Shown here one piece after another: positions 1-64,000 of a stretch of 64,000 nt of DNA. Made by a program: the position numbers and the translations under genes. The stretch lies in the NCBI RefSeq assembly GCF_009914755.1, contig NC_060947.1. One strand, 5' to 3'. The notes beneath the pieces were generated by a model. That model saw nothing but the letters and a program-made list of their open reading frames with translations. It made no database searches and was not told where the DNA came from. The number at the start of each line of letters is the position of its first letter. Positions within the stretch are counted from its first letter, which is position 1. Source of the stretch: the human T2T-CHM13v2.0 reference genome, Homo sapiens.

Positions 1-108
1 TCATATTACTAGAAATTAAAGTATGAAACTTTCTCATTCTCCGGTTTTATCTTTATTTTAACTTTCTATGAAAAAAACATGCACACATATATACATAACA
101 TATACATT

Positions 109-112
<4 letters not shown>

Positions 113-142
<30 letters not shown>
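113..142. repeat. (TA)n microsatellite
   Basis: Pure ATATAT run visible directly. Confidence 0.95.
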
Positions 143-148
<6 letters not shown>

Positions 149-1090
149 TCAACAAGCTACTGCAAGTTTTTTAACCTAACCAATTCTCAATTTCTTCATT
201 TGAAAATGTGGACTGCAACCCATATAAAGCTGGGGCACTTTGTAGCCTATCTCAACCTGGTGTTTCATCCAGTCCAATATTTAAAAGTAATTGAAAATAA
301 ATTCAAATTATTTATTGAATCCTCTCAAAAACACCAAAAGAGGCTTCAATTTAAAGATATGCTTAAAATCCCTCTTACCCCTCTCCATGTATATATCTGT
401 CTCCCATGATTCCATTTTCTCTCACTCTAACTCTTCAAATCACTTCAAACCATCTGAAGACACCTCTTTCCTTTTCTCCTCTCCTCTCACCTTCTGTATT
501 TACTCTTTTCTCTTCCACTAGTAAGTCTCTGCCCTTTCCAGTGAAAATCAACCAAGCAAATTTGTTTCCTTTCAGTCTTGTCATTCATTTTTCCACATCA
601 GCTTATTAAAAGTCCAGGAACAGAACTGGGATTGGTAGAAGGAGAGGTTGAGAATTCTCATACCTTATTATACATTGCTTTCTCCTCACATGATAATATA
701 TACCTTGGAAGATTATAAGGATTGAAAACAATGAATGTAGCACACCTGGTCCAGTGCCCAAAGCACTGTAGGTTCTACATAGATGGGTGGTATCTATTAT
801 ACTGCACCAGTCCTATAAATATCACAGCCATCACTTCCCTAGGTACAAAACAAAGTGTTTGAAGCTCTAAGATAACTTTTAAATTCTGTGTTGTTGTGGT
901 TCTATTAAAATATGGGTAAAGACAAGATAAAGAAATACTTATTGTTTCTTTGTATCGAAGAGTTTTATATGAGCAAATATGCCCTGCTGTCAAACTGTGA
1001 AAACCAAGAGGTTCTCTCTTTTTAGTCCTACCCTTATCACCATCCACCACCCTCAGAACAGTAGTTATTCATTGTTATCAAGAACTTGGA

Positions 1091-2092
<1,002 letters not shown>

Positions 2093-2114
2093 CCCAATTT
2101 CAGTGCCAATTTTC

Positions 2115-2485
2115 TGTCTTAGTCTGTTTGAGTTGCTATAACATAATACTATAAACTGGCTGGATTATAAACAACTGAAATCTATTTCCCACAGTTCTGG
2201 AGACTAAGAAGTCCAAGATTAAGGCACCAACAAATTTGGTGTCTGGTGAGGGTCCAACTTTCTGGTTCAGACACAGTGCCTTCTGGCTGTGTCCCACATG
2301 GTGGAAGGAGCCAGCTAGCTCTCCAGGGTCTCATTTGTAAGGGCATTAATCCCATTCCTGAGGGTTCTGCCCTCATGACCTAATACCTCCCAGAGGCCTC
2401 CCCTCCTAATACCATCATATTGAGTGTTAGGTTTCATGATAGGAATTAGGAGTAGGGAAGACACATAGATTCAGACCAAATCAGT
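2115..2485 (-). mobile_element. MLT1A-type MaLR LTR
   Basis: TGTCTTAGTCTGTTTGAGTTGCTATAAC...GAAGTCCAAGATTAAGGCACC...TTCAGACC, the reverse complement of an MLT1A LTR. Confidence 0.8.
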
Positions 2486-3040
2486 ACTATTTGTCATATT
2501 TATTGCCCATTTGATCCTTCTGGTCACCAATCCATGAAATATGAACACACATAGGAAGAAAGCCAGCACAAGAAAGAGACTGAAGAAGCTAGGGGGCTGA
2601 TTGAGGTAAGAGTCAGAAGGATGAATTGATTATCTTGCCAGAAAATTGGTGATATGTGTAAGACACACTTTCCCTCCAAAAAGTAAGAATATCTTGCATT
2701 AGACTGTTGTACTAAAGTGTTATTTGCAGTACTGGGTATTAGTCCTCGTCAAACTTCCTAACATTCTCTAAACATTTAGCAGGAATTCAATAGCATGTAA
2801 AATAAACATGTGTTATCGGTAGACAAGATCTAATTTACAAAACTCTGATTTTTCTAAAATGTTTTCACTAAGTCCCCAACTCATTCACATCTTTCTCTCT
2901 CTACATATCAAATTGACAATCTTTTAACGTTTTTGAGCCACATGAGAATTTCTTTTCATTCAAATAGTTCTAAATCCTTTAGCTGCTGAATTCAAGTGGC
3001 AGCTTCCAATCTACTTCTTTTAGTCTCTTAAGGCCAATCA

Positions 3041-3266
3041 GGCCGGGCGTGGTGGCTCATGCCTATAATCCCAGCACTTTGGGAGGCCGAGGCAGATGGA
3101 TCCCTTGAGGCTGTGAGTTAGAGACCAGCCTGGCCAACATAGTGAAACCCTGTCTCTACTAAAAATACAAAAATTAGCTAGGCGTGGTGGCTGAGGCAAG
3201 AGAATTGCTTGAACCCAGGAGGCAGAGGTTGCAGTGAGCCGAGGGAGACAGAGTGAGACTCTGTCT

Positions 3267-3304
<38 letters not shown>
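3041..3304 (+). mobile_element. AluS with two internal deletions
   Basis: GGCCGGGCGTGGTGGCTCA start, long A tail, TSD AAGGCCAATCA / AAGGTCAATCA. Confidence 0.95.
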
Positions 3305-3306
<2 letters not shown>

Positions 3307-3519
3307 AGGTCAATCAAAACTTGTGGCCACCACCCCTCAGGCATGTGGTACTCCCATAATAAAGCCTGGAATTTTATTTACAACAGGAAGCACTGGAAGT
3401 AGCTACCAAGAATAATAGTTCCTTGAGGATGGGACCGATGCTATGCTTTTTTATGATGCTCCACTGAACTTACAATAATTCTGTGTACATAAAAGGTACT
3501 CCATAATATACTGAGTGGT

Positions 3520-3925
3520 ACTTGTTTTAGGTCCATGGCATCTCTTGTAGCTAGTTGTGTTCATATGATTGAATCTAGCTACAACGTAGAAGTTGCAGGG
3601 TGGAACTTTTAGGAAAATTCCTTATAAGAGGAGGATGGACAGCAGATGAGTATCATTTTGCCCTTCCCCTCTTCCTCCTTTCTTTGCCAGAGGGTAAATG
3701 GTTGCCATTTCCCTAACAGCTGTCTTGGACTATAAGGCGATGCACTAAGAATGTACTAAGAATTATGACCTAGGATAGAATGAACACAGGTCCCTGATAA
3801 GAGTGGAAGGCCACCCTGGAGTGCCTATTTTGGCACTTTACAAAAGAGAAACAAACACTTATGTATATCATTGGTTTTGGATGATGCTTTCTGTTACACA
3901 CAGTTGAACCTAATCCTAACTGATA
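3520..3925 (+). mobile_element. Old MLT1 (J/K-like) LTR fragment
   Basis: Ends in TTCTGTTACACACAGTTGAACCTAATCCTAACTGATA, similar to MLT1J/K 3' ends; highly diverged. Confidence 0.45.
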
Positions 3926-4989
3926 AAAGGGCAATAATGCCTATGGTAGTAGCCAAGAATCAGGTGATTCTAGGTCAGCCTACATCAAGACAATACGGGA
4001 GCAGCTGAAGGAACAGGCTCCTCAAGATTGACTCCAACACCTCAGGCTACCTTCTGGATTTACTCGGCCTCTAGACTGGAACCTGGGGATAACAATGAGA
4101 AGGCAGAAGGAAACTGCAGCACATATCCTAGACTGAGATCTAGATACAGCCTTGAATGGACTTGAGCTGTGACTATATGGCCCACTTCCTTGATTCAATA
4201 TCTAGAGACCTTGATAATGAAAAGCATCATCTACAGAGGCTAAATCAGTGAAGAACAAGATTAGTCAAGGCTATTTGATGATATTAAGGGATTTTTAAAA
4301 TTTTTGTAAGTATGATAATGAGATTGTAGTTTTTTTTTCAAGTTATCTTTTAGAGATACAAATTGAAATATTTATAAGTGAAATAAAATAATGGCTGGAA
4401 TTCTCTTCAAAATACTTTGAGGGGAGAAATGGATGATAATATGGATGAAATAAGACTGCCATGAGTTGATCATTGTGGATGCAAGGAACATGGAGATTCG
4501 TCATACTATTTCTCTACTTTTCTATGATGATTGAAATTCTTCATTAACAAAATAAAAATAAGAGTGACCCATGGAGAATCACATTACACCGAGGAGTGTC
4601 TGGTAGCAGGAGTGGGCATAGAAGCAAGTGCAGATTAGTAGTGGATTTCCCTCCTGCTGGGAGCACAGAGGAACCACTCCCTAGCACCTATGCTACTCAG
4701 CCATTCAAATTCCAGTCTGGCTAGGCTGGCCCATGTATAACTGTGATGAAGGGTGTGGGCCAGCCCCACTCCATCTCTTCCTTGTTATTAAATCACAGAA
4801 AGGCTCAGTGAGAGCATTGTATATTCCTCTTCTATCTCCACATTTGCAGTCAAAGGAGTCAAAACACTTGCGGCTGTGAATATTGAGTGCTGTTGTAGAC
4901 ACTATGCTAAAATAGCTCTGGGTCCAAAGTTTATGAGATATTTCTTTAGAGACAGAAGCTTTGGTGCAGAGTTTGAAAAATAACCTCTT

Positions 4990-5305
<316 letters not shown>

Positions 5306-5799
5306 AGTAATCTCTTGATGTTAGACAGATGCTTTCATTCTCTGCTGATGGGAGGGTTAGGGAGTCTACCTTTCTGGCAAGTTGGTAGTATGTAGAGTGC
5401 AAAAATAATATGGCAACAATCTAAATGGTCAAAAATTCACGAGTAAGAGAATAATGCAATGCTTATACATGGGATATGGCATAACTATTAAAATGATGTT
5501 TATGAAGAATTTATAATAACATGGGAAGTCCTTATGCTACCATTGTTAAATGAAAAAAATTGGAACATAAAATTGTTTGTTCTATATAATCCCATGATGT
5601 AAAATATACAATTATATGGAAACAAACAAAAAGACCCTTTGTCTCAACAGTAATTAAACCAGGCTGATGGGATTAGGAATGATTCCTATCCATTTATTTT
5701 TCCTTAGGGTAGAGTCATACCTGGGGTACAGGAGATCTGAATCAGTAAAATATGGGGATCTGTAAAGCATAAGTTATCAGCCATGGACTTTTACCTGGC

Positions 5800-6420
5800 A
5801 CCACTGATAGAACTCAGAAGGGTTGTAAACTTGGACTGCTAAAAAGTTATATCTCTATTGTCACTAACCTCTACTAATTTTTTTGTTTTTTTTTTATTGT
5901 GGTAAAATATACATAACATAAAATTTAGCATTTTAACCATTTCAAGAGTACAGTTTTGTGGCATTAAATATATTTACATTGTACAACCATTACCGTCATC
6001 TCTAGACTGAAATTTAACTTCTTCAATTATGAATGTAGTCAATGCACCACAGTAAATTACCAGTACCTGTGACTTTGTCACCAATTGAAATCAAAGTTAT
6101 TTTCATATCACATTACAGTTGTTAGTAGATATATCGAAATATTGTTCGTGTTCTTCACAGCTTTGAAATTCAGCAGTTACTAGAACTGCCACCAAATCGT
6201 GTTATTTAATGTAAAATTACCAGATTATGAAATAGTTTTTAAAATTGTTCTTAACCATGTTTCAGTATAAAAGTTTTCCTTGGTAATCCTATATATTTTA
6301 TTTTAGTAATCCTATGTATTTTATTTTATGTATTTTAAAACATTGCTTTCAGAAGAAATTGATAGGTTTCATCAAACTGCCAAAGGGATTCACAGGACAA
6401 AAACAATAAAGAAATTCTCA
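5800..6420. mobile_element. hAT-Charlie-type DNA transposon fossil interrupted by an antisense L1M 3' fragment (~5878-6000)
   Basis: CACTAACCTCTA...CTGAAATTTAAC...CAGTACCTGTGACTTTGTCACCAAT matches a recalled Charlie-family element; the insert TTTTATTGTGGTAAAATATACATAACATAAAATTT is an L1MB-like 3' end. Confidence 0.6.
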
Positions 6421-6769
6421 GCAGATGTGTTCCTGACAGATGGGCTAATTAAAGTGTTAGTTACCCTCAATATATAATAGTGGCTTAGTAACAGGTGTGT
6501 TTGGGGCCCCAAAATTCTTTCCAATTGTTCTATTGGTGATGTAGCCTAGTAGAATATGATACCAACTCCATCTGCATCTCCCCAACACTCCCTGTGCATT
6601 TAGCCATTAGAATAATCTTGTTTGCAGGTATCCTTCAGAAAACACTGTTTGATGGACCTCAAAAGACATTCAGGTGTAAACAGGAAGCTAACTGGAAAGA
6701 GAAATGGCCTGATGGGGCTGATGGAGAGTTGTGTTGACAGTTTTTCCTCTGCCTCAGTGGCCAATCAAC

Positions 6770-7192
6770 ATTACGCTAGGTGAAATAAGCCAGGCACAGA
6801 AAGACAATTACTGCATGATCTCACTCATATGCGAAATCTAAAAAAATCAAACTCACAGAAGCAAAGAGTAGAATGGTGGTTACCCCGGCTAGGGGATGGG
6901 AGGATATGGAAGGAGAGATGTTGGTCAAAGGATGCAAAATTTCAGTCAGGAGGAATGAGTTCAAGAGATTCATTGCACAAAATGGTGACTATAGTTAATA
7001 ACAATGTATACTCAAAATTGGCTAAGAGAGACTTTAAGTGTTCTCATCACAAAAAAATAAGTATGTGAGGTAATGAATATGTTAATTAGCTTGATTTAGC
7101 CATCCCACAATATAGACACCTATCAAAACATCATTTTGTACATCATAAATATATACAATTTTTATTTGTCAATTTAAAACATAACTAAAAAA
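6770..7192 (+). mobile_element. L1MA 3' end
   Basis: GTGAAATAAGCCAGGCACAGAAAGACAA...TGTTCTCATCACAAAAAAATAAGTATGTGAGGTAATG, typical of the L1MA 3' UTR. Confidence 0.85.
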
Positions 7193-8137
7193 ATTGAACC
7201 CATCAAAAATGTAGATCAGCACTCATTGAGGAAGGCCAGGAGTTTTTTAAAACCCTATAAATACATTTCAAAGATTAAAAAGTTGAGAAAGTAACCCTTT
7301 TAAAGCTTAAGTTGAGCAACAAAGTAGCATGAAAATTATCAGAGTAGAGTTTAAGAGGGACAAACCAGTCTCACTTTTCAAAATGGAATCCATCTCTGTA
7401 ATGTATTTCTTCTATTAGAAAATGTTTTGGGGATCTGATATGGTGCTAGGGGCTGTATTCCCTGGGCTATGACCACCATCTGATACCTTTCTGTGCATAT
7501 AAGACTTATTTCCCCCACAAATCCCAAATTTCCCATATTCAAATGAAAACATTCTCTAAAGTTGAAAGACATCTACCTAATCTATAATCACCTTCTCTGA
7601 GAGCTAGACCCATCTACACGTGTCCCTCACCAGACGTCTACAGAGTTGGGTCCCAGCAGTCTCTCAGTGAATCTAAATCCTTGGCAACGGCAGATTGGCC
7701 AGCAGTGGAGGCCTGATCTATGCTCAACCAATCAGATTCTCTCTCCTGGGAATTTGGAATTGAGAATCAGAGTTACTCCCTGGTGCTTTGAAGTGTGGGC
7801 AAATAAACTTAGGGGCTGTGTGGTGGGCATGTTTGGCGATATGCATGCTGAGGCAGATAGCATGTCAGCCCAGGGTGGCACACCAGTGTGCAGAGAGAAG
7901 CAGAGACATTTCCTGAAGCTCAGCTGCACTTTCTGCCCAAGACCTCTGTATTCACATTACAGAAACCCCCTTTGGGCTGGGGCTGGTTTGCCCCCAATTG
8001 CAAACTTTAAAGTTTGCACTTATGCACTCCACAGGCCAGCTCACGACTATCTTGGCCCCCTCTTCCCAAAATCACCATCAACATCCCACCAGTCCCTTCT
8101 GAAAAGAAAACAAGGAGCAGCCACCCAACTAGCATAC

Positions 8138-8233
8138 CTCGGGTCTGCCAATGCTTCTCCGGACCCTCGCTCCAACCCCTTCCGACTGCTCCCGGCTGAG
8201 CACTGAGAGAGTAACTTTCTTGGAGGACCCCAT
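8138..8233 (-). CDS. PIR: Pirin, first coding exon (exon 2 spans 8138-8285); MGSSKKVTLSVLSREQSEGVGARVRRSIGRPE
   Basis: ATG at 8233-8231, 32 codons matching the pirin N-terminus; acceptor TTCCTTTAG before 8285; donor GAG|GTATGC at 8138/8137. Downstream exons lie outside the window. Confidence 0.96.
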
Positions 8234-8554
8234 ATCGGAGTCTAAAAAGAGAGTGTTCTGATGCTGAGCTGTAGAGGATGGAGGGCTAAAGGAAGGACAA
8301 CAAAAAAAAAAGAAGTCATAAAGGAGGGAACATCCAAGGACTACAAAATAAATGATATTAAGATTAGATGCGCAAAATAGTAGCAGCTACAATTTGTTGA
8401 TGTCTTACTATGTGCAGGGCCTGGGTTAGGTGATTTAAAACAACCATAATGATGGTGAACATGTATGCATACCTACTAGGTGCCCAGTACCCCACCAATT
8501 ATTTACAACTATCTCATGTAATCCTACAGTAATCTTGTGCGAAGGTTAGCGATA

Positions 8555-8923
8555 CAGTCATGTGCCTGCCACATAATGACATTCAGGTCAACATTACACA
8601 GTCAACAATATATGGACTGTATGTATGACAGTAGTCCCATAAGACTATAATGCCATATTTTTACTGTATCTTTTCTATGTTTAGGTATGTTTAGATACAC
8701 AAATACTCACCACGGTGTTGCAGTTGCCTCAGTATTCAGTACAGGAACATGCTGTATGGGTTTGTAGCCTAGGAACAATAGGCTATACCATATATCCTAC
8801 TACACACCTAGGTTATACCAGCTAGGTTTGTCTAAGTGTACTCTAAGATGCTTGCACAACGACAAAATCACCTAACAATGCATTTCTCCGAACATATCCC
8901 CATCGTTAAGTGAAGCATGACTT
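8555..8923 (+). mobile_element. Tigger3a-like DNA transposon
   Basis: TA|CAGTCATG start and GCATGACT end (terminal inverted repeats); body matches recalled Tigger3a. Confidence 0.85.
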
Positions 8924-9534
8924 TAGCAGCTCTGTTGGCCCCTTACTAAAAATCTCCAATGAACACTTTGTCTTTCTTACTTCACTGAATTCTCTCGATC
9001 TCCCACCCCTTCCCCAGTGCCACTCATCTGTCAGCCTCACTGGTAGCACCCATGAGGTAGTTGCTACCAATGAGGCTGACAGATGGGGGCAGGTTTGTGT
9101 GGCGCCTTAGAGAAAATGGAGAAAAACAAAGAGGTCCCTAACTCTTACCAGAACATGCTGAAGATCTTGGCATTAAAAGAGATCTTCGAGGGTCATTGAA
9201 TTCAAAGACCCATCTATTCCTGAAGTTCAGGGCCAACATTTTGGGCAAGAAATCTTTCAGCTTACTCATGAAGTCTCCTAGAGCATAGGCAAGTCATGGA
9301 CCAGCTGTTCTTGGCAATGTATCTCATATTTCAGGACTTACCTATAGCCAGAGTTTGTTATTCGAAAGTCTTTTCCTCTTTGGGAGGTCTAGGTTCTAAT
9401 GGACTATCCCAGAAGGAATATAATCTATCCCTATTCCACTTCAAGTGTTTGCAGACAGTACCCCCAATCCCTTAAATCTTTTCTTCAAGTGAAATATACC
9501 CAATTCCTTCAAAGATTCCTACTGAAACGAAGAG

Positions 9535-9715
9535 AGGTGCTTTGGCAAAAAGCAGACTCTGGAACCAGACAGCCTAGGTTTGCATCTCAGCTTCACCACA
9601 TATCAGCTGTGTGACCTGAGGTTTTCTGTGGCTCAGTTTTATCTGTAAAATGGAATGATAAGACCGCCTACCTCAAAGGGGTGCAGTTAGTGCTATGAGA
9701 ATGTTAGCTGCTGTT
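9535..9715 (+). mobile_element. MIR
   Basis: GACTCTGGAACCAGACAGCCTAGGTTTG...CTCAGTTTTATCTGTAAAATGG core. Confidence 0.7.
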
Positions 9716-10131
9716 ATTCAGAAGGGCTCTACTCCACAATACCCTCCACTTAGTCAAGGCCTACCCTAAAATGTATCCTCCCTGAATAGTAATCGATAAA
9801 TATTTATTGGGTGATAGGTTGCAAGGCGCAGAAACGAGCTTAATACTCAAAGCAGTACAGGCCGGTCATCACCTACATCGAAGCAACCAGAAAGTATCTT
9901 TATCCCCATCTAGATTATGTCTGGGTCCTTCCAGACTCCTACGATTAAATTGTATGCATGTGAACAACTGATGAGGTACTTAGATCTCAGTGCTTTGCAG
10001 AAAGAAAAGCCGTCTACCATTTTCACCAAATTTCGTAGTACAATTTAAGTATCTCTTGTTATCTCCCCTAGGAGTCTAAAGTGAGCTGGGGAAGGCAGGA
10101 TTTTGCAAACTGACCGCCAGCATTCCCTCAC

Positions 10132-10500
10132 CTAGTGGACCCCTGCAGGAGCCCCAGGTACTCACGCTGCGGTAGCGGCACCTGGAGCCTTAGCGGCGGG
10201 GGTGACGCGAAGAGCCGCCGGGAGCGAGTGCAGGGAGGGCAGGTTAAGAGAGTGTGGGTCCAGTAGCCTCACCGTGACTCAGCGCTTCGCGGCCGGCGGC
10301 CTAGAGGAGGCGGGAGGCGGGAGTCTACGGGTCTCGGAGGCCCTGGGGCTCCGCCCTCGGGAATGTCACTCCACTCTCGCTCCGCCCTACGCCTCTCCCA
10401 GGCCAGCTTGGCGGCCCTTTGGCCTCCCTGCCTCTCGTGCCGGGAAGAGATGCTCACTCGGGTAATTTAGGCGGCACTTGCTGTGCTCCAGGAGGAAATG
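10132..10500 (-). other. PIR: PIR non-coding exon 1 (TSS position approximate; alternative donors)
   Basis: Minus-strand donors TAG|GTGAGG (exon end 10132) and AGC|GTGAGT (exon end 10166) inside a CpG island 1.9 kb upstream of exon 2. Confidence 0.75.
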
Positions 10501-10630
10501 TGTGGCCCGGGCAGGTGCTCTGATCGGCGCTCCGGTCGGTCTTGTGGGAAATCTGTTTTTAACTGTAGTCTCCCTGTCACCCAGCCGGCGGAGCTTGGCG
10601 GCACGGATTCCAGTGCTGCCTCCACCGCTG
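10150..10630. promoter_or_regulatory. PIR: CpG island / PIR promoter
   Basis: Dense CpG and GC boxes (GGCGGG, CCGCCC) against a CpG-poor background. Confidence 0.9.
10274..10284 (+). promoter_or_regulatory. Antioxidant response element (NRF2/sMAF) with embedded AP-1 site
   Basis: GTGACTCAGCG fits RTGACTCAGCR; PIR is an established NRF2 target. Confidence 0.85.
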
Positions 10631-11134
10631 GGAGGCACCACTTGACATGACCTGGGACAGGTGGCTCAGTCTCTCTGTGCCTCTGGTTCCTCCTCTATAA
10701 AATGAGGATGGTGATGATAATAGTGCCAGCCTTATCGGGCTGAAATGAGAATTAAATGAGCCTGTCACATTCTAAGCACTACAGAATCGTTTGTTCCATA
10801 GATAAGTTGCCTGCTGTTTGTCAGTTAGAATTGCGAGAAAAGGAGTGCGGGAGTGGGGACGGGCAGCCATACGTCTTTATTCCTGCCTGAAGAGAAGGCA
10901 CACTCTAGTGGGGAGATAATTGGTTAAGAGTTTGTATGGTGTTGGAACACAGTGGGCAGGCGTTGGAGAGTTTTTCCAGAAGAATGAGGAGCTGGCACAA
11001 GCCAGTGAGGGGATCTAGTTGATTACTAGGATTATTAACTAGTGGTACAGGCATAGCTGCAGTTTCTATTCTCTAAACACCAGAAGGCTCATTGCCTGGT
11101 TTTGAGAAAGGAAAGACAGTGGTGTCTCTAAAAT

Positions 11135-11492
11135 AAGGTTGGAAAACTTTGTCTGTGAAGGACCAGATAGTAAATACTTTGACTTTGCAGGCCATGTACA
11201 TTCTCCAGTTTGCCTTTGTAGCAAGAAAGCAGCCATAGATAACATGTAAATAAATGAATGTGGCTGTAGTTCAATAAAACTTTAATTATGAATACTGAAA
11301 TATAAATTCATAAAATTCATACAATTTTGAGTTCATATAATTTTTACTTGTCATGAAATATTATCCTTCTTTTGATCTTAAATGTAAAACCACTTAAAAT
11401 GTAAAAACCATTCTTAGCCCTCTGGCTATACAAAAATAGGTAGTGGGCTACCTACTCATTTTGGCTGCAGGCCTAGTATGCAGATCCCTGCT
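11135..11492. mobile_element. MER58B-like hAT-Charlie element
   Basis: GGTTGGAAAACTTTGTCTGTGAAGGACCAGATAGTAAATA...GCAGCCATAGA...TGTGGCTGT...GCAGATCCCTG. Confidence 0.75.
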
Positions 11493-12310
11493 CTAAAAGA
11501 ACAGGTTAGTAGAGGAACGAACACTTTTCTCTGGGCTTTTAAAATATCAGTGGGGCTTAAACCCGTCCTCATCACCTTACTTAGGCAGTTCAAGGCTAGC
11601 TGAGATAATACACATGAACATTAAAGGTGCTATGGAATAACAAAGTATTGTTTCTTATCGTCATTGTAACTAGTTCTGCAACTGTCTCCTCTACCTCTGC
11701 AGCTGTAATAGGTGTACTAGGAGTGAACGTTTCTCCTCTTTGTCTCTCAGAAGCCAGTTACAGGTAAAAGCTAAGTCCAAGGTTGTACATGGTTAGAGCA
11801 ATGCAGGAATTCCATTTACAGGCCCCTGCAGAAAAAAGAAAAGAAAAGAAAAAAGAACAAGTCTGAAAAGGTAGAAGACTTAAAATGAGGAGAAACAAAG
11901 GTGAGAGAGGGAAGAATTCTTACAAATGAACAAAGGGCGTATAATGTTTCACTGTAACAGGGTCCTGTTTTGAGATGAGAAATGTGACCCTGTATATTAA
12001 GCTTTGAGCACTTTTCACACTGTCATTGACATCCAGATCAAGATGTGGAGTAGGTGGCTAAATATATGAGTGTGTAGATGGACTGTTGATCACCTTTGGA
12101 ATCTTGGGAAGCATAAAGAAAACTCATGCTGATATGACAATGAACAAAGCCTTCCCTAAATGATTCCAAATAACACCATTATAATCTTTAAAGACAACCA
12201 CATTATTTAGGTACCTTGACTCTTTTCTTTTTTATTCACGAATTCCATTTTCCTCCTCTGTAAAACTTATTGAATTTCTTTTCAAAGATACATATTATAG
12301 AAGTACATGG

Positions 12311-12617
<307 letters not shown>

Positions 12618-13829
12618 GTACATGGACATCTGAAACACTTCCTTATTTTTGTTTCTTTCTTCTTCAAGCCATCAACTCAAAAATTCTTTCTTGTAGATTT
12701 TGTTAATTTGCCCTTCAGGGCAGTGTAGCTGCTATTCATTAGATGACAAATGTCTCTGAAATATTCCATATTATAAAGACTCAGACTCACTGAACCCAGG
12801 AAATCAATTGGCTCCAAGTCAAGGACTGATTATTTTATAAATGCTAGTTTACGAAGGCCATAAATACACTGGGTGGTTAAAGACATCCAAAGATATCCAG
12901 AAAAGATGAGCACATGTGACTCCCATATCCACCCTCATGAGAGCATTCTGCACAGACACGGTCTGTTCCATCGACCAGTGCTCTGACCAAGAAGCTACAT
13001 GTGATCAGCTGTTGCATGAAACTCATAATTGTGTTTTTCTCTATCTTTCCCTTGGGTTTTTGGCAGTTCTCCGAAAAAAAAATAGCTTATGACCCTTTCC
13101 TTTGAGCCACAGAACTTTCTAGAATCCATCACAAGCAAAATACTCTCAGGCCTGAAAGGCCAATTCATCTCTGAACCAGGAAACTGGAGAAATTTAGATG
13201 AATGATTCCCCTGATACTTACCTCAATTACCCTGATAACCTTTCTCAGTTTTCAGCTTTTGTAAAGTTTTGTCTTCTGGCTGAATGGAGGCCGCTTTCTA
13301 GATCACAGTATTGGAGTAAAAATTAAAAAATAATTTGAATAACTAACAACCTCTAGTTAATGTTATGTACATTAACTAGTGTTTATGGATTAAGTGTACT
13401 GATGTCCGCAACTTACTTTGAATGCACCAAAAAATAACAATAGCAGCAATAATAATAGGAATGACAACAAAGTGAATTAATGGATGAATAGAGAGATGGA
13501 TAAACGGATTGATATATGACAAAGCAAATACAGCAAAATGTCAATTGTAGAATCCAGATGGTGGTGTATTGGTGCTTTAACTTTTTTTAACTTTTCTATA
13601 TTTTGAAATGTTTCATGATACAATCTTAGGAAAAAAATAATTTGAGTCACAGTGGGAATCAGAACTAGAAGGATTCCAAAATGTTATACCCCTTTGTCTA
13701 CTTTCTTTGCTTCCAACTCTAGCACCTTGTACACAGTAAATGAAGTGACTCTCTGTTGAATGGAGCTGTTAAACTAAATTCCAAGCTGCAAGATCACTTC
13801 CAAAGCTGGCAGGATGCTTCCAGAGTATG

Positions 13830-14070
13830 AGTTGGTGATTTATTTCTGTGAAGGCCAGATAGTAAGTATTTGAGACTTTGTGAGCATACAGTCTCTGTCT
13901 CAACTATTCAACTCTGCCGTTGTAGACTGAAAGCAGACATAGACAACACTTGACAGTTTGCCAAGTAGAGGATACCATCAATGCAAAGGCCGTGGGGCAG
14001 GAATAGTGGCTGTGTTCCAATAAATTTTATTCACAAAAACTCATGGGGCTCATAGTTCGCCAACTCCATG
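13830..14070. mobile_element. MER58A-like element carrying a 49-bp foreign insert
   Basis: TTCTGTGAAGGCCAGATAGTAAGTATT...CAACTATTCAACTCTGCCGTTGTAG...GTGGCTGTGTTCCAATAAA. Confidence 0.8.
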
Positions 14071-14469
14071 TAGACCACAAATACTTACCTCCGACTAGAA
14101 AAACAGGAGTAAGATTGACAAAATGCCAACAGTCTATGTAAAGGTTTCATGGGTGACAGGACAGGACATGGCTGATAACAAAAGGAAACAACAAACATTT
14201 TTGTGTCTACCTCCACCTCCTACTCACCCATTTCCTTTCATTAAAAACAGGGCAGTTTGTTCCGGCACTGAACCTGAGGTTTGATATGCAAGCACCCTTA
14301 GGAGAGGTGACATGTTAATCTTCAATTCTAGTAAGTGTGAATAATTCACATCTGATCCCAACTTACAAGCAGATTATTTTAGCACCAGAAGGAATACATG
14401 CAGGAGGTAATGGAGTGACGTCCCCAAAGAAGAGATACCCATGAACAAAGTTCAAACTGCAGAGATAAG

Positions 14470-15450
14470 CTGTTGGAGCCCTTGTGGTCTTACTCTTTAG
14501 TGAGGAGAGACAAATAATAAAGGTAATAAATAATTAAATTATGTATTATGCTATAAGGTGATGAGTCCTGTAGAAGAAAGAAAACACAGAGCAGAGTAAG
14601 GGAGATTGGAGTGCTGGGTGGAGGGTGAGGCTGTGATATTAAACAGGGTGGTCTGCGTAGGGCTATTAGGAAGATGCCATTAGAAGCAGAACCTGGAAAT
14701 GAGGACACGAGCCAGTCAGATATCTGGGACAGTTTGCCAAGCAGAGGATACTGCCAATGCAATGGCCCTGGAGCAGATGTTGCTCAGAATATTGGAGGAG
14801 TAGAAAAGATGCCAGTTTCAGGAGTGGTAAGATGAAGTAGAATAATCATGTGATGATGTTAGAGACAGTCCTAGGGGACCAGAACAGGGGGGACAAGCGA
14901 AGAGTTCAGACTGGAGAAGTGCTAAGATGTGACTTACATTTAAAGAATCACTCTGGCCACTCAGTGGAGAATAGACTGCAGGGGCAAGAGTGGAAGAAGG
15001 AGAACAGTCAGGAGACTAGTACAATATTCCCCCTGGGGGTGGTGGCAACTCAGACCAGTAGGTGGCAGTAGAGGTATTGAAAAGTGGCCAAACGGGGGTA
15101 CATTTGCGGCTAGTGCTAACCTTATTTCATGAAGGATTGAACGTTTGGTGCAAGAGAAGGGTAAAAATTAAGGATGACTCCATATTCTTTAGCCAGAGCA
15201 ACTGGAGGGGGAGAGTTCCTATTAGCTGAGAAGAGGAAGACTGTAGGAAAAACTAGTTTTGGGGGTGGGGGGGTGGGTGTGAATCAGGAGGTCAGCTTTG
15301 GACAAGTTTTGACATATATATCAGATATCCCAAGTACAGATGGACAAGTTGACAGTCAAACATAAGTTTGGAATTCAGGGAAGAGGTCCTGGCTGTCATA
15401 AGCATATAGATGGTGTTTAAAGCCATGAGTCAAGTGAATTTTCTAAAGTG
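14470..15450 (-). mobile_element. L2 LINE fragment
   Basis: Purine-rich diverged L2 pattern (TTTAAAGAATCACTCTGGC...GAGAATAGACTG...GATGGTGTTTAAAGCCATGAG). Confidence 0.75.
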
Positions 15451-15508
15451 AGAGAAAAATACAGGTCAGCCACAAGCCAGAAGGACTCTGATTATCTCAT
15501 TTTCTTTC

Positions 15509-15510
<2 letters not shown>

Positions 15511-15552
<42 letters not shown>

Positions 15553-15595
15553 TCTCTCTCTCTCTCTCCTTCCCCCTTTCTCTCTCTCTCTCTCT
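15511..15595. repeat. (CT)n microsatellite / polypyrimidine tract
   Basis: Interrupted CT run seen directly. Confidence 0.95.
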
Positions 15596-16044
15596 GACAA
15601 TGGATTCTACCAGGTTCTTTTTTATTTTAAAAATGTAAGCACAAGTAAACAGGCTTGTTCACATCATGAAGTCAAATTATCCCATGCCATGTCCCTTTAG
15701 CTGTGGCCTGCTAAAGGCTTGCATGAACAAGCTTAGGAGAAAATTCCTAAAATTCTAACTGAGTAAAGATGACAATGCAGAGTATAATTTGAGTAAATGA
15801 AGTCATATTATCGTAATAGCAGATTGCCAAAAGTTAGGATGTAACTAAACTCATGGAAAATACAGAGCCAAAGAAACAGGAGAAGTAGCAGAGGAAGTGA
15901 ATGAATAGAATAAAGTAAATAAATCTGTGACATTTTGCCTTAGAGGAAACCACTCCTCCCAGCTGTCCTTGGGTGTTTTATGCCCCCAAGAAGGGATGGA
16001 AATCCCAAGAGATTGTGCCCAGGTGTTTCCACAGTTATACCGAC

Positions 16045-16410
16045 TGTATTAGTCCATTTTCATACTGCTATGAAGAAATACTCAAGACTGGGTAATTTAT
16101 AAAGGAAAAGAGGTTTAATGGACTCACAGTTCCATATGACTGGGGAGGCCTCACAATCATGGTGGAAGGTGAAAGAGGAACAAAGGCATGTCTTACCTGG
16201 TGGCAAGCAAGAGTGCGTGTGCAGGGGAACTGCCCTTTATAAAACCATCAGATCTGGTGAGACTTATTCACTGTCATGAGGACAGCACGGTAAAAACATC
16301 CACTCCCGTGATTCAATTACCTCCCACTAGGTCCCTCCCACAACATGTGGGGATTATGGGAACTACAATTCAAGATGAGATTTGGGTGAGGACACAGCCA
16401 AACCATATCA
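16045..16410 (-). mobile_element. THE1-type solo LTR (MaLR)
   Basis: TGTATTAGTCC...GACACAGCCAAACCATATCA; 5-bp TSD CCGAC / CCAAC. Confidence 0.92.
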
Positions 16411-17779
16411 CCAACTCCTCCTTCCCCTACCCTAAGTTTACTTTTTATTCTAGAATCGAACTTTTGCCATATTACCATATATAAGTTGTGAAGTAAATAC
16501 AAATCGCCATGTGGAAAAGGAAATTAACTAGCAGAGTGTAGAATTAATTTATTTAGCCAGGTTGTTGTGCCACTCTTGCCCTGCTTCACCCTTAATTTTT
16601 TGAATGACTACCTACTATATTCCTAAAGAATGGAGAGCTATTTGGAATCCATCAGTGACTTTAATTTGCTATTAGAATGTAAGTTACACTCTTTTGAATT
16701 CTTCTGAAGGACTCCTTTCCCTTCCCAAAATTCTAGTTTCCAAACTGAAATATTAAAAAATATTTCTGCAAGTTATTTTTCCCATACTCTACTGTAATTA
16801 AACCACTATTTGTGGTTCCCCCCCCCCCCCACACAGACACATAAGCCCCTTGAAGATGTGGGCTGCCTCTCTTCTGTTTGCTCTTGTGTCTCCAACCCCT
16901 AACGGAATGCTCAGCACATGGCAGGTTCTCAAATAAGACTTGACTGAACGAATTAATAGAAATGATGCTAATTCCATGTACACTCAAAAGAATACCTCTT
17001 TGAAAGCCAGTAGCTTCACTCTCTTCTGCCAACCCAAGACTTCTTCACATCATAGATACTTACAAATAAGTTACAGTAAGCAACAATTTATAAGTAAACA
17101 CAGTGTGTCAATGCATGCCAAAAGGATGATTACTTTTCTTGGCTATCCATAGCAGGACATAAAATATGTCCTTAGATTTATTACAGATGGCCAGCCGGTA
17201 TGCACCAGAGAAAATAGTGGAATGGGGGAAGCCAAAAGTTGTGAGTCTGTCATAATGATGTCAAGTGACACACTTTTTCATTGCGATCTAGGTGTACCAT
17301 ACCTTAGCAAAAACAATCTATTTTCCATTTCTGGATTTCTTAATAACTTAAACTATATAAATAAGCTCCTTTTCCATCATATGAACTGTTCTTACATATT
17401 CTCTGGCCTTCCTTTGTCCAAATGTTGAGTTGAAGTTTTCATTGCATATTCTCTGTGCACTTTGCATTACCTAATGGTTTCCTGGCTCATGTGAGAGAAG
17501 TCAGCGTCAGCAGTCGGGTTTTGCCGAGATATTTTCTTGTCCTTTCCAGCATAGAGCTCTACAAACAAAGGCAGGGTTATCACATGTACCCGAGAGCTGC
17601 CTGGGAAAAGTGGGAGCTATAGTTATCAAAATTGGAAACTTTATGAAGTATGCTTTTGTCTCCGTTTTTGTTGCGTTCAATCAGATCAACAAGTGTTGGC
17701 TAAGTGTTGAGCGTGGTTTCCTGTGGGATTGTGTAAGGCTCTGTAGGACAATAAACGTGTTGGGGGCACTGAGTAATGT

Positions 17780-17913
17780 AGCCATTTCTGACCCGGCAGC
17801 CAGGAAAATGTGAAACAATTTGCTTCTGGAAACAGGACAGCCGGGGCCGTGTTCCTGCAACAGCAGACCAAGCACCGCGGCGGACCCAGGCAAGCACGGA
17901 ACAAGCTGAGACG
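17780..17913 (+). other. BMX: BMX non-coding first exon 1a (start approximate)
   Basis: Locally CpG-enriched; donor ACG|GTGCGT; the join ...GCTGAGACG|GATGATAATATGG agrees with my recollection of the BMX cDNA 5' UTR. Confidence 0.8.
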
Positions 17914-18549
17914 GTGCGTTTAAGCGGCAGGTGGCTACTCAGTGTCGCATACTATGCGGAAAATAGGTTTGGTTCCCGGTGTTGTGGGGCCTGAAGTTAC
18001 AAACTTTGGGAAGCTCACTTTAAGAAAAATAGTACAACATTTTTAATATGAAATTGCCAGGGCTTTCTCTGGGACTTTAGATGGGACCAGGTAATTTGGA
18101 GGCCAACGGCTGAAACTGCTATAATTTCACTGTAAATTCACTCCTTGCTCAAAATCTCAGTTAGGGAAGCTCTCAGGTTGTTTATGTATCACCACCAGTT
18201 CTACCTAGCTTTGTGTGTATTCTCTGCTAATTTTCTCCATCCGCTTCTTTAGGTATTGCCTTTCCATAGCCTTTCATATTGGCCTCATAACTGCTTCCAA
18301 AGAGACATAGAAATGTTCCTTATACCTTCTTTAACTGTGTTTTTATGATGTTACTTTAGCTACAAATATTTGCTCTTAGGTTCCTGAGGTCTCCCTAAAT
18401 CAAGTGCTTTGTGTATTTTAGATGGAGATAGACAGGTGGGAGGGAGGTGAACCATGCAGTTGTACTCATATCCATATAATTTTGAAAGATTTTGTGGGCC
18501 ACAATGATTTCATTGGATTTGAAAAGGAGTGCAACTTTGTGGTCCATGT

Positions 18550-18700
18550 AAGTGCTTCTCAAGCTTTCCTGTGCACGTGGATCACCTGGGGATCTTGCTA
18601 AAATGAAGATTTGGCTGCGCGAGGTCTCGGGTGGGAACTGAGAGTCTGCATGTCTAATGATCGCCCGGATGATGCAAGTGCACGGACCACACTTTGAGTC
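18550..18700. mobile_element. MER5-type DNA element
   Basis: AGTGCTTCTCAAGCTT...ATCACCTGGGGATCTTG...GGACCACACTTTGAG. Confidence 0.75.
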
Positions 18701-20694
18701 ACATCCAAGTATTTATTTGTAGGAAATATGGTGGCACAAATACACAGTCAATAAGGGTATGGTTCAACCTCATTTTATGGTAACTCGTCTCAGGATGGAA
18801 AGTCTGCGACAAACCTACTATGTATGGACTGGTGTTTGTTGACATGGCAATACATGAGGAGGTCTTCCTGCCTCCCATTTTCTCCTATACCCAGGAGCTG
18901 GGGACAGAGGGATGAGAAGTAAAATTTTATCATTAAGGATCATTATTATTTCACTGTCTTTAGTTTTTTAACTTTTTATGGTCCTTTTTAAAACTTTGCC
19001 TATGGAGTGATCAGAAGGGACATAAGCTTTTAGAATATCTACTAGGGTGTTGGGCATTAGGCTGCCATTTTCTCTTGACTACTTGTAACCCTTCGAAGTG
19101 GTTATTGTTTCACTGCCTTTACAGATGGGGAAGCTGAGGTTTAGCTGGGTTAAGTAACATGACAGATTCCATAGAGACAGAGCAGGGATTCGAACCCAGC
19201 TCGGTGCTTTCACTTGCACTAACCGGCATCATGAAAGCAGTGTTACATGTTTAATTCAGCATGAGATGCTAGCTCATGGATTTATTACTTTTTGCTTTTC
19301 TCCTAAGGAAGTTGCCCAGAGAGAGTGCCCTAAGCAGAGGAGAGGGAGCAGAAAGAAAGAGGTTACTGAAAAGAAGAAAAGACTTAGAAAAGCTCTATGG
19401 GGCACTGAAGATTAATCTCACACCTAAAGCAAAACTTAGCTCCAAAAAGACTAGCATTAAGATTCTTGCCTTCTTTGTGAGAAAATGATCTTCCCAAAGT
19501 GTCTGGTTTTTATACACTTATTTTGGATCAATTAAGGTATGATGCTCCAAGATGCTGAGAATTTGACTGTCAATGTTAAAAGATTTCTGTCCATATCATG
19601 CCAAGATCAACTTTAACTTTCCCTCTCCTGCATAACATCATGTGAAATAAGGATCTGTCAGGTTCTGTGAAGCCAGTATTTGTCTTTGGCCAGCATCCTA
19701 AGACTTTTTGAACCACTTTACTTGATCCTCAGTCAAACTTTTTGTTCTTGTTTAAACCTACCATCACATTTTGTTCAGTTATTTAGCACGAAGATAAGCG
19801 GGCCTGGCATTTGGACAAATATTTGAAGATCAAGTTTGTCACAGGGCCCTCCAGTTTCCCTTCCAGATCCCACCCCACTTGGAGCGTCTTCCCTTTCTTT
19901 CCCACCCTTCCTGCTCTACTGCCCTCCCACCACATGTATTATTTTAACATCTTGACACCTACAAAATCTTTAGCTATATGGCATGTAAAGTAAGAGAGGA
20001 TAACTAAACCAAGTCAAAGGGTAAGGAATTGCTATCCTTATCTCTGAATTTTAAAAGATAAATCTTTAAAGACACCACCCTGAGCCAGTCAGGGAATACA
20101 CTTCCTGGTTGAGGGAACTATCCAATGGCCACTTAACTAGATAACCCTGTCTCCCTTGGTATCCTGTTTCCTGCTCCCCTTCTGTACCACTGAGAATTTA
20201 TTCCAACTTTTGAGGTTGTATGTTCTTACCTATTTTCAGAATGTGGTTTCAAATTTTGCTATTTAACACTGCCTTTCAGCAGGAGATTCCTATCGAAAGA
20301 TTATAGGTAACATCTTTCTGATATTTCCAATAAAATGTCTCTTGCACTGGTCTGTTAAGACTCAGATTTATGGGTAGTTTCACCAAACTATGTCCCTTAG
20401 CAAAGCTGTAGTATGTTTGGCTGAACACACAGATATCTCCTACTCTGTTTACTGCCATCATGGAGTGGATGGTGTACAGGTATGACACCTGAAGCTGGCT
20501 CCCAGGGCCATGCCTCTTAGGTCACTGGTTAACAGTACTGGCTAAGTCACTTAGGCTGCTGGGGCTCAGTGTTACATCTGTAAAATGACTTCTAGGTTTC
20601 TTATAAGATTTGACATCCTATGACTGCCTTCCTGTATTTAGGTTAGAGCAGTCTCTGGTTTAGGAGGGTCACACAGCAGGCATGTCCTTCTCTA

Positions 20695-21035
20695 GCATTA
20701 GTAGCGTGGTCACGAATATGGGATGTGGAGTTAGACTGCCGGGATTCAAATCTAGCTCCACCCACTAGCAGTGTGACCTGGGCAATTTATTTATCTATTG
20801 CAGCTCCATAAGCTATAAGCAGGGAATGATGTTACAACTTACTCTATAGGGTGAATGTGTCACAACCTATCCCATGGGCTGGGAGTATCACAAAATATCC
20901 CATAGGGTGGGGGTGTTCTGGCCTACCCCATAAGGTGGAGGTGTCATGAGCTACCCCATAGAGCAGTTGTGACCAGTAAACTCTAAACAGCCTGGCACAT
21001 AGTGAGCCCTCCTTAAGCATTGGCTAGGATCATTA
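20695..21035 (+). mobile_element. MIR with internal 28-bp tandem repeat (20844-20964)
   Basis: GGAGTTAGACTGCCGGGATTCAAATCTAGCTCC...GTGTGACCTGGGCAA...CAGCCTGGCACATAGTGAG. Confidence 0.75.
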
Positions 21036-22910
21036 TCATAAAATCACTCTCATCCTTCAAAGTCTAATTTCAATGTGCTCCCTTCTAAAATACCTTACTT
21101 GGCTACCTTAAGGAAAAAACAACTTTTCCTTCCTTGGACCTTTCATAGCAAAGTGAATAGACTCTACTCTAGCACCTACATTTTTTTCCCCATCTTTTCT
21201 TTTTTAAAACATAGTTGGTACCCACAATGTGCCAAATACTTTCACCATAAGGTTTCTCATTTAAGTCCCGTAAAGTAAGAGAGTTGTTACCTATCTCAAT
21301 TTACAGATCAGAAAACTGAAGGTTAGTGCAGGGAAGGGGCTTGGCCAGGGTGACACAGTTTACAAATGACAGTTCTGTAACCTCCTCCATGCCTTCCGAG
21401 TCTGCCACCCCACAGCAATCTTTCATATTAATTAGTTATGCAGCCCATCTCTCAAACTTGTTCATTGTCACTCAGGGCCACGGACAGCTGATCTTTATTT
21501 CTGGAACCAGTCACTCAATGTTGGACACACTGTAGGCTCAAAATCAAGCATGCCAAATAGAACTGCCGACTTGAACTTCTTACTCTCATGACATCATTTC
21601 CTTATAAATCCTAAAAAACTATAGTGATTATAAGTCATGTTAATTCAACACACACCTTTTATGTATGTAAGAGGTTAACGAATGGCTGCTGGCTTCCTTA
21701 TAGGAAATACTATATTGATTTCTGCCAGGTTTTTGTGTCTCCTCTGTGCCTTAATCACTTTCTAGTTTCATCTGTTTATGGAAATAGGCAGCCTGGGCTA
21801 TTTGGTAAGCAAATTGATAGGTCTATTCTATGTGGGTGGTAATATGAGAGTCCACCCAGATCCCACTAGCTCTTCTATGGAAATAGATTTCTTGTTAATA
21901 CTGACTGGGTTTAGGATCTCATTTTACTATAAAAGGTTTTTTGTTTCACCTTCCCAACTGAATTTTCCCTAAATAAGCATAAGAAGAGCAGGGTTTGCTA
22001 GTTGTTGGACAGGCATTTGACTTAACAGTAAGCCCTGTTTATTTATTGTCACAATACGAGGGGGGAAGATATTGCATTTCTAAAAATTAATCATCAGCAA
22101 CTATCCTTCTATATCAAGAGAGACCACAGAAATGTTTTCAAATTAGAATTTAGGCCATGTAGAGGAGAAAGGAGAAGTATAAGGAAGGGACAGAAGTAAA
22201 TAGAAGGAGAAAGGCAAGCCCAAGCCTGAGCAGAAACCACATGGTTTATCTTAGAAGAAACTGATCTGGAAATGAAAAAAGCTTGAGTCATCAAGGTGGG
22301 GTCCTTCAAGACTGTTAGGAAGCCTCAGTAGCCCAGCTTAGGGAGTGGAGCTTTGAAGGACTGTTCCTCTTGGATGGGTACCTCAAAAACGTGTGGCTTC
22401 AGGTGTTTGTTACACGAGAACAACATATTACGGACTCAAGTGCACAGTATGTGAACCCATCTTTGAGAAAATAAGCATATGTACATAAATATTTGAAAAG
22501 AAAAACATCTAGAGATGTGCTGTGTTTTTCTTTTCCCTGTCTGTATCTCTTGGCTTTATAGAATAAACATATATTGCATATGAATCTTAAAATGAAAGCA
22601 AAAAATGTATAAAGGGCAGGATTTTGAAATGAACAATTATGTTGAAATTTCACAAGTTATATTTCATCAGATGCAACAACGCTTGTAAACCCTTGGAGGT
22701 TTACTGGAGAAGGTGCTTGAGGGCTCAATACCTTCCTTTTTACTCAATGTTCTTCCTTTCAATACACAGAGGCAACTTTGTGAATTTGTCAGTGGTCTCT
22801 GTGACTCATCTTATTAATTTTTTATATAAAATTCCAAAAATTCTCACCTTTAGTGTGATGCACATAAAAGTTTTATTTTTCTTTTCTTCTTCTTTCTTTA
22901 TTATTATTAA

Positions 22911-23171
22911 TTTTTTTTGGAAGACAGGGTCTCACTCTATCGCCCAGGCTGGAGTGCAGTGGCGTGATCCTCCTGCCTCAGCCTCCCTAGTAGCTGGGAC
23001 TACAGGTGCATGCCACCATGTCTGCTAATTTGTCAAAAAAATTTTCTAGAGACAGGATCTCACTATGTTTCCCAGGCTGGTCTCAAACTTCTGACCTCAA
23101 GCGATTCTCCCTCCTCAGCCTCCTAATGTGCAATATGCTGGGGTTACAGGCATGAGACACTGTGCCCTGCC
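22911..23171 (-). mobile_element. AluJ-type element with right-arm internal deletion
   Basis: Reverse Alu; GGCGTGATC joins directly to CTCCTGCCTCAGCC. Confidence 0.9.
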
Positions 23172-24269
23172 TAGGTGTGAAAGTTCTATAGACAGAAAAA
23201 TATGTATACCAGCACATAGTACTGGGAAAGACTGAATAGCACCTTGGACATTGGGATTTTTACATTTTTAATACAGTGTTGTTAATGTCACAAATCAATT
23301 CAGCATCTAAAAAAATTAAAAAGTAAATTTTCTATTCAACTAATCAGATCTATTTAATTAGCACTCTGCTTTGAGGAATGATGTTTCAGCTGTGGATATA
23401 AAAAATTGACAAGAGTTTTCACAGTTTTCTCCTTCTGCTTCATTAGTAAAATACGGAAATATAAAAGGCAAAAGTACCCTACAACCATGTCCAATGTGAT
23501 ATTGCCTCCCCAAAGGAGGCTTTCACTCAAAAAAAGTAGACCCTCATTGTTTCCATAAGTCTCCGAGCAAATTCTCTTCCGGCCACAGACTTTGGATGTA
23601 GAAAATAAGCTTATCTGGGCAGGTGGATATGCAGAGTTTGCAATGGAAGCAAAGATAAAAGGAAGGCATGCTACTCTTACCTCCATAGGCTCTACTCTAC
23701 CCTGATCTCTGCCCTGTCTTTGATCACTGGGCAAAGAAACCAGTGACCATGGCAAATAGTACCCATTGTACTCAGAAGAAACCCATTATACTTTTGTGAA
23801 AGAATTATCCTTTTTAAATAGCTAAAACAATATCCCAGGGAAAAAGTAACCAAGACTTTATTATATTGAATGGATAAGATTTCCACTACTTCTGTCTAAA
23901 AATCAAATAATGCCCTTGGAGGACATTTTAGGAATTAATAAATAATCTTTTGTTCTACATAGTAAATAATAAAAGCTGGTTTTCTTAATTCCACTTTGAG
24001 AGTTGTGTGGTCTATGTTAGGAGGAAAGCTGGCTGGAGCCAACCATGGTTAATTCAATGCCAGGCTGTATTTCTTAGTCTCCCTTTCATTTCACTCTTCT
24101 GCCATAGTGGGTCCATCATACTCCCAGGCCAGTGAGAAGTGCCCTCTAGTGATTGGATGGGTTCGCTTGGCGCCCGCCTCCATGCAGACAGAGCAATGCC
24201 TGTGTGGGTGCTTCCTGATCAAGACTGATGAGTGGGATGCAAATATCTTCTTTTTAATGCATGACCCTG

Positions 24270-24382
24270 GCATAGCCAGAGGGAATATGAGTGATGGTGC
24301 CTCAAAGCAGTAACTTTTTGCTTAGAGCTTGAGAGTCAAAGTTAAGGACCCACATGTATACTTCGGCTCTAGCGAGTCTAAG
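24270..24382 (+). other. BMX: BMX alternative non-coding first exon 1b (start approximate)
   Basis: Strong donor AAG|GTGAGT at 24382/24383, 935 nt upstream of exon 2; agrees with recalled second BMX 5' UTR. Confidence 0.72.
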
Positions 24383-25317
24383 GTGAGTAAAGCCTTCAGA
24401 TTATCAATAAAGAAAGATTTTAACTATTGGGCATGTGAATTCAAATAACGATGCAATTTCACAAAGCAAAGAAGAACATAAGAAAGTTTGTTTCTCTGGC
24501 CTACTGCTCAACATTGCTACTTTTCATGATCAGACCTGATATTAGACTGAGGGTTGAAGTAACTGTCTTAGTAGAATTAGAAAATTAATGCATTTATTTT
24601 TCAGAAATACCTTAAGTTTTAATGTTTTACATGATTTTGGGATAAAAAGGAAGAGTCTTTTTACTTTGTAAATGTACTCATTTTTTCAGTTCTTTTAAAT
24701 CTCTTTTGATAGCATCTGTTAGTGCACCCTCATACATTTTCCTCATTTTATCTTATCTTAGGCATTTACTTTGATTTTAAATTCTCATAGATATTGAAAA
24801 TTATACCTGTGTAATTTATGTTAAAGATCTGGCCATGATCAGGGGCTGCAGGTGTTATTTACAATAATGTCAGTGTCTCATAGTGGTTTGGGTAATTTGG
24901 TCAAATTACAGGCCGTTACTTCATAAATTGTGAGCTGTCTGGAGTTAAATTTTCTGAAGTTTTATTATATCCAATTCAATTCAACCAACACATATAGAAT
25001 GTTTAAAAAGTAAGGAGCATTTTGATAAGGTGGTCTGGAGAATGGGGCAAAGATGATGAATTTATTATCCACAGTGGGAGGAGTCAAAAGTATAAAGTGC
25101 TTTTTAAAAATCAACATATTTATAAAACCCAAAGCAAAGGCAGCAGAAAAACTGTAGCTATTGTGTAATTTATTCTATAATCCTACATCAGTCTCATTTA
25201 TTAAAATCAGCATTTATATTATCCCTTAATAGGAAATCGTTGAGGAAAAGATATGAAGGTTAAAGAGAACTTACCTAGATGCTGCAAATACTCATTTTAA
25301 TTATTTATTTTGTTTAG

Positions 25318-25512
<195 letters not shown>

Positions 25513-25691
25513 TAAGTCTCCACAAAGTACTTGATCATAATGAAAGAATATCAGGTTTCTTAACTTACACTGTGAAGATCCTCTTCTATCCACTTATCAC
25601 ATGACCTTTTCTTAATGAAAGTATAATGAATTCAAGATAAAGGATTTTAAAACATTAGTTAACTTTACTAAGGCAAATTATAACTTTAGAA

Positions 25692-25900
25692 CAGTGGTTC
25701 TCAACTGAGGGCATTTTTGCTCCCCAGGTGACATTGGGAAAAGACTGGAGATATTTTGGGTTGTTCCAACTGGGGGATAGGAACAGTAAGTGTTAAAGAC
25801 ATCTAGTGAGTAGAGGCCAAGAATGCAGCTAACCATCCTGCAGTGCACAGGACAGTCCTCACAACAAAGAATTACCCAGCCTTAAATGGCAATAGTGCCT
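25692..25900. mobile_element. MER20
   Basis: CAGTGGTTCTCAAC...GGAGATATTTTGGGTTGT...GAGTAGAGGCCAAGAATGC...CACAACAAAGAATTA. Confidence 0.85.
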
Positions 25901-26301
25901 TAAAACAATGCTAGAAATAAGACTATTCCTGTACAGTTGAGAATTCTACTATAGTAAAAACACTGAAATACTGTCATAAGACTGAGCCAAAATGAAGATG
26001 CTTTGCAGAAGTTAAATCTTGATTTTCCTGAGTATATTAACCACATGGTAGGTGATTTGAAACACATTTCAAGATAATCAAACAAGATTATTAACCACTG
26101 GAATATATGTGTTTGTGTCCAGACTCAAGGAATAGATTATGTTGTCATTGGATTTTGACTATTACGGGGTAATAGGAAGTGACTCTCCATTGCCCACCCC
26201 CCACCCCAATCTCCCTCTCAGGCATAACTTGGGCTTTATGCCTTTCCTTGTGCACCATGATGTATTGCAGGAAGTATCTTACATTTTGTTTTTTAATTCA
26301 G

Positions 26302-26406
26302 AAAAGGGGCAGCAGAAAAGGATCCATTGAAATTAAGAAAATCAGATGTGTGGAGAAAGTAAATCTCGAGGAGCAGACGCCTGTAGAGAGACAGTACCCA
26401 TTTCAG
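26302..26406 (+). CDS. BMX: BMX exon 3 (PH) KRGSRKG...YPFQ
   Basis: TTCAG| and |GTAAAG, 105 nt, phase 0-0. Confidence 0.98.
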
Positions 26407-27366
26407 GTAAAGGGAAGAACGACATTGCATTGGGTGGATAGTTCTTCCTTCAATTTTTCTATCGTGAACTCAATATATCTAGGAAAAATAATGATATTTC
26501 AAAATAATCTAAACAAGGCTTGGAATATTCCCACATGGGAGTTGGGCATTTTGCTAAAATTCTGTCCACCAATCTGCCTTCCCTGGAGGGAAGGGAAGGG
26601 AAGCAAGACAGGAGCGTAAGTCGCAGTGACCTGACCTGCCTCAGGTCTGATCATCTCTTTTAACAAACATTGCTGAGTATCTCCGATGTGGTACACAGTA
26701 GTAGGCATACTATGGGGAACAAAACACTGCCCCTACCCCAAGGCATTTACAGGGAAGTGGCAAAATAGACTAATACACAGACCATTACAAAGCAGTGAGG
26801 GTGAGAGTTAAGGTGGAGGTCAGCAGAATGCATCCATGGAGTCCCAGGATGTGGAAGTTTCATTCCTCACTCCAAGAGGCTAGAGAGATATTCTATTGGA
26901 GGTGACACTCAAGTTGAGAAGGACAAGTAAAATTTAACCCAGCAAATATGAGAAGGACAGTGGTACAAAGGAAGCAGCAGGTGTCAAGGCACTGATGAGT
27001 GAAACAGTATGACACATTTAGAGAGCACTAAGTAGTCCCTATGAATAAAGAAGCCCATGTGACAGTGAAAGAGATAGCCTGGAGAGGTGACCATGCTAAG
27101 GAGTTTTCATTTTACCCTGAAGTATTTTAAACAATGGTATGGTATGTAGTGTATGCTGGTAGTACCTTTTGGAAGTGGCCTAATCTAAGTCATGCCCTAC
27201 TTTTCTTATAGCATAAAATCTTACATTTCTGATCCAAAGGTAGATGGATTGTCTTTCAGATGGCCTGACTACCCAGTGCTAGTATTAGGAACCTGTGGCC
27301 AAAAATGAAATACAATAATCCAGTTGATTAACAACCCATACTTCCCATTTGGAAAAAATATTACCA

Positions 27367-27490
27367 GGCCAGGCACAGTGGTTCATGACTGTAATCCCAG
27401 CACTTTGGGAGGCCAAGGAGGGAGGATCACTTAAGGCTGGGAGTTCAAGACTAGCCTGGGCAACATAGCGAGACCTCATCTCTACATAAA
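27367..27490 (+). mobile_element. Alu left monomer (FLAM-like)
   Basis: GGCCAGGCACAGTGG...CTGGGCAACATAGCGAGACCTCATCTCT, no right arm. Confidence 0.88.
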
Positions 27491-28409
27491 CATTGTTTTC
27501 ATTAAAAAAATTACCCAATTGGGGGAAACCAGGGGAGGGCATGCTCATGGAAGATGCTGCAAACTCACCTCATAGAGGCATAGTGCTCAAAAGATCACAG
27601 GCTTTGGAGCCCCCAGAGAGTTCCTAGTTCCACCACTTATACTTGTGCAACTGTAAACACATACTCAACTTCTATTTCTCACAGAGTTGAAATAAGATTA
27701 AAATACTGAAGTAGCTAGGAAAGAGCCCAGCAACTAGTAAGTGTTTAACAAATGCTGTGTATATTTACCAACAAGAGTTGAATAAACTAGAGAAGGATCT
27801 GGAGAAGATATTGTAATCTTCAAACGTTTAAACATTTGTCTTAAGAAACAGAAAAGTATATATTCTGGAGATTCCTGGGGTGCCACATGATGAAATAGAT
27901 GAAAGTAACAGGGAAACATATTTTTACTCAATGTAAGTATGAACTGTATAATGATCAGAATATATGGATATTGGCAGAGATGACATAGCAGAGTAAAGAA
28001 CATTCCATCCCTGAAGGTATTTTTAAAGATAGAGCAGTTAAACATTTTCCAGTGGGCTGTAAGGAAATCATGCACTGGGTAGGCAAATGGACCAGAACAA
28101 TACTAAGACACGTGTAATGTCTAACATATTAATGTCCATAGTCCAGGGTGTCCCTGATGAGAACTCAGTGTTCACCACTACTATGAGGTACATCATCGCT
28201 GTAATTTTCCAAAGTATAGGAGTGTCTGGGATAAAACAAATTGATAACTGGAGGATTTTTTAAGAAAATTTTTTTCATCTAATTCCAGAGCTGATGTATA
28301 CTGTATAAGCAAACTCAAGGTTTCTTTTGGATGACAAAAAATTTGCAGGTGCACCAAAGTGAAGTATGGTGCAATTATATATAAACACACCAAATATTTT
28401 CCTTTCCAG

Positions 28410-28491
28410 ATTGTCTATAAAGATGGGCTTCTCTATGTCTATGCATCAAATGAAGAGAGCCGAAGTCAGTGGTTGAAAGCATTACAAAAAG
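28410..28491 (+). CDS. BMX: BMX exon 4 (PH) IVYKDG...ALQK
   Basis: TTCCAG| and |GTAATT, 82 nt. Confidence 0.98.
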
Positions 28492-31400
28492 GTAATTCAA
28501 AAAAAGAAATGTTGAAAGAGAAAGGTCAAAAAAAGCCATAAAAGAGAGTCGTTTTTTGAGGCTTGGTGGAGGAAAGACATGGCAGTAAAAAGACTCAATG
28601 CCAAGAGACAATCTACTGATTTTCCTACCAACCTCAGGGAATGTGTCAGACTCATCCTCATTTTTGCTTTCTCATTGTTACATACAGGAAGCCTGTGGAT
28701 TGGATTCCCTGGCCCACACAAAGCCAGTATTGTGCCTTCCCAGCAGCTTAGGGGAAGCCAGGCCACCTGCTCTCCACTCAGTATGCTTGCCTTTACCAGG
28801 GGAAAGTCTAGGTCATCATGGGGCTATGTCAAGTCCTGTAGCTACCACACTTTTGATGTTTATAGAAAGTTACATCTAATACTTATACTGAGCATTTACC
28901 ATTTGCCAGCTACTTTATCAAATGCTTGTAAAACATTTTTTTAGGTAACCCTCTTGACAACTCTATTGAAAGGGGTAATATTATTCTCCATTTTTCAGAC
29001 AAGTAAAGTTTTTAAAACATGGCCACTGTCATAGATACAGTAACGAGGGACTCAGAACTCAATTACCTAAACCTGATTTTTTAACCAATACATTGTAAAT
29101 GCTAGGCAAAACTGAAGATTTAATGAAGCTTTTATTCAGTGATGTTTAGGCCGCCCTGGTAACAACTTTTGGTAGAAGGGAGAGAATCATTGTTAATGAT
29201 TTGGCACTATAGTATTTCCCTCTGTGATATTTTCAAGATGGGTAAAGGTGTGAAGACAATATTTAACTCAAATGAATGGCTCCATTTGTGAAATTTCAGG
29301 TATTATGCTCCTAGATGGAGGAAGATTTTATTTTATTTTATTTTATTTTACTTAAGTTTTAGGTTATGGTTCTTTCTTAGTACACCTCAAATTACACACA
29401 GTTACTCCACTTTGATGCAAATACACCCTTCTCACACATAGGGCTTAATTTTTCCTTTGCATAAAAAGGTTTAGCAACCCATTCTGCGGGTAGCAAGTGG
29501 TCCACTGGGGGACAGAAGCTTCCCTCTACCCACCACCAGCTCATTGAAATGAGAAAGACAACCCCTCTAGAGTTAGACACACCTGCAGCAAAGTGCTGCT
29601 TTGCTGTGTCACCTAATAAAATCATCTACCATCTCTGGGTTTAAGTTAATCCTGACCTGTCAAATAGGAGATCACATTTCTTTTCTCCTAGAGCAGTCAC
29701 GAGCCACAGATGAGACACTCATAAATATATTAAAATATCTTATGCACAAACATGAGTCACTGTGGTTACTGTAGGGCTTCTAGGAGGAGCTCTAAGATTC
29801 TGCTTCCCATTTAGTCTCCTTTGGTGGAATTTCCTGAGCGGTAGGTGCTATGTCCTATGTACAGCTCTTGGTCATGCCCTGCTAGATCTCATGTGTCTGA
29901 GCAGCTCATGTGAAGACATACGAAATGTAAAGGAAGAGCAGAGAAAGAAGCAAAAACACATCTCCTAGCCCCTCATAAAACTGCAGAGAGTCCCCATCAC
30001 TACAGCTGCCATATGCACAATAAGTGGTTTGTCTCTATGCACAGTAAGTGGTTTGTATCAGTTAGTGATGTTTTGGGCTGCAGGTAAAAAGACATCAAAC
30101 AGTTGCTGAAACAAATCCACTTTTGTTCTTCTCTCACAGTAACAAATGCAAAGATAGGCAGTCAGTCAAGGGCTAGTGCAGCAACTCAGTGAAGTCAGTA
30201 GGGATGCAGGCTCCTCCTAGCTTTCTGCTCTGTTATCCTTAGAAGCTGCAGGAGAGATTCCAAGCCTTCCCAGAAGCCTCCCTGCAAACTTGTGCTTATG
30301 TCACATCATCCAGAACTATATCTGATGGCCATTGATGTGTACAAAGGAGGCAAGAAGACAGTATCTTTTTTTTCCAGTCTCTGTGCTGGAAGATAGTGAG
30401 AAAGAAGGTGCATGGGATTTGCTGTCAAGTTGGCCAACCAACCTGCTGCAGGAAAACAAAGAGGTTCTCCTGCTCAAATATTCTCCCCTACAAAGTTTCA
30501 TTGTGCTATAATGGCTCCTCCTGCCTTTTGTGTCTATTATTTGGCTCAAGCATTATAAACTGAGGTAGACATTTAAGATAGAATTTTCCAGATGTTAACC
30601 TACACTTGGAAGGTTTGGGCTGATTCAGTGGTAGCATAGGAGTGTGTGTCAATTATCATGGTTCTGAATTCAGCTAACCAGATGTGGAAAAAATGTGCTC
30701 TTCCTTCCAAAAATTAAAACAGAAGGGGGTTTTGCAGAGGAGTTGGCACCTGTACATCATAATGTAGTAGAAAAAGCCTGAGGCTGAGTCTCAGGTCTGC
30801 TATTTATTAAGCTTGTGAAGTTGAGCAATTGTACTACCTCTCTGCACTTCAGTTTACCTAACTCTGTGAGAGGTGTAATAACAATAGCTACCCCTCAGGT
30901 TCTTGAATTGATTAAATTAGAGGACATATGTAAAGGAAAATACATAAATGTAAAGTCCTATGGATATATGAATATATGAGTTCCTCTTATTGTCGTTATT
31001 AGGTGGTGAGACTGTTGCAATGTAGACTTTTGGATTTGGTTGGAAAAAGAATTAGTTACCCAGGAAACCAAATCCATGTAGTAAGGAAATAATAGGAATC
31101 CCAACATGTGGAGGCCAGAAGCTTAGAGAGCAGGAAGGCAAGTAATGTGCCCAAGAGATTGCAATGGCCATTTGGAACCAAAATCAGAAACTTACGTTTT
31201 ATAATTTTAACTCTTTTTGCCTTTTGTGATTTCTGTCATAATTTCCCTTTAATTCTCATTAGTAAAGTTTTTTAATGCCAGCATTTTCAGCTAAACTGAG
31301 CTAAGTTAAATTAAGGGAATGATATCACTAAAGCCCACTGTTTATTGAACACCTACTTACTCTGGGCCAAACACTGCTGGGTGCTTTACATACATTATCT

Positions 31401-31799
31401 AACAGCCTCCCAATGACCCAGCAAAGTAATTATTATCTCCATACGCTTCCTTGAGTCAGGACTGTAAGGATAAGCATAACTCTCCTGGGATCAACATAAG
31501 GAAATCTCAAGATGAACATAAGGTCAAGAGAGAAAGAGTTAAAGGCACATATAGAACCAGCCCTTCTCACCTAGATACTCTTCTTAAAATATACTAAGAT
31601 CTTGTAGGTTTCTCTGTTGTATTTCAAAAGAGGCTAATTTGTTATAGATTACAGTTTCATTTATTTGAATTATACATTGCCCTATTCCCGTGGCTTTTTA
31701 AAATATGCACATATTCCTAGGAAAGTAGCCCCATAAACCATTCATTCCTTAGTATAAACATGTCAAAGTCACAGAAGTCAAGGAAGGGATGAGAAGCAG

Positions 31800-32660
31800 T
31801 TCTAAATTAAGGGAAACTAAGTGCCATGTTTGATTTTGAATTGGATCCTTGATCAGAAAAAAAGTGAGTGATTATAAAGGCCATTATTGGAATAATTAGA
31901 AAAATTTTAAAGATGAAATATATTTTAAATAATAAATGCAGCCATAAAAAAGAATGAGTTCATGTCCTTTGCAGGGACATGGATGAAGCTGGAAGCCATC
32001 ATTCTCAGCAAACTAACACAGGAACAGAAAACCAATCACCGCATGTTCTCACTGATAAGTGACAGTTGAACAATGAGAACACATGGACACAGGGAGGGGA
32101 ACATCACACACCAGGGCCTGTTGGGGGATGAGGGGCAAGGGGTGGGAGAGCATTAGGACAGATACCTAATGCATGGGGGGCTTAAAACCTAGATGATGGG
32201 TTGATGGGTGCAGCAAACCACCATGGCACATGTATCCCTATGTAACAAACCTGCACATTCTGCACATGTATCCCAGAACTTAAAGTAAAATAAAAATTAA
32301 AAAATTTTAAAAATTAATAATAATAATAATATTGTATCAGTGTTAAATTTCCTGAGTTTGATAATCGTATTACAGTTATATAAGGGAACATCCTTGTTAA
32401 TATAAGCTATGTGCTGAAGCATTTATGGATGACATTATTTAGGTCATACCATCTACTACTTCCTCATAAATTATTAAGCACAATATAATAATGATTTTAA
32501 AATTTAAAGAATAATACATATGTACAGAGAGAAAGAGATACAGCAGATGTGGCAATCAGTTAATAATTGGTGAATCTAGGTAAAAGGCATATGGATGCTC
32601 ATTGTATTAATCTTATTCTTGCAACTTTTCTGTACATTTGAAAATTTTCACAATAAAAAG
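31800..32660 (+). mobile_element. Old L1M 3' fragment with nested L1PA 3' end (~31937-32300)
   Basis: GCAGCCATAAAAAAGAATGAGTTCATGTCC...CACATGTATCCCAGAACTTAAAGT plus A-rich tail within diverged L1MC/ME-like sequence. Confidence 0.85.
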
Positions 32661-33084
32661 TAGATGGAAGTGTATGTTTATTCAGGCCTTTTTTTTAGAA
32701 CCTTTTGCTAAAATTTAGCCCCACCCTTCCCCTTCTGCCACAAGAAAACACCATGTGTTGTAACCCACTCACTTTCTTTACAGATATATCTCTAAAATCC
32801 TAACATCAAGCTGATCTGTATATGCATTTTACTAGTTATTTTTTCTTCAAAAATGATATGTAATTGTGTTGTTCTCAACATACTCATGGTTAGACTTTTC
32901 TTTTTTCTTTTTGGCTTATTAACTGTTGAGTGAAAGACCTATATCCTTCCGGAACCATTTGCTCTTACCTTGGTTGCTGGCCAAATGGGGTTTTTATTGT
33001 TCTGTGATAACAGCACTTACTGAATGTTTCTCCTCTTGGATCAACGTTTGCTAACGTCTTGTTTTCTTCCTGTCTGCTCCTCAG

Positions 33085-33204
33085 AGATAAGGGGTAACCC
33101 CCACCTGCTGGTCAAGTACCATAGTGGGTTCTTCGTGGACGGGAAGTTCCTGTGTTGCCAGCAGAGCTGTAAAGCAGCCCCAGGATGTACCCTCTGGGAA
33201 GCAT
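33085..33204 (+). CDS. BMX: BMX exon 5, Btk zinc motif (YHSGFFVDGKFLCCQQSCKAAPGC)
   Basis: CTCAG| and |GTAATG, 120 nt; H-x10-CC-x9-C motif. Confidence 0.98.
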
Positions 33205-34901
33205 GTAATGTGTGATTCCTCTGTTGGACTGGACGTTGGGTGGATAGTGCTCCATTAGGCTAAACCTGCCAGAGGCCAGAAGAGCTTGCCAGAAAACAAG
33301 ATGTGCCAGATTGGTTGGCATCATGAAAATTCAGCCTTGCAGATGCTATGTGACAAATGAAATCTCATTCTAGGGTCAATTGAGTCATGGCCATTAAGAT
33401 AATAACAATATTAACATCTGCCATTCTTTCATTTCATGAGAAACATTTTAAAAATTTGAATCATTAATCAAGCAATGAGCTGTTATTTCCTCCCATAATT
33501 TTTCTTGGTTCAAGATAAACTCCAAAAAGGTAGAATATGTTAGATATGTCATCATAGTTCAAACAGCTAGGTTTCCAGTTTGGTAAGAAAACCAGCTCGC
33601 TCTTCGTATAAATAACGAAAATCACAAACTGAAAAAACAACATTATTAAAAAAAAAAAAGATATAACTTAAGTAACACTTTTCATCACCATGTATACTAA
33701 AATGATGGTCAAATTTTAAAATATATATTTAAAGCAGTTCGCCATTCTCTATATGTGTGTTAATTTCTTAATGACATGAGAGAAGGGGCTGCTTTACGTG
33801 AAATCAGATTCTATCCAGAGTTGTACTCCCAGGGAAACAAGAGGGACTTATATGTATTTAAAGTTTATAATTATTTAACATAAAGTTGTTGATAAATACA
33901 AAATAGGATAACTTATTTTGGTAACAGTTTTACCAGCCTGGACAAAATATGCCTGGATTACAATGGCTTTAAAGAATTGAATGAGATCAGCTACAAAATA
34001 GAACTTCATGAAATGGAAAAGATACAGGCACATAAAATATTTTTTAAATTCACTTCATGACAGTATTGATACCCAACAATCATGTTAATGTTAATACTGG
34101 TCATTTTACCCCCAAAAAATCAATTAATAAATATTCATTGTGTTTTCCATCTTAATTAGACTATACAGTGAATATTTATTAATCTCAACTAGATCACATT
34201 GCTCTATATACTCATGAATTATAGTTATTTAATGAACTATACAGATTGGTTGCACATGGGTCTTCGCTCCACTGTAAGGGACTGAGGAGTAATGTCTCCT
34301 TATGGTATTAATCATTTTCCCCAGTGGTTTTGTCTATGGTCTATTTGGTCTATTATCATTACCTAGCAGGTCAGATTCCAGCTTTGACAATGCCCTAACT
34401 TTCTGGAAGGAGCAGGAAAAAGGCCAGAGAGAGCACTGCCTTGGGATTGCCTTCCTAGGCTCTGTCTGGATGACACTCACCATGTGTTCTGGGTGCCACA
34501 GGTGCTGTGCCTCTGAGGAAAACTACAGAGTGTAGAGGTGTTGCAGCTCCTGAGCAGCTGTAATACTGTCTATCTGTCCAAGTATAATTTATTCCCTTGG
34601 CTTCTTCTGCTGAGCTACTGGGAAGTCCATGGGCATAACAACTAAAAGAGAAAAAGTTAGGTGTCTTTATTTCTTTTTGTCCAAGATGCCTTGATCCATC
34701 CTCTTTCCAGGATACATGGCCTACATAGGAGTTGGGCCTTATATAGGAAAGCTACAGAATCACTCCAGATGTTGTGTCTGGATTCACTTAATCTGGAGTA
34801 TTGCTCACACAAGCTGGTTCATTCTTTTAATTCATAACATTGAGTGTTTCTCTTTGTTTTGTTTAAAGTTCCTTCTGATATTACTTTGTTTTAATGTTCA
34901 G

Positions 34902-34966
34902 ATGCTAATCTGCATACTGCAGTCAATGAAGAGAAACACAGAGTTCCCACCTTCCCAGACAGAGTG
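34902..34966 (+). CDS. BMX: BMX exon 6 (Y)ANLHTAVNEEKHRVPTFPDRV
   Basis: TTCAG| and |GTAAGT, 65 nt, phases match neighbours. Confidence 0.95.
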
Positions 34967-35900
34967 GTAAGTCAACATTTTAAAAATGTTTTTCATGGTC
35001 AGGATATATTAAATAAACCAAGAGTTGCCAGATTCAAGACTAGAAAATGTGGAATTCATTTAGACTTCTCAGCAAAGAGAGAAAAACCATGAGCTCTAGA
35101 TAATAGCTATGGGTGGTATTGAATAGCGGATTCAAATATAGAACCATTGTAATATCTCATATTTTTGCATTTCATTGTTGTGTCTTTTCCTAGCCAGTAA
35201 GCCCATAAATAGTCACCAAAAAAAAAAAAAGAAAAAATGGGTGCATGCGGGAGATGTCCTTAAGATGGCATCACACATAACAGGCAGCTGTTATTAGCTG
35301 TCATTCTTTCCTTACCATCAACATGGCCAAGACTGCTTTGTGGAAGTATCCTGGTGTTGAAATGAAACTCTATAGGACAAAAGCAGAAAACAACATAATT
35401 CTTTCCCTCCATTATCCCTTCAAAGCTATTCAGTGGGCTTTCTTCCCTGCTTCCAAATAAAGTCTTTGCCAAATTCCATAGTTTTGCAGTCATTCTCAAA
35501 TGATAAAAATGTCCCCATTACTTGTAATCATAAGAACAGCCTCTGAATTGTTCCATCCAATGTTATTATCACATGACTGCAAACATCATTCCAAGTTAAA
35601 CATCTGTCACCTAGCTTGGGCCTGCATCACCTGGCAGCATGCTTTTGGGGAGGGATTTTGGGGGGGCTGAGATTCATGGCCCTTTCAGAGTTAGTTCCAA
35701 GGAAGATGAGGTCTAATTAAAAAAAGACACACATAGCTGTTTCTATCATGATTTGGTGGTGGTGGTATCGGAGTGAGTTTTCCAGCACTGATTCTTTATC
35801 TCATGGGAGACTTTTAGGAATTTCCTACTGAAGGGCAGATCCATATGTAGTTTTATGACAGGGGAGAGATCTTGATCCTCAGTTCTTGGATTTTCAGCCC

Positions 35901-35952
35901 TCAATCTTTCAAGATGGCTGTCAGCCAACTTTTTCCCAAGAGTGGAGTTGGC
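35901..35952 (-). CDS. ACE2: Antisense terminal-exon coding part (K)PTPLLGKSWLTAILKD*, probable alternative last exon of ACE2
   Basis: Minus-strand CTTAAT branch-like motif, GTTTTGTTTGTTTTCTTATAG| acceptor, 1 nt plus 16 codons plus TGA; phase and length fit a recalled 786-aa ACE2 isoform. Upstream ACE2 exons are outside the window. Confidence 0.65.
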
Positions 35953-36317
35953 CTATAAGAAAACAAACAAAACCTTGATTGCTCTGGTTAATTAAGCTGT
36001 ATGTAGCTCTCTCTCGAAGTACAGGCTACTGCTGTCTTTTTGCTCTACTCTCTTGGGTTCATAGCCACAGCCTTCTGTTTTTAGGGTTCCCAGGCAGGTG
36101 TGAGCCTCCTCAAATGCCAGGATACACAAAAAATGGCTTCCCATTGGTTCTCTGGAAGTTCACCTGAAAGCAAGGGGACATCTCCGCCCATCTATTGGAT
36201 CTATGGTGTCTTGGGTACTTATTTTCAGCTACACACATTCGCACACACTTCTCTCTTTCTAAGTAAAAGCCACATAATTTTCATGAATCAACATGAAAGA
36301 CAAAAATAATCCATTAT

Positions 36318-37180
36318 TGTAGTAGACTGAATAATGTCCCCCAAATTTCATATCCATGTAGAACCTCAGAATGTGACCTTATTGGAACTAGGATCTTTGC
36401 AGATGTAATTAGTTAAAGATCAAGATGAAATCACACGAAAGATGAGAGTGGGCCATAAATCCAATGACTAGTAAGATGAGAGGACACAGAGAGATACACA
36501 GAGGAGAAGGCCATGTGAAGACCTAGGAAGAGATTGGAGTTATGTTACCACAGGCCAAGGAACACCTGTTTCTTAGTCCATTTGTGCTCTACTAAGGAAT
36601 ACCTGAGGCTGGGTAATTGATAAAGAAAAGAGGTTTATTTAGCTCACCGTTCTGCAGGCTGTACAAGTAGCATAGCACTGGCATCGGCATCTGATGAGGG
36701 CCTTAGGCTGCTTCCACTCATGGCAGAAGGGAAGGGGAGCTAGTGTGTGCAGAAATTGTATGGTGAGAGAGAAGAAACAAGAGAGAGGGAAGGGAGATAG
36801 CAGGCTCTTTTCAACAACCAGCTCTCATGGGAAATCATAGAGTGAGAACTCATTCACTACCATGAGAATGGCACTAGGCCATTAATGAGGGATTCGCCCC
36901 TATGACCCAAATACCTCCCATTAAGCTCTACCTCCAACACTGGAGATCACACATCAACATAAAATTTGGAGGGGTCGAATATCCAAACCATAGCAACTTG
37001 GAACCACCAGAAGCTGGAAGAGGCAAGGAAAGATTTTATCCTAGAGGCTTCAGAATAAGTATGGCAATGCTGAAATGTTGATTTTGACTTCTAGCCTCTA
37101 GAACTGTGAAACAATAAATTTTTGTGGTTCTAATCCACCAAACTTGTAGCAATTTGTCATGGTAGCCCTAGGAAACAATT
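36318..37180 (+). mobile_element. MLT1B/C LTR with nested antisense MST-type LTR (36569-36995)
   Basis: TGTAGTAGACTGAATAATGTCCCCCAAA...GTAGCCCTAGGAAAC; insert TTTCTTAGTCC...ATCCAAACCATAGCA with TSD ACCTG / ACTTG. Confidence 0.85.
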
Positions 37181-38024
37181 ATAATCGTTAGGAGTTTTAC
37201 TTTGTTATTAGCAACATTGCTGTTTGGGTTTGAAAATATGTTTCAGTCCTGAAGCTTGAAAAGTATGGCCCTCTAAAACACCTAGGAGAAACGCCCAGAT
37301 TAGGCAAATCTATAGAAACAAAGGGTGATCAGTGGTTGCCTGGGACCAGAGTAGGGATGAGAATTGACTGCAAATAGGTATGAAGGATCTTATTGGAGTG
37401 ATGGGAAGACTGGGCTGTGGTGATAGTTATACAAGTTGATAAATTTACAAAAGTCACTGAATTCTGCACTTTAAAAAGGATGAACTACCAATAAAGTTTG
37501 TTTTGACAAGTCTAAGAGCAGAAGATAATTAAGAGCCAGAAACCATTGCATCTAGTCTCCAGCAGGGAACTTTTTGGCCAATATATTGAAAATTATCAGC
37601 TAGGCAAATCAGTGGCTAAGGGTTCATAAGCCTGTTTTGATTATAAGCTTCCCAAATGAACCAGGGATCAGAGGGTATCATGTAAAGTATGTTTTTCTTT
37701 GTTTTGTTTTTTATCAGAGTATTCAGTAGAGGGCTTATTTTCTGAATGGAGGAAATAAAAATCAGCTCTCTAGTTGTTCTGTTCAAAGAGATTTCCTTAA
37801 ATGATTTCCATTTAAGGAACTTCCTAGTGCATTTTTCTTTGGACATAACCCACTTCACAGCTCATAAATAACACTGTCCTGCATAATTAAAATTTCCAGA
37901 ATGTCAAAGCCTTAACTCCAAGTAAATGAAATTTCTGAAAAACTAAAATATAGCATGAAAAAAATATTAAATGCATCTCTTTCTGTCACACACGCACACA
38001 CAGACACACACACACATATTGTGA

Positions 38025-39150
38025 ATTTTTAACTGAAATATAACATTAACATAGAAAAGCACACAAATCCTAAGTGTTCAGCTTGATGAATTTTCACAAA
38101 CTGAACAATTCTGTATAATCCACCCTCAGATAAAGAAACACAACATCACAGAACCCCAGGGACACCCTGATGTTCCCTTTCAGTCACTACTACCCTCCAA
38201 AAGTAGTTGCTAACCTGATTTATAACATCATAGATTGTTTGCCTGATTTTGACTTTTATATGACTGGAATTATAAAGTGTGTAGTCATTTATTGTGTGTC
38301 TTCTTTTCTTCAATTTGTGAGATTCGCTTATTTTTTTAGTATGTGATTATATTTACCGTCATCATTGTATAGAATTCAGTTGTGTGAATATACAACTGTT
38401 TTGGTTTCTTATTACTGTTCTAACAAATTACTACACAAATTTAGTGGCTTAAAGCAACATACATTTATTCTCTTATAGTTTGGAAGATCATATGTCTAAA
38501 ATGGGTCTGCACAGCTGTGTTTCCTCTGGAAGCTTTAGGGAAGATTCTGTTTCCTTGCATTTTCCAGTTCCTAAGGGGTACTTACATTTATTGGTTCCTG
38601 GCTCCTTCCCCTGTCTGCAGAACCAGAAGGTTGCAGGACCTCTACTCTCTAACCTCTGCTTCCATCCTCACAGCTCTCTAATCTCTGACCACCTTATCTC
38701 CCTTTTATAAAGGCCATTTTGATTACATCAGGCCCACCCCCACAAAATCCAGAATAGTTGCCCCATCTCGAAATCCTTAATTACAATCTGCAAAGTCTCT
38801 TTTACCACGTAAGGTATTCACAGGTTCTGGGAATTAGGACATGAACATATTCGGGAGACCATTTTTCAGCCTTCAACAACCACAACATGTTTATTATTTT
38901 ATCCTCTTGATGGGCATGTAGGCAGTTTCTAGTTTTTATCTAATTAAAATAATTCTGCTATGAACATTCTTTTACAGGTCTTTTGGTTTCCCTGTTGTGT
39001 ATATATACGTAAAATTTATGAGTCATAGGGTATGACCAGATGCACATCCAGATTTACTAGATTCTGCAAACAAATTTCCAATGTTGTTGTACCACTTCAT
39101 ACTCCAACCAGCAAAATATGAGTTCCAGTTGCTCCATATCCTTGCTCATA
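38025..39150 (-). mobile_element. L1M fragment with nested MLT1 LTR (~38397-38878)
   Basis: AACTGAAATATAACATT...CAGCTTGATGAATTTTCACAAACTGAAC (L1 antisense); CTAACAAATTAC...TTTAGTGGCTTAAAGCAAC (MLT1). Confidence 0.7.
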
Positions 39151-39318
39151 CCTTTCTTCTTTCCTTGCCTCTTTCCTTCCTCCCTTCCTCCCTCCCTTCC
39201 TCCCTCCCTTCTCTCCTTCCTTTCTCTCTCTTTCAAGAGCTGATATACTTAATTGTCAGTTCCCGGTACCTGAATCTGTGCCTCACTGTGATGTATTAAA
39301 ATTTCTTCCCCTCCAAAG

Positions 39319-39560
39319 CTGAAGATACCTCGGGCAGTTCCTGTTCTCAAAATGGATGCACCATCTTCAAGTACCACTCTAGCCCAATATGACAACGAAT
39401 CAAAGAAAAACTATGGCTCCCAGCCACCATCTTCAAGTACCAGTCTAGCGCAATATGACAGCAACTCAAAGAAAATCTATGGCTCCCAGCCAAACTTCAA
39501 CATGCAGTATATTCCAAGGGAAGACTTCCCTGACTGGTGGCAAGTAAGAAAACTGAAAAG
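39319..39560 (+). CDS. BMX: BMX exon 7, duplicated 22-aa unit / atypical SH3
   Basis: CCAAAG| and |GTAATC, 242 nt; LKIPRAVPVLKMDAPSSSTTLAQYD...DWWQVRKLK. Confidence 0.96.
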
Positions 39561-42260
39561 GTAATCCCCAGCTTTCAGACGGGCTGCCCAGCATGTAGAG
39601 TAAACACTACCCCGGCTGCCCTGGACCTCAGCCTCAAAGCTGTTGATCCAGGTCTTAGGCTGTCCTCTCAGAAAATGTTCAGTGCTTGAGCCAGAAGTCT
39701 GGGGAAGCAGTGGCCCCACTGGGGCTGAGAAGCATAGATTTTCCATTTAGATTATCCAATCTAATGATCTCAGTAATGCCTGATCATTGTATTCCCTTCC
39801 CTTTCTCCTCCTTCTCCCCCCAAATATCTCCACATTCCAGAATACAGAATCTTTAAAAATCTATCCTTTATATGAAAGAGCTTAGGATGGGCTTACTTTT
39901 GTAATGTGCTTCAGTATCACTAGCCAAATGGCAAATAGCATTTCAAGCAAGGCCATGGCTTGCCTTCTTGGAATGTACAACCTCACCTCTCCTGACCTGA
40001 TTAGTCTTCTCACAGTTTTTAGCCTAAAGATTCTATCTAAAGCCAGAATTGAAAATTCCTTGAAGGCAACATGTAAATTGTGTATGTATGTATCTCTTGG
40101 TATGGCACTGAATTTGCCCTACACTTGATGCCCAATAAATGTTGAATTGAATTGCAAGATGACCATATGGAAAGGGTCAAGTGACTCCCCTTCCTTATTT
40201 CCTGTCTCAGACCTCCTTCCTATCATGTTGTCTACTCTCTGCCATCTTCTCACTCAGTTATCAGCATCCCTGCAGGGAAGTCATGTCTGCCTTTCCCCAC
40301 AATGGATACAGAGCATCTCTCTGACTCACCATGTATCTCTTTTCTTAGTTATTTTTCCCATGTCCTTTTATTCCTTTGTTCTTTCCATCTTCATCATTTT
40401 TGCCTAAAGCCAATTACTGAAAGTTTCAATAATACAGGGCCATATGGAATTTGAAATAATGTAAGTGTGTTCTTCTTGATTTTTTTTCAGTATAATAAGC
40501 CATGGTCCCTTTCATTCCAAAGTGGAGCTAGAATCCTAGTGTATTAATCTATACCTGGTGCCCAAGGTATGGGGTTACATTTGTGCGCCTGCAGCCCACC
40601 ATTCTTGTGGAAGGAGAGGATCAGTAAACCCAGTTGCAAGGAGAGTGAAAGTCATGTTAATTGTGTTCCAGGTCCCCTTCCTGACAGAAACTCCAGTGAT
40701 TCATTGAGAGAGGTGTGAGGTGAAGCTGACTGCCCTGTTTTCAAATAACCAGGAGGAACTGTCGATTCACATGGGGTTGCTGCCATTATTGAGTTTTTGA
40801 CACTCCTTTAGATTTGCACCTCCTTAGGTTTAGTCCCAACTGTGGATTTTCCCTAGAACTTCAGGAAGCTAGTTATTTTAACAAAGGATTGATTGATCAC
40901 CTCTTAGCATGAGCAGCATTGCATCTGCAAGTAAATTATAATAATTGCTAAAAGGTCTTCATGGAGCTTGACTTTTTAAAGTGCAGCCATGATTCTTATC
41001 TCATATATGGGATAATACTTTTTATCAACTTTCTGTCATTCTTACAATCTTCCCTGAGCTTCTTTTTAATCTACTTTCTGTTTAGTAAGATAATCTATGC
41101 CCCCATTAAATCATTCAAATATTACAGAATATTCCATTTACATTCCCCTAAAATGTTTTCTATGCACATGTGGCCATGTGCATACAAAAGCAAGTAAGTT
41201 CTCACGATACAGTCTTTGTCATTTGTTCTTTTCACTTGACATCTTCAGCATTTTTCCTATTTGAATACATGAGGATACACCTGACTTTTAAAATTTCATT
41301 TTCATTTAATTTTGGTGAAATATACATAACATAAAGTTTACCATCTTAATTATTTTTGAGCATACAGTTCAGTAGTGTTAAGTACATTTACATTGTTGTG
41401 CAAATTGCCTGATTATTTTTAATGTCTGTAAGTACCAGTTGTATAGATACTAGGTAAACCTAAGTGATGCACTATTGATGGACATTCTCTAAGTGTTTTT
41501 AGAAACAACAAGGCTAAATAAAAGCTATTCTAGTGGGCAAGGCTCTTTGGGAAGGTGCAGAGAGAGGCATTTTAGAGTTTAAGGGCTTTATCTAGGCATT
41601 CCTTGAAATAGAGCCAGGGGAGCATTTCCTTGCTAAGGAAACTTGTTTCTATGAACTGTGGTTTTGAAAAAAGTCTGGACTATGAAGGCAAACAGGAAAT
41701 AGGTTCCACATTCCAGATAAAACAGCCTTTAGACTTTGAGAGGTAGGCACTTCTTCATGCTCTGCTTAATACCCCAAATAAAAGAGATAAAATGATCTAT
41801 GGCAGAGGATGATGAAAATCCTCCTTATCCATCTGTGTCCAGAAGGAGTAAAAAGATCAGCATTTTCAAGAATTTTAATTGTAGTCACAATAGCTAAGAG
41901 GAAAATAAGTTATTTTAAAATATATAAGTGACAGAATGCTTGCATATATATAAGAAAATCAGGGCAAATCCAGTCAAGATGATTTATTAATCTAGATTTT
42001 CCATTGTTTAAGATAATTATGAGCCATTATTAACAATTTTCTTTTGTTTAGAAGTGTTGCCAGACTACTGCTTTTATTGGAATGCCTGAAAGAACCAAAA
42101 TGTGAAAGTAACTCATTAGCTTAAATTTCCCAAACAAGTGAAATGTGTGGGTCAAAATGTCAAATAAAGCTAAAACATATCTGAACAAAATTACTTTTGT
42201 CATTTAAAATTTATAAGTAGACATATGTTTATAAACTTATAAAATGTCTCTTTTTTGCAG

Positions 42261-42338
42261 TAGCAGCAGCAGTGAAGATGTTGCAAGCAGTAACCAAAAA
42301 GAAAGAAATGTGAATCACACCACCTCAAAGATTTCATG
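42261..42338 (+). CDS. BMX: BMX exon 8 (S)SSSSEDVASSNQKERNVNHTTSKIS(W)
   Basis: TTGCAG| and |GTAAAT, 78 nt, phase 2-2. Confidence 0.93.
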
Positions 42339-43014
42339 GTAAATCAAATTCAGATATCTCCTACATCCAGAATATGCTTCCATTTTCAGGAAAACTAACC
42401 AAACTTGCAATAATTTTGCAGCTAGGCTTTCTACTTAAGGTAAATATAAACCAAAAAAGTCTATGTAGTTTGCCTCTCTGAACCCTGAATGGATGGCTTT
42501 TGGGTTCTAGTTTTTCTTGAACTGACTATTCCTAGCCAGCATCCATGACATACACCAGTAGTAGCACCAACATTAGTATACCTGACCCAGGCATCTCTAG
42601 CAGGAAGAAAAGCAACCTAGAGTTGAATAACTCTTCCATAAGAATAGCTATATACACAACCCAATTTTTTTTTAACTTGATACTACAGCCATCTCTGAAG
42701 GAGTCTTCATCTATTTCGTGAGCCCACTCTTTGGAAAAAGTCAAAGAAATATAAGTTCTTCTGGGGGCCTCCTGGGGATCTCCTGTATCAAAGAACCATT
42801 CTTTCATTAAAACTTGGCATAAGCCCAACTTTTGAGTGACTCTCTCTTTACTGTTGCTGTGTTGATACTTTGCCAGGTGCAGAAGGAGAAACCTAACAAT
42901 CTAAATGTTATTTAGGTGGATAAAATCAGGGTGGGATTTGATATTGCATGGCTACGCACTTGGATTATTTCTTGGTGCTTTTCTGCACTCACGTTTTTCT
43001 CAACTCTTCTTAAG

Positions 43015-43068
43015 GGAATTCCCTGAGTCAAGTTCATCTGAAGAAGAGGAAAACCTGGATGATTATGA
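43015..43068 (+). CDS. BMX: BMX exon 9 EFPESSSSEEEENLDDY
   Basis: TTAAG| and |GTGAGT, 54 nt, phase 2-2. Confidence 0.93.
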
Positions 43069-43549
43069 GTGAGTATTGAAAGTCTTCTGGGTTCTTCTAA
43101 AATTAGACATAGATACTTCTACTCTCTTCCTCAAAGACATTAAAACAGATGGCTGAGACCGTCTCAGGAGGCTGTATTTACATGGGTAAACTCACGTAAT
43201 GTTCTGGGTCATTTATCTAGATGACAGGTGACAATGAGCTGGGTTGTTACCAACGAAAATATTTTCCCCAAAACTGGATTATCTAAATTGGATGCAAATA
43301 CTTATTGGATTTATCGTATGTCCAGCGTCACCTTCATTTCACTTTACCTTTGTAGATGTAGCATATAATGTTTCTGCTCATTATTTCTTTCCTGGAGACC
43401 TCTAATTAAGGTGATGTTTGAAAGCTCTTATTAACATTGAGTAATATTTTTGGAGAAGTTATTAATGATGCAGTAATTTTACAGGGTAGCACAAATGAGA
43501 CCTTGAACATGGCAATATTTATGTCGACAGATCTCTATTCTTAGGATGA

Positions 43550-43892
<343 letters not shown>

Positions 43893-43924
43893 TAGAAAGA
43901 GAAAAAGTGCACTATTAAAAATTA

Positions 43925-44218
43925 TACCCGTTAATAATAACTTAATTATACATTTTAAAATAACTTAAAGAGTATAATTAATTGTTTGTAACTCAAAGGA
44001 TAAATGCTTGAAGGGATGGATACCCCATAATCCATGATGTGATTATTATGCATTGCATGTCTGTATCAAAATATTTCATGTACCCCATAAATATATATAC
44101 CTGCTATGGTGAGCCGAGATGGCGCCACTGCACTCCAGCCTGGGCGACAGAGCAAGACTCTGTCTCAAAAAAAAAAAAAAAAAAAAAAAACAACACAAAC
44201 ACACACACACACACACAC

Positions 44219-44277
<59 letters not shown>

Positions 44278-44330
44278 TATATATATACCTGCTATGTACT
44301 CACAAAAATTAAAATAAAAATTACACCTGG
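43925..44330 (+). mobile_element. L1MA 3' end with inserted 5'-truncated Alu (44109-44190) and compound microsatellite
   Basis: TGTTTGTAACTCAAAGGATAAATGCTTGA...; Alu 3' end flanked by 18-bp TSD ATATATATACCTGCTATG. Confidence 0.9.
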
Positions 44331-45351
44331 ACATTTGACATAAACTGGACTTCTGGGCAAATAAGAACGTGTGGTCACCCCAACTATACTGAGAAGGTTG
44401 GCCTAAGTGGCTATTAAGGTTCTTTCCAAAATCTAAGGGTCTATCATTCTACAAATAGGGACAAATAATTGTCTCCTAGATGTAAAGATTAGTGTTAAGA
44501 AGAGGTGGGAATAATAGAGCATATTGCATTTCTCAGACACTTGATACCAAATGGCACAGAATTCACTTGAACACTAGGATTATGCATATTTCCAGTTCTG
44601 TTTTTGTACAAGTGTTGTATTATTGATTTATTGATTACATGTGAAACGAGAGCTTTTACAAAGTACATGCTACTGTTTTCACTCCTCCTCTCATCTCTAA
44701 CCCAGCCTGGTCCTAGCCATACCTGTTGCATTGGGGAAGATGTGCTGTACCCTCCACATCTTTGTGGCATGGTCTCTTTATCACCTTCTAGCTCTCTTTC
44801 GGCTTTACTTTCTTCCCTAACATCTATTCTCAGGAAAGCATTGATGGAATAATTCATACTAAGACATAAAAGACTGAGAATGACCAACGCATGGTCATTT
44901 CCAAAGATAATTGCACTTTAATGAAACACAAAGACTTAAACCAATGGGAGTGAACCTCTAATTGTGGATTGTACTCTTTAGCATTTAAATAAATTAGAAG
45001 TCTTTCCCTGATTGGGTAAGCCCAGATATGACCATTTAAACAGTCTCTATTCCCATCTTTTCTGAATGCAAGTGGTGTGTGAGAGACAGACATTGAGGAA
45101 ATTATCAGGGAAGACTTGTCCTCTTCAAAATCAAAAAGATACCAAAAGGAGCTCGGGATTATAGGGCTATAGGATCTGGGACTCAGTCACCTCACATTGT
45201 GCTTAATGCTCCCAGCTTCCTATTCTATCAGTGTCATGGGAGTTTTTGTTTTATGGCCATAACTTCATGAGCAATTCCAGTCAATTCCATTAAAGACAGA
45301 AGCACTAAGCCCTGAGATTTAGATAGAAAATCGTGTGTTAAGACTAGGCCT

Positions 45352-45655
<304 letters not shown>

Positions 45656-46947
45656 CCTTAGGCCTAGGACTCTGCTGCTCTGTCATTGAATACTGAAATA
45701 TTATTTAAAACAATAAGAGGCAGGCCTCAGCAAAATTATGACACAGGCAACGTTTGTATGTGTGTGGGAGGTATAATGTATAGGGTACATAGGTTATATC
45801 ACCTTGCCTCTCCAGGCCTCTCTCCTGATTCTTGATTTTCTTCCTTCTATTCCCCTGTAGGTATATATCCTGTATCACAGCCCCTGAAGGGCCTTTTGAT
45901 TAGCTAGTATTACCTTAAAATGTTGACTAATAAGAAAAACGATCAGTTAAAATTTCAAGTGTTAGTTATACAGTATCCATAATGGTAGAGTTAAAAGAGA
46001 CTTTCAAACTTATCAAGATCAACCCTCTCCCTAGTTTTACAGGTAGGGAAGTCCAAGGTCAAACAAGGCCAAGTGGCTTGTTCAAAGTCATACAATTACA
46101 CATAGGGAAGTTATGCCTAGAACCCAGACCTCCAAGCTGGGTGACCTAAGGCTCTTTCTATTTTATTGAGCTGTCCACCAGCTGACATCCCTTCCCAAAA
46201 CTCATACAGAGATTATACAAAGAATCACTTCCCATCCATTCCTGCCAAGTTCTGAGATACCTTCTACATTGAATTTCTCCTATAACTCCTCCCTTCTACC
46301 CTCACCCCCCTCTTGTACTTATTTCCTCTGCAGATGTTATCTTCTAGCCAGTGGGTCCTCCCACTCACCCAAACCCATGCTACATCCCACCTCATGCCCT
46401 GCTTTTACTCATTTCCTAAGTAGGACATTCTGTCTAAAGCCCAAAGGCCACAGACATTATTGCCCTCACATGAGAAACAGCTCTTGGCCTGTTGAGCTCC
46501 ACATATAAAGTAAAAGCATTTGATGTGAAAATAGATGTTATAATCAGATTATTACAAGGAAATTATATGATTGGAAGACAAGAGCTTTCATCCTTGGCAG
46601 CCCTGACTTTCCTCTTGGAATATTCTTCATAGGTCTAATCTCTAGCCCTTACTCAAAATGGTAAAATGTAGGAAAACTTAGAAGTCACCTAGAAGAAAAC
46701 CAAAGATTCCTAAATGCCAGCCCATTTAAAAATTAGATGTGCAGACTCCACCCCAACATCAGAATTTAGTAGTGGGGACTTAAGCATTTGTATTTCTGAA
46801 AAGCTCCTCAAATCATTCTCTGGAGCAGTTAGGCTTGGAAACCCCTGAGGTAAGCCAATGCCTCATTTTACAGATTAGAAAGTTGAGTGTCAAGCTATAC
46901 AATCTAAAACTTATTGATTCTCACATATAATTTTTTTCCTTTTGCAG

Positions 46948-47002
46948 CTGGTTTGCTGGTAACATCTCCAGATCACAATCTGAACAGTTACTCAGACAAA
47001 AG
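46948..47002 (+). CDS. BMX: BMX exon 10, SH2 start WFAGNISRSQSEQLLRQK
   Basis: TTGCAG| and |GTAAAT, 55 nt. Confidence 0.97.
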
Positions 47003-47179
47003 GTAAATAGTCTTGTCTTTAAAACAGCCTCACAGAATCTCTTTGCATTTTGGGGTCCAGAGGTTGATGCATTTCTCATAGAAACCTTCCTGCTAATTAT
47101 ATAGTCAAGTCATTGTAGTGTTGCTTGTCCAGTCTGTGGGTTGCCCGACTCTTCATGTCTAGCCACTACTTCTGTGTCC

Positions 47180-47630
47180 ATTATGTATTGCTGCATAATA
47201 AACCACTCCTAAATTGGGTGGCTTGAAACAGTGGGATTTATGATATCTCATGATTCTGTGAGTCAGCTGGGCCAGCAGTTCTTAGGCAAGTTTTGCTTAG
47301 GGGCACTCCTGTGGCTGCATTTGGGTCGTGGATTGACTGGGGGCTTGGGTTTAGCTGAGGCAGTCAACTGGAGTTCCACAGTTCTTCCCCAAGCAGTCTC
47401 TCCATGTGCCTCACTTGGGCCTCCTCACAGCATGGTGATCTCAAGGCAGTAGTTGAAGAGGACGAGCCCCACAGTGCAAGCACTTTTCGAGTCTCTGCTT
47501 TTGTTGTGTTTGCTAAGGTCCTATTGGTCATAGCAAGTCACATGGCTCAGCCCAGAGTCAGTATGGGAGGGGACTGCTCACAGCATGAATAAGAGAGATG
47601 ATTTATCGGAGGCCGTCAATGTAGCCATTA
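47180..47630 (-). mobile_element. Old MLT1 LTR
   Basis: TATTGCTGCATAATAAACCAC...GTGGCTTGAAACA...CTCATGATTCTGTG...GCAAGTCACATGGC. Confidence 0.65.
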
Positions 47631-48302
47631 ACCTCAGCTCTGTCACTGCTCGTTAGCACCTAGACCAGAGTATAGCAGATGTGATACAGAACATGTTTAT
47701 CTGACTTTATTACTAATTGATATGGAATGCCAGTAGCAAACTCTTTTGATTTCTAAAAATGACACTTTGATATAGTTTAACCTGATAAAAACACTAAACA
47801 TTACACTTATTTCTTTGAGGGGTGCTAGTGAGAATGTAATGACTTCATTTGGCGTTTTGTCACATTCATAGTTTATAATCTGCTCTTTCTGAACTTTGAT
47901 CTGCTTAGAATTAGCACAAATCATTGAGAAAGACAACTTGAGTATAGAACTTTATCAACTGATTTATTCTTGATCTTTGGTTTTCTAAAACCTTCCAAAG
48001 GCATGATACGGTGATACACGGTTCTAAATTGTATTTCTTAAAGATGAAAACATTAGGCTTGCATAAGCACAACACCGAGAAAAGTAAGTGATAGGGTTAA
48101 ATATTAATTGGAGAGGAAGAGTTCATACACATACACATACACATAGAGCAGATCTATAAAGAGATTGAGTGAGAAACCTGTGCCTTTTGTGATATATAAA
48201 GTCAATCTAAAAGATTTGTTTTCCAACTACCTACCATGCAAAATCATTTTCAAGAATGATGAAAATATTTTCTATTCCTTCTATATTTTCCTTCCTTTTC
48301 AG

Positions 48303-48382
48303 GGAAAAGAAGGAGCATTTATGGTTAGAAATTCGAGCCAAGTGGGAATGTACACAGTGTCCTTATTTAGTAAGGCTGTGAA
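48303..48382 (+). CDS. BMX: BMX exon 11 (SH2) GKEGAFMVRNSS...KAV
   Basis: TTTCAG| and |GTAAGT, 80 nt; FMVRNS is the FLVRES motif. Confidence 0.98.
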
Positions 48383-48919
48383 GTAAGTATGATACGGATT
48401 AATTTCTTTTCTCTTTCTGCGTATATTCTTTGAATATGCTGGTCACAATCACATTTTGGGATAAGACATCATCTTTAAACTCTGGAATTTTAAATCAAAG
48501 TATTTCTATTGAATGTGACCATTTGTAGTTGCCTCCACCACTCTCACCCCACTGCCCCACCATCCTTGCCCCACTACTTTCAAGAGGCCATTCTCTGGCT
48601 AATCCTCTCCTGCCCCACTCCAGGCAGTAACAGAGTGCCCAGAGCACAGCATGCCTCAGTAAATGTTTATTAAGAGACTCTCGGGTGATTCCCTTTCATT
48701 CAGGTCTAAGCCTGGAAAGAAAAAAAATAGCAATGGAGCGTCTATACTCTCAGCCCTAGCCACCTGCTGAGCAAAGATGCCTACTCCAGTGTCCAGTTCT
48801 TAGTAAGCCCTTCCACTGGGTGCAGAGTTAGCAGAAGGTTGACTCAGTGCTGCTGTGTTCTCTACACAGCTTCCTTCCAGGGCTCTGTCCTCTTTGTGTG
48901 ACTAAAAGTTCTTGTTTGA

Positions 48920-49130
48920 AGCCAAACTTCTAGATCCAAATCCTGGCTCTACTATTTCAATAGGGCTTTGTGACATTGAGCAAGTTTCTCAGCCTCTGTG
49001 CCTCAACTTCTTCATTTGAAAGGGGAACATAATGATTGTTACGTTCTATGAGTGGGGTGAGTTAATTAATATATTATATCCAGAACAGTGCCTGACACAT
49101 AGTAAGCACTTAATAAACTAATAGTACTTA
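48920..49130 (+). mobile_element. MIR
   Basis: AAATCCTGGCTCTAC...TGTGACATTGAGCAAG...GAACAGTGCCTGACACATAGTAAGCACTTAATAAA. Confidence 0.8.
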
Positions 49131-50160
49131 CTATTATTGTTGTTGTTGTTGCTGGGGAAGGGTAGTTCTACCTGCTCCACTCCCTGTACCCTAACACTTG
49201 GGCATAAAAGACACCCCACAGTCATCTCATGCAAATCATCATCAAAATCCTTCTCCAGAGTTTTACAAGCCACTTTCTTATTGGTAGTTAGCTCTTTTTT
49301 TTTCCTTCTAATCGTCCTCCAAAGCAAATGGGAAAGCTGTTTTTATTTATACCATATTGCAGATGAGAGGATTGAGGTTCAAAAAGAGCTTATAAAGACC
49401 TACCTGGAGCTACTAAGTGACTAATTTGAAGCTGGGCTTCCAATAGCCAAGTCATGTTTCTTTATCTACACCTCTGTGTTTACACTGAACCCCCAGTGTT
49501 TTGGAATGAGAATCTGGTCAAATATTGATTCGGATCTTCTTTTAAATTTCTATGTGTGCAACTCTTTTTTAGCAGCTAGATTGAATGATCGTCTGCCTTG
49601 GTGCCTTCCCCATGTGCCCTACCCCACAGTGCATATATGTATATTTATAATAATTAAGTAATAAAAACGTTATTTTATTTTGAAATTTTTTACAGAGTGC
49701 CTACCTACACTTGAGATAATAGGATGTACCTGAATTGTCCCACAGCACTTTCCAATGCCAGAATCCATGTCCCCAGTGTATCTCATATATTATTTTGCAC
49801 ATGGTAACACCTGGATGCTGGCTAAAGCCAACCCAGTAAGAATCAGGAGAAGACTTTGTTGACTATCAAAAGTTTTGTGGCCTTCTGGCCCTGCAGTTTC
49901 AGCCAAACCTGGTATCAGATGTCCTTGTAGTTGAGTTTCTTGACTACAGATTCATTTTTTAAGGTAGCCAGGTAGATAAATCAGCAAATAGATAAAGAAT
50001 CAAATGAATACAGAAGCCCTCTTTTATGAAACCTCATCAATGGCCTTGAGTGAATTGTATGCTGACACCAAAAGCTGATTAAACATTTGCAGCAAAGAGA
50101 AGAACCATTTCTCCTTTTGTACTTGCAATTTTTACTCGGTTGATGTTACAGCAACAATTT

Positions 50161-50451
50161 TTTAATTTTTTAGCTTTTATTTTAAGTTGATTGGTACATG
50201 TGACAGGTTTGTTATATAGGTAAACTCTTGTCATGTGGCTTTCTTGTAGAGATTATTTCATCACCCAACTACTAAGCCTAGTGTTCAATAGTTATTTTTT
50301 CTGCTCTTCTCCCTCCTCCCACCCTCCACCCTCAAGTAAGCCTCAGTGTCTACTATTTTCCTCTATGTGTCCATGTGTTGTCATCATTTATCTCCCACTT
50401 ACAAGTAAAAATATGTGGTATCTGGTTTTCTGTTCCTGTGTTAGTTTGCTA
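50161..50451 (-). mobile_element. 5'-truncated L1PA/PB 3' end
   Basis: Antisense L1 3' UTR; 14-bp TSD TACAGCAACAATTT at 50147-50160 and 50452-50465. Confidence 0.92.
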
Positions 50452-51186
50452 TACAGCAACAATTTATTAACTGTTTCTTATATGCCAGGCATAACCATAT
50501 AGGTAGCTAGCAAGTGATAGAACTAAACTCAAAGCCTGGTTCTTGACCACTATGTCATTGTCTACAATCTAAGACAGGTGTATTATTCCTGATTAGCTTA
50601 AATCAACGTGCATCAATTCAGCATTATTGTATAAAAGCAGAGGAAAAGAAAAAAGTGTTTTATGTGGAGAAGGTACAAGTTCACATGAGGAATTAAAGGA
50701 CATCCTCACCTACTTCATTCTGCATGCCCCAAAAGAGCCTCCTCCCATGTTTTGGGGTGAGGATACCCAACAGCCTAATCACCTTTACCTCTCTCATTTC
50801 CACCTCCATTATTATCCTATAAGATAATTTATGTTCAGAATAATGATCCTGAAGAACTACAAGCCTCTCTCGATCATCAAAGAAAGATTCCAGTTTTATA
50901 CACTTACTAAGGGAGGAGAAGCCTGGAAAGTTGGAATTTTACTGTACATGAAATCTATATGTGCACCAAAAGATACATTGAGTTCAGAGAAGAACTCTCT
51001 TCCATAATTACTTTTATAGTTACACCAGATTTCAAGACTGAGAAAAACACCAGATGCCAAGCCTGAGAAAACCTCCCTGACTTCCCTCTCCAAAATTTGC
51101 AAATGCACCTAAAATAATTATTTAACCCTTGCTTAATCAAGCTTTATTGTTTATTTTAAATGTTCTAACATTCTTTCTGTTACTAG

Positions 51187-51314
51187 TGATAAAAAAGGAA
51201 CTGTCAAACATTACCACGTGCATACAAATGCTGAGAACAAATTATACCTGGCAGAAAACTACTGTTTTGATTCCATTCCAAAGCTTATTCATTATCATCA
51301 ACACAATTCAGCAG
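51187..51314 (+). CDS. BMX: BMX exon 12 (SH2) DKKGTVKHYHV...YHQHNSA
   Basis: ACTAG| and |GTAACT, 128 nt. Confidence 0.97.
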
Positions 51315-53327
51315 GTAACTTATTTTAGTTTTTCTTTTATGGGCCCTTGTTGTAAAACAGCAATTTTCCTGGATACTACTGATCCTCCTAATATTCTTAA
51401 TTATATAGGGAACCATGAAAGTAGGAAAAAATCCTCTCAAGTCTTTTGCCTATCATAATTTTTAGCTTACATTCCCAGGAATATAACATGATTCTCTCCT
51501 TAATGCCAGAAAGAATGAAATTGAGTAAACTGGGTGACTTAGAAAGAGAAATTCTCTTTATAAAAATATTCGTAGGGTTTTTCTGTGTATAGAAGCAAGA
51601 GGATTATAAATTTAAAATATTATAGAAATATATACATATCGTTGGATCATGGACCAGTTGTCTATTATGACAGGGTTTTTTGCATGCTGCCACTAGCACT
51701 TACTAATCATTACATATATAAATAGAAATTATATATTATGTATATACATTACATTTTTACAGAGATGAGATCATTCTACACATATTGCTCAGCTTGCTTT
51801 CTTTACTCAACATGTCTTAGAAGTCTTTCCACGCAAACACAAAGAGCTTACTTTGGTCTATTTAACAGCTGTGTAGAATTCTATCATAGTTACCCCATAA
51901 TTTATTCACCTAGCCCTCTGTTGATTAGCAGTTGGATCATGTCCAGTATTTTCACATTATAATGGATGTTTCAGTGCACAATTCTGCATGCATAGCTCTG
52001 TCCATCTATATGAGGGGTTCTATAGCCAAATCCCTAGAAATGGAATTTCTGAGACAAAGGCTAAGAATACTTAAAATGTACAGATTGCCAACTGCTTTTC
52101 AGAAATGTACAATCCTACTAACAACATTTTCTTTCATCCTCACCAACACTGGGTGCTATTAGTCTTCTAAATTTTTGCCTAATCAACTGGTGGAAATACA
52201 TCTAGAAATACCCTCTGTTTTCTAGAATAGTGCCACTTAAGAGCAGTGGCTGGATGAATTTCCAACAGTGAGTAAAAATAAGCCATAAGCTCAGCACTTA
52301 ATTTGTGTTACTTTATATGACTTGATTGCATGCATGTAGGTGAATTGACCTCACTTCTGGCTTTCATTTTGGCTCTTACTGATGTTTTTCCTTTGCCCCA
52401 ATTTCCTCAATTGTTTATTTTAACCTGTAGTACCTCAGAAGTACCTTTTGTAAAAGGTATTGCACAAAGAGATGCACAGGAAACTTCACAGGATATCAGA
52501 AGGAAATATTAAGATGTTTATTTATATTTGGATTTTTATCTCATTCTCTTACATTTTCTGTTTGTGAGTTTATTTTTATAATTCACACCAAATATATATT
52601 TTATAGAAATGTACTAATTTTTACATTTTAATTAATTAATTTAGTTGATTAAAGGTAAAGGATTTTAAAAGTTTGGAGACCACTCATATAAAAACCAGAC
52701 AAATATATAGAAAAAGGAAGGAGGGGAAAAGTACATGTGTGATAGATAGGTCCCTTGACTTGGAGAGCATTCCACATTTAAAGCAAAAAACATATATACA
52801 TATATTTTAATGGGTTCTTTCAAGCCACTATTAAATTTTATAATTACTTTAACCCAGTTTTACCATAACTAAATATAAACAATTAAAATGGCTTGACCAC
52901 TTAATGAAACTTAGTAATAGGTTCAGTTTTTAAAAATTCAGATGGCTTATTATTTTTACCCTTCTGTATTGTTTGAATTTTTTGTCAAATGTATGTGCTG
53001 TGTGTATACATATTTTAAGCATAAGATTGTAAAGAGATAGCAAAAAAGAAGGGGGAGAATTTTAAAAGATTACATCATGCAATTAATTTCTATGGGATTT
53101 TTAAAAATCACATACAGTGTTTTATTCATTTAATTTTCGCTTTGCATTAAGCTAATTAGTCAAGTTAAGCACAACTACAACTGAATGGATTCTCTCTCTG
53201 CATTACAACATTCTGAACTCTTTGCTTTTTCAGCCACTTTGGAGAGAGACTAGTTGTGAACCAATGTTACATAATGTGATGGGATATGATATAATGATGT
53301 GATGATATGATGCTGATTCCATTGCAG

Positions 53328-53402
53328 GCATGATCACACGGCTCCGCCACCCTGTGTCAACAAAGGCCAACAAGGTCCCCGACTCTGTGTCCCTGGGAAA
53401 TG
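53328..53402 (+). CDS. BMX: BMX exon 13 (G)MITRLRHPVSTKANKVPDSVSLGN
   Basis: TTGCAG| and |GTATGG, 75 nt. Confidence 0.96.
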
Positions 53403-53957
53403 GTATGGATACATACTTGGGTTCTTAAACTCCATTTTCCATCATTTTTTATTTAAATATATGGTTAATTTACTGGCAAAAAAAAAAAAAAAGGAGGAAA
53501 GACAGGAAGGAGGCCTCTGTTCAGATTGTATCAGGAAGGATTTTCTTTAAAAAAAAAAAAAATCTGTCCTCTCAACCTAAATCTGTAAGCTTCTAGAATC
53601 ACCAAGAAGATCATCAATTTGTTTTCTTATCAGACCCCATTATTAGCCTCCAGCACACCATTGTCTGTCCTATCTTTTTCCTGGATTTTGTGCCCACTGA
53701 GCAGAGCCAGTATTCAACCTTGTGTGTTAGGACGATCACATCCACTGCGATCACAGTTTAATTTTTTTATTAAAAAAATCTGACAATGTTTTACCAATCT
53801 AAGGACATCGAGTACATTTTGATGCTAAGCCTCTCCAAGATGCCTCTGATTGGCAAATTGTTTTTACTCTGAGCCTTCTTGTTAAATAACTGTAGCTACT
53901 TCAAGAATAGTGTTACCCTGGTGCCATTATCACGTAGCCACAAGACCACATCACTAA

Positions 53958-54281
<324 letters not shown>

Positions 54282-55104
54282 TAAGTTTTTCCCAAGGAAT
54301 GGCTGTTTAGCCCTCATCATGGGAGGGCATTAGCACTAATAGGCCTGCTGTTAACTTTGCAAGGCCTAGAGCAAAAGTCCACATACTGTATCATAGACAT
54401 AAATATTTAGAAGTTATAAATTGAACTAACAGACTATTAAATCAAATCAGTCTTATGCTCCTACTTTGACAAATATACCTTCATAACAACCTGAAAGGCC
54501 ATATTCAAATTGAGAATTCCCAAGACTCTACAAAGAAACCAGCCTCTGGCCTGTGGTCTTCCAAACTCCACCCCTCCTGCTTCTCCCCTCATACCCAACT
54601 CCGTCCTGCACTATAAGGGGCCTCAGTAGTTATGTACAGACACAGCATTCAGTACACACAAGCTCCCTCTTTGTCTCCCGCAAACAATTATCTAGTGGCT
54701 AATGATCTTGGCTAGGGGTAGTGTGCTTTACCCTTAAGCGGACAGACTCCTTAAGGAAGAGTCAGCACAGGTCCTGAAAGAGGCCTCAGGACTATATGGT
54801 TGGGTGATTTCAGAGTCCTGGTGCTCTAAGGGTGGCAGAGAAAGGGACATATAGGGTCGGAGTAGGCATGTCTCCTTGGCCCTGTGGCCTCCTTGCCCTG
54901 TGGGGAGGTGCATGGTGGGATGAAGAACAGAGTGGGGCTACCACCCAGAACTAATGCAGTACTGAAAATTAATGCTCTACCAACAATATCCTTTTCCTTC
55001 TTGGTACCTTCAATACAGTCTAATACTCTTCCTAATGTGTCTCAGCTCCCAGCACAACAGCCTTCAATTATTGGCAATACATATGTGTTCTCTTTCCCTC
55101 TGTG

Positions 55105-55208
55105 TCTTCTCTCTCTCTCTCTCTTCCCCCTCTCTCTCTTTCTCTCTCCCTCTCTCTCCCTCTTCCTCTCTCTCCTTCTCTCTCTCTCTCCCTCTCTCTC
55201 CCTCTCTC
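55105..55208. repeat. (CT)n-rich polypyrimidine tract
   Basis: About 100 nt of C/T only. Confidence 0.95.
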
Positions 55209-55834
55209 AGTTGTATATAATTCTCCCTCTTCTTGTCAACATAGTAAATCAGACTTTGTAGAGTGACCACCATTCAGGTTTGCTGAGGTCTGGGAGGTTT
55301 TAGCACTGAAAGTCCTGTGTCCTAGGAAACCTCCCAGCCCCAGGCAAACCAGGACAGTTGGTCACTCTACTTTTAGAGAATCAATCAGTATGGTATGAAA
55401 AATGATGTTATAGTAGGTCTCTGGTCAAAAATAGTTGAAATAAAAAAATTCCTAGCCTGCTAGAGATTGAGAGCACTTTTTAAATTTTTACTTAAACAGT
55501 TATACTGTACAGTGTTTACAGGCATTTCTCTAAGCACTTTACAAATATTAACTCACTTAATCCCCATAAGAAACCTATGAGGGTTGTACCATCGTTATCT
55601 TAGATTTACAGGAAACCGAAGCACAGAAATGTTGAATAACTTGTCCAGAGTCGGCAAGCTAGTAAAAGTCGAAAAGCAGAGATACAAACCCAGGCAGACA
55701 TTCTAGGGTCCATTTCTTTAGTTATTCTTTTATGAAGACCAAAGGAATTAGGAAAGTCAGAACAATCACTTTTACCATAATTGCAAAATTATTTGGAAGC
55801 AGAGATGCTATGTGAATATAGGCCTTTGGCCCTA

Positions 55835-56050
55835 GCTGGCTTCATGGGCATATGAGATCTGCACAGTTGCAAGGGCCTAGAAGTACCTAGTACCTAGAAG
55901 GTACCTAGAAGGGCACAGTACCTAGAAGGGCCCTGTGCTTGGTTTAATGCTCTGCTGTTGTCATCTTGAAGTAATACTTCGTGATTTTTAAACAAGGATT
56001 CCTGCATTTTCATTTTGCATTGGTGCCTGCAATTATGTAACTGGTTCTGC
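55835..56050. mobile_element. MER91A-like hAT-Tip100 element
   Basis: GCTGGCTTCATGGGC...GCTTGGTTTAATGCTCTGCTG...CATTTTCATTTTGCA...AATTATGTAACTGGTTCTG. Confidence 0.7.
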
Positions 56051-56757
56051 CTTCAGTGATTGGACTGTCATAAAACTGGGAAGGGGGCCCCTGATATTCT
56101 CCTCTTGTAGGACAGGAAAATCTGGCAGAAACTTTCTGCCAGATTTTTCTCATGGTTACAGGCTCATGATGTAACCTCTGTGTCTTGGTGTAACTTTAAA
56201 ACATATTTTTGCCATTACCAAGCTGGTATCCATAAAAAAATCACAAGAAGTCATTTAAAAACATCACCTAATCATAAAGAAAAACGTCAAACTGTGCCAC
56301 AATGGGAAAAAGTCTAATCCCAAATGTAGGGGTCAAGCTGAAGCCTATCATGTGGGGAATATCAGTTAATATGGCGCCCTCACCTTGAGCCACCTGGGCA
56401 GTGACTGAATTTGTTCAAAGAATATTTCTTTATTGGGTGATGGACCTTTGTGCCATCACAAGCCTTCCCTCTGAAGGGAGCAGTGTTGAGTACCATGCAG
56501 GTCTCCAAAACTGCTAAAAGATGAATACTCCCAAGCTCATCAACTTGAGTGACATGATAAGCATTGTCCCTATAGTTAAACTAAGAAGGAAGAAAATAAC
56601 TAAAAATTTAATAAATTCTTATTAAAATATTTAAAACTTCACATGTTAAATTTAGATTTCTTTACACATTTGAACATTACAGAATAATCCTGTAAATTGT
56701 TAAAATTAGATTAATCATATAAGAACAAGTTAATGAGCTTGTAAAAACTGAGTGTCC

Positions 56758-57560
56758 CTTCTCAAAAGAAGACATTTATGCGGACAACAAACATATGAAA
56801 AAAAGCTCATCATCACTTGTCATTAGAGAAATGCAAATCAAAACGACAGTGAGATACCATTTCACGCCATTTAGAATGGCAATCATTAAAAAGCCAGGAA
56901 ACAACAGATGCTGGAGAGGATGTGGAGAGAAATAGGAACGCTTTTACACTGTTGGTGGGAGTGTAAATTATTTCAACCACTGTGGAAGACAGTGTGGTGA
57001 TTCCTCAAGGATCTAGAACCAGAAATATCATTTGACCCAGCAATCCCAGTACTGGGTATATATTCAAAGGATTATAAATCATTCTACTATAAAGACACAT
57101 GCACACATATGTGTATTGCAGCACTATTCACAATAGCAAAGACTTGGAACCAACTCAAATGCCCATCAATGTTAGACTGGATAAAGAAAATGTGGCACAT
57201 ATACACCATGGAATACTATGCAGCCATAAAAAAGAATGAGTTCATGTCCTTTGCAAGGACATGGATGAAGCTGGAAACCATCATTCTCAGCAAACTAACA
57301 CAGGAACAGAAAACCGAACACCGCATGTTCTCACTCATAAGTGGAAGTTGAACAATGAGAACACATGGACACAGGGAGGGGAACATCACACACTGGGGCT
57401 TGTTGGGGGGTGGGGGATAGGGGAAAGATAGCATTAGGAGAAATACCTAATGAAGATGACGGGTGCAGCAAACCACCATGGCACATGTATATATATGTAA
57501 CAAACCTGCACGTTCTGCACATGTATCCCAGAACTCAAAGTATAATAAAAAAAAAAATAA
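56758..57560 (+). mobile_element. 5'-truncated L1PA (ORF2 end plus 3' UTR)
   Basis: CTTCTCAAAAGAAGACATTTATG...; ORF track 57109-57351 is the L1 ORF2 C-terminus; A-rich tail at about 57542-57560. Confidence 0.96.
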
Positions 57561-58956
57561 AATTTAAAAATCAACTTCTGCGTGGCAACAAAACAAAATA
57601 AAAACCCTATGCAAACTAAAAGACAAATGATAAACTGAGCAAAATTATTTGTAATTCATATTATGGACAAAAGACTAATCTCCCCAAAAAGGCTAATACC
57701 TCCAAACTCATTAACAACTACACTACTGCACTGTTTGTTTGTACAATGGATCACTCAGAGTCAGCTCAGAATCTAAGAGTAAAGTACATGTCAATCCAAA
57801 AATGTGTCCAAATTCACTGAAATACAATGTAGAACAGAAAAGAAAGAGTAATTGGAGTTGCTAAGTACTTTCAAAAGGCTTTATGCTTAACCGTGAAGAC
57901 AGTAAAGAGAGTAAAGCAGCAGTTCGGGAGCCTGTCTGGAGAAGTAAAGGTGATATGGCAGCACACTGCTAGAGACTCCGCTAGACATTTAGCTTAACCT
58001 ATGCATCTCACAAATGGAAAAAAAAAAAAAAAGATAGGTGAGAAAAGATATCATGAGAAAGGTAATTAAGGTAGAAGAATCACACTTTACAAGAAGGTTT
58101 GCTTGATTTCTTTTAAGCTCTAGGCTAGTACAAAATTTAAGATTGATATTACTTAAATTAATAAGAAACACTAAAGGACTCTTCAATTCGCAAGATTAAA
58201 CACTTCCATCTGGAACATCTGATTACTAAATAATAGCCCATAGCTACATTACGCTCCATTTTCTTCTACTTAACTTTATCATTTTAAAAAGGGTGCTGGG
58301 AAGAGGTACGGTAAAACCATCTGCCATAATAAAATGAAAATTATCTCATTAAAAAAAAATCTGAGTGTCCATGCCATCATGACCTACCAGAAGTGCTACA
58401 TCATATGGTTAGTATTTTATAAATTTGTTATTCAAAAATAATGAAAACAATAATGTAAAATAATTTTTTAAAAAAGAAAAAAAATCAAACCTCATCTGAC
58501 TTCATTTAGCCTACATTCTTCGTATTCTAATATACTTTTTTAGAATGAAATATTTAGATGTGAAAGTTAATAAAAGAGAAATGATTGTTCTTAGGGTGTG
58601 GCTTCCTCTAAATAAGTCATGGACGTTCCCAGGATGCCATGAGACTCAACAGGGTTTCCAGTGCAACAGACCATTGCTACCCTGATTCTCTGTAGGAAAG
58701 TTGAATACAGCATTCACAAACTGCTAAATTGCTGCTGAAGTCACCAATGTCTGATATGAGGCAGAAATTTTTTTTGCCTCCAAAGATAATTGTGCTTGAA
58801 ATATAAGATCCTAAACTTTTCCCTCTCTTTCTCTGTTCAAGTGAAAGAGGGTGGGGGTGGGAATTAAAACAAACAGAAATCTGAGAGCAACTCTTTTTCA
58901 GTACATGTAGAAAATGGAGTGTGGAGCATTGAACTTTGAAAATCTGTTATTTCCAG

Positions 58957-59173
58957 GAAACTCAGCCATCCCAAGCTGGTTAAATTCTATGGAGTGTGTT
59001 CAAAGGAATACCCCATATACATAGTGACTGAATATATAAGCAATGGCTGCTTGCTGAATTACCTGAGGAGTCACGGAAAAGGACTTGAACCTTCCCAGCT
59101 CTTAGAAATGTGCTACGATGTCTGTGAAGGCATGGCCTTCTTGGAGAGTCACCAATTCATACACCGGGACTTG
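58957..59173 (+). CDS. BMX: BMX exon 15, kinase hinge to HRDL (T489 gatekeeper; C496 at 59048-59050)
   Basis: TTCCAG| and |GTAAGC, 217 nt. Confidence 0.98.
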
Positions 59174-60045
59174 GTAAGCAAAGCCATTGGAATTTCAAAG
59201 AAAAGAAAGCAGTCCACGGCTCCCACTTCTGGAGATGGGGTCACTGGTAGGGAAGGCAAGAAGGGCACCATCACTTCTACTTTGCTCACTTGTGACTTGT
59301 TTAAGCAAATGACATTTTTACAAAAATCAATGTAAAAATATTTGAAGTATGGAAAGAACAGTGAGAATAAAATAAGCTGTTAAGGTCTACATAGCTGTGT
59401 TGTGGCAAGAAGGAGAACAGATGGAAAGGAAAGACTTCTGCCAATTTAGTGTCTCTCAAAACCATTAAACCCAAATTGACCTTCATTTCAGGAAGGGCTT
59501 AGTGCTAAAGCAGCCATTTGATACAATAACTGAACATGAAAAAAAAAAAAGGAAATAGAATTTGTGTGTCTTTGGATCAGAATGAGAGTGGGGAATGCTG
59601 TGTTTGGTATTCACTGGGATTTATCTTTAGAGATTTTCTTGCGCTCAACAGTAGACCTGCATTCACACTAGGCCAGTGTGTTCCCTAAGTCACAGGTGCA
59701 GCGTTTATGCCTTCAAAGCATCTGTGAATGCACGGTATCTGGTGGTGGAAAGGGAGATTCTAGAAATTTCTCATCTTTCCTTGATAAGCTAAGGTTCTGT
59801 GTTTAAAGTGTAATACCTTTTCATGTTGTTTGACAAGGATGGATGCTTGGTTGAAAGTACTCATGGGAGAACATTTTTATTTTGAAAAATTGAAAATTGC
59901 AAAGGAAAAAAAAGACAACTTTAGAGCACTTGGGGGTTGTGCTAGGTAATCTTAGATTTTGCTGAGAATTCTACTCAAAAGGAGGAAAATGTCAGGAGAT
60001 TCTTGGTCACTTTCACTACTTGGTGATTTTGTTTTTCCTTTAAAG

Positions 60046-60110
60046 GCTGCTCGTAACTGCTTGGTGGACAGAGATCTCTGTGTGAAAGTATCTGACTTTG
60101 GAATGACAAG
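60046..60110 (+). CDS. BMX: BMX exon 16 AARNCLVDRDLCVKVSDFGMT
   Basis: TAAAG| and |GTAAGC, 65 nt; DFG motif. Confidence 0.98.
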
Positions 60111-60389
60111 GTAAGCCAATTCCGAAAGGGCAACCAGTGAAAGGGGGATTTCCATTCACATTTGAACACCATCATAATTGAAGGCTTTGTGGGGATATAG
60201 AAGGTGCTCTGAATTGGGGGCTTAGAAACCTAAGTCCCTCCCATGGGATTGTTCTTCAGAAATTATCTGACGTCACTTTTAGTTCTTTCAACAATCTGAT
60301 ACTTTCTAAACTTCTAAATAAATTCCATGAAAGATCCTAAATTTAAATACAACATGTTACAGCCACATTATTGGATTGTTTTACTTTCT

Positions 60390-60570
60390 TTTAAATTTTT
60401 TTATTTTTAATTTTTGTGGGTACATAGTAGGTATACATATTTATGGGGTACATGTGATGTTTTGATACAGGCATGCAATGTGAAATAATCGCATCATGGA
60501 GAATGGGGTATCCATCCCCTCAAGCATTTTGGAGTACTACTCAGCCATTTAAAAAGAATGGATAAATATT
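60390..60570 (-). mobile_element. Short L1MA 3' fragment
   Basis: TTTTTGTGGGTACATAGTAGG...CATCCCCTCAAGCATTT is an antisense L1MA 3' end. Confidence 0.85.
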
Positions 60571-62102
60571 TATAATTTTTTAACTCAATCAAGGATCTGC
60601 TAGCTCTTTTTGTCTGTCATTAAAAAAAAAACCTGATGTTCAAATGGGTAGAGCATTCACACTAGGAAAATTTTTGTTGTCACATCATTAGATTTTCTGC
60701 ATCACAAAGTAAGGCATAAAACTAGACTCTGAGATTCTCTTGATGGGCATTCTACCACCACTTAATGATGTGGAACAATTATTTTGATTACGATCGTTTT
60801 TTTAAAGTCTTCTTTTACCTTAATCCTGTATCCTAATACTATTTAAGCCTCAGAGCAAATTTTCATAGTTTTGCAAAGAAAACGAAGACATACACATTAA
60901 CCTTTCTATTCAACATTTATTGAGTGCCTACTGAATACCTCAGTCCTGCAGGAGATACTGATATGAATAGGATAGTCCCTGCTCTCAAAATGACCACAGT
61001 TTAGTCTAGAGGGCAAGTAGATATCCCTGACATTGAGACAAAATATAACTATAAAGTTGTGCTGACTCAATATGTAATTCTGAAGGTGAATAATGCAGTT
61101 TAAAAGAGATCTGAAGAGTTGACCAAGGCCAGGTTAATATTTAGCAAACATTGCCCTAAAATGCCATAGGAGGATCTGTTTTTTTAATGTCTTCTCCAAA
61201 ATTCAGTGTTAGGGGATGCTTTTTGACCCTTGTGGCACATACCGTGGAAGCTATGGTAATTCCTCTGGGAGCCCTAAATATTGGCAAGATGTCCTTTTAG
61301 CTGTGTACTAGCTACCGTCACTCCAACCACCATACACTGAGTCCCCTACACTGACCCTCCAAACATGTAGCTTTCTCAAGAGCAAGAAAAAAAAAATCTG
61401 CTGACAGGTTCTTAAAGCAGGGAGAAGCTCCCAGGTCAAGGGAACTGATCCCCACCTTTACTCTAAAAGCAAGAATATTGGCTGTTATGCCAGCATCCAG
61501 GGAACATGCTTTCACGTTCTCTGTAGCTTTGGAAAAGGGAGACTTTTCCAAAAAAAGATCCAAAGAAAAAAGAGATCTTGCTCTGAGTAAGAGATCCTGG
61601 AAGCCATGTACCAGCCCTGTTGGTTATGAAGCTCTGTGGCCACATCAATTAGATGCCTGTGACTTCATTTGCTCCTACTAGCTTGAAGGAAGGTTTAAGC
61701 CATGAGCATCCCCAAACCAGGAGTGCCAGGGTAGTGTCTGGGTATCTGGTAGTGTCTGGGGAGCTGAGGGGTTCTGGGGAGAAAAGTATGGAATGTACTG
61801 TATGTAATCCTATGAAAGTGTAGTTTATTAATATTATTGTTAATATTTAGAAGGATGATCTTCCCAGCCAGCTATTTTAAATTACAGTGAGATCTCTAAA
61901 ACATTTGGTGTGTAAATTATATCCAAAATTCCAATTGCCATAACTCCTGTTGTTCTATTTTCTCTAATTAAGAGTCATTATGTGTTTGTTTTTGTTGTGG
62001 TTTTTGTGGGCAAATATATGATGTTCTCTTTTATTAATACTATAAATAATATGTACTTATTATAAGAAAAATAGCATTAGTGTAGAAAGTAAAAAGTAGA
62101 AT

Positions 62103-62813
62103 TGTTAGCAGCAGTGAATCCGTAAAGGTCTGCAGCAACTCAATTCTTGCCTCCTCAAAGGAAAGGATTCATCTGAGGGGCATAAGGCAGAGAGAGAGAC
62201 TGAGGCAAGTTTTTGAGCAGGAGTGAGAGTTTATTAAAAAGTTTTAGAGCAGGAAGGAAAGGAAGTAAAGCACACTTGGAAGAGGGCCAAGAGGGCAACT
62301 TGAGAGATCCAACTGCCCTACTTGGCCCTTGACTTAGGGTTTCATACATTGGCATAATTCCAAAGTTTGCATCTTTTCTCCCCTGATTCTTCCCTTGGGG
62401 TGGGCTGTCTGCATGAGCAGTAGCCTGCCAGCACTTGGGAGGGGCCGCACGCACAGTGTGTTTACTTAGGTTGTGCGCATGCTCATTTGAGGCATTTTTC
62501 TTTTACCAGTCGAGTATTCTTAGAGGAAGGTCATATACCAGTTAAACTCCATTATTTTGCCTCTTATTGCGCATGTTTGACCCCAGTTGCCCAACTCCTG
62601 AGATCATATCAGGAAGCTGTTGATCATCAGCTTCAAGTATTTTCTATCTATTGGGAGACTGCCGTTCCCTGGCACCAGCTGCGACCAATTATTATTTTAG
62701 AGAGACGGTTAACAACTGCCTGACTATTACCTGACGGTCACCTAATATTCCTGGGTTGGGGGTGGGGGATCTCTCCTGCCCTGCTCATGTCTGCCTAGCT
62801 ACCTATTCTGACA
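62103..62813 (-). mobile_element. MER50-like ERV1 solo LTR
   Basis: TG...CA termini, 4-bp TSD GAAT; minus strand begins TGTCAGAATAGGTAGCTAGGCAGACATGAGCAGGGCAGGAGA. Confidence 0.85.
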
Positions 62814-63760
62814 GAATCTGTCCCTCATTTTCAGTGCTAGGAGTAACCACTGCTCAGATGTTTGGTGGGTATCCTTTCAGACCTCATTCTTAAGTGTATC
62901 CAATCATATACACAAATATGCACATTTACTACTTGTTCCCACACACAAAAAATGGAATCACATTATACACACTTTCTTTTGCACATAACCATATACCATG
63001 AGCACCTTTTTATTTTGGTGAAGAGTTATCTCATTTTTGAATGGCTATGTGCTATTCTATTGTGTGAGTGTGCCATAATATATTTAATTACTCCTCAACA
63101 TTGGGAACATTGAGGTTGCTTTCATTTTATCATTATTACAAACAAAGAGTTTAGTGAACATTCTTCAACATGTATTTTGGTCTTGATATCTCCATAGGAT
63201 ATTTTTGTTCATCATTATTCATAACAGCAGAAGATTAGTAGCAATTTACCTGGTTAAATAAATTATGTTTAATTCCTTCCATAAGAAGAAATAATAAGAG
63301 GGAATGGTATTCAGCCACTAAACATGATGCTGCAGTAGAAATGTAACCGTATGGGGAAATGCTCATGATATACCATTAAAGGAAAAATAAAAGCAAATCT
63401 CAATATAACAGAAACCCTATTTTGTTCAACTTATATATGTGGGAAATAAGATCAGAAAGTACAAAGAAAAATGTATTTTGAGTGATAGAATTACAGGTTA
63501 TCTTTAGGGTGGGTTTCTGAGTAATTTTATCTTTACTTTTTTGTGTTTTTCTATATTTACCAAACATTTTGCATTGAGGTTTTGCTGTATTCAGTTAGAT
63601 ATTATCTTTTAAATGCTTACAAACCATAAGCAGCCTCCAGCTAAGCCCACACATTGAAAGGAAACAAAAGTTCCAGAAAACTGAGGCAATCGACTGAGAC
63701 TCTGGGTGGCTTCCGTGTCCTTCATCAGCCTGTACCACCACGGCTTAAGGTCTGTGTTGA

Positions 63761-64000
<240 letters not shown>

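What the first reader, a model, noticed from the sequence alone, without database searches (positions are those of the whole stretch)
35150..35996. Antisense terminal exon in BMX intron 6 that would swap the ACE2 cytoplasmic tail
Seen directly on the minus strand: CTTAAT, a U-rich tract and TAG|, then G CCA ACT CCA CTC TTG GGA AAA AGT TGG CTG ACA GCC ATC TTG AAA GAT TGA. From established knowledge, ACE2 is the tail-to-tail neighbour of BMX. As I recall, its last intron splits codon 770 as 2|1, so this exon gives 770+16 = 786 aa, matching a recalled ACE2 isoform. That isoform would keep the ectodomain and TM helix but lose residues 771-805 (endocytic Tyr motif, K788, C-terminal PDZ-binding TSF). 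Its pre-mRNA would run antisense across BMX exons 7 onward. The 3' end is uncertain; only a variant AATGAA signal is visible near 35171-35176.
Basis: partly seen in the sequence, partly recalled or inferred. Interest (0 to 1): 0.85.

Follow-up and report, generated by a model that had tools for sequence, protein, structure and literature searches.

The report
Known alternative last exon of ACE2
This is the already annotated and published alternative final exon of human ACE2, lying backwards inside a BMX intron, which replaces the last 35 residues of the receptor's cytoplasmic tail with 16 unrelated ones; its function has barely been tested.

Summary
On the minus strand a T-rich tract and an AG (35954-35953) precede an exon that starts at 35952 and reads one base plus 16 codons (PTPLLGKSWLTAILKD) and TGA. 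The ACE2 transmembrane exon, fetched from the same chromosome, ends ...AAG AA|GTAAGT. The canonical last exon supplies 35 residues after that codon, so 805-35+16 = 786. The start coincides with the RefSeq ACE2 exon 35170-35952 in the hub table. The isoform is in print: NM_001386259.1 (variant 3) / NP_001373188.1 (isoform 2), 786 aa, with a 16-residue novel end and an overlap with BMX. Its junction was confirmed by RT-PCR and Sanger sequencing in humanized mice. It is therefore not new. The sequence alone is unremarkable: 61 of 4423 minus-strand AGs have as good a pyrimidine tract, and 40% of frames after an AG stay open for 16 or more codons. No AATAAA or ATTAAA lies in or near the exon. Abundance, conservation, the true 3' end and function remain open. 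Interest is low.

The parts
35953..35996 (-). 3' end of the 45-kb last intron of ACE2 variant 3: candidate branch-point region (CTTAAT 35996-35991, TTAAC 35991-35987, and an A at 35976), a T-rich pyrimidine tract at 35955-35972, and the acceptor AG at 35954-35953
   Evidence: sequence; 15 of 18 pyrimidines at -20..-3, against 12 of 18 for the canonical last-exon acceptor; other AGs lie at -23, -31 and -33. The branch point itself is inferred, not shown.
35904..35952 (-). Coding part of the alternative last exon: base 35952 (G) completes the split Lys codon 770, then 16 codons encode PTPLLGKSWLTAILKD (residues 771-786)
   Evidence: translation; donor phase 2|1; the hub table (RefSeq exon boundary 35952); (786 aa, last 16 residues differ).
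35901..35903 (-). Stop codon TGA of isoform 2. It lies in the last exon, so the usual rule predicts no nonsense-mediated decay.
   Evidence: The decay statement is an inference from the established exon-junction rule.
35170..35900 (-). 731-nt 3' UTR as annotated. It holds a 20-nt T-run (35237-35218) and no AATAAA or ATTAAA.
   Evidence: Hub table (exon 35170-35952); lengths, hexamer scan; T-run.
35171..35176 (-). The only weak poly(A)-signal variant (AATGAA) near the annotated end. It abuts the end, so it cannot have directed cleavage at 35170. If it is used, cleavage would fall about 10-30 nt further on (35161-35141, for example at CA 35149-35148).
   Evidence: position; the 30 nt downstream; 6 of the first 10 are A. 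The cleavage position is inferred.

Best explanation
Window 35170-35952 (minus strand) is the alternative terminal exon of human ACE2 transcript variant 3 (NM_001386259.1), which encodes isoform 2 (NP_001373188.1, 786 aa). To make it, RNA polymerase must run past the canonical last exon and its poly(A) signals (window-equivalent about 78990-78033). It must then continue about 43 kb antisense through BMX exons 19 to 7. The donor of the transmembrane exon (last base at window-equivalent 81003, phase 2|1) is then spliced over a 45,050-nt intron to the acceptor at 35953/35952. The protein keeps the ectodomain, the transmembrane helix and the nine juxtamembrane residues up to Lys770. Residues 771-805 are replaced by 16 residues read from otherwise non-coding intronic DNA. 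The isoform therefore lacks the Tyr781 AP2 motif, Lys788 and the TSF PDZ-binding end. The exon, phase, length, annotation and published junction are shown. It is inferred that this is a minor product, because the canonical exon is reached 43 kb earlier and ends transcription, and that its trafficking differs.
For: The start coincides with the RefSeq 'other transcript' exon 35170-35952 in the hub table. The ACE2 transmembrane exon was found with Pfam PF16959 in the window's own chromosome (101.9 bits), and its donor reads AAG AA|GTAAGT. The canonical last exon gives 35 residues ending in TSF, with introns of 2,012 nt against 45,050 nt. In passages of PMC10632133, NM_001386259.1 spans 83 kb, largely overlaps BMX and encodes 786 aa with a novel 16-aa exon. 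[quoted passage not shown] PMC7844112 and PMC12652772 list variant 3 / isoform 2 as 786 aa, and the latter states identity over 770 residues with a different last 16. The alternative acceptor has the richer pyrimidine tract (15/18 against 12/18). The exon region is single-copy in the genome search (1 match, to itself).
Against: I could not compare the 16 residues letter by letter with NP_001373188.1, because no tool here holds RefSeq proteins. The match rests on coordinates, phase and length. The RNA evidence I read comes from humanized mice, and I saw no quantification in human tissue. One airway study did not distinguish isoform 2 at all. There is no canonical poly(A) signal between 35952 and 34896, so the annotated 3' end at 35170 may be incomplete or an internal-priming end. 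The 16-codon frame is what non-coding DNA gives by chance, which argues against a selected coding function.
Confidence: 0.95

Rival explanations
1. The exon is real but is splicing and read-through noise. In this view it is a rare by-product of failed 3'-end formation at the canonical ACE2 poly(A) sites, captured by a chance strong acceptor in the BMX intron. The resulting isoform 2 protein would have no selected function. This shares the anatomy of the best explanation and differs only on biological meaning.
For: The 16-codon open frame is the chance expectation: mean 17.3 codons, with 40% of frames reaching 16 or more over 4424 AG sites. Comparable acceptors are common: 61 of 4423 AG sites, 25 of them between 35953 and 64000. 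There is no canonical poly(A) signal. The alternative exon lies 43 kb beyond the canonical one. Reviews state that its role is unidentified, and it was not analysed in airway cells.
Against: It was detected in several tissues with a tissue pattern in mice carrying the human locus. NCBI curated it as an NM_ record, according to the accession quoted. A preprint cloned C-terminally variant ACE2 forms from human nasal epithelium and saw altered localisation, though I could not confirm that either clone is this isoform.
Confidence: 0.5
2. Isoform 2 is a regulated, functionally distinct receptor form. On this reading the tail swap changes surface residence, recycling, ubiquitin-dependent turnover or shedding, and its antisense read-through interferes with BMX expression.
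For: The lost segment carries validated elements. The PDZ-binding motif binds SNX27, and deleting it lowers surface ACE2. The K788R mutant is more stable. The Tyr781 motif binds AP2 mu2 weakly. The new tail has no Tyr, and its end fits no class I PDZ motif as defined. Two cloned C-terminal variants showed less plasma-membrane signal and more perinuclear signal in HEK293 cells.
Against: I found no direct functional test of the 786-aa form. The known tail elements predict opposite effects on surface level, so the net result cannot be predicted. Abundance is unknown, and transcriptional interference with BMX is pure inference.
Confidence: 0.2
3. The exon belongs mainly to an independent antisense non-coding transcript of the BMX intron, and the ACE2-joined model is a rare chimera or an annotation composite.
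For: The 3' end is poorly defined and lacks a canonical signal. The intron is unusually long for ACE2 (45 kb against 2 kb).
Against: The exon begins with an acceptor, not a transcription start. A sequenced junction with ACE2 is reported. The hub table lists no separate gene here.
Confidence: 0.03

Closest known systems
ACE2 transcript variant 3 / isoform 2 (NM_001386259.1, NP_001373188.1)
   Same: The exon boundary (35952) and exon span match the RefSeq annotation in the hub table. Also matching are 786 aa, identity to isoform 1 over 770 residues with 16 different final residues, and the overlap with BMX.
   Different: Nothing found. Residue-by-residue identity of the 16 residues could not be checked here.
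dACE2 / isoform 4 (interferon-induced alternative first exon)
   Same: It is another ACE2 isoform made by using an extra exon outside the canonical set, and it is reported alongside variant 3 in the same humanized mice.
   Different: dACE2 changes the 5' end and removes the spike-binding N-terminus. This exon changes only the cytoplasmic 3' end and keeps the whole ectodomain.
Engineered ACE2 tail deletions (ACE2-delta3, ACE2-delta34) and K788R
   Same: They remove or disable the same tail elements that isoform 2 lacks, namely the PDZ-binding motif, most of the tail and K788.
   Different: They are laboratory constructs without the 16 new residues. Delta3 lowers surface ACE2 while K788R raises ACE2 level, so they do not predict the net behaviour of isoform 2.
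Alternative last exons coupled to poly(A)-site choice (general class, from established knowledge)
   Same: One donor chooses between a proximal and a distal terminal exon, each with its own stop codon and 3' end.
   Different: The distal exon here lies inside a convergent neighbouring gene and has no canonical poly(A) hexamer.

Membership tests
ACE2 variant 3 terminal exon (RefSeq NM_001386259.1) | The exon start coincides with the annotated boundary and has a usable acceptor | tested here: met
   The AG at 35954-35953 lies directly before 35952, and the tract has 15 of 18 pyrimidines. The hub table gives the exon as 35170-35952.
ACE2 variant 3 terminal exon (RefSeq NM_001386259.1) | The reading frame continues from the ACE2 transmembrane exon | tested here: met
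   The donor AAG AA|GTAAGT leaves two bases. G at 35952 completes Lys, then 16 codons and TGA follow.
ACE2 variant 3 terminal exon (RefSeq NM_001386259.1) | The product is 786 aa | tested here: met
   The canonical tail after the split codon is 35 aa. The published full length is 805 aa, so 805-35+16 = 786, as published.
ACE2 variant 3 terminal exon (RefSeq NM_001386259.1) | The last 16 residues are identical to NP_001373188.1 | not testable with these tools
   No RefSeq protein set is on hand. The papers I read state only that the last 16 residues differ from isoform 1.
ACE2 variant 3 terminal exon (RefSeq NM_001386259.1) | The splice junction is observed in RNA | not testable with these tools
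   No RNA-seq data are on hand. PMC10632133 reports RT-PCR and Sanger sequencing of the junction in humanized mice (passages and a figure legend only).
Alternative last exon with its own 3'-end signal | A poly(A) signal lies 10-30 nt before the transcript end | tested here: inconclusive
   There is no AATAAA or ATTAAA from 35952 to 34896. The only hexamer is the weak variant AATGAA at 35176-35171, abutting the annotated end at 35170. The hexamer list was recalled, not taken from a tool.

The most novel reading that the evidence does not exclude
ACE2 isoform 2 may be a lineage-restricted receptor form. It would be uncoupled from SNX27/NHERF recycling, AP2 sorting and MDM2-K788 turnover. Because making it requires transcription antisense across 13 BMX exons, ACE2 3'-end choice and BMX expression would interfere with each other in cells that express both.
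Probability: 0.08. Interest if true: 0.45.

Novelty: already known. Interest (0 to 1): 0.12.

Why it matters
The exon itself adds nothing new, because it is in RefSeq and in at least three papers. Its practical relevance is modest but real in three ways. First, humanized ACE2 mouse designs differ in whether they include it. [quoted passage not shown] A 65.8-kb replacement bounded by mouse Bmx cannot contain it by position (my inference). Second, the isoform keeps the whole ectodomain but lacks every validated cytoplasmic sorting and turnover element, and no direct test of it turned up in my searches. Third, assays built on the canonical 3' exon or on C-terminal epitopes would miss it.

Tried and rejected
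1. I searched the whole genome with the 1001-base region to see whether the exon comes from a repeat. Only the self-match came back. The tool skips very common words and scores only the best candidates, so an old diverged repeat is not excluded.

2. My first attempt to locate the canonical acceptor used a wrongly guessed 12-base pattern and returned meaningless coordinates and pyrimidine counts. One search repeats it correctly. The numbers are discarded.

4. I tried to tie the preprint clones vX1/vX2 to this exon through their primers. The primer table and sequence figure are images, so this remains undecided.

5. I did not run the large protein searches (search for homologous proteins, the search of protein representatives). 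The tail is only 16 residues long. In a database clustered at 90% or 50% identity, isoform 2 would be merged with isoform 1, so a blank would mean nothing.

6. Conservation in other mammals could not be examined, because no vertebrate genome other than the window's own is held.

7. Several transcript and protein accession numbers were typed from recall. Those that hit gave only listings of ACE2 models, the airway preprints and the review already read.

Full report
**Observation.**
- CTTAAT lies at 35996-35991, followed by a T-rich tract.
- TAG has its AG at 35954-35953.
- The exon then starts at G 35952.

With 35952 taken as the third base of a split codon, the next 16 codons (35951-35904) read PTPLLGKSWLTAILKD, and TGA follows at 35903-35901. 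AATGAA is at 35176-35171. The start coincides exactly with the RefSeq 'other transcript' exon of ACE2, 35170-35952, in the hub's table. That exon lies between BMX exons 34902-34966 and 39319-39560, which is BMX intron 6.

**Is it more than chance?** Not on sequence alone.
- Of 4423 AG dinucleotides on the minus strand of the window, 61 have at least 15 of 18 pyrimidines at -20..-3 with no internal AG. Of those, 25 lie between 35953 and 64000.
- The frame in the same phase after an AG stays open for 17.3 codons on average (median 12). It reaches 16 or more codons in 40% of 4424 sites.

The 16 new residues therefore look like non-coding DNA read through until the first stop. The reality of the exon rests on annotation and RNA evidence.

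**Testing the recalled phase.**
- The window holds no canonical ACE2 exon, so I searched the window's own assembly with the Pfam Collectrin model PF16959. The best match (101.9 bits, contig C23 15147002-15147205, minus strand) is the ACE2 exon encoding the transmembrane helix. Its open frame ends ...IFTGIRDRKK.
- Its DNA ends ...CGG AAG AA|GTAAGT. This is a consensus-like donor that leaves two bases of a Lys codon, so the phase is 2|1 as recalled. The last exon base is C23:15147003, window-equivalent 81003.
- The canonical last exon starts at window-equivalent 78990 after TTTAACAG. It reads G plus 35 codons ([35 protein letters not shown]) and TAG.
- With the published length of 805 aa, the split codon is residue 770. 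The alternative exon therefore gives 770 + 16 = 786 aa.
- The canonical last intron is 2,012 nt and the alternative one is 45,050 nt. By the hub coordinates the alternative intron contains BMX exons 7-19 in antisense.

**What is known.**
[quoted passage not shown] - Those authors set the boundary of their human payload to include it. [quoted passage not shown] A figure legend reports Sanger sequencing of the junction.
- Their reference 38 is Badawi and Ali 2021. That paper (PMC7844112, passage) lists variant 3 as isoform 2, 786 aa, and says the role of the isoform 'remains unidentified'. It describes the isoform as a plain truncation, which the sequence here shows to be inexact.
- A 2025 review (PMC12652772, passages) gives NP_001373188.1 as identical over 770 residues and different in the last 16.
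- An airway study did not distinguish isoform 2 by RT-qPCR or at the protein level (bioRxiv 10.1101/2022.07.19.500631, passage).
- A 2020 preprint (10.1101/2020.07.09.190074, passages) cloned two predicted C-terminal variants from human nasal epithelial cultures. It saw weaker plasma-membrane staining and perinuclear staining in HEK293 cells. Its primer table and sequence figure are images, so I could not tell whether either clone is this isoform.
- Searches for the accession, for '786 amino', for 'ACE2 isoform 2' and for ACE2 with BMX turned up no direct functional study of the 786-aa form. This holds only for the open-access and bioRxiv library that was searched.

**How it most likely works.**
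- *Shown:* one donor (81003) can pair with a proximal acceptor (78990) or with this distal one (35952).
- *Shown:* the distal acceptor has the better pyrimidine tract, 15/18 against 12/18.
- *Shown:* ATTAAA and AATAAA lie 89, 849 and 1,174 nt after the canonical stop.
- *Inferred:* the proximal exon is transcribed 43 kb earlier and carries those poly(A) signals. The distal exon can therefore be used only on transcripts that escaped both proximal splicing and cleavage, and it should be a minor product.
- *Inferred:* the stop lies in the last exon, so nonsense-mediated decay is not expected.

**The 3' end is the weakest part.**
- No AATAAA or ATTAAA occurs between 35952 and the ATTAAA at 34895-34890, which lies just beyond the antisense of BMX exon 6.
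- AATGAA abuts the annotated end, so it cannot have directed cleavage at 35170.
- Six of the ten bases after 35170 are A.
- The real end may therefore lie some 10-30 nt further on, may lie much further on, or the annotated end may reflect internal priming.

**Consequences for the protein.**
- The lost residues 771-805 include a weak AP2 mu2 motif whose binding is abolished by phosphorylation of Tyr781.
- They include Lys788, the MDM2 ubiquitination site, whose K788R mutant raises ACE2 level.
- They include the C-terminal class I PDZ-binding motif, which binds SNX27. Deleting it lowers surface ACE2.
- The new tail has no tyrosine, and its end does not fit the class I PDZ pattern quoted.
- Losing K788 and the endocytic motif should raise surface level, while losing the recycling motif should lower it. 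The net effect cannot be predicted and has to be measured.

**Other checks.** The 1001-base region matches only itself in the genome, so it is not an obvious young repeat. Old diverged repeats are not excluded. Conservation in other species could not be examined with the tools on hand.

**Verdict.** What remains open is whether the isoform matters: its abundance in human tissues, its true 3' end, its conservation and the behaviour of the protein. About half of my weight is on 'real but noise-level by-product', and about a fifth on a regulated functional isoform.

Noticed in passing
window 34890-34895 (minus strand): The first canonical-type poly(A) hexamer (ATTAAA) downstream of the exon lies just past the antisense of BMX exon 6 (34902-34966). 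A transcript ending there would overlap a BMX coding exon.
   Followed up: partly
window 35218-35237: A 20-nt T-run (6 T, one C, 13 T) on the minus strand sits inside the annotated 3' UTR. On the plus strand this is an A-run within BMX intron 6, and it might be the tail of an old retroposed element.
   Followed up: no
L007 7793, 7033 and 6708 (window-equivalent 78793, 78033 and 77708), minus strand: Candidate poly(A) signals of the canonical ACE2 last exon: ATTAAA 89 nt, AATAAA 849 nt and ATTAAA 1,174 nt after the TAG stop.
   Followed up: no
literature (PMC7844112): The 2021 review describes isoform 2 as a truncation that is '100% identical' to full-length ACE2. The sequence read here and two later papers show that the last 16 residues are different.
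   Followed up: yes
literature (PMC11447706): The ACE2-GR mouse replaces only the 65.8 kb between Cltrn and Bmx, and the paper says this holds all known transcribed regions. By position it cannot include this exon inside human BMX intron 6, so that model should be unable to make isoform 2 (my inference).
   Followed up: partly
window 35746-35952 (minus strand): Another frame of the same exon is open for 68 codons from the exon start. The ACE2 donor phase does not use it, and I attach no meaning to it.
   Followed up: no

What the first reader, a model, noticed from the sequence alone, without database searches (positions are those of the whole stretch)
56743..58370. L1PA with an apparent ~790-bp 3' transduction
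The L1 5' flank is AAAAACTGAGTGTCC (56743-56757). No copy follows the L1 tail at ~57560, but AAAAAAAAATCTGAGTGTCC appears at 58351-58370, preceded by AATAAA (58328-58333) at proper spacing. So ~57561-58350 sits inside the TSDs and ends in its own poly(A) signal and tail, the hallmark of flanking DNA carried from a source L1 elsewhere. It lies ~590 bp upstream of kinase exon 15 and adds a sense-strand poly(A) signal that could truncate BMX within the kinase domain.
Basis: partly seen in the sequence, partly recalled or inferred. Interest (0 to 1): 0.75.

Follow-up and report, generated by a model that had tools for sequence, protein, structure and literature searches.

The report
Old L1 carrying chr14 flanking DNA
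An ancient, truncated L1 jumping element in an intron of the BMX kinase gene brought along about 790 bases copied from an intron of a Golgi-protein gene on chromosome 14, an ordinary example of a well-known process with no sign that it affects BMX.

Summary
A 5'-truncated L1PA 3' end (56758-57565) is followed by 787 non-L1 bases (57566-58352). The whole block is flanked by one pair of 15-bp target-site duplications (56743-57757 region: 56743-56757 and 58356-58370, 14 of 15 identical).

The carried segment has exactly one paralogue in the assembly, on chr14, about 91% identical, collinear and unspliced. Homology starts right after the L1 A-rich tail. It stops 19 nt after the AATAAA hexamer, where chrX has an A-run plus the duplication and chr14 continues with unrelated sequence.

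The chr14 parent lies antisense in an intron of a Golgin_A5-family gene, so host-gene mRNA was not the template. The L1 part and the carried part are about equally old, roughly 20-40 Myr.

I read this as a genuine old L1 3' transduction (confidence 0.82). One caveat: no progenitor L1 remains at chr14. An Alu with no A-tail sits exactly at the boundary.

The suggested BMX truncation has no support. There are 38 sense AATAAA hexamers in the BMX part of the window, and no annotated transcript ends at this site. This is an ordinary instance of a known process, of low interest.

The parts
56743..56757 (+). 5' target-site duplication AAAAACTGAGTGTCC. The pre-insertion site reads TTGT/AAAAAC, i.e. 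TTTTT/AC on the bottom strand, an L1-endonuclease-type nick site.
   Evidence: (family D4). The endonuclease consensus is recalled, not from a call.
56758..57543 (+). 5'-truncated L1PA body: end of ORF2 plus the 3' UTR. Sense to BMX.
   Evidence: 12412 candidates, 40 scored; 39 non-self copies at 91-92% identity; 11 of 11 relatives start matching at 56758.
57544..57565 (+). The L1's own AATAAA (57544-57549) and its A-rich tail, A11-T-A4-T3. This signal was bypassed by the template RNA.
   Evidence: One search shows similarly degenerate A-rich tails in other copies of this age.
57566..58352 (+). Carried (transduced) segment of 787 bp, a copy of chr14 G000:C14:87053667-87054434 (minus orientation). 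Its first ~125 bp are an ancient L1M-like fragment, which explains why masking reaches 57609.
   Evidence: 89% identity including gaps; 698 of 767 aligned bases identical, K2P 0.097; only 2 copies in the genome; 6 of 6 old-repeat loci match 57600-57691.
58328..58333 (+). AATAAA hexamer of the carried segment, 19 nt before the end of chr14 homology. It reads AACAAA on chr14 today.
58353..58355 (+). Residual untemplated poly(A), about 3 A, inside the A9 run 58351-58359.
58356..58370 (+). 3' target-site duplication AAAATCTGAGTGTCC.

Best explanation
This is a single L1 retrotransposition event with a 3' transduction, roughly 20-40 million years old.

Inferred sequence of events:
1. An active L1PA element sat antisense in an intron of a Golgin_A5-family gene on chr14 (GOLGA5 by recall), immediately upstream of the sequence that now starts AAAAATCAACTTCTG.
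2. Transcription from that L1 ran past its own weak AATAAA and continued for 787 nt of flanking DNA.
3. The RNA was cleaved and polyadenylated about 19 nt after a downstream AATAAA.
4. The L1 machinery nicked the BMX intron at TTTTT/AC and primed on the new poly(A).
5. It copied the flank, the L1 tail and about 800 nt of L1 before stopping (5' truncation at 56758), which created the 15-bp target-site duplications.

Shown here: the composite anatomy, the duplications, the unique chr14 parent with its exact boundaries, its antisense intronic position, and the similar age of the two parts.

Inferred: that a progenitor L1 existed at chr14. It is absent today, either never fixed or later deleted.

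The insertion is a fixed, inert intronic relic. There is no evidence that it alters BMX expression.
For: 1. One pair of 15-bp duplications encloses both the L1 and the extra 787 bp, and there is none at the L1 tail.
2. The extra segment has exactly one other copy in the 3.1-Gb assembly. It is collinear with no intron-sized gaps: 11 small gap events covering 21 columns.
3. Homology to chr14 begins at 57566, directly after the L1 A-rich tail. It ends at 58352, 19 nt after AATAAA. There chrX has an A-run plus the duplication, while chr14 continues with unrelated sequence containing a T/GT-rich stretch (TTGTTGCCTTTT) about 20-35 nt on, as expected downstream of a real cleavage site.
4. chr14 is the parent, not a sibling. 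It has no poly(A) and no duplication there. An old L1M-like repeat matches both sides of the boundary collinearly in 2 of 6 comparison loci, and all 6 match the downstream side.
5. The chr14 boundary is a T/AAAAA endonuclease-type site good enough to have been used by an Alu.
6. The parent lies between + strand Golgin_A5 exons at C14:87051462-87051596 and 87056303-87056413, but in minus orientation. Host-gene RNA therefore cannot be the template, and an L1 promoter supplies the needed antisense transcript.
7. Ages agree. The L1 terminal branch is 3.1-3.5%. The carried segment is at 4.4-4.85% per lineage.
8. The arrangement of L1 at the 5' side and unique sequence at the 3' side is the one described for transductions (PMC4862182, passages). 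Described L1 chimeras instead have the foreign RNA 5' of the L1 (bioRxiv 10.1101/2025.02.02.635956, passages).
Against: - No L1PA lies within 7.5 kb upstream of the chr14 parent (the only hit of window 56000-59200 in L009 is the carried segment).
- Exactly at the boundary there is instead an Alu with 15-bp duplications (AAAAATCAACTTCTG) and no A-tail. The progenitor is therefore inferred, and a coincidence is needed: either the same nick site was used twice, or the L1 landed in the Alu tail.
- The untemplated poly(A) at the 3' end is only about 3 A.
- Eight bases (TAAAATTT, 57558-57565) between the A11 run and the chr14 homology match neither locus. I assign them to a degenerate L1 tail.
- A short second pair of direct repeats, AAAATTT at 57559-57565 and AAAATCT at 58356-58362, fits a two-step rival.
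- No sibling insertion sharing the carried sequence exists.
- No outgroup genome was available to show the empty site.
Confidence: 0.82

Rival explanations
1. Two separate insertions. The L1 inserted first with the 15-bp duplications. Later a 5'-truncated retrocopy of an unrelated polyadenylated chr14 transcript landed in the A-run between the L1 tail and its 3' duplication, making its own short A-rich duplication.
For: - AAAATTT (57559-57565), directly before the chr14 homology, matches AAAATCT (58356-58362), directly after the A-run, at 6 of 7 positions. Extended into the A-run this becomes 10 of 12 (read).
- The implied nick site, TTTT/A in an A-tract, is a preferred L1 endonuclease target (recalled).
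- This reading needs no lost progenitor L1.
Against: - The repeat is short and low-complexity, so it is weak evidence.
- The template would have to be an antisense intronic transcript of the Golgin_A5-family gene with no known promoter.
- The L1 is not older than the segment: 3.1-3.5% against 4.4-4.85% per lineage. Both events would have to be nearly simultaneous.
- By my own rough estimate, not a tool result, a non-genic retrocopy hitting one particular ~20-bp tail is far rarer than a transduction. About a quarter of insertions carry a transduction according to the abstract of PMC13009371.
Confidence: 0.08
2. A template-switch (or RNA-ligation) chimera. Reverse transcription started on a polyadenylated chr14 transcript, then jumped to the 3' end of an L1 RNA, giving an L1-plus-foreign composite in one event with no L1 ever present at chr14.
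For: - One pair of duplications encloses both parts.
- There is no L1 at chr14.
- The 8 unmatched bases at the junction could be filler.
- Template switching and RNA ligation are accepted routes to L1 chimeras (bioRxiv 10.1101/2025.02.02.635956, passages).
Against: - In the described chimeras the L1 is the 3' (primary) template and the foreign RNA is 5'. Here the order is reversed.
- The L1 part keeps its complete 3' end and A-tail, so the jump would have had to land exactly on the end of the L1 poly(A).
- The same antisense intronic transcript is required as in the two-step rival.
- The 5' limit of the foreign part falls on an endonuclease-type site used by an Alu. That is expected for an L1 insertion site but not for a transcript end.
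Confidence: 0.05
3. A DNA-level event or coincidence. The chr14 fragment was captured as filler DNA during break repair or by duplication next to a pre-existing L1, and the 15-bp repeat is a chance match.
For: Capture of chromosomal DNA at breaks is described (PMC2671141, search listing only). The poly(A) remnant is very short.
Against: - The segment ends 19 nt after AATAAA and starts at an L1 tail. A DNA-level capture has no reason to respect either boundary.
- The 14-of-15 repeat sits exactly at both outer ends, while only 0.21 chance matches are expected in the whole window.
Confidence: 0.02

Closest known systems
L1 3' transduction (read-through of the L1 poly(A) signal, carrying downstream flanking DNA to a new locus)
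   Same: - L1 3' end with its own signal and A-tail, then unique unspliced DNA ending in its own AATAAA and A-run.
- One pair of target-site duplications around everything, and an endonuclease-type nick site.
- A unique parent locus whose homology ends at the cleavage site.
- This matches the description in PMC4862182 (passages).
   Different: - The progenitor L1 is not present at the parent locus in this assembly; an Alu without an A-tail sits at the junction.
- The event is old, with about 9-10% divergence between copy and parent. Most catalogued cases concern young or polymorphic L1s (my recollection).
- No sibling insertions exist.
L1 chimeric insertions (U6/L1, Alu/L1, mRNA/L1) made by template switching or RNA ligation
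   Same: Two unrelated RNAs copied into one insertion in the same orientation, inside one pair of duplications.
   Different: In those chimeras the foreign part is 5' of a 3' L1 piece (bioRxiv 10.1101/2025.02.02.635956, passages). Here the foreign part is 3' of a complete L1 3' end.
Orphan or 5'-truncated processed retrocopies
   Same: The carried segment alone looks like a retrocopy: it is collinear with its parent and ends at a poly(A) site.
   Different: It is attached to an L1 3' end within the same duplications. Its parent is antisense intronic DNA, not an exon of the host gene.

Membership tests
L1 3' transduction | An L1 3' end, with its own poly(A) signal and A-tail, directly followed by non-L1 sequence in the same orientation | tested here: met
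   L1 homology covers 56758 to 57552-57564 in 11 of 11 relatives. AATAAA is at 57544. The non-L1 segment starts at 57566.
L1 3' transduction | The extra sequence ends with its own poly(A) signal and an untemplated poly(A) tail | tested here: met
   AATAAA is at 58328-58333. Homology to the parent ends 19 nt later and is followed by an A-run. This is weakly met for the tail: only about 3 A are neither templated nor part of the duplication.
L1 3' transduction | One pair of target-site duplications flanks L1 plus extra sequence, with none between them, at an endonuclease-type site | tested here: met
   The 15-bp repeat is 14 of 15 identical, and these are the only 2 matches in the window. The bottom strand reads TTTTT/AC (the consensus is recalled).
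L1 3' transduction | The extra sequence maps to a unique genomic locus elsewhere and is collinear with genomic DNA (unspliced) | tested here: met
   There is one paralogue, C14:87053667-87054434, with 698 of 767 aligned bases identical and only small indels.
L1 3' transduction | A progenitor L1 directly upstream of the parent sequence. This is confirmatory rather than required, since lost or non-reference progenitors are common. | tested here: not met
   No L1PA match lies within 7.5 kb upstream on chr14. An Alu with its own duplications occupies the junction. Other haplotypes and other primates could not be searched.
L1 3' transduction | An orthologous empty site in species that predate the insertion | not testable with these tools
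   No primate genomes are held. states that the assembly has no relatives here.
Template-switch L1 chimera | Foreign RNA copy at the 5' side of a 3' L1 fragment | tested here: not met
   Here the L1 is 5' and the foreign part 3'. The family's arrangement is taken from passages read.

The most novel reading that the evidence does not exclude
The AATAAA carried from chr14 (58328-58333), placed sense in BMX intron 14 about 600 bp before the exon that encodes the catalytic loop, is used at a low level as an intronic poly(A) site in some BMX-expressing cells. That would give a primate-specific transcript truncated within the kinase domain (an incomplete kinase domain). Nothing here excludes it and nothing here supports it.
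Probability: 0.05. Interest if true: 0.4.

Novelty: new member of a known kind. Interest (0 to 1): 0.2.

Why it matters
It matters little beyond bookkeeping. The result shows that the unmasked 57610-58352 stretch of BMX intron 14 is not ancestral intron sequence. It is a roughly 20-40-Myr-old copy of antisense intronic DNA from a Golgin_A5-family gene on chr14, delivered by an L1.

It is a clean worked example of how a transduced tag can locate a progenitor site whose L1 has since vanished. It also flags an odd Alu at that site.

For BMX biology there is at present no consequence. The added hexamer is one of many in the intron.

Tried and rejected
- An Rfam scan of 56500-58900 at E up to 1 gave 0 matches, so no known RNA gene rides in the segment.
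- Pfam found no family for the 80-aa L1 ORF fragment 57109-57351. L1 identity rests on DNA matches instead.
- I looked for sibling insertions with a shorter transduction using a 33-nt pattern from the start of the segment at up to 3 mismatches. Only chrX and chr14 matched. None of the 6 old-repeat loci L003-L008 has an L1PA 3' end next to its match.
- I tried to order the chr14 Alu and the transduction in time. The Alu is at 12 of 246 non-CpG differences (4.9%) from the majority of 27 Alu copies. The segment is at 4.4% per lineage. These are indistinguishable, so the order is unresolved.
- The L1 subfamily was not assigned. The paper with subfamily consensus data, tried under a recalled PMC id, is not held, and I built no L1 consensus. 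The age range comes from divergence plus passages in PMC7449397 (L1Pa7-3 at 30-10 MYA, L1Pa5 peak about 25 MYA) and PMC3525338 (L1PA8 about 40 Ma).
- Continuity of the old repeat right up to the chr14 boundary was only partly shown. The 190 bp nearest the Alu on the upstream side matched none of the 6 loci at E 1e-3.
- A literature search for BMX + intronic polyadenylation + truncated found 0 papers in the held library. Subscription papers are not covered.
- I found no paper on this particular insertion and ran no dedicated search for it.

Full report
**Observation**

- AAAAACTGAGTGTCC lies at 56743-56757 and AAAATCTGAGTGTCC at 58356-58370. The repeat finder lists them as a 15-nt pair at 93% identity (family D4).
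- At up to 2 mismatches these are the only 2 matches on either strand of the window. Shuffles give 0.21 expected, and 1 of 100 shuffles reached 2.
- The second copy is not just anywhere in the window. It sits immediately after the A-run that ends the foreign segment.

Between the repeats, L1 homology starts exactly at 56758 in 11 of 11 related copies and ends in the A-run at 57552-57564. The whole-genome search gave 12412 first-look candidates. Of these, 40 were scored, and the 39 non-self ones are 91-92% identical over the full 788 bases. The L1's own AATAAA is at 57544, followed by A11-T-A4-T3 up to 57565. Other copies of this age carry similarly degenerate A-rich tails.

**The carried segment and its parent**

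A search of the window's own 3.1-Gb assembly with 57600-58350 found one full-length paralogue, on contig C14 in minus orientation (89%, E 1e-270). It also found six short hits confined to the first ~90 bases at 76-88% identity.

BLAST against 10 kb of that locus places the homology at window 57566-58352, equal to C14:87053667-87054434. The alignment has 698 of 767 aligned bases identical, 50 transitions, 19 transversions and 11 small gap events. K2P distance is 0.097. A 33-nt pattern from the start of the segment occurs only at these two places at up to 3 mismatches.

The 3' boundary is the telling one. Both copies share ...ATTATCTCATTAA. After that, chrX has A's and the duplication, while chr14 continues GCATCAAGAAC... 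with a T/GT-rich stretch 20-35 nt further on. The break is 19 nt after the hexamer, which reads AATAAA on chrX and AACAAA on chr14 today. That is the signature of an RNA cleaved and polyadenylated at a chr14 site, so chr14 is the parent and chrX the retro-copy.

The six short hits are copies of an old L1M-like repeat (the family name is from recall).
- All 6 match the parent just inside the boundary.
- 2 of the 6 (L003, L008) also match chr14 190-290 bp upstream of the boundary, collinearly. This again marks chr14 as the uninterrupted original.
- The 190 bp nearest the boundary matched none of the 6.
- This old fragment explains why NCBI's masking runs on to 57609.

**The parent locus**

In the orientation of the segment, chr14 reads ...CTACAT AAAAATCAACTTCTG [284-bp Alu] AAAAATCAACTTCTG CATGGCAAC.... 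An Alu with perfect 15-bp duplications therefore sits exactly where a progenitor L1 should end, and it has no A-tail of its own.

No L1PA sequence lies within 7.5 kb upstream. The progenitor is thus inferred, not seen.

Pfam-family searches of the assembly place Golgin_A5 exons on the + strand at C14:87048011-87048181, 87051462-87051596, 87056303-87056413, 87064873-87065148 and onward, in profile order. The 87051462 match is just under the curated cut-off, at 31.3 against 31.7 bits. The parent segment therefore lies in an intron of that gene (GOLGA5 by recall) but on the opposite strand.

The template RNA was consequently an antisense intronic transcript. An L1 inserted antisense in the intron supplies exactly such a transcript from its own promoter. 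The rivals need an unknown promoter.

**Ages**

| Element | Measure | Value |
|---|---|---|
| Carried segment, chrX vs chr14 | Non-CpG differences | 63 of 751 (JC 0.089, i.e. 4.4% per lineage if split evenly) |
| Carried segment, chrX vs chr14 | All sites | 4.85% per lineage |
| Window L1 | Private branch by three-point pairwise method against 11 relatives | 3.5% all sites, 3.1% non-CpG |
| chr14 Alu | Non-CpG differences from the majority of 27 Alus | 12 of 246 (4.9%) |

The L1 estimate is probably biased low, because the relatives were picked as the closest copies. The L1 is therefore not older than the segment, as a single event requires.

The Alu's age cannot be told apart from the event, so which came first is open.

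With passages giving L1Pa7-L1Pa3 at 30-10 MYA and the L1Pa5 peak at about 25 MYA (PMC7449397), and L1PA8 at about 40 Ma (PMC3525338), I place the event at roughly 20-40 Myr, in a mid L1PA subfamily. The subfamily itself was not determined.

**Mechanism and rivals**

The best reading (0.82) is a classical 3' transduction: read-through of the weak L1 signal, use of the downstream chr14 signal, and target-primed reverse transcription at TTTTT/AC in the BMX intron, with 5' truncation.

The two-step rival (0.08) arises from a short low-complexity repeat, AAAATTT at 57559-57565 against AAAATCT at 58356-58362. That could be the duplication of a separate retrocopy dropped into the L1 tail. Three things argue against it: the antisense intronic origin, the equal ages, and the rarity of such events.

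A template-switch chimera (0.05) has the parts in the reverse order to the described chimeras. It also needs a jump onto the very end of the L1 poly(A).

A DNA-level capture or chance match (0.02) does not explain either boundary.

Two things remain unexplained under the favoured reading:
- the coincidence of the Alu with the boundary, and its missing tail;
- the eight unmatched bases TAAAATTT.

Two scenarios fit these equally. The L1 and the Alu may have used the same nick site independently. Or the L1 may have landed in the Alu's A-rich tail and later been lost together with that tail.

**BMX**

The block is sense to BMX, 587 bp upstream of the exon starting at 58957. That exon encodes part of the kinase domain through HRDL (PF07714, E 2e-25).

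The carried hexamer is one of 38 AATAAA and 37 ATTAAA on the sense strand of the BMX part of the window, and one of 7 AATAAA in this intron. The downstream element of the original site was left behind on chr14. The hub's RefSeq table shows no transcript ending there, and the literature search found nothing. The truncation idea is untested speculation.

**Verdict**

The transduction reading is well supported, with a missing progenitor as the main caveat. The functional claim is unsupported. This is a new instance of a well-known process, of low interest.

Noticed in passing
L009:2435-2718 (minus strand) = G000:C14:87054435-87054718: This AluS-like element (type from recall) has perfect 15-bp duplications AAAAATCAACTTCTG but no A-tail at all. 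It sits exactly at the 5' boundary of the parent sequence. Either the same endonuclease site was used twice, or the tail was lost together with the vanished progenitor L1.
   Followed up: partly
L009:1690-1695 region (chr14 counterpart of window 58328-58333): The hexamer that must have directed cleavage reads AACAAA on chr14 today and AATAAA in the chrX copy. The parent site seems to have lost its signal since the event, or the copy gained it.
   Followed up: no
window 58016-58030: An A15 run inside the carried segment corresponds to A7-TCAAGAG on chr14. This is a local A-tract expansion or replacement after copying.
   Followed up: no
G000:C23:46566626-46567228 (minus) and G000:C5:39418759-39419088 (minus): Two uninterrupted family matches containing in-frame stops look like processed pseudogenes of the chr14 genes. 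One is Ins134_P3_kin over profile 2-200 with 3 stops, on X. The other is Golgin_A5 over profile 195-305 with 2 stops, on chr5. They were seen only while locating the chr14 genes.
   Followed up: no
window 57566-57691: The first ~125 bp of the carried segment are an ancient L1M-like fragment: 6 of 6 comparison loci match at 76-88%. An old L1 piece was thus re-mobilised as passenger DNA by a younger L1.
   Followed up: partly
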